Shown here: positions 1-54,724 of the stretch, piece by piece | Position numbering within the stretch: the first letter of the stretch is position 1 | Layout of the letters: each line of letters begins with the position of its first letter | DNA from: an uncultured Verrucomicrobiota bacterium | GTDB taxonomy: Bacteria; Verrucomicrobiota; Verrucomicrobiia; Limisphaerales; PALSA-1396 | Assembly: GCA_964651015.1 (NCBI GenBank) | Contig: CAZYYS010000001.1 | Span: forward strand, 1-54,724 | DNA length: 54,724 bases | Direction: 5' to 3' | Notes under the pieces: model-generated | What the model was told of the DNA's origin: nothing | Database searches by the model: none | What the model saw: the letters and a program-made list of their open reading frames with translations, nothing else | Translations under genes and position numbers: made by a program

Positions 1-1
1 G

Positions 2-76
2 GATTACTACATCAAGTATTGCCTCGACGAGACGATGAAGGCGCTGGACAAGTATATGAAGTCGGCAAAGGAGTGA
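2..76 (+). CDS. 3' end of an unidentified upstream CDS (partial, ...DYYIKYCLDETMKALDKYMKSAKE*)
   Basis: The frame is open from the window edge to TGA at 74-76. The fragment is too short to assign a family. Confidence 0.3.
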   Translation, partial: DYYIKYCLDETMKALDKYMKSAKE

Positions 77-138
77 GAGCCGACGGCTGAAAAAACGGAT
101 GGTTGCAGATGAACGACCGCCCCACGAACCTCACGCTT

Positions 139-210
139 GTAGCCGCCGAGGTAACGAGGCGGACCTTTCTGGCGCATAACCCTTTCCGCCTCCTGACGTC
201 GGCGGCTACG
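139..210. repeat. Palindromic element, copy A (24-nt arms, 24-nt loop)
   Basis: Left arm is gtagccgccgaggtaacgaggcgg (139-162). Right arm is ccgcctcctgacgtcggcggctac (187-210). The arms are complementary at 21/24 positions. The termini match the copies at 18125 and 53358. Confidence 0.65.
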
Positions 211-297
211 GTTCAAGAGTTCAAGGCGCAAATCCTTCGGGGAATTTTCTCCCCGCGGGAGAAGGATGGGGTGAGGGCGGTCCTAGATCCAAACTTC

Positions 298-2193
298 GTG
301 CCCTTTCTTCGGCGGTCCTCGCATGGGTTACTTGTGCTCTTGGCTACTTTGATATTCTTCTCATGTCTCACCTACGCCGACGACGAGCAGCCAAAGAAGG
401 CCTTCTTCCTTCCCAAAAATCCCACGGCAGCAGCCTACGTTCTCGGTCGCCTTTCGAACAAGGAACTGACCGAAGCTCCACGCAGCGAGTTTGTTTACGT
501 CGCGCTGCTCCAGCGCAAAGGGCTGGAACGGAAGTATCGCGTTGAAGCGCTCGAGGGCCTCGCCAAAGTCCGCAGCACCGACACGTTGACCGAGCTGATT
601 GGCGGCATCGTCGAGCTGGATAAGAAAGGCGATGAGTCCGAACCGGTGGTGCGCGAACTTGCCGTTCTGCTTCTCCAAAGCAAACCGGCTGAACTCAGCG
701 CCAAACGCGGCGACCTGGAGAAACTGACGAGCGAGGCGCAACTGTCGTTGACGCGCCAGATCGGTTTTGCTGCTTTGGTAACGGCTGATGGCTCAAGCGA
801 CAAGACATGGCAACAGGTCGCATCAGACTCGGCTAAACTGGCGGAATTGCTTCTATCCGTTCCTTTGATCCGTGACGCCAATCTCCGTGCTGGTCTGTAT
901 CCAAAAGTCGAGCCCTTGCTCCATCAAACCGATCCCGCTGAAGTTCGTCGCGCGGCGATTGCCGCGATGGTCGCTCTGCCCGGCCACGATGCCGAGACGT
1001 TCAACACACTTGCCAGCTTGGTAAAGGCGGGAACCGAACGCCCCACCGCGATCGTCAGCCTCCAACGGATTCCACGCAAGTCATGGCCAAAGGACCAGGC
1101 CGAGACATTGATCCAAAGCCTTCTCGGCTATCTTCAAAGCGTGCCGGTGGACAAACGCACGGAGCCAGATGTGATCAGCGCGTTTCAGTTCGCCAGCGAT
1201 CTGGCAGGATTGTTGCCGCCGGAGAAAGCCGCCACAGTCGCCAGGACGCTTCGCGGCATTGGCGTCAGTGTCTTTGTCATCCGTGCAATCCCGGAGCAGA
1301 TGCTTTACGACAAAACGCTCATCGTCGCGGAGGCTGGCAAACCTGTAGAGATCATCCTCATCAACGATGATGCCATGCCGCACAATCTAGTTGTCACAAT
1401 GCCGGGTGCGATTGAGGAGGTCGGTGTTGCCGCGGAAAAAATGCCTCCCGAGCCAGACGCGCAGGGCCGGCTTTACACCCCCGATTCGCCCAAGGTTCTC
1501 CACGCGAGCAAATTGGTTGATCCAGGGCAGCAGACCAAGTTGAGCTTCATCGCGCCGACCGAGTCGGGTGATTATCAGTATGTCTGCACGTTTCCAGGTC
1601 ATTGGCGGCGCATGAACGGCACGCTGGCCGTGGTAAAAGATGTTGAGGCCTATCTGGCCAGCCACGCTGCATCATCCAGACCGAAAATGACCGAGTGGAA
1701 AATTGATGACGTTGCATCGGACCTTGCCAAAGCTGGCGCCGGGCGAAACTTCGAGCGGGGCAAGGACCTTTTTACCAAACTCGCTTGCGCTTCATGCCAC
1801 AAACTCGGCCCAGCAGGAGTCAATTACGGCCCTGACCTGACCGACACGTTCAAACAGCATCACAACAATCGAGCAGAGGTCTTGCGCCAGATCCTCGAAC
1901 CCTCGCTCGTCGTCAGCAATCGTTACCAGAACGTCCAGTTCGAGATGAAAAACGGTGACGAGTTACTGGGCATGATCGTCAAGGATAACGGCGAAAGTCT
2001 GGTGGTGCAGTTGGGCCCCTCTGATGCGCTGATTCAGACCCTTAAAAAAACCGACATCAAATCGCAGCAGCCGCAAAACTCGTCCCCGATGCCGCTCGGT
2101 CTGCTCAATGTTCTCTCGAAAGAGGAGATTTTCGATCTGCTCGCCTACCTCGAATCCGGTGGGAAACCGCAGCCCCACGAGCATCATCCTTGA
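298..2193 (+). CDS. Secreted HEAT-repeat / azurin-like cupredoxin / c-type cytochrome fusion protein (PVC-type heme-binding domain)
   Basis: A signal-like segment (RRSSHGLLVLLATLIFFSCLTYA) follows an in-frame GTG at 298. The type-1 copper site is azurin-like (PHNLVV ... YVCTFPGHWRRMNGTL). A CxxCH heme motif (CASCHKLG) is followed by the tail typical of the Pirellula/Verrucomicrobium heme-binding domain. The ORF is open from TTG 103 / ATG 109, so the start is uncertain. Confidence 0.8.
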   Translation: MPFLRRSSHGLLVLLATLIFFSCLTYADDEQPKKAFFLPKNPTAAAYVLGRLSNKELTEAPRSEFVYVALLQRKGLERKYRVEALEGLAKVRSTDTLTELIGGIVELDKKGDESEPVVRELAVLLLQSKPAELSAKRGDLEKLTSEAQLSLTRQIGFAALVTADGSSDKTWQQVASDSAKLAELLLSVPLIRDANLRAGLYPKVEPLLHQTDPAEVRRAAIAAMVALPGHDAETFNTLASLVKAGTERPTAIVSLQRIPRKSWPKDQAETLIQSLLGYLQSVPVDKRTEPDVISAFQFASDLAGLLPPEKAATVARTLRGIGVSVFVIRAIPEQMLYDKTLIVAEAGKPVEIILINDDAMPHNLVVTMPGAIEEVGVAAEKMPPEPDAQGRLYTPDSPKVLHASKLVDPGQQTKLSFIAPTESGDYQYVCTFPGHWRRMNGTLAVVKDVEAYLASHAASSRPKMTEWKIDDVASDLAKAGAGRNFERGKDLFTKLACASCHKLGPAGVNYGPDLTDTFKQHHNNRAEVLRQILEPSLVVSNRYQNVQFEMKNGDELLGMIVKDNGESLVVQLGPSDALIQTLKKTDIKSQQPQNSSPMPLGLLNVLSKEEIFDLLAYLESGGKPQPHEHHP

Positions 2194-2278
2194 CCGGCGC
2201 TTGGTTCCTATAGCAGCGCACTTGGGTTGTGGGTTGAGTAACCGCCCTCTTAACGGTGAGCCGCGCGTCGCAATCGAC

Positions 2279-5200
2279 TCATGCCCGCAACCGAAGCAAC
2301 AAGTCTTTTATTTCGACTGATTCGCCGACTTGGACGCAGATTTCATCCACCAGACCATCCGCAGACGAATAGAGGGTCGTCTGCATTTTCATCGCCTCCA
2401 TCATCATCAGTTTATCGCCTTTGGCAACCTTGGTTCCGACACTCACGGCGATCGCCGTGACAATCCCTGGAATCGGCGCACCTGTTTGCAAGGGATCAGT
2501 CGAGTCGGCTTTGGGTCGGCTTTTGGTTTTAGGTTGCACCGAACGGTCGAGCACCGTCGCCTCGCGCGGCATACCATTTAATTCAAAGTTGATCGTCCTC
2601 TGGCCGTCGTTATCCACTGGCCCCACGTTGATCAACTTGACGAACAGCGTTTTCCCCTCCTCGATATTTACGGAAATTTCGTCGCCCGGCTTCAGGCCAT
2701 AAAAAAACGCCGAAGTTGGCAGGACGGATACGTTGCCGTAATCACGGGAAAATTTGGCAAACGTCTCATGCACGTCCGGATACATGAGGTGGCTGTAAAG
2801 ATCATCATCGGTGATCTCGCGTTTGAAGCGCAGGGAAAGATCAGCTTTGGCTTTCTTAAAATTCAACGGGCGCAGTTGCGAACCAGGCCGCCCACGAATC
2901 GGTTTCCTCTTTCCAAGGACGACGCGTTGTAACTTTTTTGGCCAGCCACCCAGGGGTTGTCCCAATCCGCCGGAAATCATATCGATCACGGATTCCGGAA
3001 AGGGCGTTGCGCCCGGTTCCAGGTTGAGCACATCCGACGGCTTGATGCCGCGCGAGATGAGAAACATGGTCATATCACCGACCACCTTGCTGCTGGGCGT
3101 GACTTTGACGATGTCGCCAAAGAGTTGGTTGACTTCGGCGTAGCACCTCGCAATCTCCGGCCAACGATGGCCCAAGCCCATGCTGGCCGCCTGTTCTTTG
3201 AGGTTTGTGTATTGGCCGCCGGGCATTTCGTGATCATACACTTCCGCGCTACCACTGGCCGGCGAGGTGTCGAACGGCGCATACAACGTGCGCACTTGCT
3301 CCCAATAGTCGGCACATTCGTTGAGCGCGACCAGATCCAGACCGGTGTCGCGCGGCGTATGCTTCAACGCGGCCACAACCGAGTTCAAATTTGGCTGGCT
3401 CGTTGATCCTGACATGGAGGCGATCGCCAAATCCACCACGTCCACACCGGCATCGCTGGCACGTAGAACGGAAGCTGAATTGACGCCGCTGCTGTCGTGA
3501 GTGTGGAAATGAATGGGAAGTCCGATCTCCTCGCGTAAAGCCTTCACCAGATTGAAGGCCGCATACGGACGGCACAGCCCCGCCATATCCTTGATTGCCA
3601 GGAAGTGGGCACCCATTTTTTCCAGCTCGCGCGCCAGCTTGACGTAATACCGGAGAGAGTATTTGGAGCGCCTGCGATCCAGGATGTCGCCGGTGTAGCA
3701 GATGGCCGCCTCGCAGATTGCGTGCGTCTTTTGCACCGCCTCCATCGCCACTTTGAGATTCGGCAGGTAATTCAGCGAGTCGAAGATGCGAAAAATATCA
3801 ATCCCCTGCTCCGCCGCGTGTCTGACGAACCCCGCGACGACGTTGTCAGGGTAATTGGAGTACCCCACCGCGTTAGCGCCGCGAAACAGCATTTGAAAGC
3901 AAATATTCGGAACCCGCTCCCGCAACTGGCGCAAACGTCGCCAAGGGTCTTCACGCAAAAAACGCATCGCAGTGTCGAAGGTCGCCCCACCCCACAGTTC
4001 CAGACTGAACAGTTGTGGAGTTCGGCGTGCGACGGCGTCGGCGACAGCCAGCATGTCGTAGGTTCGCACTCTGGTGGCCAGCAACGATTGGTGCGCGTCC
4101 CGAAAAGTGGTGTCAGTTACTAGCAATCGCTTTTGTCTTAGTGTCCAGCGCGCAAATTTCTCCGGCCCTAGCTCCAGCAGTAGCTGTCTCGTTCCTTTGG
4201 GGGGAATTTGTTTGTGATCGTACGTTGGCGCAACCACCATGGCGCGCGGCATCTTTTGAGTGCGACTCTTCACCTGAGGATTTCCGTTGACAATCACATC
4301 GGCCAGGAACGCCAGCAGCCGCGTGGCGCGGTCCCGTCGCGGTTTGAAAGCAAACAGTTCCGGAGTGGTGTCAATCAGCGTGGTGGTGGCGCCGCCGGAT
4401 CGGAAGGTTTCATTTTCGATGACGTTTTCCAAAAATGGGATGTTGGTTTTCACACCCCGGATGCGGAATTCGCGCAGTGACCGATCCATGCGCTGGAGCG
4501 CCAGGGAAAAAGTTCTCCCCGACGCGGTGATCTTCACCAGTAAAGAATCATAAAAGGGCGTGATGACACTGCCGGCGTCACCCATGCCGCCATCGAGCCG
4601 AACCCCAAAACCTGCCGCCGAGCGATAGGTGAGAATCTTGCCATAGTCCGGCATGAATTTGTTTTCCGGATCCTCGGTGGTCACGCGGCACTGGACCGCA
4701 TAGCCCATGCGAGGGATCTCATTCTGCGGCGGTAAATCCAGTTCAGCTCCATGCAACCGGTGGCCCTGCGCCACAAGAATCTGCGAGCGAACCAAGTCGA
4801 TGCCCGTAATTACTTCAGTGACGGTGTGCTCAACCTGAATGCGCGGGTTCATCTCGATGAAGAACCATTCCTTGCGATCAATGTCATACAGGAATTCAAC
4901 TGTCCCTGCATTATCGTAATTCACCTCCGCCGCCATGCGCGCGGCGGCTTCACATAATTCGGCCCTAATCTTCTCGTCCAACCCGACCGACGGCGCTATT
5001 TCAACCACCTTTTGATGGCGGCGTTGAACGGAGCAATCGCGTTCGTGCAAATGGAGAACGTTGCCATGCTGGTCGCCCAGCACCTGAACCTCGATATGCT
5101 TGGCTCGGGGAATATATTTCTCCAAAAAAACAGCAGCGTTGCCAAAAGCGCGCTCCGCTTCGTTGCGGGCCTCGTCCAGCAGATTGGCCAGCTCCGATTG

Positions 5201-5794
5201 CTTCTCAACCACTCGCATCCCGCGCCCACCGCCGCCGAAAGCCGCCTTGATGATCAACGGATAACCGATTTCGTTCGCGACCTTGATCGCCTGAGCCCGA
5301 TCTTCGATGGCTTCGCTCGTGCCCGGCAGCGTGGGTATTTTGAGCCTGGCTGCCAAGGCACGCGCGGCAACTTTGTCCCCCATCAATTCCAGCAATTCCG
5401 GGCGCGGACCGATGAAAGTGATTCCTGCCTGTTCGCAAGCGCACGCAAACTCCGCGTTCTCGGCCAGAAAACCATAGCCGGGATGAATCATGTCCACTGA
5501 CCTCTCCTTCGCTAACGTAATAATGCCGGGAATATCAAGGTACGCTCCGACGGGCCCTTTGCCCACGCCAACCAGATAGGCTTCGTCCGCTTTGAATCGG
5601 TGAATGGATAAGCGGTCCTCCTGCGCGTAGATCGCAATCGTGCGAAAACCTAATTCAGTGGCAGCGCGAAAAACGCGGATCGCAATTTCGCTCCGATTGG
5701 CCACCAGAAGCTTCTTGCCCGTTCCGGCCTGGAGCGGTGGATTGCCTTTTGTCTTTCCACTCGAAGGACTGTTGATGTTTCTGGACGAGCTCAT
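2279..5794 (-). CDS. pyc: Pyruvate carboxylase (single-chain: biotin carboxylase + carboxyltransferase + biotinyl domain)
   Basis: N-terminal biotin carboxylase ATP-grasp motifs are present (KLLVANRSEIAIRVFRA, EMNPRIQVEHTVTE). A central HMGL-like carboxyltransferase carries FHTHDSSG. The C-terminal biotinylation motif is EAMKMQ. ATG at 5794 is preferred over the TTG-extended ORF starting at 5878. Confidence 0.95.
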   Translation of the reverse strand: MSSSRNINSPSSGKTKGNPPLQAGTGKKLLVANRSEIAIRVFRAATELGFRTIAIYAQEDRLSIHRFKADEAYLVGVGKGPVGAYLDIPGIITLAKERSVDMIHPGYGFLAENAEFACACEQAGITFIGPRPELLELMGDKVAARALAARLKIPTLPGTSEAIEDRAQAIKVANEIGYPLIIKAAFGGGGRGMRVVEKQSELANLLDEARNEAERAFGNAAVFLEKYIPRAKHIEVQVLGDQHGNVLHLHERDCSVQRRHQKVVEIAPSVGLDEKIRAELCEAAARMAAEVNYDNAGTVEFLYDIDRKEWFFIEMNPRIQVEHTVTEVITGIDLVRSQILVAQGHRLHGAELDLPPQNEIPRMGYAVQCRVTTEDPENKFMPDYGKILTYRSAAGFGVRLDGGMGDAGSVITPFYDSLLVKITASGRTFSLALQRMDRSLREFRIRGVKTNIPFLENVIENETFRSGGATTTLIDTTPELFAFKPRRDRATRLLAFLADVIVNGNPQVKSRTQKMPRAMVVAPTYDHKQIPPKGTRQLLLELGPEKFARWTLRQKRLLVTDTTFRDAHQSLLATRVRTYDMLAVADAVARRTPQLFSLELWGGATFDTAMRFLREDPWRRLRQLRERVPNICFQMLFRGANAVGYSNYPDNVVAGFVRHAAEQGIDIFRIFDSLNYLPNLKVAMEAVQKTHAICEAAICYTGDILDRRRSKYSLRYYVKLARELEKMGAHFLAIKDMAGLCRPYAAFNLVKALREEIGLPIHFHTHDSSGVNSASVLRASDAGVDVVDLAIASMSGSTSQPNLNSVVAALKHTPRDTGLDLVALNECADYWEQVRTLYAPFDTSPASGSAEVYDHEMPGGQYTNLKEQAASMGLGHRWPEIARCYAEVNQLFGDIVKVTPSSKVVGDMTMFLISRGIKPSDVLNLEPGATPFPESVIDMISGGLGQPLGGWPKKLQRVVLGKRKPIRGRPGSQLRPLNFKKAKADLSLRFKREITDDDLYSHLMYPDVHETFAKFSRDYGNVSVLPTSAFFYGLKPGDEISVNIEEGKTLFVKLINVGPVDNDGQRTINFELNGMPREATVLDRSVQPKTKSRPKADSTDPLQTGAPIPGIVTAIAVSVGTKVAKGDKLMMMEAMKMQTTLYSSADGLVDEICVQVGESVEIKDLLLRLRA

Positions 5795-6002
5795 ATTTGT
5801 CCGCGTGTTTATAGGAGCATCTCGAAAAGAACGCAAAACATTGCTGACACTTTTTGATGCTTGTTCGGAGCACCGCAAGCTTCGAGGATATCGTTGCGCA
5901 AGGCTTCGCCGAAGACGCGACTTACCGAAATACTCACCACCTTTGGTTCAGGTTCAGTGGGCTGAGTAACCAAGAAACCGACGTGTATCTGTCAACATTT
6001 TG

Positions 6003-9000
6003 TCATTTAGGTGTCGCCACCTGTTGCGTGTGCATGAGGTAGCCAACCAGGTCGCTCCGGTCGTCCGGCTGAAGCGATTCGAGCAACCCCTCAGGCATGA
6101 GAGACAACGCCGACTCTTGCAAAGATTCAATCTCCGTCCGTTCAATCGTAGTCAAACCAGTCTGGCCTTGAATCGTCACAGTCTTTGCCGTCTGGTCTCG
6201 GACCACGCCGTTGAGCACACGACCGTCCTTCAACGTCGCCACAGTCATTCGGAAGTCAGACGGGACCACCGCGCTGGGATCAACGAGATTCTCGATCAAG
6301 TAGTCGAGATTCGCACGACCGGAACCGGTGAGGTCTGGACCGACGTTGCCGCCCTGGCCATAGAGCTGGTGGCAAACGGCACAAACTCGATCAAACAATC
6401 GGCGACCGTGAGGCAGGTTAGCAGACTTGAGGCGCTCTTTGGAAAGTTCCTCTCGAAAGCGATCTATGCTCGCTCGCTTTGCGCTGTCACTGCTACGAAC
6501 GACACCCCAGACTTCGCTTAACCTCTTCGTAAGACTCGCGTCGTTTAAACTCGCAATCTGACGTGCTTGGAAAGGCGCAAGTTCCTCCCGCGGAATTCGT
6601 CGATCAGCGATGGCTTCGAGCAATACAGTCGCCGCTCCGGGCCGAGTAACCATTGCGCCAAGTATCCGGGCGCGGTCGTTGGCTGTTCCCGACTGGTAAC
6701 GGCCGAGGCCAAGGCGGGGGCCGTCCGCATCACCGATCTCAAGTAAACCAATCGTTGCGTCCATCCGCAGAGTTTCGTCCCTGGCCATCTGCCTTAGCAC
6801 TGGGGCTAGATTGTCAGCGTTGCTGTCGAGCAATGTGCGAAGCGCGCTTCGGCGGGCTGAAGGATCGGCGGCAGTGTCGGTCAGAATCTGTCGAACATCG
6901 CCCAGCGCACGGCCATCGCCAAAGATGGCACTCAAGTCGCGCGCCCGATCTGCGATCTCGGTGTTCTTGCTCGTTGAACAGCGGCCAGCAAAAGAGGCCC
7001 AACCCGTCGGCGCTGGGGCTTTCCGCCAACCGCGCAACGCCTCGTTCATACCGCGCAAACAATCCTGTGCTTGCAGCGTGAAGGCGTCGCCCGCGTTCTC
7101 AATTGCAACCAGCAGTCGCTCCAACCCGTTTGGTTTCGCTTCGATGTCCTCTGTCAGCCGGCGCGCGGTGAACTGTCGCACGATGCGATCCCGGCTAGCC
7201 ACTGCCAATTCGACACCAGTCTCGGGCGCCGCCCCGACAAGCGGCTCGATACCGTACCAGATCATCAGGCCGAGGTTGTGGTCGTCTGCGTCCTCGGCAT
7301 GGCGGGCGAGCGCGAGCGCGAGATCGCGCCGCGCGTCAAGTGGCAGCTTCTGAAGTGCGGCAGCCAGGTAAAGGCGGACAAGCGCTGAGGAATCGACACG
7401 GGCAAGTTCCGTAAACCTTGTCGCGACTACCGGCACCAGAATTGAATTCTTCGAACCAGCTTCACTACGAGCTGAACTGTGTCCTTCGACGTCAGCTGCC
7501 GCAAGGTCAGCAAGCAAACGCACGGCCCAACTTCGGACGTACTCGTCGGGATCGTGAGTTAGCTTGAGCAACCAATCACTTGACGCAGCGCCAACCGCAT
7601 TTAAGGCCCAAAGAGCTTTCAGTCTTGTTGGAGTTTTCGGCTCGTTGGCGAAAGCTCGTTGTAGCTCATTGATGACACCCGGCGTTTTCCCGCTCTCGAA
7701 TGCACGATCAATCAAGACTCGTCGCGCCTGACGCACTGCCCATTCGTTTTTCGCCAAGAGCGGCGAAACCAGTTGTTTGTCCGAGAGCTTGGTTAAGTCG
7801 CCGAAACCAAGCATTTTGGTTTTACCAAAAGTAATCTTGTAGATTCGACCGGAACTGCGATGGACGCCATCGCTGTCATGGCATTCACCCGTATCCGACC
7901 AGTCGGCGACAAATACACCGCCATCCGGGCCCTGAATCAGATCAATTCCACGAAACCACGGATCGTCCACCCTCAGAAAATCCGGCTCATGCTTGCCCAC
8001 GTATCCTGAACCTCGCCTTTCGAGTCGATCTATATTGATCCGCCGGCCATGGAAATTCAGCGTAAAGAGTTTGCCACAATACTTGTCCGGCCAGTTGTCA
8101 CCTTGATAAATCATCAGGCCGGTGTGGGCATGTCCCCCGCCCAAGGCGTCGCTGCCGGCGGCAAAAGAGCTGCCATCCGCCGCCGCACGGGATTTCGTCC
8201 AACCGGCGCCGGTGTCGAAGTGGTAATGGTCAGCGTGTTGCCCGATAAGGCCATAGCTGCGTGAGTTGACATCGTCGCCATGCATGCGCCGGAAGTGCGC
8301 ACCGGGAATTGCGTGCCAAAGATGGCCGATAACAGTATTGATGAAGAATGGTTCACCGACTTCATTCCAATCGAGTCCCCAAGGATTCGTGGTGCCATGG
8401 CACACCGCCTCAAAGACGTGTCGCCCGGGATGATAGCGCCAGATGCCGCCGTTCATCAGCACGCGCTCTGACTCGGGCGTGCCTGGCCGGCCAACGCGCG
8501 CCTGGCTGGAGATGCCGACACGACCCCAAAGCCAACCGTCCGGCCCCCATTTTAGACCGTTGGCGAAGGTGTGGTGATTGCCACTGGTCGTATTAAACCC
8601 GTCGAGCAACACTTCAGGTGGTCCATCAGGGATATCATCGCGGTTCCGGTCGGGGAGGAACAAGAGTCGCGGTGGGGACAGCAAAAACGCGCCACCCAGG
8701 CCGACCTCCACACTGGTGAGAATCTGCGCCCGGTCGAAAAACACGGTCCGTTTGTCAAAGTGGCCATCGTTATCCGTGTCCTCGAAAATGAGTACTCGAT
8801 CGAAGAGATTGGTGGCAAATTTCACCTTCGCCTCCGCATACGTAAAATTCTCCGCAACCCAAAGACGCCCGCGCGGATCGAACGTCATGGCAATGGGCTG
8901 GCGAACATCTGGTTCGTTGGCGAACAGGGTAACCTGGAAACCCTCGGGCAGTTCGAAGGTGCGGGCAGCTTGTTCGGCGGAAATGAGTGCGCCGCGCGCC

Positions 9001-9092
9001 TCGGAATCGGAAGGCTCGGGGAAGTCTCCGGCGTTAAGTGCCGGCAACAAGGTAAGGGCTAGCGCCAAGAGGCCCAACAGTGTAAGTGGCAT
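6003..9092 (-). CDS. Secreted PVC-type 'membrane-bound dehydrogenase domain' / HEAT-repeat / cytochrome c protein
   Basis: It starts with a signal peptide (MPLTLLGLLALALTLLPALNA). The N-terminal propeller-like domain is typical of Pirellula/Verrucomicrobium proteins. The central region is HEAT-like helical repeats. The C-terminus carries CxxCH (CAVCHQLYGQGGNVGPDL). Confidence 0.8.
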   Translation of the reverse strand: MPLTLLGLLALALTLLPALNAGDFPEPSDSEARGALISAEQAARTFELPEGFQVTLFANEPDVRQPIAMTFDPRGRLWVAENFTYAEAKVKFATNLFDRVLIFEDTDNDGHFDKRTVFFDRAQILTSVEVGLGGAFLLSPPRLLFLPDRNRDDIPDGPPEVLLDGFNTTSGNHHTFANGLKWGPDGWLWGRVGISSQARVGRPGTPESERVLMNGGIWRYHPGRHVFEAVCHGTTNPWGLDWNEVGEPFFINTVIGHLWHAIPGAHFRRMHGDDVNSRSYGLIGQHADHYHFDTGAGWTKSRAAADGSSFAAGSDALGGGHAHTGLMIYQGDNWPDKYCGKLFTLNFHGRRINIDRLERRGSGYVGKHEPDFLRVDDPWFRGIDLIQGPDGGVFVADWSDTGECHDSDGVHRSSGRIYKITFGKTKMLGFGDLTKLSDKQLVSPLLAKNEWAVRQARRVLIDRAFESGKTPGVINELQRAFANEPKTPTRLKALWALNAVGAASSDWLLKLTHDPDEYVRSWAVRLLADLAAADVEGHSSARSEAGSKNSILVPVVATRFTELARVDSSALVRLYLAAALQKLPLDARRDLALALARHAEDADDHNLGLMIWYGIEPLVGAAPETGVELAVASRDRIVRQFTARRLTEDIEAKPNGLERLLVAIENAGDAFTLQAQDCLRGMNEALRGWRKAPAPTGWASFAGRCSTSKNTEIADRARDLSAIFGDGRALGDVRQILTDTAADPSARRSALRTLLDSNADNLAPVLRQMARDETLRMDATIGLLEIGDADGPRLGLGRYQSGTANDRARILGAMVTRPGAATVLLEAIADRRIPREELAPFQARQIASLNDASLTKRLSEVWGVVRSSDSAKRASIDRFREELSKERLKSANLPHGRRLFDRVCAVCHQLYGQGGNVGPDLTGSGRANLDYLIENLVDPSAVVPSDFRMTVATLKDGRVLNGVVRDQTAKTVTIQGQTGLTTIERTEIESLQESALSLMPEGLLESLQPDDRSDLVGYLMHTQQVATPK

Positions 9093-9149
9093 AAATCCAA
9101 GGGGACATGCGTTTAGCCTGGCAACCCTGTCAAGTCGAACCTTACCAAC

Positions 9150-9560
9150 CTACCGGGGTGTCCGACGCTTCACTTTCAACTGGGCGAGAGAATGAGCTAG
9201 CGCCGCGCTGGCAGAGGCGATTTCAGAGTCATCGAGCTTTTCAGCGAGGCGGGCTTCGGCACGGCGGCGGGCCTCTTCGGCTTTTGCTTCATCGATATTC
9301 TCAGCCTTGATGGCCATGTCAGTGAGAATTGAAACGCGCTCTCCGGTGATTTCCACGAAACCTTCACCCACTGCAAGGAAAAATTCCTGGCCGCCCTTGC
9401 GGACCGAGATTTCTCCCGCCGTGAGCTGCGTCATCAACGGAACGTGCATCGGAAATATACCCATCTCGCCCTCGACTCCAGGCAACGTAACCATGTCCAC
9501 GTCCTCCGAGTAAACCTTGGCGTCCGGCGTGACGATTTCGAGTTTCAGCGTAGCAGCCAT
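9150..9560 (-). CDS. atpC: F1 ATP synthase epsilon subunit
   Basis: The N-terminus is the usual beta-sandwich opening (LKLEIVTPD...VTLPGVEGEMGI). The C-terminus is a helical hairpin. It is the last gene of the atp operon. Confidence 0.9.
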   Translation of the reverse strand: MAATLKLEIVTPDAKVYSEDVDMVTLPGVEGEMGIFPMHVPLMTQLTAGEISVRKGGQEFFLAVGEGFVEITGERVSILTDMAIKAENIDEAKAEEARRRAEARLAEKLDDSEIASASAALAHSLAQLKVKRRTPR

Positions 9561-9624
9561 TTTTTCTTTGAATCCTTACATCGTGAATCGTGGAAGCGAG
9601 TAAACGATTCAACGGTTCGAGAAA

Positions 9625-11109
<1,485 letters not shown>

Positions 11110-11114
11110 TCAAA

Positions 11115-11993
11115 TCATCCGAGCGCCATCTGGGCGGTGGTGATTTCCAAAAGTTCCTTCGTGATGTTCGCCTGACGCAGCTTGTTGTATTCGAGCGTGA
11201 GGTCTTTGATGAGTTGCTTCGCGTTATCGGTTGCGTTCTTCATCGCCACCATACGCGAACTGTGCTCGGATGCCTTGGCTTCAAGCAGAATTTGATAGAC
11301 CTGGAAGTTCAAATAGTGCGGGAGCAACGCGCCCAAAACCTGATCCGCAGCGGGTTCAAAGAGATATTCGATCGTGGACTTTTCCAAGGCGACCGACGAT
11401 TCCGCTCCCTCCAAGCTTCCCTGCACTCCCTTGATTTCGCCAATCGGGAGCAGTGGCAGCGATTCCGGCTTCTGGACCAGCGTGCTGATGAAATTGGTGA
11501 ACAAGACATCGACACCATCCACTTCGCCGTTGGTGAAGAGTTCCTGGGCGAACTTTGAAATGGCCCGTGCCTCGGCGAACAGGGGTGCATCCTTGTAAGT
11601 AAACTCCGCGGCAAGTTTGCGTTTCGTGCGTGAAATGAATTGCGCGCCCTTTTTGCCGGCACAGATAAAAACACTCGTGTCCTTGTCGAATTTGAGGACC
11701 TCACGCATGAGGTTGGAATTGAGTGCGCCACACAACCCCTTGTCCGTACTGACAAGAATCACCGCGCGATTTTTGCCTCCGCGTTTCTCCATCAAGGGAT
11801 GGGTGAAGTCGCCCGCATTCCCCGACACTTGCGCAAGCATGTCATTCATCAGCGTTGCGTAAGGCCGTCCAGACAGCGCAGCCAGTTGCGCTTTGCGCAT
11901 CTTTGACGAGGCAACCATCTGCATGGCTTTCGTAATCTGCGCCGTGTTCTTGACCGACCGGATGCGTCGGCGGATGTCGCGTGTACTGGGCAT
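11115..11993 (-). CDS. atpG: F1 ATP synthase gamma subunit
   Basis: The N-terminus is IRRRIRSVKNTAQITKAMQMVA and the C-terminus is ITKELLEITTAQ, both typical of gamma. The operon position agrees. Confidence 0.95.
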   Translation of the reverse strand: MPSTRDIRRRIRSVKNTAQITKAMQMVASSKMRKAQLAALSGRPYATLMNDMLAQVSGNAGDFTHPLMEKRGGKNRAVILVSTDKGLCGALNSNLMREVLKFDKDTSVFICAGKKGAQFISRTKRKLAAEFTYKDAPLFAEARAISKFAQELFTNGEVDGVDVLFTNFISTLVQKPESLPLLPIGEIKGVQGSLEGAESSVALEKSTIEYLFEPAADQVLGALLPHYLNFQVYQILLEAKASEHSSRMVAMKNATDNAKQLIKDLTLEYNKLRQANITKELLEITTAQMALG

Positions 11994-12009
11994 GTTTAAG
12001 CGTTCTATT

Positions 12010-13590
12010 CTACGCGGACTTGGCCTTCGGCGTTTCTGCGGCGTCTTTGGGTTTACCGAGGTCGTAAGTCTGGTTGAACTCGGTGATAATGGTCTTCAAC
12101 TCGCCCGCCAGCGCGTCGCTAATGGCCTTTTCCGTGCGAAGTTTCTTAAGCGAATCCGCCTTTCGACTCATGAGGAATTCCGTGAGCTTGACCTGAAAAT
12201 CTTTGACTTTTTCCACCGGCACGTCGTCCATGAAATTGTTCTGCACTGCCCAGAGCACGGCCGCCTGGATTTCCACGGGAATGGGATTGTATTGCGGCTG
12301 CTTGAAGATTTCGACGATGCGCTTGCCGCGCTCCAGCATCGCCTGCGTCTTGGCGTCGAGGTCCGAGCCGAATTGGGCGAACGCCGCCAGTTCGCGGAAT
12401 TGCGCCAGGTCGCCCTTGATGCGGCCTGCGACTTGTTTCATCGCCTTGATTTGCGCCGCCGAACCGACGCGGCTTACCGAGAGCCCCACGGAAATGGCCG
12501 GACGCACGCCTTGGTAAAACAAATCCGTCTCAAGGTAAATCTGCCCGTCCGTGATCGATATCACGTTCGTTGGAATGTAGGCGGAAACGTCGCCCGCCTG
12601 CGTCTCGATGATCGGCAACGCTGTGAGTGACCCGTTGCCAAATTTCTCACCCACGCGCGCACTGCGTTCGAGCAAGCGGCTGTGAAGATAGAAGACGTCG
12701 CCGGGGTACGCCTCGCGACCCGACGGACGCTTGAGCACGAGTGACACCTGGCGATACGCCACGGCTTGCTTCGAGAGATCGTCGTAAATGATGAGCGCGT
12801 CCATGCCGTTGTCCATGAACCATTCGCCCATGGCTGCGCCGGCGAACGGCGCGAGGTACTGGTTGGCCGCGGAGTCCGACGCGGACGCCACCACGATGAT
12901 CGTGTATGGCATCGCGCCCTCCTTCTCCAAAGTCGCAATCACGCGCGCAATGCTCGATTGCTTCTGGCCGACGGCAACGTAGATGTTGTAAAGCGGGCGA
13001 TAATCCTTGTCGCCAGCTTCCTCGGCGGCCTTGTTCATGCGCGCCTGATTGATCATCGTATCCACGCCGATGGTCGTCTTGCCCGTCGAGCGGTCACCGA
13101 TGATCAGTTCGCGTTGCCCGCGGCCAATGGGAATCATCGCGTCAATTGCCATGATGCCTGTCTGCACTGGCTGGCTGACGGATTTGCGCCTGATGATACC
13201 GGGAGCTATTTTTTCCACCGGGTAGAACGCACTTTCCTTGATCGGCCCTTTGCCGTCCACGGGGCGGCCAAGGCAATCCACGACGCGACCAAGCAAGCCT
13301 TTGCCCACCGGCACGGACAGCAATTTGCCTGTGGTCTTGACTTCCGAACCTTCGGCCACTTTGAGATAGTCGCCGAGGATGATCGCCCCGACTTCGGTTT
13401 CTTCAAGGTTCAGCGCGAGACCGATGACACCATTGCCGAAGTCGAGCATCTCGTTCAACATGGCATCGGTGAGGCCTTCGATCTTGGCCACACCGTCGGA
13501 GATTTCACGCACAATGCCGACGTTTTGTTTTGCGACGGAAGTTTTAACTCCGGCGATCTGGGCTTCAATTTCCTGGAGGAGGTTGCTCAT
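12010..13590 (-). CDS. atpA: F1 ATP synthase alpha subunit
   Basis: Walker A is GDRSTGKT. The protein shows full-length alpha-like conservation. Confidence 0.97.
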
Positions 13591-13630
13591 AAAAATTCGT
13601 TACACCGTTGAATCGTTACATCGTCAATCG

Positions 13631-14023
13631 TCAAAAGCTTTCAGCAAGATCGTTCAGTCGTTCCCTTACACTGCCATCAAACACATCACTACCCACCTTC
13701 ACGCGCAATCCACCGATCAAAGACGGGTTCACGGCAAAACCAATATTCAGTCCCTGTCCGTAACGCTGGGCCAGATTTGCCCTAATCGACTGCTGCAACG
13801 CCTCGCTGACGGGGGCCGCGCTCTCGACCCTTGCCGTCCGTCGTTCCAAGTCGAGCTTCACCAAGCGTTGGAGATGAGACAGGATACCCACGTAACCGCG
13901 TGGTTTTTGGGCGATGACTGCGCTCACGGTCTGGCGCACACGATTCTCGTCAAGCACTCCATTCACCCTGCAACTCGAGAATAGCGCCTTGCCGTCGCGC
14001 CGGGCTTGTTTACTGATTTTCAT
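13631..14023 (-). CDS. atpH: F1 ATP synthase delta (OSCP) subunit, short form
   Basis: The C-terminal OSCP signature is IGGLRVKVGSDVFDGSVRERLNDL. Starting at ATG 14023 gives 130 aa, and starting at TTG 14065 gives 144 aa. Either form is shorter than the roughly 177-aa proteobacterial delta. Confidence 0.8.
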   Translation of the reverse strand: MKISKQARRDGKALFSSCRVNGVLDENRVRQTVSAVIAQKPRGYVGILSHLQRLVKLDLERRTARVESAAPVSEALQQSIRANLAQRYGQGLNIGFAVNPSLIGGLRVKVGSDVFDGSVRERLNDLAESF

Positions 14024-14088
14024 TTCGGTTCTCGGTAAGATCACCACCGCAGCCAACCGGTTCAATCGCGCGGCGTTCCTGCCACAAA

Positions 14089-14637
14089 TTAATTCGCTGC
14101 CAACTGTTTGTTCGTATCTTCCGCCAGGCGATTCTGCTGTTCGGTTGTCAAAATACCGCCCGTAACCTTCGCGCTGGTGGCGACGACCAGGCGTCCGACT
14201 TCTTTGCGCAATTCCGCCTTCATGCGGACGAGTTCCGCTTCGCTTGCCTGGCGCGCCTTGTTGATAATGTCATTGGCCGTGGCGATGGCCTTTTGCGATT
14301 CTTGTTCCAGCACTTTGGCGGCGGACGCGCGTGCTTCGTCGATCATCTTGTTTCCCTGCGCGCCTGCTTGCGCGATGATTTCCTGCGCCTTGACCTTGGC
14401 GCCGGCAAGCTCCTGTTTGATTTTGTCAGCGTTGGACAAACCTTCAGAAATGCGCTGACGCCGTTCTTCCAGCACTTTCAAAATCGGCTTGTAGGCAAAG
14501 CGCTGTAGCAGAAACGCCACGACGCAAAAACTGATGACCTGGGAAATGAAAAGTTGCTTCTGAAAACCGAACTGTTCGCCAGTTTTGTGGGCCAAATCCA
14601 GCAGGTCGCTCGCAGCAAAGAAGATTTGATATTGCAT
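14089..14637 (-). CDS. atpF: Fo ATP synthase subunit b
   Basis: A single N-terminal TM helix is followed by a long charged coiled coil. The operon position agrees. Confidence 0.85.
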   Translation of the reverse strand: MQYQIFFAASDLLDLAHKTGEQFGFQKQLFISQVISFCVVAFLLQRFAYKPILKVLEERRQRISEGLSNADKIKQELAGAKVKAQEIIAQAGAQGNKMIDEARASAAKVLEQESQKAIATANDIINKARQASEAELVRMKAELRKEVGRLVVATSAKVTGGILTTEQQNRLAEDTNKQLAAN

Positions 14638-14659
14638 AAACTCAAATTAAACCGGCAGA

Positions 14660-14685
14660 GGCGCGGAGTCTTACGACCCCGCGCC
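14660..14685 (-). promoter_or_regulatory. Intercistronic stem-loop between atpE and atpF
   Basis: The mRNA sense reads GGCGCGGGGTC-GUAA-GACUCCGCGCC. That is an 11-bp stem with one G-U pair and a GNRA-type tetraloop. It starts 8 nt after the atpE stop. Confidence 0.5.
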
Positions 14686-14692
14686 ACACGGA

Positions 14693-14884
14693 TTACTTCG
14701 GCGCCAAGAAGATCGCGAAGAACACGATACCTTCCGCGAACGCGGTGCTCAGAATGGCCTGAACGAGAATCTTCGTCGCCGCGCCGGGATTACGCCCGAC
14801 CGCCTCCGAAGCTTTCATGCCGATGAACCCTACGCCGAGGGCCGCGCCCAAACAGGCGAGACCGATGTGAATGCTACCAGTCAT
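14693..14884 (-). CDS. atpE: Fo ATP synthase subunit c
   Basis: This is a 63-aa two-helix hairpin. The loop is GRNPGA. The carboxylate in helix 2 lies in AFAEGIVFF. Confidence 0.9.
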   Translation of the reverse strand: MTGSIHIGLACLGAALGVGFIGMKASEAVGRNPGAATKILVQAILSTAFAEGIVFFAIFLAPK

Positions 14885-14948
14885 TTTTTTACCTTTCGTT
14901 TTTCCCGCCGACTCCCGCGATCGAACACGGTCAAGCCGGCGAAATTAT

Positions 14949-15929
14949 TTAATGATGCGCGTGTGCTTGCCCTTCGTGACCCTCTTCGTGCGTGCAGATG
15001 AGGAGCGTGAACACCGCCGTCAACAGCATGAACACCAGCGCCTGCACCAAGCCAACCAAGAGCTCCATCGCGTAGAACGGCAGGGCCAGCAACCAGCCCA
15101 GGTACGGCCCGCCCATCTTCGCCATCGCCTCAAGCATGTTTTCGCCAGCGTAAATGTTGCCGTAAAGCCGGAAGCTCAAGGACACCGGGCGAAACAGGAT
15201 GGAAACCACTTCCAGAACACCAACCACAACGAACACCAGAACCATCAAGGCCTTCAACGCGCCGGTTGTGTCGCCTTTAGGACCAAACAAGTGAAGAATG
15301 AATCCTCCCGGCCCATTGGCCTGCAAAGCCCACCACGTCCAGCACACGAAGAAAACCATCGCCATCGCTAGCGTCATGTTCAGGTCAGCCTGGACACCTC
15401 GAAGCAACGGACGGGATATGTGTTCCAAATGCCCATTGGCTTCGGGAACAGCCCAGCCGACCGTCCCGACACCGGGGAAAAGCCCGGCCCAGTTCGTAAA
15501 GAGAATGAAGATAAAAATTGTGGCAAAGAACCAGAATGTTTTCTTCACCAGATCGTGACCGATAACACCTTCAAGAAAGTCATAGAGGCTTTCGACCAAC
15601 CACTCCCAGAAATTCTGAGCCCCTTCCGGCACCGCTTTCATGTTCTTGGTGGCGAGTTGGGCGAAAATGATGATAAACAATGCCACAATCCAGGTCATGA
15701 TCATCGAATTGGTCACCTCGAAGGGGCCGACGTTTACGTGAGGTGCAGCGGCTGGAAGACCTTCCTCATGTTTACCATGTTCCGAATGGTCCCCACCAGC
15801 TCCTCCAGAGGCAGCGGCGTGGTTGCTCTGCTCTGTTGTGGCAGCAGTTTTTGCCACCGCAGCCCCGGCAAGCATCGCCGGCAAAGCCACTAATAACAGA
15901 ACCGCCAAAATGATTTTAGGCAAACGCAT
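14949..15929 (-). CDS. atpB: Fo ATP synthase subunit a, with signal-like His-rich N-terminal extension and His-rich C-terminal tail
   Basis: The essential Arg region is present (SLSFRLYGNIYAGE). It is polytopic and is the first gene of the operon. Confidence 0.9.
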   Translation of the reverse strand: MRLPKIILAVLLLVALPAMLAGAAVAKTAATTEQSNHAAASGGAGGDHSEHGKHEEGLPAAAPHVNVGPFEVTNSMIMTWIVALFIIIFAQLATKNMKAVPEGAQNFWEWLVESLYDFLEGVIGHDLVKKTFWFFATIFIFILFTNWAGLFPGVGTVGWAVPEANGHLEHISRPLLRGVQADLNMTLAMAMVFFVCWTWWALQANGPGGFILHLFGPKGDTTGALKALMVLVFVVVGVLEVVSILFRPVSLSFRLYGNIYAGENMLEAMAKMGGPYLGWLLALPFYAMELLVGLVQALVFMLLTAVFTLLICTHEEGHEGQAHAHH

Positions 15930-16011
15930 TAGACTTCTGAGACTTTCTCGTCACGAATCGCCGGCGCGTCCACGCCAACTCTACGGCGAGAGAGAGCGAA
16001 GATTGCCTCGG

Positions 16012-16027
16012 TGTGAAATTTTTCACA
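16012..16027. promoter_or_regulatory. CRP/FNR-family-like palindrome TGTGA-N6-TCACA
   Basis: The sequence is tgtgaaatttttcaca, with 7-bp arms. It lies in the divergent atpB / metal-operon intergenic region, 83 nt upstream of the atpB ATG. It is the only TGTGA-N6-TCACA match I found in the window. Confidence 0.35.
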
Positions 16028-16294
16028 AGCGTTTTTTTGCAATGTTTTGAAAGCCTCGAAGGATTAAGCTGGCTTAATGCTTTGTGTAAGTATCGGGGAA
16101 TTCAAAGCACTGAGTTAAAGCCGAATCCGAGCTGCGCAGAAAGCCCAATTGTCCGGTCTTCACGGGTGAAGGCAGGGAGGCGCCGGCTATCAAAAAGTGA
16201 GTATTCAAACGCAGTAACCCGTCGCATTGGAATTTCGACCACACAAAAAAGTATTGAACGGGAACGAAGCTTGCTCCATCTACTGATTGTGCGG

Positions 16295-16678
16295 ATGTTG
16301 AAAAAGGTAATGGTTTTGCTGCTGGTGCTCGCTTGGGTGCCTCTCACGTCCCATTGCAAATTGGAATCAATCCCTGGCTTGGAGTTTCTCGCCTGCCTGT
16401 CTGATGGCGATTCGCATAACCAACAGGACTCTGATTGTGACGACACGGAATGCTGTCAGTTAGAGAAATCCCTGTACAAGACCGAGAAATCCCATCTGGT
16501 GCTTCCGTCCCCCGACTTCCTACCGTTTTCGCCCGCACTAGTAGTGGATTTGGCAAACGCTCTACCAGATGAAGTCGGCGTTGGCATGCTTACCACCGCA
16601 CCGCCAGAGTTGACCAAAACCTGGCATTTCATTTCTCGCACGGCTTCCCCGCCGCGCGCCCCTTCCATCGTTTCATAA
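16295..16678 (+). CDS. Small secreted Cys/Asp/His-rich protein of unknown function (paralog of 26858-27250)
   Basis: An ATG at 16295 is followed by a signal peptide (MLKKVMVLLLVLAWVPLTSHC). A Cys/Asp cluster follows (GDSHNQQDSDCDDTECC). The C-terminal motif is RTASPPRAPS. It sits immediately upstream of czcC. Confidence 0.6.
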   Translation: MLKKVMVLLLVLAWVPLTSHCKLESIPGLEFLACLSDGDSHNQQDSDCDDTECCQLEKSLYKTEKSHLVLPSPDFLPFSPALVVDLANALPDEVGVGMLTTAPPELTKTWHFISRTASPPRAPSIVS

Positions 16679-16790
16679 TTCGTCCTCTTCTTCACTGAGG
16701 ACTTCCCCTTGTCCGTCAGGCGTATTGTCGCGCCCATAGGTTTTGTTTCGTCGTCGTTCGCAGTGCCCGTGTAGTGACCGTTTGGAAATT

Positions 16791-18113
16791 ATGAAGCAAT
16801 CATGTCCATTGAAATGGTGTCGCCAATTCGCTATGGCGTTGCTGGTGGTGAGTCTCGTCGCATCCCTTGCGCGGGCACAGGAATCCGCTCCGACCCAAAG
16901 CTCCACCAATCTCTCCTTCACGCTGGACGCCCTCGTTTCCGAGACGCTGGAGCGGAATCCCGAACTCAAATTTTATCAGGCAGAGATCGCCGCGGCGAGG
17001 GGCGGACGCAAAACCGCCGGCTCGCTCGCCAATCCCGAGTTGAGCGGTGGGGTCGGTCAGAAGCGCGTCTCCGGTGGCGGACCTTCCGCCGAAGGGATCG
17101 CGTGGTCGGCCACCGTCATGCAACCGTTCGAGTGGCCGGGGCGCCCCGGCCTGCGCAAGGCAATTGCCAACCGTGATATTGAACTGGCCGAACTTGGTTA
17201 CGGACGATTCAAAGTCGCGCTGGCCGGGCGCGTGCGGACTTTGGCCTACGGCTTGTTCGCCGCGCAGGAGAAGGCGGCTGCAGCAGGCGAAGTGGCCGAA
17301 CGATTCAAGGCCTTGCGCGAAGTGCTGGTGCAGCGCGACCCGGCGGGCCTGACGCCGCTGCTCGAAACGCGTGTCGTTGAGGCAACCGAGTTGAACGCGC
17401 AGCGCAAGGCGAGTGAAGCCCTCCTCGCCAGTCAGTCGGCCCTGCTCGAATTGAACCAACTTCGCGGCGCGGCGCCCGACGCAGGACTTTCGGTGAGGCA
17501 AACACATCTGGCGTTCCGGCCAGCGGAAAGCAAAAACACCTTGATTGCGCTGGCGAGGACGAACAATTTTGAGGTGCGCGTGCGCGCGCTTGAACTGGCC
17601 CAGCAGGGCTTTCGCGTTGACCTCGCCAAGAACGAGCGTTATCCAACCATCTCGGTCGGTCCGTCCATTTCCGAAGAACGCGCCGGCGACCGTGAACGCA
17701 TAATCGGCGTTGGAGTGTCGTTGCCATTGCCCCTATGGAATCGCAACACCGGAAACATCGAGGCGGCCAAAGCCCGTAGGATACAGGCCGAGACCTCGTT
17801 CTACGTGACACAACGCGAAATGGAGCGCCGCGTCATCGAGGCCGCGTTGACTTACGAAACAAAGCTGCGCGAGATGGCCAAGTGGCGACCAGATTCGGTG
17901 GAGCATTTCCGCGAAGCCGCCGAAGTCGCCGACCGCCATTACCGACTCGGAGCAGTTCCCATCTCCACCTACGTCGAATTGCAAAAGCAGTATCTCGAAG
18001 CCGTCGAAGGATTGCTCGACACGAAGAAGGAGGCGCTCGAAGCAGCGGCACAATTGGAACTGCTCACGGGTCTGACGCCGCCGCTCACCGGCACCAAGGA
18101 AGAACGGAAATGA
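16791..18113 (+). CDS. Outer-membrane efflux protein (TolC/CzcC family)
   Basis: It has a signal peptide. Two OEP-type repeats are present, with NPEL..Y...I....G and typical helical heptads. It is in an operon context with an RND pump. Confidence 0.85.
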   Translation: MKQSCPLKWCRQFAMALLVVSLVASLARAQESAPTQSSTNLSFTLDALVSETLERNPELKFYQAEIAAARGGRKTAGSLANPELSGGVGQKRVSGGGPSAEGIAWSATVMQPFEWPGRPGLRKAIANRDIELAELGYGRFKVALAGRVRTLAYGLFAAQEKAAAAGEVAERFKALREVLVQRDPAGLTPLLETRVVEATELNAQRKASEALLASQSALLELNQLRGAAPDAGLSVRQTHLAFRPAESKNTLIALARTNNFEVRVRALELAQQGFRVDLAKNERYPTISVGPSISEERAGDRERIIGVGVSLPLPLWNRNTGNIEAAKARRIQAETSFYVTQREMERRVIEAALTYETKLREMAKWRPDSVEHFREAAEVADRHYRLGAVPISTYVELQKQYLEAVEGLLDTKKEALEAAAQLELLTGLTPPLTGTKEERK

Positions 18114-18124
18114 AATTGCGTTTC

Positions 18125-18209
18125 GTAGCAACCGACGTAAGGAGGCTCATAATTCCATTGATGCCGCGGACGAGCAAAGCCGTCAGGGCCTCCTCAAGTC
18201 GGCTGCCAC
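18125..18209. repeat. Palindromic element, copy B (22-23-nt arms, 40-nt loop)
   Basis: Left arm is gtagcaaccgacgtaaggaggc (18125-18146). Right arm is ggcctcctcaagtcggctgccac (18187-18209). Complementarity is 18/22. It shares the 15-mer ccgacgtaaggaggc with copy C. Confidence 0.6.
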
Positions 18210-18307
18210 CATCTTCAAACTCTTTGGTTAATTGAACCCCGCGCCACCGAGTGCGGTGGCCACAGCCATTGAAACTGCTTCCGTTCACTTAAACTACAAA
18301 CTGAATC

Positions 18308-18898
18308 ATGAATTCATCTACCATGAACCCATCCAAGGACAAATCCGTGCAATCAAAAAGAACCCTCGCTAGTTTCATCTTCCTGAGCCGCTGGCTGCAG
18401 GCGCCGCTCTACTTCGGGTTGATCGCCGCACAGTCGGTTTACGTGTATCGTTTCTTGCTGGAACTCTGGCATCTCATCGGGTTCGCCTTGCTGGGTCATG
18501 TGCAGCCCGCCTCCGTGCCAAAGGCGGTCACTGACACCGAAACCATCGTAATGCTCAGCGTGCTGGGTTTGATTGACGTCGTCATGATCGCGAACCTGCT
18601 CATCATGGTGATCGTCGGCGGTTACGAAACCTTCGTATCGCGCCTGAACCTGAAGGAACACCCGGATCAGCCGGAATGGTTGTCACACGTCAACGCGGGC
18701 ATCCTCAAAGTCAAACTCGCCACCGCGCTCATCGGCATCTCTTCGATCCACCTGCTCAAAACGTTTATCCTGGCCGGCACTTCTGAAACCAAGATGGTCA
18801 TGTGGCAGGTCATCATTCACGCCACTTTCGTCCTGTCCGCCATTGCCCTGGCTTGGATTGATCGCCTCACCTTCAGAGCCGTCGGTTCGGATCACTAA
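18308..18898 (+). CDS. yqhA: UPF0114 / YqhA-family inner-membrane protein
   Basis: The family signatures SRWLQAPLYFGL, GGYETFVSRL and ISSIHLLKTF all align with E. coli YqhA. Confidence 0.85.
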   Translation: MNSSTMNPSKDKSVQSKRTLASFIFLSRWLQAPLYFGLIAAQSVYVYRFLLELWHLIGFALLGHVQPASVPKAVTDTETIVMLSVLGLIDVVMIANLLIMVIVGGYETFVSRLNLKEHPDQPEWLSHVNAGILKVKLATALIGISSIHLLKTFILAGTSETKMVMWQVIIHATFVLSAIALAWIDRLTFRAVGSDH

Positions 18899-18913
18899 GA
18901 CCTGCCACTACAG

Positions 18914-19681
18914 ATGCTAAACCGCCTTCTTCAATTTTCCGTCCGTCAACGCGCTTTCGTGCTGTCCGCGACGTTCATGCTCGTCGGTTGCGGGCAAAAA
19001 GACGACAATACCCTCAACTCAAGTGAAGCGCAACACGCTCCCGATGTCGGCATTTCCTACAGCGTGAAAGACGGGCTGCTTATTTCAGCGGAAACGGCCA
19101 AATTCATCGGGCTGGAAACGTCGGAAGTTTCCGAACGGCCCATCGCGACGACGCACGAAATCTCCGGCAGGGTTTTTCGTGTTGCGACCACGAACGAGCC
19201 GCACGCGCTGGCAAGCGCGCTCATCTCTACCACCGAGGCGGCGCTGCTTCGTCCCGGACAGGTTTCGGTGCAAATGCCGGCATCGCCGGTTGTAACAGTT
19301 CTCCGGCTCGACTCCGGCGGGGCGGGCCAATCGGGCATGGTGGAAACGATCCTGCGATTGAATGATCCAGAACGCACCTTGACCGACGGTGCGTTCGTAA
19401 CCGCCCGGTTTGCCGTGGGCGACACCAACTCCGTCATAGTGATTCCGAATGCGGCATTGTTTCACACCACGGCGGGAGATTTTGTTTATCTCGAAAATGG
19501 CGCGCACTTCGCCCGCGCTGCCGTGAAGCCGGGACGGACGGATGGCGGGTTCACGGAAGTGACCGACGGACTTTTCGTCGGCGACAAGGTCGTCATCCGG
19601 CCCGTGATGACGCTGTGGATGACGGAACTGCACAACGTCAACGGCGGCGATGCATGTTGCATCAAGCAGGAAGCCAAATAA
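18914..19681 (+). CDS. RND efflux periplasmic adaptor (MFP), short hairpin-less lipoprotein form
   Basis: A lipobox is present (LVGC). Beta-barrel and membrane-proximal segments are present (VIVIPNAALFHTTAGDFVYLEN....GFTEVTDGLFVGDKVV). There is no coiled-coil hairpin or lipoyl segment. A 4-nt gap separates it from czcA. Confidence 0.75.
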   Translation: MLNRLLQFSVRQRAFVLSATFMLVGCGQKDDNTLNSSEAQHAPDVGISYSVKDGLLISAETAKFIGLETSEVSERPIATTHEISGRVFRVATTNEPHALASALISTTEAALLRPGQVSVQMPASPVVTVLRLDSGGAGQSGMVETILRLNDPERTLTDGAFVTARFAVGDTNSVIVIPNAALFHTTAGDFVYLENGAHFARAAVKPGRTDGGFTEVTDGLFVGDKVVIRPVMTLWMTELHNVNGGDACCIKQEAK

Positions 19682-19684
19682 ACC

Positions 19685-22600
19685 ATGCTCAACCGACTTC
19701 TTGAAACGTCCCTGCGCCAGCGCGCGTTCGTGTTGCTGGCTGCTGCGGTGCTTGTCGCTGTTGGCATTGCGGCGGCATTACGGCTGCCGTTGGATGCAGT
19801 GCCAGACATCACGAATCCGCAGGTGCAGATCAACACCGCCGTCAGCGCATTCGCGCCGGAGGAAATCGAAAAACAGATCACGTTCCCCATCGAGAACGAG
19901 ATGAGCGGTATCCCGGGCATGATCGAATTGCGCTCGCTCTCGAAGTCCGGCCTGTCGCAAGTCACGATGATTTTCAAGGATGGAACCGACCTCTATCGCG
20001 CACGGCAACTTGTGAGCGAACGACTGCAACAAGTCGGCGAAGATTTGCCGCCGGGCCTTACGCCCAAGCTCGCGCCCATCGCCACCGGCCTTGGTGAAAT
20101 CTTCTACTACGGCGTGGACTACCGCGCGGACGCGACAAACAAGCCCGCCACCCGCCGCGAGCAACTGATGGCGCTCAAGGTGATTCAGGATTATCAGATC
20201 AAGCCATTGCTGCGACAGACCCCCGGCATCGCAGAGGTCAACACCAGCGGCGGTTACGAAAAGGTTTATGTCATCCAGCCTGACCCGGCACGCCTGATGA
20301 GCGCGGGAATCTCACTTACGGAACTGGCGGACAAACTCGCCGAGAACACCCGCAACGCCGGTGGTGGCCTCGTGGAAATCGGTGGCGAACAAATCACCAT
20401 CCGCGCGAACAGCCGCGTTTCCAGCGCGGAGGAACTGGCGTCGCTCCCACTCAAGTTTGGCGGCGGAGTGAAGCCGCTGCTGGTCGGTGATGTGGCGAGC
20501 GTGGGCATCGGCACAAGTTACCGCGCGGGCGCGAGCACCGAGATGGGCGAGGAATCTCTGCTTGGCGCGGCCATCATGACGGCGGGCGAAAACTCGCGGC
20601 TCGTCTCGCGCGCTGTGAAGGCGAAGCTCGCGGATATTCAAGCGAAGCTGCCGCCCGGCGTGGAAATCCACACGCTTTACGACCGGAGCGAACTCGTGGA
20701 TCGCACCATTCGGACAGTGCAAACGAATCTCGCTGAAGGCGCGTTGCTTGTCGTCGTCATTCTCTTTCTTCTGCTCGGCAACTTTCGCGGCGCGCTCATC
20801 GTCACCTTGGCGATTCCGCTCTCAATGCTGTTCGCGACGACCGGCATGGTCTGGCTGGGCATCCCCGGCAACTTGATGAGCCTCGGCGCGATTGATTTCG
20901 GCCTGATTATTGACGGCGCGGTCGTGATGGTGGAAAACATCCTGCGCCATCTCGGTGAGAAACAAAGCAAGCTCGGACGCGTCTTGACCGTGGAGGAACG
21001 CGCGCGAGAAGTGCTAGCGTCTGCGAAGGAAGTTGCCCGCCCGATGTTCTTCGGCGTGGTCATCATCACGGTCGTCTATGTGCCGATCCTCGCGTTGCAG
21101 GGCATCGAAGGGAAAATGTTCAAGCCCATGGCGCTCGTAGTGATGCTGGCGCTCGGCGGCGCCCTCGCACTGGCGGTGACACTCATGCCGGTGCTGTGTT
21201 CATTCATGCTCGGCGGAAAAATCCGCGAAACGGACAACTGGTTCGTAACCTTGATCAAACGACTTTACACGCCGCTGCTGCATTGGGGGCTGCGTTACAA
21301 ATTGCTCGTGGTACTGCCGCTCGTGGCTTTATTCGCGTCGTCGCTTGTGATGTTCAACCGGCTCGGGGCGGAGTTCATTCCGCAATTGGATGAAGGCGAC
21401 GGCATTCTGCAACTCGTCAAAGCCCAGAGTTGCGGGTTGCAGGCGGGCATCGAAATCCAGAAACAATCCGAGCGCGTGCTGCTCGCGGAGTTCCCGGAAA
21501 TCAAAACCATCTTCTCCCGCATGGGTGCGGCGGAAATCGCCACCGACCCGATGGACCCGGGCGACGCGGATACTTACATCATGTTCAAACCACGCAAGAC
21601 CTGGCGCAAGCTGAACGGCGAAACCATCACGAAGGAAAAGCTGTTGGAGTTGATGCAGGTCACTCTCGCGAGCAAAGTTCCCGGTCAGGCCGCGCTCATC
21701 AATCAACCGATCCAGATGCGCTTTGACGAAATCATGGCCGGCGCGCGCGCGGAATTGTCGTTGAAGATTTTTGGCGACGACTTCGCCACACTGGAAAAGC
21801 TGGCGACCGAAGCGCTGGAATTGTTGCGCATGATTCCCGGCGCGGGCGACGTGGAGTTCGACAAGATCGGGCGCACGCCGCAGTTGGAAATCACGCCCGA
21901 CCGCGCCGCGCTCCGGCGTTACAACCTGCATGCCGACGATGTGAATCGGGTAGTCGAAACCGCGCTTGCGGGCGCAGAGGCGGGTTTCCTGCAAGATGGC
22001 AACCGCCGATTCCCCGTCGTCGTGCGGCTCGCCGACGAACGGCGCGGCGACTTGAACGCGATCCAGCAATTGCCTGTGGGCGTGGACGGCGGCGGAATGC
22101 TGATGCTGGGCCGCATTGCCACCGTCTCGAACATCACCCAGGTCGGCACCATCCATCGCGAGAATGCGCAACGCCGTGTGGCCATCCTCATCAACGTGCG
22201 CGGACGCGACACAGCGAGCTTCGTCGCCGAAGCGCAGGCCAAACTCGACGCGCAACTGAAACTGCCGGACGGCTGCTGGTTCGAGTTCGGCGGACAGTTT
22301 CGAAACCTCATCGAAGCCAAAAAACGCCTCACCATCGTCGTGCCGCTGGCGTTGGCTTTGATCTTTGTGCTCATCTTCCTGAGCTTTGGCAGTCTCCGGC
22401 AGGCCGCGCTTATTTTCGTCTCCGTGCCGTTGGCCGTGACCGGCGGCATCTTCGCGCTCGCAGTACGCGGAATGCCCTTCACCATCAGTGCGGCTGTCGG
22501 TTTCATTGCGCTGTCCGGCATCGCCGTGCTGAACGGCATCATGCTCATCAGTTTCATCAACCAGTTGCGCGAAGGTGGAAAAAATCTCCGCGACGCCGTG

Positions 22601-22834
22601 GTGGAAGGCACGCTGACCCGCCTCCGCCCGAAACTAATGACCGCACTCGTCGCCAGCTTCGGCTTTGTGCCGATGGCGATCGCCGCTGGTGCGGGCGCGG
22701 AAGTGCAACGCCCGCTCGCCACCGTCGTCATTGGCGGCATCATCACCTCGACTTTCCTCACGCTCGTTTTGCTACCGGTGCTTTACGAGTGGCTGGAGGG
22801 AAAAACCGAAAACCGAAAACCGAAAACCGAATGA
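19685..22834 (+). CDS. czcA: Heavy-metal efflux RND transporter, CzcA/CusA family
   Basis: The 1049-aa protein has a 12-TM RND architecture. HME-type conservation runs throughout (for example GAIDFGLIIDGAVVMVEN). Confidence 0.92.
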   Translation: MLNRLLETSLRQRAFVLLAAAVLVAVGIAAALRLPLDAVPDITNPQVQINTAVSAFAPEEIEKQITFPIENEMSGIPGMIELRSLSKSGLSQVTMIFKDGTDLYRARQLVSERLQQVGEDLPPGLTPKLAPIATGLGEIFYYGVDYRADATNKPATRREQLMALKVIQDYQIKPLLRQTPGIAEVNTSGGYEKVYVIQPDPARLMSAGISLTELADKLAENTRNAGGGLVEIGGEQITIRANSRVSSAEELASLPLKFGGGVKPLLVGDVASVGIGTSYRAGASTEMGEESLLGAAIMTAGENSRLVSRAVKAKLADIQAKLPPGVEIHTLYDRSELVDRTIRTVQTNLAEGALLVVVILFLLLGNFRGALIVTLAIPLSMLFATTGMVWLGIPGNLMSLGAIDFGLIIDGAVVMVENILRHLGEKQSKLGRVLTVEERAREVLASAKEVARPMFFGVVIITVVYVPILALQGIEGKMFKPMALVVMLALGGALALAVTLMPVLCSFMLGGKIRETDNWFVTLIKRLYTPLLHWGLRYKLLVVLPLVALFASSLVMFNRLGAEFIPQLDEGDGILQLVKAQSCGLQAGIEIQKQSERVLLAEFPEIKTIFSRMGAAEIATDPMDPGDADTYIMFKPRKTWRKLNGETITKEKLLELMQVTLASKVPGQAALINQPIQMRFDEIMAGARAELSLKIFGDDFATLEKLATEALELLRMIPGAGDVEFDKIGRTPQLEITPDRAALRRYNLHADDVNRVVETALAGAEAGFLQDGNRRFPVVVRLADERRGDLNAIQQLPVGVDGGGMLMLGRIATVSNITQVGTIHRENAQRRVAILINVRGRDTASFVAEAQAKLDAQLKLPDGCWFEFGGQFRNLIEAKKRLTIVVPLALALIFVLIFLSFGSLRQAALIFVSVPLAVTGGIFALAVRGMPFTISAAVGFIALSGIAVLNGIMLISFINQLREGGKNLRDAVVEGTLTRLRPKLMTALVASFGFVPMAIAAGAGAEVQRPLATVVIGGIITSTFLTLVLLPVLYEWLEGKTENRKPKTE
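22802..22829. repeat. Heptanucleotide tandem repeat (AAAACCG)x4 at the 3' end of czcA
   Basis: There are four perfect head-to-tail copies. They end 2 nt before the czcA TGA. Confidence 0.9.
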
Positions 22835-22986
22835 AGCCCGAATCCCAAATCTTGGCGTTTTGGACTGGGCTGGCAGAGCGCAGCGCCGACAGCGCTTTCG
22901 GATCAAAACCGTCGCAGGGTTCTCCTCTGCCAAAGCGGCGTCGCCCTTCGCTTGCCACCGCAGTCCATAAATCAACCGGAAAAACC

Positions 22987-23430
22987 ATGAAACACATCAC
23001 ATTCCTCATACTGGCCGGCGCGCTCTGCGCCGGAATCCTCACCCTGCCCGCCGCCGACAAGAAAGAACTTGCCGGACCGAAAGGCGGACGCCTGCTCGAA
23101 AAAACTGAACTCAAAGCCGAGTTCTATCTGGAGAAAGATCACACCGTCACGATCACGTTCTACGATGCCGCGCTGAAAACAGTTCCCGCTTCCGCGCAAT
23201 CCGTGACCGTCATCGCTGATGCCAAAGCGGGCAAGACCACGATTGAATTCGAGAAAAAAGGCGACTCGCTCGTAAGCAAAACCAAATTACCCGAAGGCGA
23301 CGGCTATAATCTCGTCGTGCAGTTCAAACAAACCGCCGACGCCAAACCGCAGAATTTCCGTTTCAAGCTGGAAACGCACACCTGCGGCGGCTGCCAGCGC
23401 GCGGAGTATTCCTGCACTTGCGACGAGTGA
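22987..23430 (+). CDS. Secreted protein with C-terminal Cys-rich motif (candidate periplasmic metal-binding protein)
   Basis: It has a signal peptide (MKHITFLILAGALCAGILTLPAA). The body is predicted to be beta-rich. The tail is HTCGGCQRAEYSCTCDE. Confidence 0.65.
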   Translation: MKHITFLILAGALCAGILTLPAADKKELAGPKGGRLLEKTELKAEFYLEKDHTVTITFYDAALKTVPASAQSVTVIADAKAGKTTIEFEKKGDSLVSKTKLPEGDGYNLVVQFKQTADAKPQNFRFKLETHTCGGCQRAEYSCTCDE

Positions 23431-23466
23431 GGGATTGCCCGCAATGGTTTGACTGGCGGGCGACGT

Positions 23467-24315
23467 TCAGGTCGCCCGGCGGAATTTGGAAATCACCCCC
23501 GCCCCCAACAACGCCATTCCCAGTGCGCAAACAATCGCCGCGCCCATCGGGAAATTAGCCACGACAGACCAATACAATCCGCCAATACTGCCCAGCGTGG
23601 CGACCATCCAACCGACGAGTAATTGCATCGGCAACGATTTCGCCAAAAATCCCGCGCTGGCCGCAGGCACGATTAGGTACGAAAACACCATCAGCACGCC
23701 GCCGACTTGCACGAAGCTGGTGACAATCAAACCGAACAGAGAATAGAACAAAAAGTCCCAGAGCCGCACGTTCATCCTCCCCTGCTCCGCGTGATCATGA
23801 CCGAACGAGAGCTTGATGAATTGTTTGCGGAAGATGAAATGCAAAATGCCAATGACCGCGTAGAGCGCCGCTGTTTTTCCAATCTGCTGCGGCGTCACGG
23901 TCAACAGATCGCCCACCAGCGTGCGCTGCAATTCCTCCTTGCCATGCGGGCTCTTGCTCAACAACAGAATCCCTGCCGCCGCCGCCACCACGTAAATGAT
24001 GCCGATGAGCGCTTCCTGCGGCACGCGGGCCTTCTTGCCCGGTCGCGTGAATGTGAACACCAGCGCACCCGCCAACGTGAAGCCAAGCGACCAGAGAAAA
24101 TTGTGCGGGTCGTCCGCTTCGTGACCAAGCCACAAACAAACACATGTGCCGAGCGTGGCGACTTGCGCCAGTGCGAGGTCAACGAAGATAACTTCACGCT
24201 TGATGATGTGCAGGCCGTAATAGACGAGAATGCCCGGCAATACCAGGCAGGCCACCAGAGGCCATTTCATCACGGCCATCACCTGAGACCAGGTCAACGC
24301 GTCAGTTCCATCCAT
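23467..24315 (-). CDS. Metal ABC transporter permease (ABC-3 / ZnuB-TroC-MntB family)
   Basis: It is a polytopic ABC-3-like protein. Its start lies 1 nt after the stop of the upstream binding-protein gene. Confidence 0.85.
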   Translation of the reverse strand: MDGTDALTWSQVMAVMKWPLVACLVLPGILVYYGLHIIKREVIFVDLALAQVATLGTCVCLWLGHEADDPHNFLWSLGFTLAGALVFTFTRPGKKARVPQEALIGIIYVVAAAAGILLLSKSPHGKEELQRTLVGDLLTVTPQQIGKTAALYAVIGILHFIFRKQFIKLSFGHDHAEQGRMNVRLWDFLFYSLFGLIVTSFVQVGGVLMVFSYLIVPAASAGFLAKSLPMQLLVGWMVATLGSIGGLYWSVVANFPMGAAIVCALGMALLGAGVISKFRRAT

Positions 24316-24316
24316 G

Positions 24317-25234
24317 CTATTGTTTTCCTCCCAGTGCCTTCGCCAGCGAGTTCACCAGGTAATCCATCAATGCGATGTAGCCAGCTTCCGTCCCCTTCAC
24401 GCCGCCAGGGAATTGCGCCACGTCCACAACAGTCGCATCCGTGTTCCGCGCCACGGTCTCCGCCGTCCGCCGGTTCAGATAAGGATCCACAATGATGACA
24501 TGCGCCTTGGCCGCCTTCATTTTGCTGATGACCGACGCGAGGTGCGCCGGTGACGGCGGAATGCCCGGTTTTGGTTCGAGAAGCAAATCCATCTTCAATC
24601 CGAATCGTTTGGCGAAATAAGCCCAAGAGTTGTGATACGCCACAATCTGTTCGCCTCTAAATGGTGCGAGTTGCTTTTTCCACTCGATCATTTTGGCGTC
24701 CAACTGTTCGAGAAATGTTTTCAGGTTCGCCTGGTAGTTTGCACAATTCGGGGCGTCCAGTTTGCAAAACGCCTCCGCGATATGGCGCGCGACAATCCGC
24801 GCGTTCTCCGGATCGACCAGAAAATGCGGATTCCCGGCGGCGTGAATGTCCCCTTTCGACCGGTCCAGTTCCGTCGGCACCTCCAGCATTTGAACCCCTT
24901 CGTTGCCGCGGATGTAGCCGGGCGAGTCTGCCGCGAGTTTCGAGTTCCGCGCGCCCGTAAGCAAAGACGGCAACCAGCCGATTTCCAATTCCGCCCCGCC
25001 CTCGATCAATACGTCGGCCCGATTGAGCTTCACAATGAAGCTGGGTTTGGCATCGACGAAATGCGGGTCCTCGGTGGGTCGAGCCAGTGTTGTGATATCG
25101 ATCTGCTTGTCACCCACCGCTTCGGCGATGGACGCCAGGTCGGGCGTTGTTGCCACAACGTTGAGTTTGGCATGCCCGGCATATGAGTGAATCATGAGGG
25201 CCAAGACAGCCAAGGACTTAAGAGCTTTCATCAT
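24317..25234 (-). CDS. Metal ABC transporter substrate-binding protein (cluster A-1, ZnuA/TroA family)
   Basis: It has a signal peptide. Family signatures are LNVVATTPDLASIAEAVGGD-like, EDPHF and AYHNSWAYFAKRFGL. Confidence 0.85.
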   Translation of the reverse strand: MMKALKSLAVLALMIHSYAGHAKLNVVATTPDLASIAEAVGDKQIDITTLARPTEDPHFVDAKPSFIVKLNRADVLIEGGAELEIGWLPSLLTGARNSKLAADSPGYIRGNEGVQMLEVPTELDRSKGDIHAAGNPHFLVDPENARIVARHIAEAFCKLDAPNCANYQANLKTFLEQLDAKMIEWKKQLAPFRGEQIVAYHNSWAYFAKRFGLKMDLLLEPKPGIPPSPAHLASVISKMKAAKAHVIIVDPYLNRRTAETVARNTDATVVDVAQFPGGVKGTEAGYIALMDYLVNSLAKALGGKQ

Positions 25235-25282
25235 ATTCCCTTCGTTCGTTCGTTCGGTTGATCGATACGACGCAGATCAAGG

Positions 25283-26749
25283 TTAAAACTTGTGGGCTGA
25301 GTGCGCGCCCAGCAGGAACTCGAATTGCAACCACACGGAACTCTCCGAGCCTGTGTGCTCAATGTGATCGTAGTTATATTGAAGGCGGAGCTTGGAAAAC
25401 TCGCTGGGATAGAAAGTCAGTGCCGGCGAAATCCGATAGCGATCCTCGAGCAGCGAATCCGTCCAGAAATCGCCTGATTGACCGGTCACATAATCGCCCC
25501 GCAGTGACCCGACCCAGCGAGGGTAGAAGCCGTACGAAACCTGGGAGTAAATCCCCCAGTTATCGATTGTCTCGCCTGGCGCCGGCGGGTTGCTGGCGTC
25601 GCCGGGAAAGGAGACCGCCCGGTAGTGGCTGTCGAGCCACTCCGACTGCCACGTCACAAACGGGAATCCTTTGTCGTGATGCCGCGACTTCCATTTGTAG
25701 AAGAGGTCAGTGCCATAAATCTGCGTCTCCCCGCCCTGCCCGCTGGCATTCGGGCCAAACGCGCCCGACGCACCCAGCACAACCGTATGCTCATTACCGA
25801 GGTCGAACGACATCGCGTAGCGCGGCGCATAGAGCATGTCGCCAAGGTTTTTCACATCGGTGGAAACGCTGGGACGCTGGGTAATCAGTTCGGTGCCATC
25901 CGAGTCCCGGAAGCTAAAGGCGGTTTCGCCCTGGCTGTTTTGCACTGACATAAACAGTTCAGAGTAGAACGGCGTGGGCACGAGCCACGAGATTTGCGCG
26001 CCGGGATTACGCAGGCCGTCCGGCCCCAGGAATCGGCCGATGACCAGCGGTTGATCCACGAAATCCCACGTGTGCGGATGTGTGGGGTTGATGCGTCCGA
26101 ACTGGGTGAAATATTGCCCCGCCTTGACCTGCAGATTCCACGGCAAGGAGAGCGTTTCAAGAAACGCCTCCTCGACCTCGGTGGTCGTCTCGCCATCAGG
26201 ATCGATTTGCAGGATAATATTGGCCTGACCGCGGAAATAGGGATCCACCTTGCCGTCCAGTGTCATCTCCAGATTCTGGACGGTGAAACCTCTTTGCTTT
26301 GGGTCGTGCCCTCCGAACTCAAGCGCCTCGACATCATCCGTCGTTGGCGCGGTTGAAGTGCCGACGGCGAACAAAGCATCGAAACTCAAGTTCAGATAGG
26401 ATGAAGCCCCGCGCGCAACTGTGATTGGTTGCGAAGGTGACCACGGCGCGGGTGTCATGGCGGCGGCTGACGGAGTGGCGGGCGGCTGATTGGTGGCCAG
26501 TTCACCGGCCAGTTGTTGCTCCAGCTTTTTCTGTTCGGTGGCAGCCTTCTGCTGTTGGATCAATTCATTCAATTGTTTCGTCAACGCCTCGATCTGTTCG
26601 CGTTGTTGGCGTTGCACTTTCTCGAAGTTTTCCTGGACCTCTTGTAGTTGCTTTTTCAATTGCTCAATTTGATTTGTCTCCTGCGCCTGAACGATAATGG
26701 CGCTCAGGCAAAACGCCGACGACCACCTCAGAATCCTTATCAGCTTCAT
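25283..26749 (-). CDS. Outer-membrane beta-barrel (porin-like) protein with N-terminal Gln/Glu-rich coiled coil
   Basis: A signal peptide is followed by a roughly 70-aa coiled coil. The rest shows alternating beta-strand patterning. The C-terminus ends in an aromatic residue (...GAHSAHKF). Confidence 0.7.
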   Translation of the reverse strand: MKLIRILRWSSAFCLSAIIVQAQETNQIEQLKKQLQEVQENFEKVQRQQREQIEALTKQLNELIQQQKAATEQKKLEQQLAGELATNQPPATPSAAAMTPAPWSPSQPITVARGASSYLNLSFDALFAVGTSTAPTTDDVEALEFGGHDPKQRGFTVQNLEMTLDGKVDPYFRGQANIILQIDPDGETTTEVEEAFLETLSLPWNLQVKAGQYFTQFGRINPTHPHTWDFVDQPLVIGRFLGPDGLRNPGAQISWLVPTPFYSELFMSVQNSQGETAFSFRDSDGTELITQRPSVSTDVKNLGDMLYAPRYAMSFDLGNEHTVVLGASGAFGPNASGQGGETQIYGTDLFYKWKSRHHDKGFPFVTWQSEWLDSHYRAVSFPGDASNPPAPGETIDNWGIYSQVSYGFYPRWVGSLRGDYVTGQSGDFWTDSLLEDRYRISPALTFYPSEFSKLRLQYNYDHIEHTGSESSVWLQFEFLLGAHSAHKF

Positions 26750-26775
26750 ATCTTTTCTCTACAGAGGTGAACGCG

Positions 26776-26787
26776 TGAAGCTTCACC
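26776..26787. promoter_or_regulatory. Perfect 12-bp palindrome GTGAAGCTTCAC upstream of the barrel-znuAB operon
   Basis: It lies 27 nt upstream of the ATG at 26749. A third half-site, GGTGAA, flanks it at 26767-26772. Confidence 0.35.
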
Positions 26788-26857
26788 AACAGGTTAAGAC
26801 TCCCCTGGACGAGGCCGAAGCGGGAATTGAAGGCCGGAAGTTACGGGCGGGAAGTCG

Positions 26858-27250
26858 TTAAACCCGCCTCCAACCAACAACCACTCTTGAAGAATCAAGA
26901 AGGGGCGGAGCGCGACTAGGTGACAACCGAAGGTCAATGCCTGCCAAAGCCATGACTTTGGCCAAAACAGGTAAACCAACAGAACCAAACACGAGTGCCA
27001 CCAGTAAAGGCGACGTATCGCTGGAGTCAACCTGCCCGCTGGCGAAAAGGCACACGACGCAGAGATGGCTGTCCCCGCCGGTTACCGCATGGGACAATTG
27101 GCGATGGAACGGATTGGCGGCCAGGATCGCCGCAAAAAGCAGCAACACGACCAATAAGCCAGCCAGTGCTGATTTGGCAACGGGCCATGAACCGAAAGCT
27201 TTTCGTTCCTGTTGCAAGCTAAGGCCAATGAAGCAAACCCACCGGACCAT
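26858..27250 (-). CDS. Small membrane-anchored His/Cys protein of unknown function (paralog of 16295-16678; possibly DUF2946-like)
   Basis: The hydrophobic anchor is LAGLLVVLLLFAAILAA. It is followed by NPFHRQLSHAVTGGDSHLCVVCLFASG. The C-terminal motif is RLSPSRAPP. The GDSH, Cys pair and SPxRAP motifs are shared with the protein at 16295. Confidence 0.55.
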   Translation of the reverse strand: MVRWVCFIGLSLQQERKAFGSWPVAKSALAGLLVVLLLFAAILAANPFHRQLSHAVTGGDSHLCVVCLFASGQVDSSDTSPLLVALVFGSVGLPVLAKVMALAGIDLRLSPSRAPPLLDSSRVVVGWRRV

Positions 27251-27289
27251 CGCAAGGCTTATTTACGCAGCCCAAGCGGCGCCCGCAGA

Positions 27290-30200
27290 TTATCCGTTCT
27301 TACCACAGCACTGTTTGTATTTCTTGCCGCTGCCACATGGACACGGGTCGTTGCGCCCAACTTTCGGGCCGGTGCGCTTGGGCTTGGGCTTTTCCCTAGA
27401 GAGTTCGGCGGCAGCTTCGCTCACCACATCGCTGGGCTTCGAACCATCCTGTTTCTGCGTCTCACCGAAGGCGCTGCTGGAGTCATGCAAAGTCTGTTGC
27501 GGCGCGTTGCGCAGGAAATTCTCAAAAGCCATCATGCTCGACGCACTGCGGAAAATGTTGTGGCAAATCTCCGTTTTGATATTCACCATCAACTCTTCAA
27601 ACACCTTGAACGCCTCTGCCTTGTATTCGATCAGCGGATCGCGCTGGCCGTAGGCTCGCAGGCCGATGCTGCTCCGGAGACTGTCCATCCCGTAAAGGTG
27701 TTCCTGCCAAAGCCGGTCGATGGCACTCAGGATCGTGTAACGCTCGACGGCCTTGAGCGCCTCGGGTTGCTCAAAGCTGACTTTAAGTTCGTAAGCCTTC
27801 CGGACGTTGTCGGAAACGAACCGGCAAACCGCAAACTGCGCCGCATTAAGCCCATCAAACAACGAGCCGGCCACCGGTTCCTCCTGCCCGGAGTTGGCGG
27901 CCTTGACAATCTCGCCTTCCGGAATGCCTAGCGGAAAGTTCAGATTCACCCAGTCCGCCAGGCCGCGGACGTTCCATTCGGCGACTTCGGAATCGCTCGC
28001 GGTAAGCTGTTCGACTTTCTGGACAACAACTTCCTCCATGATGTCCATGAGTCGATCGCGCACGTCTTCACCATGGATGATTTCATTGCGGAAACCATAG
28101 ACGACCTCGCGCTGTTTGTTCATCACGTCGTCGTATTCGAGTGTGCGCTTGCGGATCTGGAAATTGTGCTGCTCCACGCGCTTTTGCGCCGTCTCGATGG
28201 AACGGTTTAGCATGAAATGCTCGAGCTCCTGCCCTTCCTCCAAGCCGACTTTCTCCATCACCTTGACAATCTTGTCCGAGCCGAACAACCGCATCAAATC
28301 ATCTTCCAATGAAATGAAGAAATGCGACGAGCCGGGATCGCCCTGCCGCGCGCAGCGTCCACGCAACTGACGGTCGATGCGCCGCGCTTCGTGACGTTCC
28401 GTGCCGATGACGTGCAAGCCGCCGAGTTCGGCGATGCCCGGGCCGAGTTTGATGTCGGTACCGCGTCCCGCCATGTTGGTAGCGATGGTCACTGCACTTC
28501 GTTGGCCGGCCCGCGCCACGATTTCGGCCTCCTGCTGGTGATACTTTGCATTGAGCACCGAGTGGATGATGCCGGCGCGCTTCAATATGCGAGAGAGGTG
28601 CTCGCTGACTTCGACGGAAATTGTGCCAACAAGAATGGGCCTCCCTTGCTGGTGTATTTCCTGAATCTCCTTTAACACCGCGTTGAATTTCTCACGCTTG
28701 GTCTTATAGACGGAATCGTTCTTGTCTTTGCGCGCTACCGGCTTGTTGGTGGGAATGACCTGCACACCAAGTTTGTAGATGTCGAAGAATTCCGAGGCTT
28801 CGGTCTCGGCAGTACCGGTCATGCCGGCGAGTTTCTGATAGAGACGAAAATAATTCTGAATGGTAATGGTCGCCAGCGTTTGCGTCTCACGCTCGATCTC
28901 CACGCCTTCTTTTGCCTCGACAGCCTGATGCAAACCGTCGCTCCACCGCCGTCCCGTCATCAAACGACCCGTGTTTTCGTCAACGATAATGACCTTGTTG
29001 TCCTGCACCACGTATTGCACGTCTTTGAGATACAGGCTGTAGGCTTTGAGCAGTTGCGAGATACAATGAATCTGTTGTGCTTTGGTCTCAAACTCCGCCT
29101 GAACCTTAGCCTTGGCCTCCACACGCTTTTTCAGGTCAGCCTCCGCCCCCGTATCGATTTCATGGAACGCCGTGATCAAGTCTGGCAGCATGAAAGCGTC
29201 CGGGTCTTTGGGGCTGAGAAAATTACGGCCCTTTTCAGTCAGATCGGCCTCGTGGCTCTTCTCATCGATCGCGTAAAAGAGTTCTTCCTTTTCGGCGTAC
29301 AGTTCCTTCTTGGATTGGTCGGCGTGCAACATCAACTCCGACTTGTTCATCAGGCTCAGATTTTCCGGATCTTCCAACAGCCTCATCAACTCGGCGGACT
29401 TCGGATTGCCGAGTTTGACGCGATAGAGCAGCAGCCCGATCTCTCGTTGCAAGGCGTCGCGGCTGGAAGGATTGGAACCGTCGGTGGGCCGCAATTTCTT
29501 GATGAGTTGCTCGGCTTCCGAAATAAAACGGTTGCAGAGTTTCTCCTGCACATGCACCAGGGACTCGATCTGGGGTTTATACGGGCCGTACTGATTATCG
29601 ACATTAACCACCGCAGGGCCGCTGATGATGAGCGGCGTGCGCGCTTCATCGATCAAAATCGAGTCCACTTCGTCCACGATGGCAAAATAATGACCACGCT
29701 GAACCTGCTCCTCAGCGCGGGTGGCCATGCCATTGTCGCGGAGGTAATCGAAACCAAACTCGGCGTTTGTGCCGTAGGTGATGTCGCAGTTGTATTGTTC
29801 GCGACGCACATTCGGCGGTTGATCGTGCAGGATGCAGCCGACCGTCAAACCGAGGAGTTTGTAAACCGCGCCCATCCATTCGCTGTCGCGGGCAGCGAGA
29901 TAATCGTTCACCGTAACTACATGCACACCACGCCCGGAGAGTGCATTGAGATAAACCGGCAGCGTCGCAACGAGTGTTTTGCCTTCGCCCGTCGCCATTT
30001 CAGAAATTTTGCCGTTATGCAACGCGATGCCGCCGATGAGTTGCACGTCGAACGGAATCATTTCCCATTTGATCGGATGACCGCGCACCGTAATCTCCTG
30101 ACCGCAGAGCCGGCGGCAGGCGTTTTTGACGACGGCGAAGGCTTCCGGCAGGATCTCCTCCAGCGCCACAGCGAGTTCCTCGTTGTCTTCGATCTTCGAT

Positions 30201-30361
30201 AAGCGTTCCTTCCAATCAGCAGTTTTCTTCTGCAATTCTTCCACGGGAACGGACTGAAGCGAGGTTTCGACCTCGTTAATCTTCGCCACCATGGGTCGAA
30301 GCTTCCGAATTTCCCGGTCATTTCTCGAGCCGACAAATTTTTTGATGATGAACTTGATCAT
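27290..30361 (-). CDS. secA: Preprotein translocase ATPase SecA
   Basis: The N-terminus is MIKFIIKKFVGSRNDREI. DEAD-like motor motifs are present. The C-terminal zinc-binding motif is CPCGSGKKYKQCCG. Confidence 0.97.
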   Translation of the reverse strand: MIKFIIKKFVGSRNDREIRKLRPMVAKINEVETSLQSVPVEELQKKTADWKERLSKIEDNEELAVALEEILPEAFAVVKNACRRLCGQEITVRGHPIKWEMIPFDVQLIGGIALHNGKISEMATGEGKTLVATLPVYLNALSGRGVHVVTVNDYLAARDSEWMGAVYKLLGLTVGCILHDQPPNVRREQYNCDITYGTNAEFGFDYLRDNGMATRAEEQVQRGHYFAIVDEVDSILIDEARTPLIISGPAVVNVDNQYGPYKPQIESLVHVQEKLCNRFISEAEQLIKKLRPTDGSNPSSRDALQREIGLLLYRVKLGNPKSAELMRLLEDPENLSLMNKSELMLHADQSKKELYAEKEELFYAIDEKSHEADLTEKGRNFLSPKDPDAFMLPDLITAFHEIDTGAEADLKKRVEAKAKVQAEFETKAQQIHCISQLLKAYSLYLKDVQYVVQDNKVIIVDENTGRLMTGRRWSDGLHQAVEAKEGVEIERETQTLATITIQNYFRLYQKLAGMTGTAETEASEFFDIYKLGVQVIPTNKPVARKDKNDSVYKTKREKFNAVLKEIQEIHQQGRPILVGTISVEVSEHLSRILKRAGIIHSVLNAKYHQQEAEIVARAGQRSAVTIATNMAGRGTDIKLGPGIAELGGLHVIGTERHEARRIDRQLRGRCARQGDPGSSHFFISLEDDLMRLFGSDKIVKVMEKVGLEEGQELEHFMLNRSIETAQKRVEQHNFQIRKRTLEYDDVMNKQREVVYGFRNEIIHGEDVRDRLMDIMEEVVVQKVEQLTASDSEVAEWNVRGLADWVNLNFPLGIPEGEIVKAANSGQEEPVAGSLFDGLNAAQFAVCRFVSDNVRKAYELKVSFEQPEALKAVERYTILSAIDRLWQEHLYGMDSLRSSIGLRAYGQRDPLIEYKAEAFKVFEELMVNIKTEICHNIFRSASSMMAFENFLRNAPQQTLHDSSSAFGETQKQDGSKPSDVVSEAAAELSREKPKPKRTGPKVGRNDPCPCGSGKKYKQCCGKNG

Positions 30362-30515
30362 GTAATTTGCTGAAAAACAGCGGGACAACGCTACGGGAAC
30401 AAGCTCGGAGCGTCAAAGAATTTGAGGATTTGCCAAGTGCAACGGGTGGCCTAAGTTCTTGGATGCGGCTGCGCAGTTTCTCAAATTCGGTGACTTGTCC
30501 GAACTGGGATATAGT

Positions 30516-32510
30516 TCAAGTGGTTGCCGGAGAAGGTTTCCGCTTGCCACCGGAAGATGGTCGTGGAGACACCGGCGAGGGCGCGACGTTGTTGCGGAAG
30601 CTCGCCCAGTAACGCGGCGGCAACAGTCCCATGATGATGATAATGACCTGCGTGGCCACGAACAGCATGAGCCATTTAAAGGCCGCGTCCATGAAACCGT
30701 AGGAATGCAGACCAATACCGAGCATGTTCACCCCGAACCAGGAGAAACTCGTCACGATATTGCCGATGATCGCCATATTCATCAACCCGCGTTCCTTTAC
30801 CAGGCCGCCCCATCGCGCGTGCAGGATAACAGCGTTCCATAAAACGATGAGGAGCGCCCCATTTTCCTTGGGATCCCAGCCCCAAAAACGTCCCCATGAT
30901 TGATCGGCCCAGATGCCGCCGAGAACCGTGCCAACAAAGCTGAACAACGTGGCGAAACAAATGATGGCATAGACCATCTTGGTCAGGATCTTGCCAATCC
31001 CCGCTTGATTGACTTGGTGCGCCAAGATGGGCGTTAACAGACCCAGGAAGATGTAGGCAATCGCCAGCAACCCGGCGACAAACGTGGCCGCATAACCCAG
31101 CGTAATGACGACGACATGCGTCGCCAGCCAGAAATTTGTATCGAGCACGGCTTGCAACATTTCCATGGTATCGCCACCCAGCGCCAGGTTATGCGCAATG
31201 ATGAGTGTGATAAACCCGGCAAACGAAGCCACTGCGCTGCCGAGACCCAAACGGTGGGTTCTTTCGAGGATCAAACCCAGCACCATCGCGCCCCAACCGA
31301 TGAAGATAGCCGACGAGTAAAGGTTCGTGACGGGCGGGCGACCTTCGAGAACCATTCTAAAGACAAGGCCAAACGTGTGCACCACCCCAGCAAGCATGAC
31401 GAGATAAAACGCCGAGCGCCGGAGTGATTCGGACAGATGAGTCGAAAGCGCAAACGTGAGCAATGCGCCTACCGCCAGTAAAAATGCAATAATGTAAATG
31501 ATAATCGCGTGCAGGAACGCTTTGATGTCATTGTAGTAAAATTCCGCCCGCCCTTTGCCTAATTCCTTGGGGAACTTCGGGGCCAACCACTGCCGGTAAT
31601 CTTCAACAGCTTTGTTGAAATCAGCAGGTTCGTTGTGGCGATAGGCAGTTGCCATGGCGGCAAAGTAAGTCATGGCCGGATGAATCTCTCCGCGGCGGGC
31701 TGATCCCATCAAACTGGCGCCCGCGTTTTGCCAGTCGTCACGAGCAGCTTCCGGCTGCATCGGCGGAACGATCAGCGGATAGGCAAACCGCGACATCGAC
31801 TCGTACACACTAAGCGGTTGCATCAAGCGCTCCAGCGCAGCTTTGTCATAATCTTTTCCCGCCTGACTCGCGCGCGCTGCAATTAAACCGGCGGAAACGG
31901 AGTTTTGAAAATCCGCCAGCTCCTTGGCGAAGTCATGGGTCGATTCCGGCTTGAGGCTGTTTTTGAGCCGGCCATAAAGCACGACCGCGTTGGCCAGTTT
32001 GACGACCTGTCTCTGAAAGGGCGTTTGAACTTCCGGCTTTATCTTCGCGTCGCTGATGTTCCCAGCTTGCCCAAGGATTTCCTGGATAACCGGCTTGAGT
32101 TCGTTGTGCGTATAATAACGCAGGCCGGATTTTTCGATACCTTTGTCATTGAGTTTCAGTTCTCCGATCAGCTCGGGATGGTGAATGAGGAAAATTGCCC
32201 GCTCGTCCGCCTGTTCGGGGCGCAACATGACCTCCAGCAACCATTCGGTGGCTCTTAATTTCTTGGGGTGATGCCAGAATTTCCACGACGGTACAATCTC
32301 CAAAGGCACGTCGCCCGTGCTGCGAATCTGCAAGAGGGAATTACGCGCCACGGAGTCAAAAGGTTGGATGCGGCCATTGAGCAACACCGGCAGGCGACCA
32401 AACTCGCGGACATGAAACTCGCCGTCTTTTTTGGGCAGGAACACGACCACGATCTCGGTGAGAAACAAGGCCACGAACATCCATGGTAAACTTTTGTATA
32501 ATTTTTTCAT
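30516..32510 (-). CDS. ccsA: System II cytochrome c biogenesis protein CcsA/ResC with a roughly 330-aa N-terminal extension
   Basis: The WWD heme-handling motif is WGRFWGWDPKENGAL. The C-terminal half is polytopic. It overlaps the resB stop by 4 nt. Confidence 0.88.
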   Translation of the reverse strand: MKKLYKSLPWMFVALFLTEIVVVFLPKKDGEFHVREFGRLPVLLNGRIQPFDSVARNSLLQIRSTGDVPLEIVPSWKFWHHPKKLRATEWLLEVMLRPEQADERAIFLIHHPELIGELKLNDKGIEKSGLRYYTHNELKPVIQEILGQAGNISDAKIKPEVQTPFQRQVVKLANAVVLYGRLKNSLKPESTHDFAKELADFQNSVSAGLIAARASQAGKDYDKAALERLMQPLSVYESMSRFAYPLIVPPMQPEAARDDWQNAGASLMGSARRGEIHPAMTYFAAMATAYRHNEPADFNKAVEDYRQWLAPKFPKELGKGRAEFYYNDIKAFLHAIIIYIIAFLLAVGALLTFALSTHLSESLRRSAFYLVMLAGVVHTFGLVFRMVLEGRPPVTNLYSSAIFIGWGAMVLGLILERTHRLGLGSAVASFAGFITLIIAHNLALGGDTMEMLQAVLDTNFWLATHVVVITLGYAATFVAGLLAIAYIFLGLLTPILAHQVNQAGIGKILTKMVYAIICFATLFSFVGTVLGGIWADQSWGRFWGWDPKENGALLIVLWNAVILHARWGGLVKERGLMNMAIIGNIVTSFSWFGVNMLGIGLHSYGFMDAAFKWLMLFVATQVIIIIMGLLPPRYWASFRNNVAPSPVSPRPSSGGKRKPSPATT

Positions 32511-33658
32511 GCTGTCCTCCGTTTCCGGGCAAACTCAATCAGGTGTGACATAAACTGAACCGTCAACCCCAACCCTACCAACACACAAGAAAAATAAGGC
32601 GTGAGCCAGCCAGGGTTGCGGACGACTTGCAGGACGGTGCCTTTCTCGTCTTCCTTGTCCCAGTCCGCCTGGAAGAAAGTTTCGCCCGCGTAACGCAGGG
32701 GAGTGTTCATGTAAATCAAGACCTCGCGATCTTCCCCAGTGTCAGGCCGCTGCAATCGCACACGGCTGGAAAAGTTTTTTGGGATATCCGTTCCCGCGTA
32801 ACGATCAAATTTGAAGTCGATCAGGTGCAGACTGAAGGGCTTATAGAAACGCATCGGGCGCAAAACGAGTTGATAGGTACGGCCTTTGTATGAAACCTGT
32901 TGCGGGCGCGCGATGAAACCGGAGACGAGATACGTGCCGAGGGACTCTTGTCCCGCCACAAGCTCGACAATACCCGATGGCATGTCTCGTTTCTCCATCT
33001 GGGTTTCGTGTGGCAATTTCCGCCACCAAACGCCCGATCCGAAGCCGGCCGTCGTCTTCACTTCCTGATAGCCGTCTGCAGCCTTCTCTGCGAGCGAAGA
33101 GTTCGGATAGAAGGTCTTCATCCGGATCGTGAACGGTAATTCAGAGTGCCTGATGTCGCCCTCCTGCAGTAACCGTTCGCCCGATATTGCGACAACTTTG
33201 TCGGAATCGGCGTCGGTCGTATCGATCACGGCCAGTTCAAAATCTCTGGTCGCTTGGGAGTAATTCGATGATGCCCCCTCACGAATATGCATCATGCTCT
33301 CGGTTGAGAACAAATCAGTAGCAAACTGGCCGAGCAGCAAAAGAATGATCCCGGCGTGAATGATGAAGATACCGATTTTTTTCTTCGTGAACTGGAATCG
33401 TTTGGCGTGCGCTGCAAGCAAGTTGATCAGCAAAACACCACCGACAAGATAGCCACCGGGAAAGACCGGAATTTTCCAATCAGATCCTTTGGGCGTCCAA
33501 TAGATCAACAGGCTGCGGAAATACCGATTCTGCGCCTGATACAGCCCTTCGTCCACTTGTGCCAGGGTGCCGATGAAAACCAACACCAACGCGAGGCAAA
33601 GGCAGACTACTGTCAGCCTCAGTGACGTGAAAAAATTGAGGGCGCGATTAAGGAACAT
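32507..33658 (-). CDS. resB: System II cytochrome c biogenesis protein ResB/Ccs1
   Basis: The N-terminus is typical of ResB (FFTSLRLTVVCLCLALVLVFIGT). A large periplasmic loop is present. It is coupled to ccsA. Confidence 0.85.
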   Translation of the reverse strand: MFLNRALNFFTSLRLTVVCLCLALVLVFIGTLAQVDEGLYQAQNRYFRSLLIYWTPKGSDWKIPVFPGGYLVGGVLLINLLAAHAKRFQFTKKKIGIFIIHAGIILLLLGQFATDLFSTESMMHIREGASSNYSQATRDFELAVIDTTDADSDKVVAISGERLLQEGDIRHSELPFTIRMKTFYPNSSLAEKAADGYQEVKTTAGFGSGVWWRKLPHETQMEKRDMPSGIVELVAGQESLGTYLVSGFIARPQQVSYKGRTYQLVLRPMRFYKPFSLHLIDFKFDRYAGTDIPKNFSSRVRLQRPDTGEDREVLIYMNTPLRYAGETFFQADWDKEDEKGTVLQVVRNPGWLTPYFSCVLVGLGLTVQFMSHLIEFARKRRTA

Positions 33659-34745
33659 CGGGTGTTTTTACGGTTTCAACGAACTTGACGAGCGCTTCTT
33701 TCTCGCGCGCTACCACGGGTTCATCGCCCATCATCTTGTAAAACCAGGTTCGTCCCCCTTGTGGCACGATGGCGCCAATGAGACGCGTGATCTTCCCGTC
33801 ACTGGTTTTGTTGCCGGTCATATCGACTAACATGGCTTTGCCTGCGGACGTGTCAAGCGAGGTTATCAACTTCGGCAAATCCGCCTCAGTCGCAGCACTC
33901 AGCCCAAGCTGCCGCTCCCGCCAACGATTTACATTCGCCAGCACACCCCCTCCATCGCCCGGCAAAAAGCTGATTGTGATTTCCGCCTTCGCGCCCGCTT
34001 CGCCAGTCGCCACAAACTTGGCAAGCAACATTTGTGTCGGCGGCACTTCCTGCCAGGTGGGAGGAGCGTTCCAGACATGTTTGCCTGAACCAGCCGCATC
34101 GCGGGGCGTTTCGTGAGTATGGGTGCTGTGGCCTTCTCCGTGCGGTCCGCCCTCGTGCAAGGAGAAGGATTTGAGGAATTGCAGGAAGACCGGCTTTTGT
34201 TCGCGAATAAATGTGTCCTCACCGATCATGCTCGCGAACCAGCTCCTTTGATCCGTCGGCCACATCGCCAACAGAAAGCGGCGGGGACTGGCATTCGTCG
34301 TGGAGGCGCTGGCCGTCATGTCGAGTAGCTTTCCGCGCCCCGGCCCGATCTGGACTTCCTCCGTCAATTTCGCTGCTTCATCCTCACTCAGCACCGGGAG
34401 ACCGGCCTGTTCACGCAAAATGTTTATCACTTCAAAGTCGTGCCCGGGGCCCAGAGCGATGATTGCCGCGTTTGCCCGTTGGCCCTCGCGGCCGGCTATC
34501 GCAAAGGTCGCCAACCGCATGCTCCCCTGCGACGGTTGTTCGGTCCACCCTTCAGGCAACTTCCAGTCGAGATGGGATTGGCCGGCAACCGCAGGACTTG
34601 CACCATTGGTTTCGGCCCTTTCCTTTGGAACCTTATAGACCCTGATATCTCCCCGGTCACAGCCCGCCAGCAATGCAGCAAGAACAGAAACGACCGCTGA
34701 ACACCATCGCAGTCGGTTCGTTCCGGTAAACAACAGAAATTTCAC
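33648..34745 (-). CDS. Lipoprotein of unknown function with an internal two-domain duplication, coupled to resB
   Basis: It has a GTG start and a lipobox (LLAGC). Two repeats of about 135 aa end WFASMIGEDTF..K..FLQFLKSF and WFYKMMGDEPV..K..LVKFVETV. An 11-nt overlap joins it to resB. Confidence 0.7.
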   Translation of the reverse strand: MKFLLFTGTNRLRWCSAVVSVLAALLAGCDRGDIRVYKVPKERAETNGASPAVAGQSHLDWKLPEGWTEQPSQGSMRLATFAIAGREGQRANAAIIALGPGHDFEVINILREQAGLPVLSEDEAAKLTEEVQIGPGRGKLLDMTASASTTNASPRRFLLAMWPTDQRSWFASMIGEDTFIREQKPVFLQFLKSFSLHEGGPHGEGHSTHTHETPRDAAGSGKHVWNAPPTWQEVPPTQMLLAKFVATGEAGAKAEITISFLPGDGGGVLANVNRWRERQLGLSAATEADLPKLITSLDTSAGKAMLVDMTGNKTSDGKITRLIGAIVPQGGRTWFYKMMGDEPVVAREKEALVKFVETVKTPDVP

Positions 34746-34927
34746 TTTATGGTTGTACCGGCAACTGAACGAGGCTGCAAGATGTTGTTTGAATCGCTGG
34801 CCGGATTACCCCAGGGGGTAAGTTCAGCGACGGTGGCCACGAGGCACGCCGATTGGAACCACGATGGCCCGCCGCCGTTAGATGCGGCATGGTCAGACGA
34901 CGCCTCTTCCGTAGTAACTTTTTCTGC

Positions 34928-35293
34928 TCACTTGGGATTTCGAGGCATCAACCATGAGGAGATGAACTTTCCGGATTCTTTCTCCAACAAAATCATAATC
35001 TTCTTAGGATGTTGGTCACTCTCGAAAGAAACGACCACTGTGTCCAGTGCGGCGACCTTCTTCAAAGTCTCCTGGTTTGCCCAAGGCTCTCCTGAAAGTT
35101 TTGGGAAGTCTACGGTGTGTGTCCGTGCAACCGCAATTAGTTCATCATGTGTCATTGTGAACTTTATGTTTCGGCCATGTTCTCGCCATTCAATAGACAC
35201 CGCGACGGACAATATTTGTATGAGACGCGAAAAGTCACCTAACCATTCTTTCGGAAACAATGGCGAGCGTGCACGGGAATCAGATTTGCTCAA
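34928..35293 (-). CDS. Hypothetical protein (orphan, AT-richer than its flanks; start uncertain)
   Basis: The only protein-like frame here is on the minus strand. The TTG start overlaps the rho stop. An alternative ATG (MTHDELIAV...) lies at 35155. Confidence 0.4.
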
Positions 35294-36756
35294 CCTACGG
35301 CCATTCCGAGCAGGAATTCGATATTGCTCCGGGTCTTTTTCAGCTTGTTCAAGAGAAGCTCCATGGCCTCGACCGTCGGCACACCGGTCAACGCGCGTCT
35401 GAGGATGACGACTTTGTTGTATTCGTCCGGATGATAGAGCAACTCTTCCTTGCGCGTGCCGGAAAGTTCGATGTTGATCGATGGGAAAATGCGGCGTTCA
35501 ACGAGATGGCGATCCAGGACGACTTCCATGTTACCCGTGCCCTTGAACTCTTCAAAGATGACTTCGTCCATGCGCGACCCGGTGTCAACGAGCGCCGTCG
35601 CGATGATCGTCAAGGACCCGCCTTCTTCAATGTTGCGGGCCGCGCCGAAGAATCGTTTCGGTTTGTGGAGCGCGTTCGCATCGACACCGCCCGAGAGAAT
35701 CTTGCCTGAATGTGGCTGGACTGTGTTGTAAGCGCGGGCCAGTCGCGTAATCGAATCGAGAAGAATGACAACGTCGCGTTTGTGTTCAACCATCCTTTTG
35801 GCCTTCTCAATGACCATTTCCGCCACTTGCACGTGCCGTTCGGGTGGTTCATCGAACGTGGAACTGATCACTTCCGCCGGCTTACAACTCCGTTCCATAT
35901 CGGTGACTTCTTCCGGCCGTTCGTCGATTAACAAAATGAACAGGTATGCCTCCGGGTTGTTCTTGAGAATGGCGTTGGCCAGTTTTTGCATCAGCACGGT
36001 TTTACCCGTGCGTGGCGGCGCGACGATCAATCCTCGGCTACCTTTCCCAATCGGGCAAACCAGGTCCAGCACGCGCGTGGAAAGCTCATCGCTGGCGGTT
36101 TCGAGGATGTAACGCTTGTTGGGAAACAGGGGTGTCAGATTGTCGAAATGAGTCTTGTCCTTGGCTTTGTCCGGGTCCTCGGTATCGACGGCTTCGACTT
36201 TGAGCAGCGCAAAGAACCGTTCCTTGTCCTTGGGCGGACGGATTTGACCGGCCACCAGATTGCCGGTCTGTAAATCGAATCGCCGGATTTGCGACGGCGA
36301 AACGTAAATGTCCTCCGGGCAGGACAGATAGTTGAAACTCTGCGAGCGAAGGAAACCAAATCCCTCCGGCAACACCTCCAACACACCTTCGGAAAACAGG
36401 ATGCCGCTGCGCTCCGCGTTCTTCTGAAGAATGTGAAAAATGACTTCGTGCTTGCGCATCGTTCCGAAATTCTCAATCCCCATGTCCTTGGCCATGTGGT
36501 TGAGTTCGGTCATCGACATGGCCTGCAGCTTGGCAATGTTGAGCGAGGAAGCGATGGCGTCTTTGCTCGGAGGCTGGGGTTCGGCCTTGTCCTGTTCCGG
36601 GGACTCGACGGCATGCGTCGGCGGTTCAAGTTCCATCGTCGCGGAACTCGGATTGTCCGGGGCGGGCGGCTCGCCGTTCGCAACCGGCGCGGGCGATTTG
36701 TTCTTTGATCTGGCCGCTTTAGGAAGCGGAGCTTTTTTCGTGCTGACTCTGGCCAT
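35290..36756 (-). CDS. rho: Transcription termination factor Rho with a roughly 70-aa low-complexity N-terminal extension
   Basis: The Rho N-terminal and CSD-like RNA-binding domain is present (FGFLR). Walker A is PPRTGKT. The C-terminus is typical of Rho. Confidence 0.95.
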
Positions 36757-36910
36757 AAATAAATTTTGGTTTAGTTAATAAAATTTGTCGCGGCAGGTGA
36801 TTCAAATGACGGGTCGGTCATGCATCCATTCACTTGGATGGCTAAAGACTCGATCTGTTCAAATTGGAGTGGTTACCAACCGGGAGCAACTGCAGGGTGA
36901 ATCCTTTTCT

Positions 36911-39082
36911 TCAATACGGCAAGGGAAATCTTGCGGTCAACTCACGAACACGTTTATGCACCTTTTGCGCGGCGTCAAGGTTCTTTATGTCCAACAAGAC
37001 TTCGCAGATCATGTCGGCAATGGCCGCCATCTCCGGCTCTTTCATACCCCTGGTCGTGGCGGCGGGCGTTCCCAACCGGATGCCACTGGCTTGGAAAGGC
37101 GAACGCGTTTCAAAGGGAATTGTGTTTTTGTTCACCGTAATACCGGCGGCATCGAGTGCGATCTGGCAATCCTTTCCCGTCACCCCTCGCGCGCCAACAT
37201 CAACCAGCATCAAGTGGTTGTCCGTGCCCCCGCTGACCAGCCGGTAGTTGTTCCGGCTCATGCCTTCAGCCAGCGCCCTGGCGTTGTTAACAACTTGCTG
37301 CTGATAGGCCTTGAAACCTGGTTGCATCGCCTCACGCAAACAGACTGCCTTGGCGGCTATCACGTGCATCAACGGCCCGCCTTGAATTCCCGGAAACGCC
37401 TGTGAGTCGATTTCCTTGGCATACTTCTCCTTGCACAAAATCAGACCTCCGCGAGGCCCGCGCAACGTCTTATGGGTGGTCGTGGTCACGAAATCTGCGT
37501 GCTCGATCGGGCTGGGATGCAGGCCGGCAGCCACCAACCCGGCAATGTGCGCGATATCCGCCAGCAGCAGCGCGCCAACTTCCCGCGAAATTTCGCCCAT
37601 CCTGGCAAAGTCAATGACGCGCGGATAGGCGCTGGCGCCCACGGTGATCATCTTGGGCCGATGTTTCCGCGCCATCTCCGCAAGTTGGTCATAGTCAATT
37701 CGTTCATCGTCTTTGCGCACGCCATAGTGAATGATTTCAAAGAATTTCCCGGAGAAATTGGCTTTGTTGCCGTGCGTCAAATGCCCGCCGTGACTCAAGT
37801 CCATGGTGAGCATTTTGTCGCCCGGCTTCAAAAAGGCGAAATAGACCGCCATGTTCGCACCGCTCCCGGAATGCGGCAGGACATTGGCGTGTTCTGCGCC
37901 GAATAACGCCTTTGCCCGGTCGATGGCAAGTTGCTCTACCACATCGACATACTCACAACCACCGTACCAGCGCTTTTTCGGATAACCCTCCGCATACTTG
38001 TTGGTAAGCACCGAACCTTGCGCTTCCATCACCGCCGGGCTGGTGAAGTTTTCGCTGGCAATCAATTCAATGTTTTCCTGCTGCCGCCGGCATTCGCGCT
38101 CGATGGCATCAGCAATTTCAGGATCGACAGTTCTTAATTTTAGTTCAGGGGAAGTGTTCATGGGTTCCAGTTTTCGGACGCGCCGTTCGTGGCGACCGCC
38201 ATCAAAACGCACATTCAGAAAGACATCCACTATTTTTTTTGCAAGCTCCGGAGGCGTGGTCCTGGCTCCAAGGCAAAGGACATTGGCATTGTTATGCTGG
38301 CGCGCCGCCGCCGCCATCTGTTCATCAAACACCAGCGCCGCGCGGATGCCGGGCACCTTGTTGGCGGCGATACTCATTCCGACGCCGGTCGTGCATATCA
38401 ACAACCCCATTTCTGCCTCACGAGCCGCTACGGCCCGCGCAACCGCCTGAGCGTAGTCAGGATAATCGGTGGAGACGGGGGAATTAGTACCCAGGTCGTT
38501 CACGGCCAAACCGCTTGCTGCCAGGTGCTGCTTGAGTGCTTCTTTCAACTCGTAACCACCGTGGTCAGCCCCGAGGACGATGGCGATTTTCTTATTGCCG
38601 GAAGGTTCAACCGGCACGGGACCCGGGCTTTGATCCAGGAATCTCAGCAAGGAAGCAATGCCTTGTTCAATCTGATCGCGGCAATTCACATAAACTCTGT
38701 AGGAACCGCCGATAGGATCGCTGATGTCTTTTTCAAAATCGTTCAGCGTTTCATCAAACTCGCGTAGCAGAAAAGTCTTTTCTGCGGCGGGCGGATACAA
38801 CAGACAGATGGTTTCGACGTGACTGTGAGTCATGCCGAAAATGTAATCCGCCTGCTGCACCAGTTCTGGCGTAAGCATCCGGCTTTGCTGCCGGGAGATA
38901 TCGATGCCCAATTCTTCCACCGCCTCCACCGCATACCGGCTCGGCGGTTGGCCGTTCATCGCACCCAACCCAGCCGACAGCACTCTGAAGTTGCCCCTCG
39001 ACTTGACCGCGTGGCGAAAAATGCCCTCGGCCATGGGACTGCGACAAACATTCCCCGTGCAAACGAAAAGTACGGTCTTCAT
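36911..39082 (-). CDS. glyA: Tri-domain fusion: LMW protein phosphatase + ribose-5-phosphate isomerase B + serine hydroxymethyltransferase
   Basis: Residues 1-150 carry CTGNVCRS (CX5R P-loop) and the DP motif. Residues 164-305 are RpiB ([34 protein letters not shown]). Residues 308-723 are SHMT (ELIASENF, and the PLP lysine in [14 protein letters not shown]). It is one uninterrupted frame. Confidence 0.9.
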
Positions 39083-39138
39083 TACTGCGTCAGGTTAGTC
39101 AAGTTGGGGCGCGTGAAGAAAATCGTCAACGGCGAAAA

Positions 39139-40221
39139 TCAGCGCGAACGAAATTCGCGGACAATTACCAGTCCTTTCAACAAATCCAGCGCCCGCGCCA
39201 AGGCCGGATCGCGAACCATTGGCTTCTCCGGTTCTACCCTTCTCGCGGTCAGCAAGGCGGTCTCCGGATCCCGGTTAAGTTCCTCCCTTCTTTCACGAAC
39301 CAAATCGGCCTCCGTGAGCCGACGGCGTCCAGGCCGGGTTGGTTCGCCTGCCGCGCTATTCGTCGAAGAAGTAGCACTGGCCAGCAAGTTGGTGGGCTTG
39401 GACAACACCTTGTAGGCATCCCCAAAATAGACCTTCTCATCCGCCGCGCTCACCGCCACTTGAATATCAGGTTTGACTCCTTCCACGGACAATTCTGTTC
39501 CATTTCCCAACTTGATTTCCGAAGTCGCTATTCGCAACCGTTGCCCGTTCTGTAACGGATATTCCCGCCCCAAAGTTGCCCGACCTGCGGTATTATTCCC
39601 GATCACCAGGCCCACGCCCGTCGCGCGCAGCAGAGCAGCCAGCGCCTCCGCGGCCACGCTGGTTTGTTGATTGACCAAGACTGCCAGCGGCGACTTGATC
39701 GCATCGGTCTTGGTCTTCGATTCAACCATGCCGTTCCCCCAATCAAGCAGAGGTTGCGAGCCCGCCAAAAACAAGTCGGCGGCCGCTGCGGCTGCCGAAT
39801 AACTATCACCCCCCGCAAACCGCAAATCCAAAATCAATCCCTTCAATCTATTTGTAACACTAAGTGCATCGTAGGCCGTTGAGATTTCCTTCGCCAGCCC
39901 CTCACCCACCCGCTCCACACGCAAGTAAGCAAACCCGCCATCAAAGACTCGCGATTGACTCAATAGCCCCTCTGAGCTTTCCGTTTTTGTCGCCAATTCA
40001 TTGGTCACCAACACGACACGGGGATATAACTTCGCCAGCAAGCCCTGCACCGCCGCTTGATCAAGCTCTGCAGTGCTGACACCTTCAAGATGAGCACGAA
40101 TCAAATCATAGACTTCTTTGAAATCCGGCGCTTCGTTGGTTGTCGCCGCTGCGCGTGCAGCCGACACGCAAAGCGCAAACGCCAGCATTACCGCAATCAA
40201 ACGAAAACTCAGTCGTGTCAT
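39139..40221 (-). CDS. Secreted S41 (C-terminal processing peptidase)-like protein, possibly non-catalytic
   Basis: A signal peptide follows ATG 40221. S41-like blocks are present (GLILDLRFAGGDS, LAVLVNQQTSVAAEALAALL, GNNTAGRA). Confidence 0.6.
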   Translation of the reverse strand: MTRLSFRLIAVMLAFALCVSAARAAATTNEAPDFKEVYDLIRAHLEGVSTAELDQAAVQGLLAKLYPRVVLVTNELATKTESSEGLLSQSRVFDGGFAYLRVERVGEGLAKEISTAYDALSVTNRLKGLILDLRFAGGDSYSAAAAAADLFLAGSQPLLDWGNGMVESKTKTDAIKSPLAVLVNQQTSVAAEALAALLRATGVGLVIGNNTAGRATLGREYPLQNGQRLRIATSEIKLGNGTELSVEGVKPDIQVAVSAADEKVYFGDAYKVLSKPTNLLASATSSTNSAAGEPTRPGRRRLTEADLVRERREELNRDPETALLTARRVEPEKPMVRDPALARALDLLKGLVIVREFRSR

Positions 40222-40336
40222 GTCGGCGCTAAAATGCGCGAGAACGGCAGGAATGTAAAGGAGCGACCGTCTCTTCCCAGTTTGCGCACCAATCTGTCTT
40301 CCATCGCAATCGTGGTTCACTTAGATTCCATTCACA

Positions 40337-41077
40337 ATGCGTGTTGAAATCTGTGTGGATTCGATGGAAAGCGCGCGGGCCGCCCAGCGCGGCGGAGCGG
40401 ACCGCGTGGAACTTTGCGATAACCTATTAGAAGGTGGCACCACCCCCAGCGCCGGATGCATCAAGTTGGCACGACGTTGCCTCAAGATCGGCCTACAAGT
40501 CATCATTCGACCCCGCGGAAGCGATTTTCTCTACAACGATGACGAGATGGAAGTCATGCGCGAAGATATTCGTATCGCCAAGGACCTCGGCGCAGATGGT
40601 GTTGTTACCGGATGTTTGACGGAAGAGGGCAACATCGACCGCCAGCGCACCAGCGAACTAATCAAACTGGCGCGGCCTCTCAACGTCACGTTCCATCGCG
40701 CGTTTGACATGTGCCGCGATCCCCGGCAAGGATTGGAGGATTTGATCGCCTTGGGCGTGGATCGCGTGCTGACGTCAGGTCAGGAAGCGTCGTGTTTGGA
40801 GGGACTCGGCCTCATCGCAGCGTTACAGAAACAAGCCGCGGGTCGCATTATCGTCATGCCCGGCGGCGGCATTACGCCCCAGAACGTGCGCCAAATCGTG
40901 GACGGCACAGGTGTCACCGAAGTTCACCTAAGCGCGCGCACACCTGTGGAAAGCAAGATGCGTTATCGCAATCCGCGCTGTTTCATGGGCAACGCCACGC
41001 GGGATGCCGAATTCACGCGAAAGGTCACTGACGAAACCATCGTGCGACGGATCGTGGAAAGCCTGCGCGAGAAATAG
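40337..41077 (+). CDS. cutC: Copper homeostasis protein CutC family
   Basis: The N-terminus is MRVEICVDSMESARAAQRGGADRVELC. HRAFD and a TIM-barrel-like pattern typical of CutC are present. Confidence 0.88.
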   Translation: MRVEICVDSMESARAAQRGGADRVELCDNLLEGGTTPSAGCIKLARRCLKIGLQVIIRPRGSDFLYNDDEMEVMREDIRIAKDLGADGVVTGCLTEEGNIDRQRTSELIKLARPLNVTFHRAFDMCRDPRQGLEDLIALGVDRVLTSGQEASCLEGLGLIAALQKQAAGRIIVMPGGGITPQNVRQIVDGTGVTEVHLSARTPVESKMRYRNPRCFMGNATRDAEFTRKVTDETIVRRIVESLREK

Positions 41078-41134
41078 CACAGCACCCGGGCACAGGGTTA
41101 AATTCTTTGTCGGATTCCTTGACCCGGCGGCGAT

Positions 41135-43399
41135 ATGCTTCTGACAATGAGCACGACTTCGACTGACAACGACCTGCAGTTGCTCGCCCGTTACTCACGC
41201 AGCCGCGCCGAGGACGCTTTTGCCGAAATCGTTCGGCGCTATCTGAGTCTCGTCTATTCCGCCGCACTCCGGCAGGTTCGCTCTCCTCAACTCGCTGAGG
41301 AAGTCGCCCAATCCGTTTTCACGGACCTCGCCGGAAACGCTGCCCGGCTCAAGCCCAATACTATCCTCACCGCCTGGCTTTACCAAGTGACCCACCGGAC
41401 TGCCGTCGATGTCGTCCGCCGCGAAGCTCGCCGTCAGTTGCGCGAACAAATCGCCACCGAAATGAACACCATGAATGCCACCGCTGCGGACTGGACGCAC
41501 ATCGAACCGCTTCTCGACGAGGCCATGCACGCCCTCGATGAAACCGACCGCACCGCCGTCCTGCTCCGTTACTTCGAGAATAAGAGTCTCCGTGAAGTTG
41601 GGGCAACGCTCGGCACATCCGATGACGCTGCACAAAAGCGCGTCAGCCGCGCTGTCGAGCGCCTCCGGGAATTCTTCGCCAAAAGCGGCGTCACCGTCGG
41701 CGCGAGCGGACTCGTCGTCCTCATCTCCGCCAACGCCGTGCAAGCGACCGCAGCGGGTCTGGTCGTCACCATTTCTGCCGCGGCACTGGCTGGAACTGCC
41801 GTCACCAATTCAACCGTCGTCGCCACCACAACCAAAACCATTGTCATGACCATGTCTCAAAAACTCCTCACTACCACCGCAATCCTCGCGCTTCTCGCGA
41901 CGGCTTTGATCACCTTCAACCGCGGACGCGACAAGCAGCCGCCGCAGGCCGCCGATTCCGCTGTCACGCCCGCAATCAGCGGAGAAAGGCAAACAGCGAT
42001 TCCCAAAAAACGTTTCTTCCAGCGTGCTCTTGGAACGGCTTCGGCCGATTCGCCAGAGCGGCTGACGACGGCACTTCAAGAATTGCACTCGGCGTTATAC
42101 CGGCCCGCCCCGGCGCGCGGTGTCCGCATGTATCCGCCGGAAGAGGTGATCGCCGCGCTGCGCGGGCTGGGCGCGGATCGCAAGGAAGCGTTCGCGATGC
42201 TACGGGAGGCTTTGAGCGATCCCGATCTCGAGGTTCGCCAGCGAGCGGTTGCGGCCCTCGGTTTCATCGGCATGCCGGCCCGGCCAGAAGACGGCATTAC
42301 AGGCGAGCCGTCCACGGAGGCGGGCCCGCTGTTGTGGCAGGTTCTGCGCGAGCAACCGGAACTTGCGAGCACAGCCCTCAGCGCGCTCGGCAACCTCGGG
42401 TTCAGCGCCGAGGAAATTCCCGCGCTCACGGATCTGCTGGGCGAAACGACCGACCAGATTCTCAGGCGTTATCTGCCCGTGGCCATCGCCGACACGTTGC
42501 GGAAGCATCCCGAAGCTGCCGGGCCGTTTCTCTCCAAGGTAACGAAGTTGCTCGACGGCCCCGATGGGGATTTGGGCTTCGCCGCAGCGTGCGCACTGGC
42601 GCCGCGATTCGCAACAGAGAATCCTGATCTCGTGGACCGGCTCGTCGCCGGACTGAAGAACCCTTCGCAGGAGTTGATGGCCGTGGAAACATTGCGGGCA
42701 TTGGGAACAGCGGCAACGCCGGCCCTCTCCGACCTCGTCGCGTTTGCCAATTCAACCACGAACGACGTCCTGCGACAGATCGCCTTGAAAACCATCGGCA
42801 AACTCAACGCTGAATTTCGCAATGTTTCGCCGGAAGTGGATCAGGCGTTGCGCGGCGAAGAGCGCACGACCCACTGGAATCAAAAGTTCGCGAGCGGCAA
42901 CTTGAACTACGATGAACTGCTCGCCGCGCTGAGGGAGCCGAACTTTGCGGCTTTGTCGGCGAAGCGTCTCGGCGAAATGGGAGCTGCCGCCCGGGAATCC
43001 GTGCCAAGCCTGCTTGCTGCGCTGGCGGGGCAGGACCAGAAAAACCGCGACCAGATCGTGGAAGCGATTCGTCGGATTGACCCGGACACGACGTTCGCCA
43101 AAGTGGAGGGAAAAAGCGTCTGGTCGGCGGCGATGATGGCGACGCTCACGCTCGAATCCCGCCCGGAAAACCAGCGCCCGCCCGCTGTCACCAGGTTGCT
43201 CGACCAACTCTCGATGGCGAAGTCCGACTGGTACACGCAGCAGGAGATACTGGCAGTGGGAACGCAGCTCGCCGCTCAGGACCAGGGCGTTTACCGTTCC
43301 TTCGCGGAAAAACTTGCCGAAGCCGATCCGGCGCTCGCCAAACTGTTTGCCCCCGATGGCACACGTGCACCAGTTGCCGGCCCGTCCACTTCGCCGTGA
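41135..43399 (+). CDS. ECF sigma factor fused via hydrophobic/TM segments to a C-terminal HEAT-repeat domain (754 aa)
   Basis: Sigma region 2 is present (YLSLVYSAALRQV...EEVAQSVF, WLYQVTHRTAVD). Region 4 is present (DRTAVLLRYFENKSLREVGATLGTSDDAAQKRVSRAVERLR). The linker SANAVQATAAGLVVTISAAALAGT and a TM segment follow. The C-terminal part is HEAT-like repeats (DPDLEVRQRAVAALG). Confidence 0.85.
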   Translation: MLLTMSTTSTDNDLQLLARYSRSRAEDAFAEIVRRYLSLVYSAALRQVRSPQLAEEVAQSVFTDLAGNAARLKPNTILTAWLYQVTHRTAVDVVRREARRQLREQIATEMNTMNATAADWTHIEPLLDEAMHALDETDRTAVLLRYFENKSLREVGATLGTSDDAAQKRVSRAVERLREFFAKSGVTVGASGLVVLISANAVQATAAGLVVTISAAALAGTAVTNSTVVATTTKTIVMTMSQKLLTTTAILALLATALITFNRGRDKQPPQAADSAVTPAISGERQTAIPKKRFFQRALGTASADSPERLTTALQELHSALYRPAPARGVRMYPPEEVIAALRGLGADRKEAFAMLREALSDPDLEVRQRAVAALGFIGMPARPEDGITGEPSTEAGPLLWQVLREQPELASTALSALGNLGFSAEEIPALTDLLGETTDQILRRYLPVAIADTLRKHPEAAGPFLSKVTKLLDGPDGDLGFAAACALAPRFATENPDLVDRLVAGLKNPSQELMAVETLRALGTAATPALSDLVAFANSTTNDVLRQIALKTIGKLNAEFRNVSPEVDQALRGEERTTHWNQKFASGNLNYDELLAALREPNFAALSAKRLGEMGAAARESVPSLLAALAGQDQKNRDQIVEAIRRIDPDTTFAKVEGKSVWSAAMMATLTLESRPENQRPPAVTRLLDQLSMAKSDWYTQQEILAVGTQLAAQDQGVYRSFAEKLAEADPALAKLFAPDGTRAPVAGPSTSP

Positions 43400-43494
43400 C
43401 GTTCGGGCTGCTGCCCGCGGATCACGGCGATTTCCCCGCGCGCTGGCATTCTTCAAGGCGCTGAACGAACTCTTTCGGAATACGACGCTCACGC

Positions 43495-43669
43495 GCGGTC
43501 TATTTCGTCACATTTCGGCTTGCTGCCGAACCACGTTCATACCTTCGTTTGGCCGATGGCTGGTCACACGGTGGCTTATGTGGAGAACAACCCGATAAAA
43601 GCCGGGTTCTGTAAACGCCCGAAAGACTGGAAGCGGAACGTCGCGAGCGAACGACAACAACCGTCGTAG
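43495..43669 (+). pseudogene. Decayed RAYT / IS200-like (HUH, Y1) transposase remnant
   Basis: One frame reads AVYFVTFRL. After a frame change the next reads LLPNHVH (HUH motif), joined directly to AYVENNPIKAGFCKRPKDW (the family C-terminal block) and a stop at 43667. The internal regions are missing. Confidence 0.5.
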
Positions 43670-43837
43670 CAGCGGGCGTCCTCGCCTGCCGTAGAGCCAG
43701 GGCGTCCCGCCCGGCGGAAAATAACCTCACGCAAGCTCAACAGACTCCATTCTTTCGCAAGCCGCATAAAACTCACACGACAAATCCGGGGGCGAGACGC
43801 CCACCCCCTCTGCGGCAGGCAAGATGCCCGACGCTAC
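43666..43837. repeat. REP-like GC-rich unit (~52 nt) in an inverted pair around a ~68-nt spacer
   Basis: The unit at 43666-43717 (gtagcagcgggcgtcctcgcctgccgtagagccagggcgtcccgccc...) matches the reverse complement of 43786-43837 (...gggcgagacgcccaccccctctgcggcaggcaagatgcccgacgctac). Identity is roughly 80 percent by eye. Confidence 0.55.
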
Positions 43838-43918
43838 ATTCGCCACTTGATTAGTCCGGGAAAGACCATTTTTTTTGTTCGGTTTACCTCTTCAGCGGGT
43901 CTTTATTGATGATTGAAC

Positions 43919-45577
43919 ATGACGGACAGCCAGCACTTGCTCGCCGAATATGCCCGAAGCGGATCAGACGCGACTTTTCGGGAATTGGTCACGCGCTACA
44001 TTGATTTGGTCCATTCCACAGCGGTCCGATTAGTCGCGGGCGACGCACATCTCGCTGAAGACATCGCCCAGACCGTATTCTCCGATCTGGCTCGCTTGGC
44101 ACAAACGCTTCCTGCGGATGTCATGCTCGGCGGCTGGCTGCATCGGCACACTTGTTTTGTGGCCGCGAAAACGATGCGGAGCGAACGCCGTCGGCAATCG
44201 CGTGAAAGGCAGGCTGTGGAAATGAATGCGTTGCAAAATGACTCCGGCGCGGATTTTTCCCGCGTGGCGCCGATGCTCGACGAAGCCATCAATGAACTCG
44301 GCGATGCGGATCGCACGGCCATCCTGCTCCGTTTCTTCGAGCAACGCGACTTTCGATCGGTAGGTCTGATTCTCGGCAGCAACGAAGATGCAGCCCGGAT
44401 GCGGGTAAGCCGGGCTTTGGAGAAATTGGAATCCTCGCTGAAACGACGTGGACTCACGACCAGTTCCGCCGCCCTTTCCGTTGTGCTCGCCGCCAATGCC
44501 GTCCAAGCCGCACCTGTCGGACTCGCCGTCACGATTTCAACCGCCGCCACTCTTGCCGGAACAACCATCGCCACCACTGCAACCGCAACCACCATCAAAA
44601 CCATTGCCATGACCTCACTCCAAAAGACTCTCATCGGCGCCACAATCGTCGCTGCCCTCGGGACAGGGATATATGAAGCAAGGCTGGCCTCGATCTACCG
44701 ACAAGAAGGCCATTACATCAGGGAGCAACAGATGTCGCTTATGCACCAATTACACCAAGCCACGCGTGAGCGAGACGACGCAACTAACAAACTGTCGCTC
44801 TCTCAATCAGAAATCGGGATGCTGCGCCAGAATTCGGCTGAACTTCCCCGATTGCGCGGAGAAGTTGCACGGATGAAATCCACTCACGCAGCCGCAGCCA
44901 ACGATCCCACACTTGAAGCCGCCGATAAATCCTGGACGGCCCGCGCGAGCAAGCTCAAGCAACGTTTGGAACAAATGCCGGACAAGAACATTCCCGAACT
45001 CCAGTTTCTCACCGACAAGGATTGGTTTGACGCCGTTAAGAACGCCAAACAACTCGAAACAGATGCCGATTTTCGTCAGGCCTTAAACAATCTGCGCAAT
45101 AGCGCGAAAAATACTTTTGGCGACATGACGAGAGAGGCCTTGAAAAAATATGCCGAAGCGAATAGTGGCCTGTTGCCCGGAGACTGGTCGCAACTGAAAC
45201 GTTTTTTCGAAACACCGGTGGACGATGCCATACTCGAACGCTATTCACTTATCCAAACTGGAAAGTTAGCTGATGTGCCGCGGACAGAATTCCTGTTCGT
45301 GGAGAAAGCTCCCCCCGTGGACGATGAATATGACTCGTTCCACGAATTTAGAATGGACGGCACCAGATCCAGCAGCGTCAACGGGCCCGGAGACATTGTC
45401 TGGCAAGGCCTCATTCAATTCTCCAAAGCCCATGACGGGCTACTGCCTGCCGATGCATCTCAATTGGCGCGCTATCTCAAGCGGCCGCTTGATCAAGCCA
45501 AGGTGCGAGACATCCTGAGGTCGATTCCACCTGGTATCACCACGATGGAGCAACTTAAAGCCGCCGGGCCGAAATGA
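43919..45577 (+). CDS. ECF sigma factor fused via hydrophobic/TM segments to a coiled-coil plus globular C-terminal domain (about 552 aa)
   Basis: Regions 2 and 4 are present (DRTAILLRFFEQRDFRSVGLILGSNEDAARMRVSRALEKL). The linker AALSVVLAANAVQAAPVGLAVTISTAATLAGT and a TM segment follow. A coiled coil carries ELPRLRGEVARMK. ATG 43919 is preferred over TTG 43913. Confidence 0.85.
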   Translation: MTDSQHLLAEYARSGSDATFRELVTRYIDLVHSTAVRLVAGDAHLAEDIAQTVFSDLARLAQTLPADVMLGGWLHRHTCFVAAKTMRSERRRQSRERQAVEMNALQNDSGADFSRVAPMLDEAINELGDADRTAILLRFFEQRDFRSVGLILGSNEDAARMRVSRALEKLESSLKRRGLTTSSAALSVVLAANAVQAAPVGLAVTISTAATLAGTTIATTATATTIKTIAMTSLQKTLIGATIVAALGTGIYEARLASIYRQEGHYIREQQMSLMHQLHQATRERDDATNKLSLSQSEIGMLRQNSAELPRLRGEVARMKSTHAAAANDPTLEAADKSWTARASKLKQRLEQMPDKNIPELQFLTDKDWFDAVKNAKQLETDADFRQALNNLRNSAKNTFGDMTREALKKYAEANSGLLPGDWSQLKRFFETPVDDAILERYSLIQTGKLADVPRTEFLFVEKAPPVDDEYDSFHEFRMDGTRSSSVNGPGDIVWQGLIQFSKAHDGLLPADASQLARYLKRPLDQAKVRDILRSIPPGITTMEQLKAAGPK

Positions 45578-45676
45578 TTTTTCTTTGAAGTGTTAGCTCG
45601 CCACCTTCGCCCTAGGTTGCGGTGAAACTGCACCGCCAAAAATACTTTGTCGGATTTTTCCGGGCGCGGTTATTAA

Positions 45677-47113
45677 ATGGGTGAGATGCACGAAAAGTCC
45701 GACGCCCAATTGCTCCGGGATTATGCCCAACAAGGCGACGAAGCCGCGTTCGCGGAACTCGTCAACCGACACACGAACCTCGTGTATTCAGCCGCCGCGC
45801 GACAAGTTGATTCGCCGGACCTCGCCGCCGAAGTTGCCCAAAGCGCCTTCATCGGACTGGCGCACGGCGCACGATCATTGTTGCCACGACTGACGGAGGG
45901 CGCATCGCTCGCGGGTTGGCTTTGCCGGAGCGCCCGCAACATCTCGCTCAATCTGCGGCGCGATGAATTCCGCCGACACTCCCGCGAAAGGCAGGCCATG
46001 GAACAATTCAACCCGACTTCCGAAACCGCCACCGATTGGGAACGCCTGCGTCCCCTGCTCGATGATGCCATGTCCGAACTGGACGAAACCGACTACGACG
46101 CGCTGGTGATGCGTTTTTTTAAGAATCAGCATTTGCGATCTGTCGGACTGGCTCTGGGTGTCAGCGATGATACGGCGCAAAAGCGCGTCGCGCGGGCACT
46201 CGATAAACTGCGTGAACATTTGTCCCGACGCGGCATCAACACCACTGCTGCCGCGCTTTCGGTTGTTCTCACCGCCAATGCCGTCCAAGCCGCGCCCGTC
46301 GGATTGGCCGTCACGATTTCAACCGCTGCCGCCCTTGCCGGAACATCCATTGCCAACTCAACCGCAACCGTCACGGCACTCAAACTCATGTCCCCCGTCG
46401 TTTTGAAATCTATCATTGCCGCCAGCACAGCGATTGCCGCTTCCATTCTGATTGTTATGCAACACAAGCGCGTGGATCAGTTGCGCGAACAAAACGAATC
46501 CTTAAAGGCGCAAGCCCAGAAGACGGAGACGGCGTCTGCCGAGCTTTCCGAACAACTTCAAACGTTGACCCGCGAAAGGGAAAACAACCCGCGCCAGGCA
46601 GAACTGTTTCGACTGCGTGGCGAAGCGACCCGGCTGCACGGCCTGGAAGCCGAGTTCGCCAAGTTGCGCGAAGAATTGCTTCGCCAACAAGAGCAAAGCC
46701 GAGCGACCAGTGCAGCCCAAGCCGCCACTGAGGAAGCCATTCAAAAATTTGATGCGCAACGAGCTATGACCATAAACACAATGAAGCAAGTCGGGTTGCA
46801 ATTGCGCGGATTGGCAGTCCAGAACAACCTGAATGCCGCGTTCACCGCTGACGGAAACTTAAATCCGACCCTTGTCAGCGGCCTTGATTTAAGAAATGTG
46901 GAACTACTTGTGAATGATTCCTCCCAGCTTGAAAAACTCCTCGGCGGAGCACCGGATACGATCTTGGCTCGGACTGCGGAACCTGTTCCCACGCCTGACG
47001 GGCGGTGGCTCCGTGCTTACATTCTGGCCGACGGCAGTGTGCAATGTTTCTCCACGTTGGACTCAAACCAAGCCTTCACCGGCACCTTGAATCTCAAAAG
47101 TGTGAGGCCGTAA
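45677..47113 (+). CDS. ECF sigma factor fused via hydrophobic/TM segments to a coiled-coil C-terminal domain (478 aa)
   Basis: It has the same N-terminal module as the two upstream paralogs. The linker AALSVVLTANAVQAAPVGLAVTISTAAALAGT is present. A coiled coil carries ELFRLRGEATRLH. Confidence 0.85.
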   Translation: MGEMHEKSDAQLLRDYAQQGDEAAFAELVNRHTNLVYSAAARQVDSPDLAAEVAQSAFIGLAHGARSLLPRLTEGASLAGWLCRSARNISLNLRRDEFRRHSRERQAMEQFNPTSETATDWERLRPLLDDAMSELDETDYDALVMRFFKNQHLRSVGLALGVSDDTAQKRVARALDKLREHLSRRGINTTAAALSVVLTANAVQAAPVGLAVTISTAAALAGTSIANSTATVTALKLMSPVVLKSIIAASTAIAASILIVMQHKRVDQLREQNESLKAQAQKTETASAELSEQLQTLTRERENNPRQAELFRLRGEATRLHGLEAEFAKLREELLRQQEQSRATSAAQAATEEAIQKFDAQRAMTINTMKQVGLQLRGLAVQNNLNAAFTADGNLNPTLVSGLDLRNVELLVNDSSQLEKLLGGAPDTILARTAEPVPTPDGRWLRAYILADGSVQCFSTLDSNQAFTGTLNLKSVRP

Positions 47114-47223
47114 CCTTGTATTGTTCAAAAGCATTCCGATCTGCAATGTTCCTGCCAACTTTGCGCCGTGGAGGGCTGGCGTTGAAGTATTCTGTTCCGC
47201 ACCTTGTCCGACTTCGTGCAGCC

Positions 47224-49245
47224 TCACACGTACGGACTGAACGGTCGTAGATTCCATTCATCGATCAACTCTGTTGGAATTTCGCCGAGGAAGCGGGAGG
47301 GTTGTTGCATTACAGCTCCACTGTTGCCCTGCATCGCGCGGATCAATGGATAACTGAGGTAAAGTTCATTGCGCGCCCGGGTAATGGCGACGTAGAAAAG
47401 TCTGCGTTCCTCTTCTTCACCTTCCAAGTCGTCGATTGAACGCGCCGACGGAAACAGTCCGTCACATAGCATGATGATGAAAACGACCTCGAACTCCAGC
47501 CCCTTGGCCTGGTGAATGGTGGAGAGGCGGATTTTTTCATGGTCATTGTCAGCAGGCTGATTGTCCTCGGCTTCCACGTTCGTCAACAAGGCGAGTTGCG
47601 TGAGAAAATCTTCGAGCGATTCAAACTGCCGGGCGAAACTGCCCAGTTGCTCCAAGTCCTCCAAACGATTGCGCGAATTGGCGTAGGTCTCCTTCAAATA
47701 TTCTTCGTAGCCAGCCTCGAGCACGAGCTGGATCATTTCGGCGGTTTTGCCACGGACGGGTTCGGCTTCCAGTTGCGCGACGGTCGCAACGAATTGTGCC
47801 CAGGCCACTGCGGCTTTCTTCGGAACACTTGACAAACACTGCTGCAACGCCGCGGCGAGTGGGGCGACTTTGGGCTTTGGACTTTGGACTTTGGACTCAA
47901 ACACCTTCCAAAATTTGTCCGCTCCTTTCCGGCCGATGCCCGGCAAGAGTTGCACAAGCCGCTTGAAACTCAATTCATCGCGCGGATTGGAAACCAGTTT
48001 GAGATAGGCCGCCACATCTTTGACGTGCGCCTGCTCGAAGAAACGGATGCCGCTGGTGATGCTGAACGGGATATTTCGGCGCGTTAGTTCCAGTTGCAGT
48101 TCCAACGCGTGAAAGTGGGAGCGATAAAGGACGGCCATTTGATTGGGATTTACGCCTTCCTCACGCAGTTCCAACACCCGCTGGGCGACGAAAGCTGCCT
48201 GTTCCGACGCGTCCCCGCAAACCACGAGCGCCGGCTTCGTCCCAGGTTTACGTGCGGGCGCAAGATGTTTGGCAAATTGATGGATGTTGGCCGCGATTGC
48301 CGCGTTGGCCACGTCCAGGATCTCCGGTGTGCTCCGGTAATTGGTTTCGATTTTGAAGGTCTGCGCCTTGGGATGCCGCTCCGAAAACTTCAGGATGTTC
48401 TGGAAGTTCGCGCCCCGCCACGCGTAGATACTTTGAGCGTCATCACCCACCACCATGACGTTGTGATGCCGCCCGGCGAGCAAGTCGATGAGGTCACCCT
48501 GGAGTTGATTGGTGTCCTGATATTCGTCCACGAGGACAAATTGAAACCGCCGCTGGTAATGTTGGCGCACTTCGGCGTGTTCTTGCAGGAGTTTAAGCCA
48601 GAGCGAGAGCAAATCATCAAAATCCATCGCGTTCGTGGCGCGCTTCCGCGCATCGTAACGGCGCTCCACGTCTTCGATTTGAGAAGCGAGCGAACCAAAA
48701 TACTCATACTGTTCGCCCAAGACCTGCGCCACGGGCTTACGCGTGTTGATCACCATCGAAAAAATGTCGCCCAACACCTCTGCTTTCGGAAAACGGGTGG
48801 CTTTCACATCGATTTCTGCTTCACCGACACAGGCATCGATCAAATCCTTGGCGTCCTCGCGGTCCATGATCGTGAAATCGCGCTGATAACCGACCAACTC
48901 CGCGTGTTGACGGAGGATACGATTGCCAACGGAATGAAACGTCCCACCCCAAAGCGATGGCAACTCCTGTCCCAGCAAATCCGCGACGCGTCGCATCATT
49001 TCACGGGCCGCTTTGTTGGTGAACGTTAGCAACAGAATGCGGTCGGGGGGAATCCCTTGTTCGAGCAAGAAAGCCACGCGGTAGGTCAGCGTGCGGGTTT
49101 TGCCTGAACCCGCGCCCGCGATCACCAACGCTGGACCAGGCGGCGCCGTGACTGCGGCAAGTTGTTGCGGATTCAGTTCACGGGCATAATCAATCTGAAG
49201 ATGGACCGGTGAACGAAATGGGTGCAACACATACTCACGCGACAT
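47224..49245 (-). CDS. uvrD: UvrD/PcrA/Rep-family ATP-dependent DNA helicase
   Basis: Walker A is AGAGSGKT. Motif II is VDEYQDTN. TIHQAKGLEF and the other SF1A motifs are present. ATG at 49245 (MSREYVL) is preferred. Confidence 0.92.
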   Translation of the reverse strand: MSREYVLHPFRSPVHLQIDYARELNPQQLAAVTAPPGPALVIAGAGSGKTRTLTYRVAFLLEQGIPPDRILLLTFTNKAAREMMRRVADLLGQELPSLWGGTFHSVGNRILRQHAELVGYQRDFTIMDREDAKDLIDACVGEAEIDVKATRFPKAEVLGDIFSMVINTRKPVAQVLGEQYEYFGSLASQIEDVERRYDARKRATNAMDFDDLLSLWLKLLQEHAEVRQHYQRRFQFVLVDEYQDTNQLQGDLIDLLAGRHHNVMVVGDDAQSIYAWRGANFQNILKFSERHPKAQTFKIETNYRSTPEILDVANAAIAANIHQFAKHLAPARKPGTKPALVVCGDASEQAAFVAQRVLELREEGVNPNQMAVLYRSHFHALELQLELTRRNIPFSITSGIRFFEQAHVKDVAAYLKLVSNPRDELSFKRLVQLLPGIGRKGADKFWKVFESKVQSPKPKVAPLAAALQQCLSSVPKKAAVAWAQFVATVAQLEAEPVRGKTAEMIQLVLEAGYEEYLKETYANSRNRLEDLEQLGSFARQFESLEDFLTQLALLTNVEAEDNQPADNDHEKIRLSTIHQAKGLEFEVVFIIMLCDGLFPSARSIDDLEGEEEERRLFYVAITRARNELYLSYPLIRAMQGNSGAVMQQPSRFLGEIPTELIDEWNLRPFSPYV
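47866..47897. repeat. Heptanucleotide tandem repeat (GACTTTG, about 4.5 copies) inside uvrD
   Basis: The sequence is gactttg ggctttg gactttg gactttg gact. On the coding strand it is (T/C)CCAAAG, encoding SKVQSPKPKV. Confidence 0.85.
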
Positions 49246-49367
49246 GACCCAATGATATTGGCAGAAAGTTCGCCTGTCGAACGTCGAAACGGCCTTTTGG
49301 GCAAACCGTCCACCCAATTTTGGAACGATGCGGCTGATCCGGAGCGACTAGAATTGCATCGGTCCGG

Positions 49368-50225
49368 TTAAGCTGGCGCTTCGGAAAACTGACGACGGAT
49401 TTGCGCCATGTGGGATTCGATTCGGTCGATGTAGTAATTCCGGCCGCTGGGATAAGGCACATTGAGAAATCGGTGAAGGCCGCCAAACTCAAGATCGATC
49501 TTGTCGCGGACGTAACTTTCCCAGAATCCCGGGGTCTTCTGGATCATGTCTTCGGCTTTCGAAAACAGCCCAACCGCGCCGGACTCTCCGCCGGAAAATC
49601 GCGCTGCTTCGGCGAACTCGGCATACAAAATCGGCAGCTTGGCCACGTAATCCTCCGCCGCCATTTGTCCCAGTAAGTCCGCTGTGCCGAGCGCGAAACC
49701 AACAATCTTCTCCAACTCACTCTGCAATGGGATGCTGCTGAGATCAGCATTTACGCCGGTGCAACGGATCATGTTTTCGACAGAAGTAATTTCACTCTCG
49801 CCGAATCCCTTTTCCTGGAGCAATTCGCGGGCAAACTCTGCGCTGCGTGTTACGTGAACGACCGTGTACTTTGCTCCGGTGCCTTCCGTGTCATCCCGCT
49901 TTTTCAGGTAACCGGTATCGTGGAGCAGCATGGCCAGAATCCCCAACTCACACATCCGCTGCGTCAGTGTCGGAGGTTCACCAGCCTGATGTCGTCCGTG
50001 CAGCAAGCGCGCCATGCACAAGGCTCCCTGCATGGTGTGCTCCAGATCATGATAGAGCGCGTCAATGGCCTGATAATCGCGATACTTCCCCGTGAAGGCC
50101 TCAAGCGTCCAACGGAATGCACGCGGCACAAACTCACGATCACCGCGTGGAAACATCGCCAGGTACCGGGATTGAACTTCGCGCTCTACGGCTGCCGAAT
50201 CCTTCGTATCAACCTGCGGGAACAT
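49368..50225 (-). CDS. HD-domain phosphohydrolase-family protein
   Basis: H...HD signatures are present (YHDLEH, LLHDTGY). ATG at 50225 is preferred over the longer ORF. Confidence 0.7.
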   Translation of the reverse strand: MFPQVDTKDSAAVEREVQSRYLAMFPRGDREFVPRAFRWTLEAFTGKYRDYQAIDALYHDLEHTMQGALCMARLLHGRHQAGEPPTLTQRMCELGILAMLLHDTGYLKKRDDTEGTGAKYTVVHVTRSAEFARELLQEKGFGESEITSVENMIRCTGVNADLSSIPLQSELEKIVGFALGTADLLGQMAAEDYVAKLPILYAEFAEAARFSGGESGAVGLFSKAEDMIQKTPGFWESYVRDKIDLEFGGLHRFLNVPYPSGRNYYIDRIESHMAQIRRQFSEAPA

Positions 50226-50417
50226 GGTCCGAATACTTACCTGACTCGCGCCAAAATGCACGCTTTTTTTCGATGCGTAACGCGCGAGGTATCGAGGCGG
50301 TTCTAGGCAGGTCTGTTTCGGTGCCAATAGTGAGGACTAACCCAAGACTGCCCCCTTTACGTGAGAATTGCGAATAGTCCGATGCAAAACGGCGCGGTGA
50401 ATTGGATCTGGTGAATG

Positions 50418-51968
50418 CTATTCGACATGCGGTTTGAACTCACGCGCCAGTTTGAGGGCTTCTTCAATTTCGTCAGTGGTCATCCCGGCACGGAGCAGGA
50501 CCAAATGTCGCTTCGCGGTCGGAATTTTTTCCGTGGGCAGGTCTTGTTTCACAGCCAAGCTAAGCCACTTGTAAGCTTGGACATAATCCTTTGCCACCCC
50601 CATGCCATCGACGTAGCAAAGGCCAAGATTATATTGAGACTTAGGGTTATTCTGCTCGGCAGCTTTCCGATACCACTTCACTGCCTCCACGTTATCTTCG
50701 GTAACGCCTTTGCCATACTCGTAGCATACGCCTAGATTATGTTGAGCCTCTGAGTGATTCTGCTCGGCGGCCTTGCGCCACCACTTCACAGCTTCCACCT
50801 CGTCCTTTTCCACACCTAGGCCGGCAGAATAGCAGTTACCCAAAGCGCGCTGCCCCTCTGCATCATTCTGCTCCGCTGCTTTGCGAAACCATTTCACCGC
50901 CTCTACGTTATCTGCGGTTACGCCTACGGCATCCCGGTAGCAAACACCCAGATTATATTGAGCGTTGGCGTCATCCTGTTCGGCAGCCTTGCGTAACCAT
51001 TTCACTCCCTCCACCTCGTCCTTTGTCACACCCAGACCTCCAAGATAGCTGCCACCCAAAGCGCGCTGGGCTGAGGCATTATTCTGGTCGGCGGATTTGC
51101 GAAACCACTTTACTGCCTCAACTTCATCCTTCGCAACACCTCGACCTTGGAGGTGGACGGATCTCAAATTGTATTCAGCCTTATCATCATTCTGCGCAGC
51201 AGCCTTGCGCCACCACTTCACTGCCTCCACATCGTCCTTTTCCACACCTAGGCCAGCAGAATAGCAGTTACCCAAAGCGCGCTGAGCTTGGGCATTATTC
51301 TGGTCGGCGGATTTGCGCAACCACTTCGCCGCTTCCGCGTCATTCTCCGGCACGCCTCTTCCTTTGTAGTAAGAAATCCCCAACTCATATTGACCCTCCG
51401 CATCGTTCTGTTCCGCTGCTTTGCGAAACCACTTCACCGCTTGCTCCTTATCTTCCGGCATGTCCCTGCCGTTAAGGCAGTGTTTGCCCAAAGCAACTTG
51501 AGCTGAAGGCTCATTCAGTTCGGCGGCTTTCTGAAGCCATCTGATCGATTCCGCATGATCTTCTGGCACCCCACGGCCTTCATGGTAGCAGGCAGCAATA
51601 TTATGCATCGCAGTGGCGTCCTTTTGGTCGGCGGCTTTGCGATACCACTTCATCGCTTCCACCTCATCCTTCGGCACGCCTACGCCTTCCAAGTAACAGC
51701 TGCCTAAGTTTCGTTGGGCCCTGGCGTAATTTTGCTCAGCGGCTTTACGAATCCACTTCACTGCTTCAACGCCATCTTTTGGCACGCCTTCACCCTTATA
51801 GTAGGCGTTGCCCAAGTCGCACTGCGCTTTAGCATCTCCCTTTTCCGCTTTGGCCCTTAGTTCCGAGATTTCTTCAGCGGTTGGGGAAGCAACTGGTTTG
51901 GAATCAGTCGGGGGAGCGGAATGGCCGTTCCAGTTACAGACAGCCATTAGCGGAAGAACCGCCAACAT
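50418..51968 (-). CDS. Sel1-like repeat (SLR/TPR-family) protein, about 13 tandem repeats
   Basis: A 36-aa unit reiterates (A.KW.RKAAEQ..A.AQ..LG.CY..G.GV.KD..EA). The N-terminus is hydrophobic. The start is either ATG 51968 or GTG 52049. Confidence 0.85.
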   Translation of the reverse strand: MLAVLPLMAVCNWNGHSAPPTDSKPVASPTAEEISELRAKAEKGDAKAQCDLGNAYYKGEGVPKDGVEAVKWIRKAAEQNYARAQRNLGSCYLEGVGVPKDEVEAMKWYRKAADQKDATAMHNIAACYHEGRGVPEDHAESIRWLQKAAELNEPSAQVALGKHCLNGRDMPEDKEQAVKWFRKAAEQNDAEGQYELGISYYKGRGVPENDAEAAKWLRKSADQNNAQAQRALGNCYSAGLGVEKDDVEAVKWWRKAAAQNDDKAEYNLRSVHLQGRGVAKDEVEAVKWFRKSADQNNASAQRALGGSYLGGLGVTKDEVEGVKWLRKAAEQDDANAQYNLGVCYRDAVGVTADNVEAVKWFRKAAEQNDAEGQRALGNCYSAGLGVEKDEVEAVKWWRKAAEQNHSEAQHNLGVCYEYGKGVTEDNVEAVKWYRKAAEQNNPKSQYNLGLCYVDGMGVAKDYVQAYKWLSLAVKQDLPTEKIPTAKRHLVLLRAGMTTDEIEEALKLAREFKPHVE

Positions 51969-52331
51969 TACATTCCGGTGGAAAGTTTCCCTTGTTATTG
52001 GAAATTGGGCACGCAACAAGGAAATCCATTTCCCGAGTTTTGTGAACACAGACAGACACTACCAGCAGGCAAGCTAGCCGTCAATTCGGTAGTTTCCTAA
52101 TTTGCCGTACTGCAGTTGAGCCCCGCTTTTTTGTCTTGTCACTATTCCACACATTCGGACCGTGCATTAATCAGCAGGAAATAATTGTCCAAACCCCGAT
52201 CTTTTTCCTTAAATTAGCCATGCAATATGAATTGCTGGCATACAAAGACGACTTTTCCGATGGTGCGGAGAGAGATGGAGGCATGAAGAAATCGGTTCTG
52301 ATATTCGAGGTTGTTTCACACTGCGCTTAAC

Positions 52332-54209
52332 ATGGCTCACAATTCTTCGCCGTCAGACGAGGACGATTTCGTGCTCACCGCCAGATCCCGTTCCACCTGG
52401 GAAATCATCCGGCGTGTCGCCGTTTATCTTCGCCCTTACAAATTGATGGCGTTCGGCACGTTCGCCTGCGCCCTGCTCTCGCTGGCGTTTTCGTTTGCCT
52501 ATCCCAAGCTCACGCAATTCGTCATCGACGAGGTCATCACGAAACGGCGGAGTGAGTTGCTCACACCGGTGATGCTCGGTCTGATCGGCGCATTCCTGTT
52601 GCGCGATTTGTTCAACAGTATCCGCATTCGGATCAACAACACGTTCGAGCAAAACGTCATTTTCGACATGCGGCGGGAGGTTTACGCGCGGCTGCAACGA
52701 TTGCCGGTGAACTACTTCGACCAACGCGCTTCCGGCGATCTGATGACCCGCGTGATAGAAGACGTGAATTCCGTGGAGCGCGTGCTGATTGACGGCACGG
52801 AACAAGGCACGGTCGCCATTCTCAGCATCATTGGCGTGCTGGTCATTTTGTTTTCCACCAACGTCACTCTCGCCGCCGTGGCATTGATCCCGTTGCCGAT
52901 TCTCACCGGTGGAGCGCTTTGGTACACCCTGACGGCGCATCGGCGCTATCGTGCCCAACGCCGCGCGGCCAGCGCCATGAACGCGTTGCTCATGGACAAC
53001 TTGCAGGGTGTCCGCCAGATCAAGGCGTTTGGCCGTGAGCCGCACGAGGACGCGCGCTTTGCCGGGCGCGCTGGTGATTTGCGCGAGGGAACGCTCGGCG
53101 TGATGCGTGTCTGGGCCATGTATTCACCAGCCATGAGTTTTGCCGCGGCGCTTGGCACGGGACTCGTGTTCTGGGTCGGTGGAAGGATGGTTCTGCGCGG
53201 CTCCATGACACTCGGCGAGTTGATCGCGTTCGTGTTCTATCTCGCCTTGTTTTACGAACCGGTGGCGCGGCTGCACGGCTTGAACCAGATGATGCAGGCC
53301 GCCCGCGCCGCAGGAGAACGAGTCTTTGATATTCTGGATACCGTTGGGGAAAGAGATGTAGCCGCCGACGTAAGGAGGCGGACGGGAATAAAAGGCGATC
53401 CGACCCGCCTCCTCACGTCGGGGGCTACGGCCCAGTGGCGCGCGCGTGGCGAAGTGATTTACGAGAACGTCGGGTTTTCCTACGGCCCGGAGAAAACTGT
53501 GCTTCGGGAAATCTCCCTGCACGCGCAGCCGGGAGAAATGATCGCCCTGGTCGGACCAACGGGCGCGGGAAAATCTACGCTCGTCAACCTCCTGCCCGCT
53601 TTTTACGAAGTGACTTCGGGCCGCATCACCATCGACGGCGAAGACATCGGCGGCATCTCGCTGGAATCGCTGCGCACGCAACTCAGCGTCGTGAGCCAGG
53701 AAGCTTTTCTATTCAACGGCACGATCCGCGAGAATATTCTTTACGGAAAGCTCGACGCCACGGAGACGGAACTTCTCGCAGCGTCGCACGCGGCAAACTG
53801 CCATGAGTTCATCGACCGGCTACCCAATGGCTACGATTCCCGCGTGGGAGAGCGCGGCGTGAAGTTGAGCGTCGGCGAAAAACAACGCGTCAGCATTGCC
53901 CGCGCCCTGCTGAAAAACGCTCCCATCTTGATTCTCGACGAGGCGACGGCCAGCGTCGATACCGCCACGGAGCGTCTGATCCAGGAAGCTTTGGAACGAT
54001 TGATGGCCAACCGAACCAGCTTCGTCATTGCTCATCGCCTCAGCACGATTCGCAAGGCCGACCAGATTTTGGTGATGCATCATGGACAAATCATTGAACG
54101 CGGCAATCATGAGGAATTGTTGCGCCTCGACGGCCTCTACGCCAAACTCGCGCGTATCCAAAACACGACGTTCATCGAAGAAAGTTTCGAGAAGTTGTCG
54201 ATTGCTTGA
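52332..54209 (+). CDS. ABC exporter, fused permease/ATPase (MsbA-like type I exporter)
   Basis: A 6-TM domain is followed by an NBD. Walker A is GPTGAGKST, the signature is LSVGEKQR and Walker B is ILILDEATS. Confidence 0.92.
   Translation: MAHNSSPSDEDDFVLTARSRSTWEIIRRVAVYLRPYKLMAFGTFACALLSLAFSFAYPKLTQFVIDEVITKRRSELLTPVMLGLIGAFLLRDLFNSIRIRINNTFEQNVIFDMRREVYARLQRLPVNYFDQRASGDLMTRVIEDVNSVERVLIDGTEQGTVAILSIIGVLVILFSTNVTLAAVALIPLPILTGGALWYTLTAHRRYRAQRRAASAMNALLMDNLQGVRQIKAFGREPHEDARFAGRAGDLREGTLGVMRVWAMYSPAMSFAAALGTGLVFWVGGRMVLRGSMTLGELIAFVFYLALFYEPVARLHGLNQMMQAARAAGERVFDILDTVGERDVAADVRRRTGIKGDPTRLLTSGATAQWRARGEVIYENVGFSYGPEKTVLREISLHAQPGEMIALVGPTGAGKSTLVNLLPAFYEVTSGRITIDGEDIGGISLESLRTQLSVVSQEAFLFNGTIRENILYGKLDATETELLAASHAANCHEFIDRLPNGYDSRVGERGVKLSVGEKQRVSIARALLKNAPILILDEATASVDTATERLIQEALERLMANRTSFVIAHRLSTIRKADQILVMHHGQIIERGNHEELLRLDGLYAKLARIQNTTFIEESFEKLSIA
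53358..53428. repeat. Palindromic element, copy C, read in-frame within the ABC exporter CDS
   Basis: Left arm is gtagccgccgacgtaaggaggcgg (53358-53381). Right arm is ccgcctcctcacgtcgggggctac (53405-53428). Complementarity is 22/24 and the loop is 23 nt. Confidence 0.7.
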
Positions 54210-54332
54210 AGTTGCGGAACCGGCAGGCCGAGTCAACTCTTGAGTTTGCTCCCGGCGAATTCATAATGCCCTCAAACGAATCGTGAATATCGAATCATTT
54301 CAAAACGTTGACGCTGCGGGAGGGGTACGCCG

Positions 54333-54724
54333 ATGAAACGCAAAGGCGATCATCGCCGCCGACCTGCTTCGGCAATGGTCTTCGGGGTTGGTTCTTATGC
54401 CCACAGCATCGCCCAGATTTTAAGGGATGACGGAGCCGCAGTTTCGACGTATTTGACTCGAAATTATGGGCATTACCCGCCCTCTCTAGCCGGTCAGGTT
54501 CACACCCGGGAATCCTTTCCCGACCCATGCCCACTCCTCAAACGCGAGCGAGTTGATGTCGTTCTGCCCATGTCCATTGATTGGGCACAAGCGCCGTGGG
54601 CGGACGACCTCATTCGCTCCAAAGTTCCCATCTTCAGCCCCACGGGCGAGGCGATGATGATCGAACGGGATCGCGACTTCGCGCGCAGACTCTGCGCGGA
54701 GTTTGGGATTCCATGTCCCAAGGC
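54333..54724 (+). CDS. ATP-grasp enzyme, PurD-like N-terminal region (partial, runs off the window)
   Basis: GGGAGGGG lies 7 nt upstream of the ATG. MVFGVGSYAHSIAQIL resembles the PurD N-terminal glycine-rich start. PIFSPTGEAMMIERDRDFARRLCAEFGIP resembles the PurD GP..AA.LE.SK.F.K.....IP block. The frame is open to the window end. Confidence 0.5.
   Translation, partial: MKRKGDHRRRPASAMVFGVGSYAHSIAQILRDDGAAVSTYLTRNYGHYPPSLAGQVHTRESFPDPCPLLKRERVDVVLPMSIDWAQAPWADDLIRSKVPIFSPTGEAMMIERDRDFARRLCAEFGIPCPK

Follow-up and report, generated by a model that had tools for sequence, protein, structure and literature searches.

When three ECF sigma factor genes stand in tandem, each continuing into a long C-terminal extension of its own and none accompanied by an anti-sigma gene, the question arises of how such sigma factors are held in check and released, and how the three came to differ. 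The genes lie in a window of 54,724 nucleotides, the whole stretch of DNA analysed here, from an uncultured Verrucomicrobiota bacterium. The answer that we favour, with somewhat more confidence than doubt, is that they are old paralogues of a family, specific to Verrucomicrobiota, that joins ECF sigma and sensor in one polypeptide and whose members would be membrane-anchored, released by proteolysis and autoregulated; membrane topology, proteolytic release and autoregulation are the parts that we infer.

The array consists of three consecutive open reading frames on the + strand, listed here with the sigma regions as mapped in g1:

41135..43399, + strand: g1, ECF sigma-linker-anchor-HEAT protein, 754 aa as ORF
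41228..41671, + strand: g1 sigma region 2 (aa 32-100; PF04542, 5.5e-11) and region 4 (aa 127-179; PF08281, 1.9e-10)
43913..45577, + strand: g2, ECF sigma-linker-anchor-coiled coil-globular protein, 554 aa from TTG
45677..47113, + strand: g3, ECF sigma-linker-anchor-coiled coil-small alpha/beta protein, 478 aa

For g1 the ATG at 41147, giving 750 aa, is the likely start, since the ATG at 41135 sits within a conserved upstream box after which homologues begin with MTSD..; g2 probably starts at the ATG at 43919, which gives 552 aa. All three proteins match Sigma70_r2 and Sigma70_r4/r4_2 in a Pfam search and lie above the cut-off of 42.9 bits of the ECF superfamily model TIGR02937 (74.3, 48.5 and 72.7 bits), and the best PDB matches are the ECF sigmas SigE, SigK and SigW. 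They are ECF (group 4) sigma factors with regions 2 and 4 only, and the original prediction of three tandem ECF sigmas with differing C-termini was borne out by reading frames, Pfam regions and TIGR02937 alike. No NCBIfam subfamily cut-off is reached by g1-g3, TIGR02989 (Rhodopirellula/Verrucomicrobium), for example, giving 51 bits against a cut-off of 124.6. ECF sigmas with C-terminal extensions are classed as such by more than 50 additional aa and the lack of a nearby anti-sigma gene; here ~290-570 aa are fused to the sigma core. Neither the gap between g1 and g2 nor the remainder of the array and its adjoining DNA holds an anti-sigma ORF, and no anti-sigma Pfam family is found in g1-g3 at E<=0.1, and thus the claim that no separate anti-sigma gene is adjacent held for both ORFs and domains in and near the array. 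Neighbours are CutC, UvrD and a conserved S41-like gene in which Ser and Lys of the catalytic site are missing; within the window the array has no M50 or active S41 protease gene linked to it, which, together with the incomplete S41-like neighbour, counts against proteolytic release.

Past the anchor the three proteins diverge as follows:

42122..43234, + strand: g1 HEAT-repeat region, extent approximate (aa ~330-700), Pfam HEAT_2 1.9e-17
44666..44911, + strand: g2 coiled coil with ELPRLRGEVAR (aa ~252-333), a long AlphaFold2 helix with a BLASTP match to g3
44912..45574, + strand: g2 C-terminal globular domain (aa 334-554), AlphaFold2 pLDDT 85-97
46457..47110, + strand: g3 coiled coil (aa 261-381, ELFRLRGEATR) and alpha/beta domain (aa 385-478)

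HEAT_2 is matched by three stretches of g1 (best aa 339-382), whose C-terminus recurs in only two further sigma-fused homologues and has nothing in common with g2 or g3 (BLASTP, E>1). Between g2 and g3 the coiled-coil stretch with EL.RLRGE is all that is shared beyond the anchor (BLASTP E=0.002), and so Pfam and BLASTP agree with the predicted HEAT repeats, coiled coils and unrelated ends. The g2 globular domain finds no PDB fold (best E 0.28) and no Pfam or NCBIfam match; it is the commonest C-terminus in the sample (77/240). The alpha/beta domain of g3, modelled at pLDDT 88-96, finds no PDB or NCBIfam match and has orthologues at 54-71% identity.

The modules of g1, g2 and g3 (aa 1-262) are only 46% identical in pairwise comparison and each has closer relatives in other genomes, from which it is deduced that the genes of the window are old paralogues and that their duplication is ancient, not local or recent. 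The family defined by the ~265-aa module is very large, uncharacterised and, among named matches, confined to Verrucomicrobiota: at least 11,710 cluster representatives (50% identity clusters, E<=1e-30) were found, the best 150 of which all cover profile positions ~1-266, a word-indexed search gave more than 2,534 matches, and named genome matches belong without exception to Verrucomicrobiota/Limisphaerales. In a sample of 137 family copies over 79 loci, same-strand arrays of two to four genes occur at about 35 loci. Modules that are 72-93% identical are joined to unrelated C-termini, which supports sensor swapping by domain shuffling as real throughout the family; new specificities would arise as the conserved module recombines with new C-terminal domains. 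Of the scenario of tandem duplication with sensor swapping, arrays and shuffling are therefore seen, but the duplication itself is old. Frameshifts or assembly errors might have joined separate sigma and anti-sigma or sensor genes, and a few database entries are indeed split or truncated gene calls; since the unbroken frame is found again in thousands of independent assemblies as well as in all the sampled copies and loci, fusion by sequencing error is ruled out for practical purposes.

Each of the three genes is preceded by its own promoter-like box:

41106..41137, + strand: g1 upstream two-part box, PWM 25.4
41106-41116, + strand: g1 Box 1 TTTGTCGGATT
41126-41137, + strand: g1 Box 2 GGCGGCGATATG, class GCGATAT, specific to g1-type sigma modules
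43874..43908, + strand: g2 upstream two-part box, variant, with Box 1 TTTGTTCGGTTT and Box 2 AGCGGGTCTTTATTG
45646..45679, + strand: g3 upstream box with Box 1 TTTGTCGGATT and Box 2 GCGCGGTTATTAAATG, PWM 41.0, overlapping the start codon

This family-specific two-part box, TGTCGGATTT-N7-GGCGG-TGTTTAAT, which stands before about 90% of family genes, and its covariation with sigma regions 4.2 and 2 are newly described here. Its anchor motif lies 27-48 nt upstream of 109 of 126 family genes, where 0.0115 per search window would be expected by chance, and a PWM scan of 2.49 Mb returned 124 sites, essentially all at family genes. No site precedes a non-family gene within +/-10 kb, hence no regulon is visible in that range. 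Box 1 TGTCGGA is paired with AQKR in sigma 4.2 in 77/79 genes and TGTGCG/TGTTCGG with ARMR in 13/13, g2 (TGTTCGG, 'ARMR') being of the latter kind, and Box 2 classes follow the sequence of sigma region 2, a covariation confounded by shared descent. Since box variants follow changes in both sigma regions, the box fits an own promoter, which may be ECF-like or of the extended -10 type, and autoregulation, as is usual for ECFs (PMC7826278).

Between sigma core and C-terminal domain lies the linker, whose strings as originally quoted were found letter for letter in all three proteins:

41705..41797, + strand: g1 conserved Ala/Val-rich segment SGLVVLISANAVQATAAGLVVTISAAALAGT (aa 191-221)
41831..41917, + strand: g1 TKTIVMTMSQK box and hydrophobic anchor LLTTTAILALLATALITF (aa 233-261), Kyte-Doolittle 1.83, summed Hessa 0.27
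44468..44563, + strand: g2 conserved segment AALSVVLAANAVQAAPVGLAVTISTAATLAGT (aa 186-217)
44594..44674, + strand: g2 IKTIAMTSLQK box and short hydrophobic anchor TLIGATIVAALGTGIY (aa 228-254), Kyte-Doolittle 1.45
46250..46459, + strand: g3 conserved segment (aa 192-223), LKLMSPVVLK and anchor SIIAASTAIAASILIVM (aa 245-261), anchor Kyte-Doolittle 2.13

Across the family, an uncharged segment of ~35 aa with the pattern ..SANAVQAAPxGLAxTISTAAxLAGT is followed by a Thr/Ala-rich spacer that runs to 'TKxIAMTTLQK' and the short hydrophobic anchor, ~50 low-complexity residues separating sigma4 from the anchor. In the family alignment the Ala-rich segment reaches 3.2-3.4 bits per position, equal to the sigma core and above the anchor (2.4 bits), with P at 100%, A at 98%, L at 97% and G at 94%; conservation on a par with the sigma core points to a specific role and speaks against a passive tether or a TM helix of the usual kind.

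Membrane insertion of the family proteins is probable, on indirect evidence and with hydrophobicity that is borderline. The predicted further TM segment is clearly hydrophobic in g1 and g3, whose anchors exceed the classical Kyte-Doolittle threshold of 1.6, but weak in g2, which falls below it. At most three weakly hydrophobic segments occur within ~70 aa, and positive charges directly follow the g1 anchor. The variable C-terminal domain most likely faces the periplasm, as judged from three features: the Pfam domains fused to the module in relatives are mostly of extracytoplasmic types (SecDF_P1_head, CarboxypepD_reg, Secretin, PSCyt2, DUF1573), though HEAT and TPR occur too; the sigma-less paralogues P0296 and P0291 open exactly at the conserved Met, equivalent to that of the g2 anchor box, and continue into the anchor, comparable to type II signal anchors; and two Lys are the sole charges in a stretch of about 70 residues. 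The HEAT domain of g1 is of a type more often cytoplasmic and, like the positive charges after the g1 anchor, counts against this reading. Were the protein wholly cytoplasmic, the Ala/Thr/Val-rich stretch would be a low-complexity linker and the C-terminal domains would sense cytoplasmic ligands or partners, as do ECF41/42/57-type extensions. HEAT and TPR domains, often cytoplasmic, would agree with this, as would the borderline hydrophobicity on crude scales (family median Kyte-Doolittle ~1.5, summed Hessa values of 3-6 across all three hydrophobic zones) and the low AlphaFold2 confidence in these zones (pLDDT about 30 and no clean helix over the anchor). However, a near-uncharged stretch of this length is atypical of a soluble linker, and the anchors of g1 and g3, the extracytoplasmic partner domains and the Met plus hydrophobic segment of the sigma-less paralogues make a cytoplasmic protein very improbable.

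In the membrane-anchored reading that we prefer, a cytoplasmic sigma2-sigma4 core would be followed by the uncharged segment, spacer and anchor, usually a coiled coil, and the variable domain, and the anchor, possibly aided by the conserved segment, would hold sigma apart from RNA polymerase. Release would most likely proceed by regulated proteolysis, by analogy with IutY of Pseudomonas putida: a signal at the C-terminal domain would lead to its trimming and then to intramembrane cleavage of the site-2 protease type, and the conserved segment, with its helix-breaking N/Q/P/G residues, could plausibly be the site that is cut or recognised. Once free, the core would start transcription at the two-part promoter of its own gene (Box 1 TGTCGGATTT, Box 2 GGCGG-TGTTTAAT, and variants) and may also act at further targets elsewhere.

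Two other accounts dispense with proteolysis. The NAVQAAPxGL/TISTAA segment could bend back and pack against sigma2/sigma4 as a pair of short helices, a built-in anti-sigma switch resembling class II anti-sigma domains in minimal form (CnrY, NepR) or the ECF41/42 extensions, and be displaced when the sensor binds a ligand or partner and a conformational change passes through anchor and coiled coil. Its conservation like that of the core and the missing classical anti-sigma domain suit this idea, and so do the models: the first segment helix (aa 191-200) has pLDDT 84 in full-length g3 and the same segment ~35 in a g2 fragment modelled without sigma core, although the two differ in paralogue and alignment depth, and the modelled core superposes best on the compact anti-sigma-bound SigW/RsiW (TM 0.54) and CnrH/CnrY (TM 0.57), with an rmsd of ~8, RNAP-bound forms fitting worse (rmsd ~25), although compact ECF conformations often come from AlphaFold2 anyway. 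Against it, sigma would keep its membrane tether and would need to function there. We regard a switch of this kind acting by itself as possible but unlikely; it can coexist with proteolytic release. Somewhat more doubtful still is a sigma that stays tethered, the full-length protein working at the membrane like ToxR, CadC and TcpP and recruiting both RNA polymerase and DNA there, with sensor and coiled coil governing oligomerisation instead of release. The long flexible Thr/Ala-rich spacer, a coiled coil suited to dimerisation after the anchor in g2 and g3, the missing linked protease and the recovery of Planctomycetes ECFs with WD40 extensions from detergent fractions (PMC8567305) would accord with it. 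Yet a sigma must join the RNA polymerase holoenzyme and go through promoter escape, a course not known for any membrane-bound sigma, the distance from sigma4 to the anchor is only ~50 residues, and IutY, the one tested hybrid, requires cleavage (PMC5411451).

Among known systems, RpoE-RseA (DegS/RseP) and SigW-RsiW resemble the release proposed for the window proteins, with an extracytoplasmic signal, site-1 and site-2 cleavage and a free sigma, and their sigma genes are likewise autoregulated from ECF-type two-part promoters. There, however, a separate anti-sigma is cleaved, whereas in the window family the proteases would act on sigma directly, leaving no anti-sigma domain to be degraded afterwards. 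ECF57 (formerly ECF01-Gob) of the Planctomycetes, a sister phylum in the PVC superphylum, shares long extensions, the lack of an anti-sigma gene and the presence of several paralogues in a genome (ECF57 averages 5.3), and its proteins were recovered from detergent-soluble fractions (PMC7826278, PMC8999054, PMC8567305). Its hallmarks are WD40-like repeats and a pair of conserved Cys that connect sigma2 with sigma4. In the window family neither WD40 nor any anti-sigma family ranks among the 25 commonest Pfam families in 81 representatives, and a single Cys position shows partial conservation (52%), so that ECF57 was set aside on its described features. ECF263, with five or seven TM helices in its extension (PMC7826278), was likewise rejected for proteins with so few hydrophobic segments. 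ECF48, ECF52 and ECF53 of Actinobacteria (e.g., SCO4117 of Streptomyces coelicolor) have a similar long C-terminal extension with one or two TM helices and an extracytoplasmic domain, and their activation is predicted to be proteolytic (PMC5826349, PMC8999054), but between sigma and TM they carry an anti-sigma domain of the zinc-finger (ZAS-like) type. A sigma/anti-sigma hybrid of this or the IutY type was rejected, since no FecR, zf-HC2/ZAS or RskA lies between core and TM in g1-g3. Closest in layout is IutY (ECF243), a sigma/anti-sigma hybrid processed by Prc and RseP (PMC5411451, PMC8999054). Its single chain begins with an ECF sigma domain in the cytoplasm, crosses the membrane and ends in the periplasm, and it too lacks a separate anti-sigma gene. 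The earlier statement that release of a membrane-anchored sigma had never been established was too broad, as IutY is freed by Prc and then RseP (PMC5411451), the one tested case of such sequential release. IutY differs in its FecR-type anti-sigma/periplasmic domain and its partner TonB-dependent receptor, whereas the window proteins carry a conserved Ala-rich segment that is unique to them, in many cases a coiled coil, and C-terminal domains of many alternative kinds; and while IutY is a rare exception within its own group, the architecture described here defines a family of thousands.

The ORFs predicted to be tandem ECF sigma fusions (g1, g2 and g3) are the following:

41135-43399, + strand: g1, an ORF of 754 aa
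43913-45577, + strand: g2, 554 aa from a TTG, or 552 aa from the ATG at 43919
45677-47113, + strand: g3, 478 aa

Each of them matched Sigma70_r2 and Sigma70_r4/r4_2 in the Pfam scan and passed the TIGR02937 cut-off for the ECF superfamily in NCBIfam, where no subfamily cut-off was reached by any of the three; the nearest solved structures are the ECF sigmas SigE, SigK and SigW. Over the first ~262 residues pairwise identity was 46%, and a profile of the shared N-terminal module (sigma regions 2 and 4, an Ala/Val-rich segment and a hydrophobic anchor) detected only these three copies in the window. The original prediction of three fused ECF sigma ORFs was thus confirmed, and the linker strings quoted in it recur exactly in g1-g3. 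Beyond the anchor g1 displays a Pro/Ala-rich stretch and then the HEAT repeats claimed for it (Pfam HEAT_2, 1.9e-17), and matches neither g2 nor g3. The latter two were correctly described as sharing a coiled coil with EL.RLRGE, to which their similarity is confined (E=0.002), and as ending in unrelated globular parts. Taken as a whole, the interpretation placed on these features was supported in part. The mechanically set starts ATG 41135 (g1) and TTG 43913 (g2) are probably false, because an upstream box overlaps both and homologues start at the equivalents of ATG 41147 and ATG 43919.

A word-indexed search with g3 gave more than 2,534 matches, wherever named 'sigma-70 family RNA polymerase sigma factor' from Verrucomicrobia, and an exhaustive HMMER search with a module profile built from three sequences (269 positions) retrieved, at E<=1e-30, the representatives of 11,710 clusters (50% identity), with positions ~1-266 covered by all of the top 150. 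Relatives are encoded in at least 550 stretches of species-representative genomes, all informative entries being Verrucomicrobiota, Limisphaerales or Verrucomicrobiia, and the 79 loci fetched hold 137 copies, with same-strand arrays of two to four family genes in ~35 of them. This recurrence shows that the fused frame is real rather than an artefact and that tandem arrays are a habit of the family; the refuting case considered earlier, sequencing errors bearing on a split into sigma and anti-sigma genes, was not borne out, as the fused frame is found in thousands of relatives. Typical family genes were also met on contigs whose bins bear the names of unrelated taxa (Bifidobacterium, Bifidobacteriaceae, Nitrosopumilaceae, Baltobacteraceae, Acidiferrales; loci L002, L011, L017, L021, L037, L042, L051, L053, L069 and L070), on some of them with the Rho-SHMT synteny of Verrucomicrobiota; mis-binning or mislabelling of these MAGs is probable.

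For every window module the closest relatives have 72-93% identity with it over ~255 aa and carry C-termini without detectable similarity to that of the window protein. The g2-type C-terminal domain, the commonest in the sample (77/240), is found on modules nearer to that of g3 than to that of g2; the g3-type domain occurs in 31 of the 240, and for the HEAT C-terminus of g1 the whole protein collection yielded just two relatives fused to a sigma (40% and 29% identity). In at least 14 syntenic loci the first gene after an S41-like gene bears a g1-type module, and these positional orthologues, 436 to 865 aa long, resemble each other downstream in the coiled coil only, or not at all. Related modules with unrelated C-termini, together with diverging positional orthologues, show repeated joining of the same module to different heads. 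Of the proposed diversification by tandem duplication with sensor swapping, the swapping therefore holds family-wide, but the duplication is old: a recent local triplication is ruled out by the 46% module identity and by closer relatives elsewhere. Foldseek gave no fold match for the g2 model from linker to end (best E 0.28). Comparing a g3 C-terminal domain profile with the sequences in the PDB revealed no match (E 0.56), nor did NCBIfam for either C-terminus (g2, g3); the full-length g3 model returned only sigma factors from the PDB with Foldseek and was uninformative on its C-terminal domain.

New here, and absent from the original prediction, is a two-part box (Box 1 and Box 2) upstream of the family genes. 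An identical 12-mer, CTTTGTCGGATT, lies 19-21 nt before the ATGs of g1 and g3, with TTTGTTCGGTTT as its counterpart at g2. The motif TGTN[CG]G[AG][ATG]T precedes 109 of 126 family genes in loci from many species, 27-48 nt (mode 38) from module position 1, where 0.0115 per search window would be expected by chance. The consensus reads AAAAACTT-TGTCGGATTT-N7-GGCGG-t-TGTTTAAT-gGgTGAgATG, in which G at +21 never varies and T at +26 hardly does. A weight matrix confined to the non-coding portion found 124 sites on both strands of 2.49 Mb, essentially all directly upstream of family genes, the sole exceptions being one threshold-level match and two sites in locus L070. These two, at 5155 and 8455, are strong copies followed by GGGTAGATGCTCCATCCGCCCCG..., which does not encode a family N-terminus, and may mark decayed copies or else the sole targets seen outside the family. 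Since the downstream half of the box extends into the start codon, the 5' leader should be very short or absent. Judged from its sequence, the box may be either an ECF-type or an extended -10 promoter; a simple sigma-70 promoter scan gave nothing meaningful, and Rfam detected no RNA families at 39000-48000.

Box variants were found to follow the sigma sequences. In the recognition helix of sigma 4.2, 'AQKR' accompanies Box 1 TGTCGGA (77/79 genes) and 'ARMR' accompanies TGTGCG[AG] and TGTTCGG (13/13), and each of four Box 2 classes goes with a distinct region-2 sequence, as GCGATAT with LY[AQ]VTRRTAID of the g1 type. Accordingly, g1 and g3 have Box 1 and AQKR in common and differ in Box 2 and region 2, and g2 differs from both in either pairing. 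Such covariation is what self-recognition predicts, but shared descent could yield the same pattern. ECFs usually autoregulate (PMC7826278), and we infer that the family genes may do so through their own boxes.

Housekeeping genes surround the array (Rho, the fusion LMWPc-RpiB-SHMT, an S41-like gene, CutC, UvrD) and no anti-sigma ORF was found in the 513-bp g1-g2 gap, which agrees with the earlier statement that no separate anti-sigma gene is adjacent. That gap holds a 49-aa ORF (MLPNHVHTFVWP...AYVENNPIKAGF...; 43520-43669, + strand), followed by GC-rich repeat-like sequence; it had no Pfam match and may be a collapsed relic of a Y1/REP-associated (IS200-like) transposase, which it resembles. 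Low-molecular-weight phosphatase (LMWPc), ribose-5-phosphate isomerase B (RpiB) and serine hydroxymethyltransferase (SHMT) are fused in one 723-aa ORF (36911-39082, - strand), which is kept next to Rho at 74-80% identity in 16 Verrucomicrobiota loci. The S41-family 'peptidase' (39139-40320, - strand) has a signal peptide and lacks the PDZ domain. Aligned to P. aeruginosa CtpA, its catalytic Ser is replaced by Val (QQTSVAAE vs GGSASAAE) and its catalytic Lys by Arg (TAGRAT vs SFGKGS), and both residues are likewise absent in 16/16 syntenic orthologues, by which the protein is probably inactive and was set aside as a site-1 protease. It adjoins the sigma array divergently in at least 14 loci, a tie that may be functional or mere synteny.

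In 240 members aligned to the module HMM, the segment L-S-A-N-A-V-Q-A-A-P-x-G-L-A-x-T-I-S-T-A-A carries 3.2-3.4 bits per position (P 100%, A 98%, L 97%, V 95%, G 94%) and is on a par with the most conserved stretches of sigma regions 2 and 4. A Thr/Ala-rich spacer (33% T, 23% A) and a conserved 'TKxIAMTTLQK' box follow, and a less conserved hydrophobic stretch of 15-20 residues (2.4 bits) closes the module. As neither a passive tether nor an ordinary TM helix would need such conservation, the Ala-rich segment should have a specific partner, be it the sigma core, a protease or itself.

The claimed TM segment was judged from crude hydrophobicity scales (Kyte-Doolittle, Hessa), on which it is borderline: the final stretches of g1 (1.83) and g3 (2.13) exceed the classical Kyte-Doolittle threshold, but g2 (1.45) falls below it and the three hydrophobic zones of 297 relatives have a median of ~1.5, with unfavourable summed Hessa values. 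Zero, one or two membrane passes of the Ala-rich segment are all compatible with these sums. AlphaFold2 modelled the sigma core, coiled coils and C-terminal domains confidently and the anchor at pLDDT ~30 in both models, and g1, in which basic residues follow the anchor and the C-terminal domain is of HEAT type, is the most doubtful of the three. A fully cytoplasmic protein, with which such values would agree, is nevertheless less likely, for three features favour an anchored protein with its C-terminus outside. A run of ~70 consecutive residues is free of charges, two Lys excepted; the recognisable fused domains are mostly of extracytoplasmic types (SecDF P1 head, CarboxypepD_reg, Secretin, PSCyt2, DUF1573), alongside TPR, HEAT and AhpC/TSA; and two sigma-less paralogues, P0296 (304 aa, L080 4001-4915, on a 396-kb contig) and P0291 (329 aa), have their first residue precisely at the conserved Met of 'MTTLQK' and continue with the hydrophobic stretch, resembling type II signal anchors. 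Both consist of anchor, coiled coil and g2-type domain, lie directly downstream of a full-length sigma-fused member (at 53 and 67 bp), and may be decoys, partners or recent deletions. Membrane anchoring is rated as probable, with a putative N-in/C-out topology.

Pfam detected no anti-sigma domain in g1-g3 nor among the commonest families of 81 representatives, by which the design differs from known sigma/anti-sigma hybrids. The best-supported model is that the sigma would be held at the membrane and then freed by regulated proteolysis. Site-2 proteases (RseP, S2P) require helix-destabilising residues in their substrates, and the invariant N, Q, P and G of the otherwise hydrophobic segment would be of that kind; a sigma working while still tethered, in a ToxR-like manner, is considered less likely than such release. 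Successive cleavage by Prc and RseP was shown for IutY of P. putida (PMC5411451) and proteolytic release was proposed for ECF48/52/53 (PMC8999054), so that the assertion that release of a membrane-anchored sigma has never been established was too broad, though correct for the present family. A second role of the Ala-rich segment as built-in inhibitor is weakly suggested by modelling, in which its first helix reached pLDDT 84 with the sigma core and ~35 without it, and the core came nearer to the compact anti-sigma-bound states than to RNAP-bound ones.

A more far-reaching reading, which we regard as rather improbable, is that the whole family forms a hitherto undescribed type of combinatorial sensing system. 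The invariant NAVQAAPxGL hairpin would serve as minimal built-in inhibitor and intramembrane cleavage recognition site in place of an anti-sigma factor, and paralogues would pair via their coiled coils, sigma-less 'decoy' copies starting at the anchor included. Every sigma subtype would act on a leaderless promoter of its own, insulated in part from the others, whose Box 1/Box 2 variants fit its sigma 4.2 and region 2, and dozens of interchangeable periplasmic heads would feed few self-amplifying sigma circuits.

Should the retention and release model be true, Verrucomicrobiota, which are abundant in soil, peat and freshwater, would use thousands of single-protein sigma/sensor fusions as a main transmembrane signalling route. 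The family offers a natural collection of sensor heads, interchangeable on a near-constant sigma module, ready-made orthogonal sigma/promoter pairs where box variants track the recognition helix, a test case for keeping a sigma inactive and releasing it without any anti-sigma domain, and a concrete annotation, open to checking, for proteins that at present are called no more than 'sigma-70 family RNA polymerase sigma factor' or 'hypothetical protein'. Architectures of this class are already known, and what makes the family a good experimental system rather than a surprise is its scale, its lack of any anti-sigma domain, its invariant linker and a promoter box that covaries with the sigma.

Searches of the literature for ECFs of Verrucomicrobia that have TM extensions brought up no paper about the family, which may already carry an ECF group number. 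ECF sigmas that lack an anti-sigma partner and have C-terminal extensions, some of them with TM segments, are a catalogued kind (PMC7826278, PMC8999054). IutY and ECF48/52/53 possess an anti-sigma domain, ECF57 has WD40 repeats and a Cys pair, and ECF263 has 5-7 TM helices, in all of which they differ from the g1-g3 family; to the catalogued kind the latter adds its conserved segment, coiled coils, extensive head swapping and matched promoter box.

Follow-up and report, generated by a model that had tools for sequence, protein, structure and literature searches.

A REPIN in the reading frame of a verrucomicrobial ABC exporter gene

The 54,724-nt stretch of Verrucomicrobiota DNA analysed here (the window) contains an ABC exporter gene with a long hairpin inside its reading frame, raising the question of what this element is, how it came to lie in the gene and whether it does anything there. 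A preliminary description of the locus had reported a 71-nt hairpin with 24-nt arms complementary at 22 of 24 positions around a 23-nt loop. All of these figures were reproduced: GTAGCCGCCGACGTAAGGAGGCGG is followed by 23 nt and then by CCGCCTCCTCACGTCGGGGGCTAC, and the 24-nt arms pair at 22/24 positions (92%). The predicted RNA fold has a free energy of -49.7 kcal/mol compared with -28.9 +/- 3.3 for shuffled sequences (z = -6.4), and none of the 200 shuffles folded as well. The element is in frame on the plus strand of the exporter coding sequence, and its translation is the peptide that had been given for it (Table 1). Searching the entire window against Rfam at gathering thresholds matched no family, so the element does not belong to the curated RNAs. 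Inspection ruled out a tRNA-like cloverleaf, D-stem pairing and T-loop consensus both being absent. A perfect Shine-Dalgarno-like AAGGAGG is found in one arm, and its complement in the other.

The element has the anatomy of a REPIN, in which two inverted 22-nt REP units, each consisting of a GTAG tag and a 6-bp stem with a GNNA loop, are held apart by a free spacer. Its left unit is made up of the GTAG tag, CC, the stem-loop GCCGAC-GTAA-GGAGGC and GG. We consider it very probable that the element is such a non-autonomous mobile element that landed in frame in the exporter gene.

Both units belong to a family with the consensus arm GTAGC(A/C)GCCGACGTAAGGAGGC, in which positions 6-12 pair with positions 17-23 around the GNNA loop and tandem G.A/A.G pairs lie mid-stem. 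All of 53 distinct arms have G1, G4 and C5, and in this set T2 and A3 show a conservation of at least 90%. The stem covaries: pair 12-17 is C-G in 152, G-C in 33 and something else in 5 of 190 arms, the G.A/A.G pairs 10-19 and 11-18 are replaced by Watson-Crick pairs in variant arms, and position 6 changes together with position 23 (A-T or C-G). By a formal pair count, double-sided changes occur at 5/6 pairs of the stem 7-12/17-22, and the stem covariation score of 0.208 (0.069 for shuffles) was reached by none of 500 shuffles.

The preliminary description had also claimed that the termini recur at two further sites in the window and that the element is therefore dispersed and not gene-specific. 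Both claims hold; copies were found at these two sites and at loci in other Verrucomicrobiota. At up to 3 mismatches, the window contains 6 arm matches against 0.01 expected by chance, and there are 3-4 copies in its 54.7 kb, the fourth being a degenerate single arm downstream of a Sel1-repeat gene. The second copy probably lies outside the coding part of a gene for a secreted cytochrome-c/cupredoxin-type protein, some 60 nt ahead of its true GTG start (271). The third is located between a TolC-like ORF (16743..18113), whose stop is 12 nt away, and ORF 18308..18898, which follows at a distance of about 100 nt. Full arms in the window open with GTAG, with the one exception of GTGG at 18188-18209, and the spacers of the three copies are mutually unrelated.

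Table 1. REP-derived elements and their host exporter gene in the window.
Feature	Position	Strand	Remarks
REPIN (inverted REP doublet), in frame in ABC exporter gene	53358..53428		translated on the plus strand as VAADVRRRTGIKGDPTRLLTSGAT
Left REP unit	53358..53381	+	0 mismatches to family pattern; stem covariation across family
Right REP unit, GTAGCCCCCGACGTGAGGAGGCGG read on the minus strand	53405..53428	-	1 mismatch to family pattern
Second REPIN copy, heterodimer of AGGTAACG arm and ACGTCAGG arm	139..209		
Third REPIN copy, 41-nt spacer, intergenic	18125..18209		
Degenerate single REP-like arm GTAACGCGCGAGGTATCGAGGC	50277..50298	+	3 mismatches; weak evidence
ABCB-type exporter gene, membrane domain fused to NBD	52332..54209	+	Pfam domains; intact NBD motifs

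Copies in other genomes were sought by scanning 185,579 genomes with the family 22-mer. The exact 22-mer is present at at least 120 loci; among the matches listed, nearly all are labelled Verrucomicrobiota and several contigs per MAG hold REP copies. The matches listed also include 95-106 paired elements whose arms are conserved and whose spacers, of 2-87 nt (modes at 26-27, 29, 33, 41 and 50 nt), are unrelated, and 31 of 95 are heterodimers. In one MAG, DATLUX01, a near-identical 62-63-nt spacer is found at four loci (L014, L041, L059 and L112), as would be expected if arms and spacer multiply together.

In Verrucomicrobiota the family co-occurs with a conserved gene for a RAYT, a REP-associated HUH/Y1 transposase, with a product of about 190 aa. 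In 5/5 relatives checked (L033, L104, L127, L128 and L129) family REP arms are present on both sides of this gene, 6-260 nt from its ends, and in three 20-kb RAYT loci no family arms were found away from it. Two of the RAYT loci belong to MAGs that also carry dispersed REPINs (JACRQF01 and JACRJX01). The ORF of L033 matches NCBIfam REP_Tyr_transpos with an E-value of 1.3e-17 (64 bits, under the curated cut-off of 80 bits), and a PDB sequence search aligned it to the E. coli TnpA-REP structure 4ER8 (E 7e-9) across the HUH motif and the Y-x-x-N-P-V region. Pfam, including Y1_Tnp, gave no match for this protein; more than 1000 homologues exist, many of which carry the JGI name RayT. Since tblastn with the RAYT detected no such gene in the 54.7-kb window, the link between element and transposase rests on the relatives.

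The gene that received the element is intact. Its start is uncertain (52311 TTG, 52332 ATG or 52371 GTG). Pfam assigns residues 51-318 to ABC_membrane (E 2.4e-42) and residues 398-547 to ABC_tran (E 2.8e-34), placing the element between membrane domain and NBD as had been proposed. Walker A (GPTGAGKST), signature (LSVGEKQR), Walker B (ILILDEATA) and H-loop (IAHRLST), all downstream of the insert, are intact. Against the nearest orthologue, dN/dS amounts to 0.067 before the insert and 0.070 after it, and the gene is thus under purifying selection. From RVFDILD to GEVIYENV the linker comprises 36 aa, while 17-21 aa are found in most of 119 orthologues, which bears out the earlier remark that it is unusually long. 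In the AlphaFold model the insert has a pLDDT of about 46-51 and is located between a confident TM6 helix and an NBD strand.

How the element arrived may be sketched by analogy with IS200/IS605 and the TnpA-REP of E. coli. The RAYT would recognise the single-stranded REP hairpin together with GTAG, cut and rejoin it and so seed REP copies around the genome; REPINs of this family would accordingly owe their mobility to RAYT. The copy in the exporter gene may have survived because an arm is open in two of three frames on either strand, because the net length change left the frame intact and because the site, between TM6 and the first NBD strand, is a presumably disordered, surface-exposed linker. 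With these properties combined, the exporter would still function with the REPIN translated as 24 extra amino acids. We infer that the peptide is neutral, most likely a tolerated passenger and not an adaptation.

Aligning the orthologues showed that the insert is absent from the nearest ones. In P0002 (88% identity) and P0003 (86%) the linker is 19 aa long and has no palindrome, and over its full length, linker excepted, the window gene is nearest to that of P0002. The linkers of more distant orthologues contain the same REPIN, decayed remnants of it or a different REP family, indicating that this site has been colonised repeatedly; such colonisation by this and at least one other REP family fits a filter for permissive sites. 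The linker of P0120 represents a third type of long linker. Orthologues with the peptide lacking palindromic DNA, which the preliminary description had named as evidence against its reading, were not seen: palindromic DNA is present wherever a similar peptide occurs, and this objection therefore falls.

The distant orthologues complicate the history of this copy. In them the REPIN occupies the codon position that it has in the window gene and is likewise followed by WRARGEV (TGGCGCGCGCG), while the linker of the sister lineage is uninserted; a simple de novo insertion in the window lineage would not account for the common downstream stretch. An alternative, which we hold to be possible but rather doubtful, is an older linker allele (REPIN plus xxWRAR) that was spread among Verrucomicrobial lineages by short-patch homologous recombination or repeatedly lost, gene conversion or re-copying keeping its REP arms close to consensus. 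This reading bears on the origin of the copy and agrees with its identification as a REPIN. The position of the element is common to the window, L123, L124, L125 and the decayed L126, all of which share 7 nt and TGGCGCGCGCG(Y)GG directly downstream. Furthermore, these genes have diverged to a dS of at least 1.3, but their arms are only 0-3 nt off consensus, whereas decay would be expected of a neutral shared insertion; many orthologues have long unrecognisable linkers ending in W-x-x-R that resemble decayed copies. A comparison of one old with recurrent insertion by means of an NJ tree and flank identities did not separate the two, as any recombined tract would be too short to be detected. Next to the linker the window gene is most similar to uninserted L121, with 71 of 81 nt shared 5' of it and 47 of 60 nt 3' of it, which limits any exchanged tract to about 110 nt or less. 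In addition, the downstream junction of L122 differs (FVQLR) and L124 has one extra codon upstream, requiring at least 2-3 separate events, and the different REP family in the linker of L130 shows that independent hits at this site occur. The deep branches of the NJ tree are short and unreliable, which likewise weakens the case for an old allele.

It is improbable that the element was co-opted in place at the RNA or DNA level, for example as a ribosome-pausing mRNA hairpin between membrane domain and NBD, as an mRNA stability signal or as a gyrase/IHF-type DNA site. The hairpin is very stable (-49.7 kcal/mol), the Shine-Dalgarno-like AAGGAGG and its complement lie in opposite arms, the arms are near consensus although they lie inside coding DNA, and REPs elsewhere have been reported to act on mRNA stability, termination and supercoiling (PMC3733652). 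However, the two nearest orthologues are under equal purifying selection without the element, spacer and frame are free to vary among copies, and the element is also found in unrelated genes at unrelated positions. The 31/95 heterodimers have mismatches in the long hairpin while the own stem of each arm is preserved, which argues for selection on the single REP unit and not on the long hairpin.

Even less probable is a conventional MITE, that is, the terminal inverted repeats of a DDE-type IS with the inside deleted. The variable interior between inverted termini would suit such an origin, as would a few loci at which arms 0.6-1.3 kb apart enclose genes (L057 and L024). These two were considered as full-length parents and rejected: by eye, the products encoded there look like toxin-antitoxin proteins and not like a transposase. 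A target-site duplication is not visible, every arm has its own covarying stem-loop and GTAG tag, and RAYT is the only transposase consistently bracketed by arms. The least probable reading, already contradicted by the data, is that the peptide is a selected functional linker motif of this exporter subfamily with the palindromic DNA as by-product: a similar VAADVRRR...LLTSAAT occurs at the same place in several orthologues, but the nearest ones lack it, L126 has lost the palindrome to decay and its peptide is unconserved too, model confidence is low across the insert, and the same REP DNA is found between genes and, in other frames (SSRRKEA, PPYVGGY), in unrelated proteins.

Insertion of REPINs into genes is not confined to the exporter. 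Among the matches listed, 28/95 elements (~29%, an upper estimate since the screen included a few spurious antisense ORFs at L001, L053, L089 and L046) are in reading frames that stay open for 80 codons or more in each direction, and ~71% lie outside long open frames. All ten intragenic elements that were scanned are in real proteins, CarB and PheT among them, whose Pfam domains surround or span the insert; together with the window copy these make up the domain-confirmed set. A share of ~29% is high for an "extragenic" repeat and could hint at something beyond passive tolerance. One may speculate, with the balance leaning against it, that a near-invariant 22-nt REP-RAYT system is kept phylum-wide and regularly adds peptides of 20-35 aa to the loops and linkers of real proteins, some of them essential (CarB, PheT, transporters and kinases are examples), at recurrent hot-spot sites, several REP families landing or being retained in the exporter linker as one such hot spot. 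In that case REPINs would be an ongoing source of protein-length variation throughout the phylum, with arms actively kept at consensus inside coding DNA.

The name of REPs declares them "extragenic", and most work on them has been done in Proteobacteria. The window offers a clean, well-controlled case from another phylum, with a REP doublet in the reading frame of an intact, selected transporter gene. The family is useful for its conserved partner transposase, its unusually broad taxonomic range and its high intragenic share. Annotation pipelines should expect recurring VAADVRRR, LLTSAAT, PPYVGGY and SSRRKEA stretches in Verrucomicrobial proteins; for genome evolution, the persistence time of REP-RAYT systems and the constancy of arm sequences become askable, and for protein evolution this is a further case of mobile DNA as linker material.

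The closest precedent comes from the same phylum. In the verrucomicrobium Opitutus terrae, in-frame intragenic GTAG REPs have been described that occur singly or as dimers, whose dimers code for 20-30 aa and whose listed hosts include ABC transporters (Di Nocera, De Gregorio and Rocco, 2013, BMC Genomics 14:522, PMC3733652). The earlier statement that such insertions are not described for this lineage was therefore too strong, and the window adds no new category of biology; what differs is the sequence of the family. The O. terrae families GTAG-17 to GTAG-20 share with it the phylum, the GTAG superfamily and the in-frame phenomenon, but their peptides (VGPALAAG, VAGVADIG, GTGVPPV) differ from VAADVRRR, SSRRKEA, LLTSAAT and PPYVGGY, and the window family is not among the intragenic REP peptides listed for O. 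terrae (PMC3733652). A single Verrucomicrobial genome was included in that survey, which made no mention of conservation across the phylum. In the literature searched there was no occurrence of exact 15- to 22-mers taken from the window REP, and neither Nunvar 2010 nor Quentin 2018 mentions Verrucomicrobia.

The element had at first been called RPE-like. As related in the 2013 survey, RPEs are palindromes in frame in functional protein genes and are tolerated at surface-exposed positions (Ogata et al., via PMC3733652). In this respect the comparison stands, as the outcome is the same in a different host lineage, Rickettsia; in kind it does not, the window element being a GTAG-tagged REPIN that is tied to RAYT in relatives. 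RPE-1 is longer than the window REPIN and is not known to be related to it in sequence, and we know of no GTAG tag or RAYT link for it. On this general background, we regard the resemblance as an analogy of outcome only and not of ancestry.

The REP/BIME elements of E. coli with TnpA-REP and the REPINs of Pseudomonas show the GTAG-tagged short imperfect palindrome seen here (Bertels and Rainey, 2011, PMC3116915; Nunvar et al., 2010, PMC2817692). These systems also consist of inverted units that form a long hairpin with a short spacer; as in the relatives of the window, copies are many and dispersed, and a RAYT gene has the same REPs on both sides. They further comprise sub-families with alternative complementary stem bases as well as heterodimers. 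Their hosts are Proteobacteria and most described REPs are species- or genus-specific, whereas the 22-mer of the window family, in Verrucomicrobiota, is common to orders and classes, and its open-frame share (by the upper estimate, ~29% of 95 among the matches listed) is unusually high. The Y1 HUH transposase TnpA of IS200/IS605 is homologous to the RAYT in the HUH and catalytic Tyr regions, and the recognition of single-stranded DNA hairpins is presumed for the RAYT. In contrast to the multicopy IS, the RAYT is present as one flanked gene per locus, and the unit that multiplies would be the non-coding REP doublet.

The hairpin in the ABC exporter gene consists of a GTAGCCGCCGACGTAAGGAGGCGG arm, a 23-nt spacer and a CCGCCTCCTCACGTCGGGGGCTAC arm, with arms of 24 nt each that are 92% complementary. 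RNA folding gave −49.7 kcal/mol compared to −28.9 ± 3.3 for dinucleotide shuffles (z = −6.4), and none of 200 shuffles folded as well. Searching the window with the arm pattern yielded six matches at up to three mismatches (0.01 expected by chance), which pair into three doublets. The hairpin, its in-frame position and the recurrence of its termini, as reported in the preliminary description, are all present. The dispersed nature of the repeat is seen in other genomes as well: in a scan of one genome per species, the exact 22-mer GTAGCNNCCGACGTAAGGAGGC was found at at least 120 loci. The finding is real and correctly interpreted; the precise name of the element is REPIN, an inverted doublet of short GTAG-tagged palindromes (REPs).

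Coordinates of the REP-related features
Locus	Position	Strand	Feature
Window	139-209		REPIN
Window	18125-18209		REPIN
Window	50277-50298		Lone REP-like arm
Window	50418..52049	−	Sel1-repeat gene, 543 aa
Window	52332..54209	+	ABC exporter gene
Window	53358-53428		REPIN in exporter gene
Window	53372-53378		AAGGAGG
Window	53408-53413		CCTCCT(T)
L014	1095-1201		DATLUX01 shared-spacer REPIN
L041	129-234		DATLUX01 shared-spacer REPIN
L059	2818-2923		DATLUX01 shared-spacer REPIN
L112	5977-6083		DATLUX01 shared-spacer REPIN
L015	3730-3823		Spacer-tandem REPIN
L056	130-216		Spacer-tandem REPIN
L073	1002-1095		Spacer-tandem REPIN
L081	7762-7855		Spacer-tandem REPIN
L104	3923-4030		Spacer-tandem REPIN
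L104	7236-7329		Spacer-tandem REPIN
L117	254-347		Spacer-tandem REPIN
L024	1417-2795		Distant inverted REP arms
L057	910-1527		Distant inverted REP arms
L127	50-505		Second Y1_Tnp gene
L130	1001-2932		Exporter gene (P0073)

The element is in frame in an ORF that encodes an ABC_membrane (residues 51-318) and an ABC_tran domain (residues 398-547), and all nucleotide-binding motifs downstream of it are intact. The suspected longer linker was borne out, since 36 aa separate RVFDILD from the first strand of the nucleotide-binding domain (NBD), compared to 17-21 aa in most of 119 orthologues. Alignment with orthologues and structure modelling were both suggested in the preliminary description. The nearest orthologues, P0002 and P0003 (88% and 86% identity), lack the palindrome and have a linker of 19 aa. 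In an AlphaFold model (74 sequences, mean pLDDT 74) the insert peptide, at pLDDT ~46-51, lies between TM6, a helix modelled with confidence, and the NBD strand, as would fit a flexible linker at the surface. The exporter gene is closest to the P0002 gene over its whole length except the linker; upstream of the insert dN/dS against the P0002 gene is 0.067 and downstream of it 0.070, showing purifying selection on both sides.

The loci with the 22-mer are nearly all labelled Verrucomicrobiota (including Opitutaceae, Lacunisphaera, Limisphaerales, Pedosphaera, Chthoniobacteraceae, Udaeobacter, Verrucomicrobiales). A few contigs labelled outside the phylum (L039, L086 and L106, Bifidobacterium/Bifidobacteriaceae MAGs; L055, Proteobacteria; L079, Chitinophaga; L053, Victivallales, part of the neighbouring Lentisphaerota) may be mis-binned Verrucomicrobial contigs or true occurrences. 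The matched loci contain 95-106 inverted doublets with near-identical 22-nt arms and spacers of 2 to 87 nt, mostly unrelated in sequence. Among 190 arms, positions 12/17 are C/G in 152, G/C in 33 and other in five; the central G.A/A.G becomes Watson-Crick pairs in variants such as GCCGTC-GTCA-GACGGC, and position 6 covaries with the first base past the arm (A-T or C-G). A formal pair count over 53 distinct arms with the structure ......((((((....)))))) revealed double-sided changes at five of six stem pairs. The covariation score was 0.208 compared to 0.069 for shuffles, was reached by none of 500 shuffles and was far higher than in any slid control. Each arm thus consists of a GTAG tag and, behind it, a small stem-loop of its own whose loop is GNNA. 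These features define a GTAG-type REP, and the inverted pair is a REPIN. Furthermore, 31 of 95 doublets are heterodimers of a C12-G17 and a G12-C17 arm, a combination that weakens the long hairpin and keeps each small stem intact, showing that the conserved object is the single REP unit. The element studied has the structure of both REP and REPIN.

Several additional features were observed. All arms of the family contain AAGGAGG, a perfect Shine-Dalgarno-like sequence, which pairs in the hairpin with its complement in the opposite arm; this may matter for translation or be a coincidence of the stem sequence. The degenerate lone arm in the window (GTAACGCGCGAGGTATCGAGGC), downstream of the Sel1-repeat gene, may be a decayed singleton. 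An ORF-finder start at 103 for a 696-aa secreted protein puts the first REPIN of the window inside the ORF; however, the true start is more likely a GTG at 271, which comes after GGAGAAGG and before a signal-peptide-like stretch, so that this REPIN falls in the 5' leader. Since REPINs are open in most frames, gene callers may over-extend such genes through them. The spacer-tandem REPINs, with spacers of 43-64 nt, carry three to five tandem copies of a 7-8-nt unit (e.g., GCGGAGT, CCGAAAT, GATTGCG, GGTCAGA) within the spacer; the unit varies by locus and the arrangement recurs. Four REPINs of one MAG (DATLUX01) share a nearly identical 62-63-nt spacer and the unusual arm end GAGGT, and look like a recently multiplied variant copied as whole doublet. 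At two loci, single inverted arms lie 0.6-1.3 kb apart with small ORFs between them, whose products, judged by eye without domain scan, look like a PIN-type toxin at L024 and a Phd/YefM-type antitoxin at L057.

A partner transposase (RAYT, REP-associated HUH/Y1 transposase) was found in relatives. REP arms at L033 bracket an ORF matching the NCBIfam model 'REP-associated tyrosine transposase' (E 1.3e-17) at 64 bits, less than the cut-off of 80 bits. The ORF also matches the E. coli TnpA-REP structure 4ER8 (E 7e-9) in an alignment that includes the HUH motif and Y-x-x-N-P-V region; a Pfam scan of this ORF gave no match. It has more than 1000 homologues of ~190 aa (60-99% identity among the 120 matches listed), many named RayT by JGI. 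The five RAYT genes of relatives that were examined (L033, L104, L127, L128, L129) are all flanked by the REP, with arms 6-260 nt from both gene ends, and at the three of these loci that span 20 kb, arms of this family are confined to the gene flanks. Two of the five come from MAGs also holding dispersed REPINs (JACRQF01, JACRJX01). No RAYT was found in the 54.7-kb window, as expected for this fraction of a genome of several megabases. L127 carries a second Y1_Tnp gene (PF01797, 151 aa) ~9.5 kb from the REP-flanked RAYT on the same contig, without adjoining arms of this family; it is probably an ordinary IS200-type transposase.

In relatives, 28 of 95 doublets have at least 80 open codons of one frame on each side, compared to 61% of randomly chosen positions in these loci; the 28 include a few spurious antisense frames. 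All ten that were scanned encode real proteins, with Pfam domains flanking or spanning the insert (CarB, PheT, two MmeI-type restriction-modification enzymes, a di-haem peroxidase, a POT and an MFS transporter, a Ser/Thr kinase, a CHAT protein and a PSCyt2/PSD1 protein). In-frame survival is easy, since only one frame of the arm is closed (by TAG and TAA), the other two reading VAADVRR or SSRRKEA, and the complement of the arm is open in all three (LLTSAAT, PPYVGGY, ASLRRRL).

The exporter linker is a recurrent site. Four more distant orthologues (L122-L125, 77-78% identity) carry a recognisable REPIN of the window family at the same codon position, with differing spacers and both arm subtypes. 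In many others the linker is 24-58 aa long and shows no recognisable REP peptide; in L126, the only one of these viewed as DNA, a decayed palindrome aligns at the REPIN position. In L130 the linker contains another palindromic element, GGGGCGGGACTCTGTCGAGCC ... GGCTCGACCGAGTCTCGCCCC, whose right arm (GTGGGGCGAGACTCGGTCGAGCC) is GTGG-tagged; the element is translated as ...GRDSVEPAGG...GSTESRPT. Further repeat families may have left remnants in the linkers of P0020 and P0085 (...MEQWSDG...LQHSTTPV), as well as in those of P0093 and P0120 (...VRTPRPT...VGRGVPTAP). Although dS between REPIN-bearing exporter genes is at least 1.3, their arms are only 0-3 nt off consensus, so the arms either arose recently or are being actively maintained. 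Three junction types argue for more than one insertion event. The downstream junction of the window copy (7 nt + TGGCGCGCGCG, read as WRAR) is common to several distant orthologues but not the uninserted sister gene; in the flanks immediately outside the linker the window gene is still nearest the sister, and the neighbour-joining tree of exporters is weakly resolved. The linker history may be either recurrent insertion with a permissive-site filter or short-patch exchange of a REPIN-bearing linker allele.

The homology of the RAYT to IS200/IS605 TnpA and E. coli TnpA-REP predicts that it recognises the single-stranded REP stem-loop with its GTAG; cutting and rejoining of DNA there would copy or move REPINs. 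Frame-keeping insertions in tolerant loops would persist and be translated. The data call for no function of the peptide or the mRNA hairpin at the exporter site, and the lack of the element in the nearest orthologues speaks against either.

The likeness to Rickettsia RPEs is an analogy of outcome only. GTAG REPs have been described in the PVC superphylum, among them in-frame intragenic copies in the verrucomicrobium Opitutus terrae, with REP dimers encoding 20-30 aa in hosts that include ABC transporters (Di Nocera et al., 2013; PMC3733652). The O. terrae REP-encoded peptides in the intragenic table of that work do not match the window family, and the 15- to 22-mers of the window REP used as queries did not occur in the literature searched. 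The in-frame REP phenomenon is thus already known, and the window REPIN adds a further REP family to it, with modest added interest in the phylum-wide constancy of REP and RAYT, the high intragenic share of REPINs and one linker repeatedly colonised by more than one REP family.
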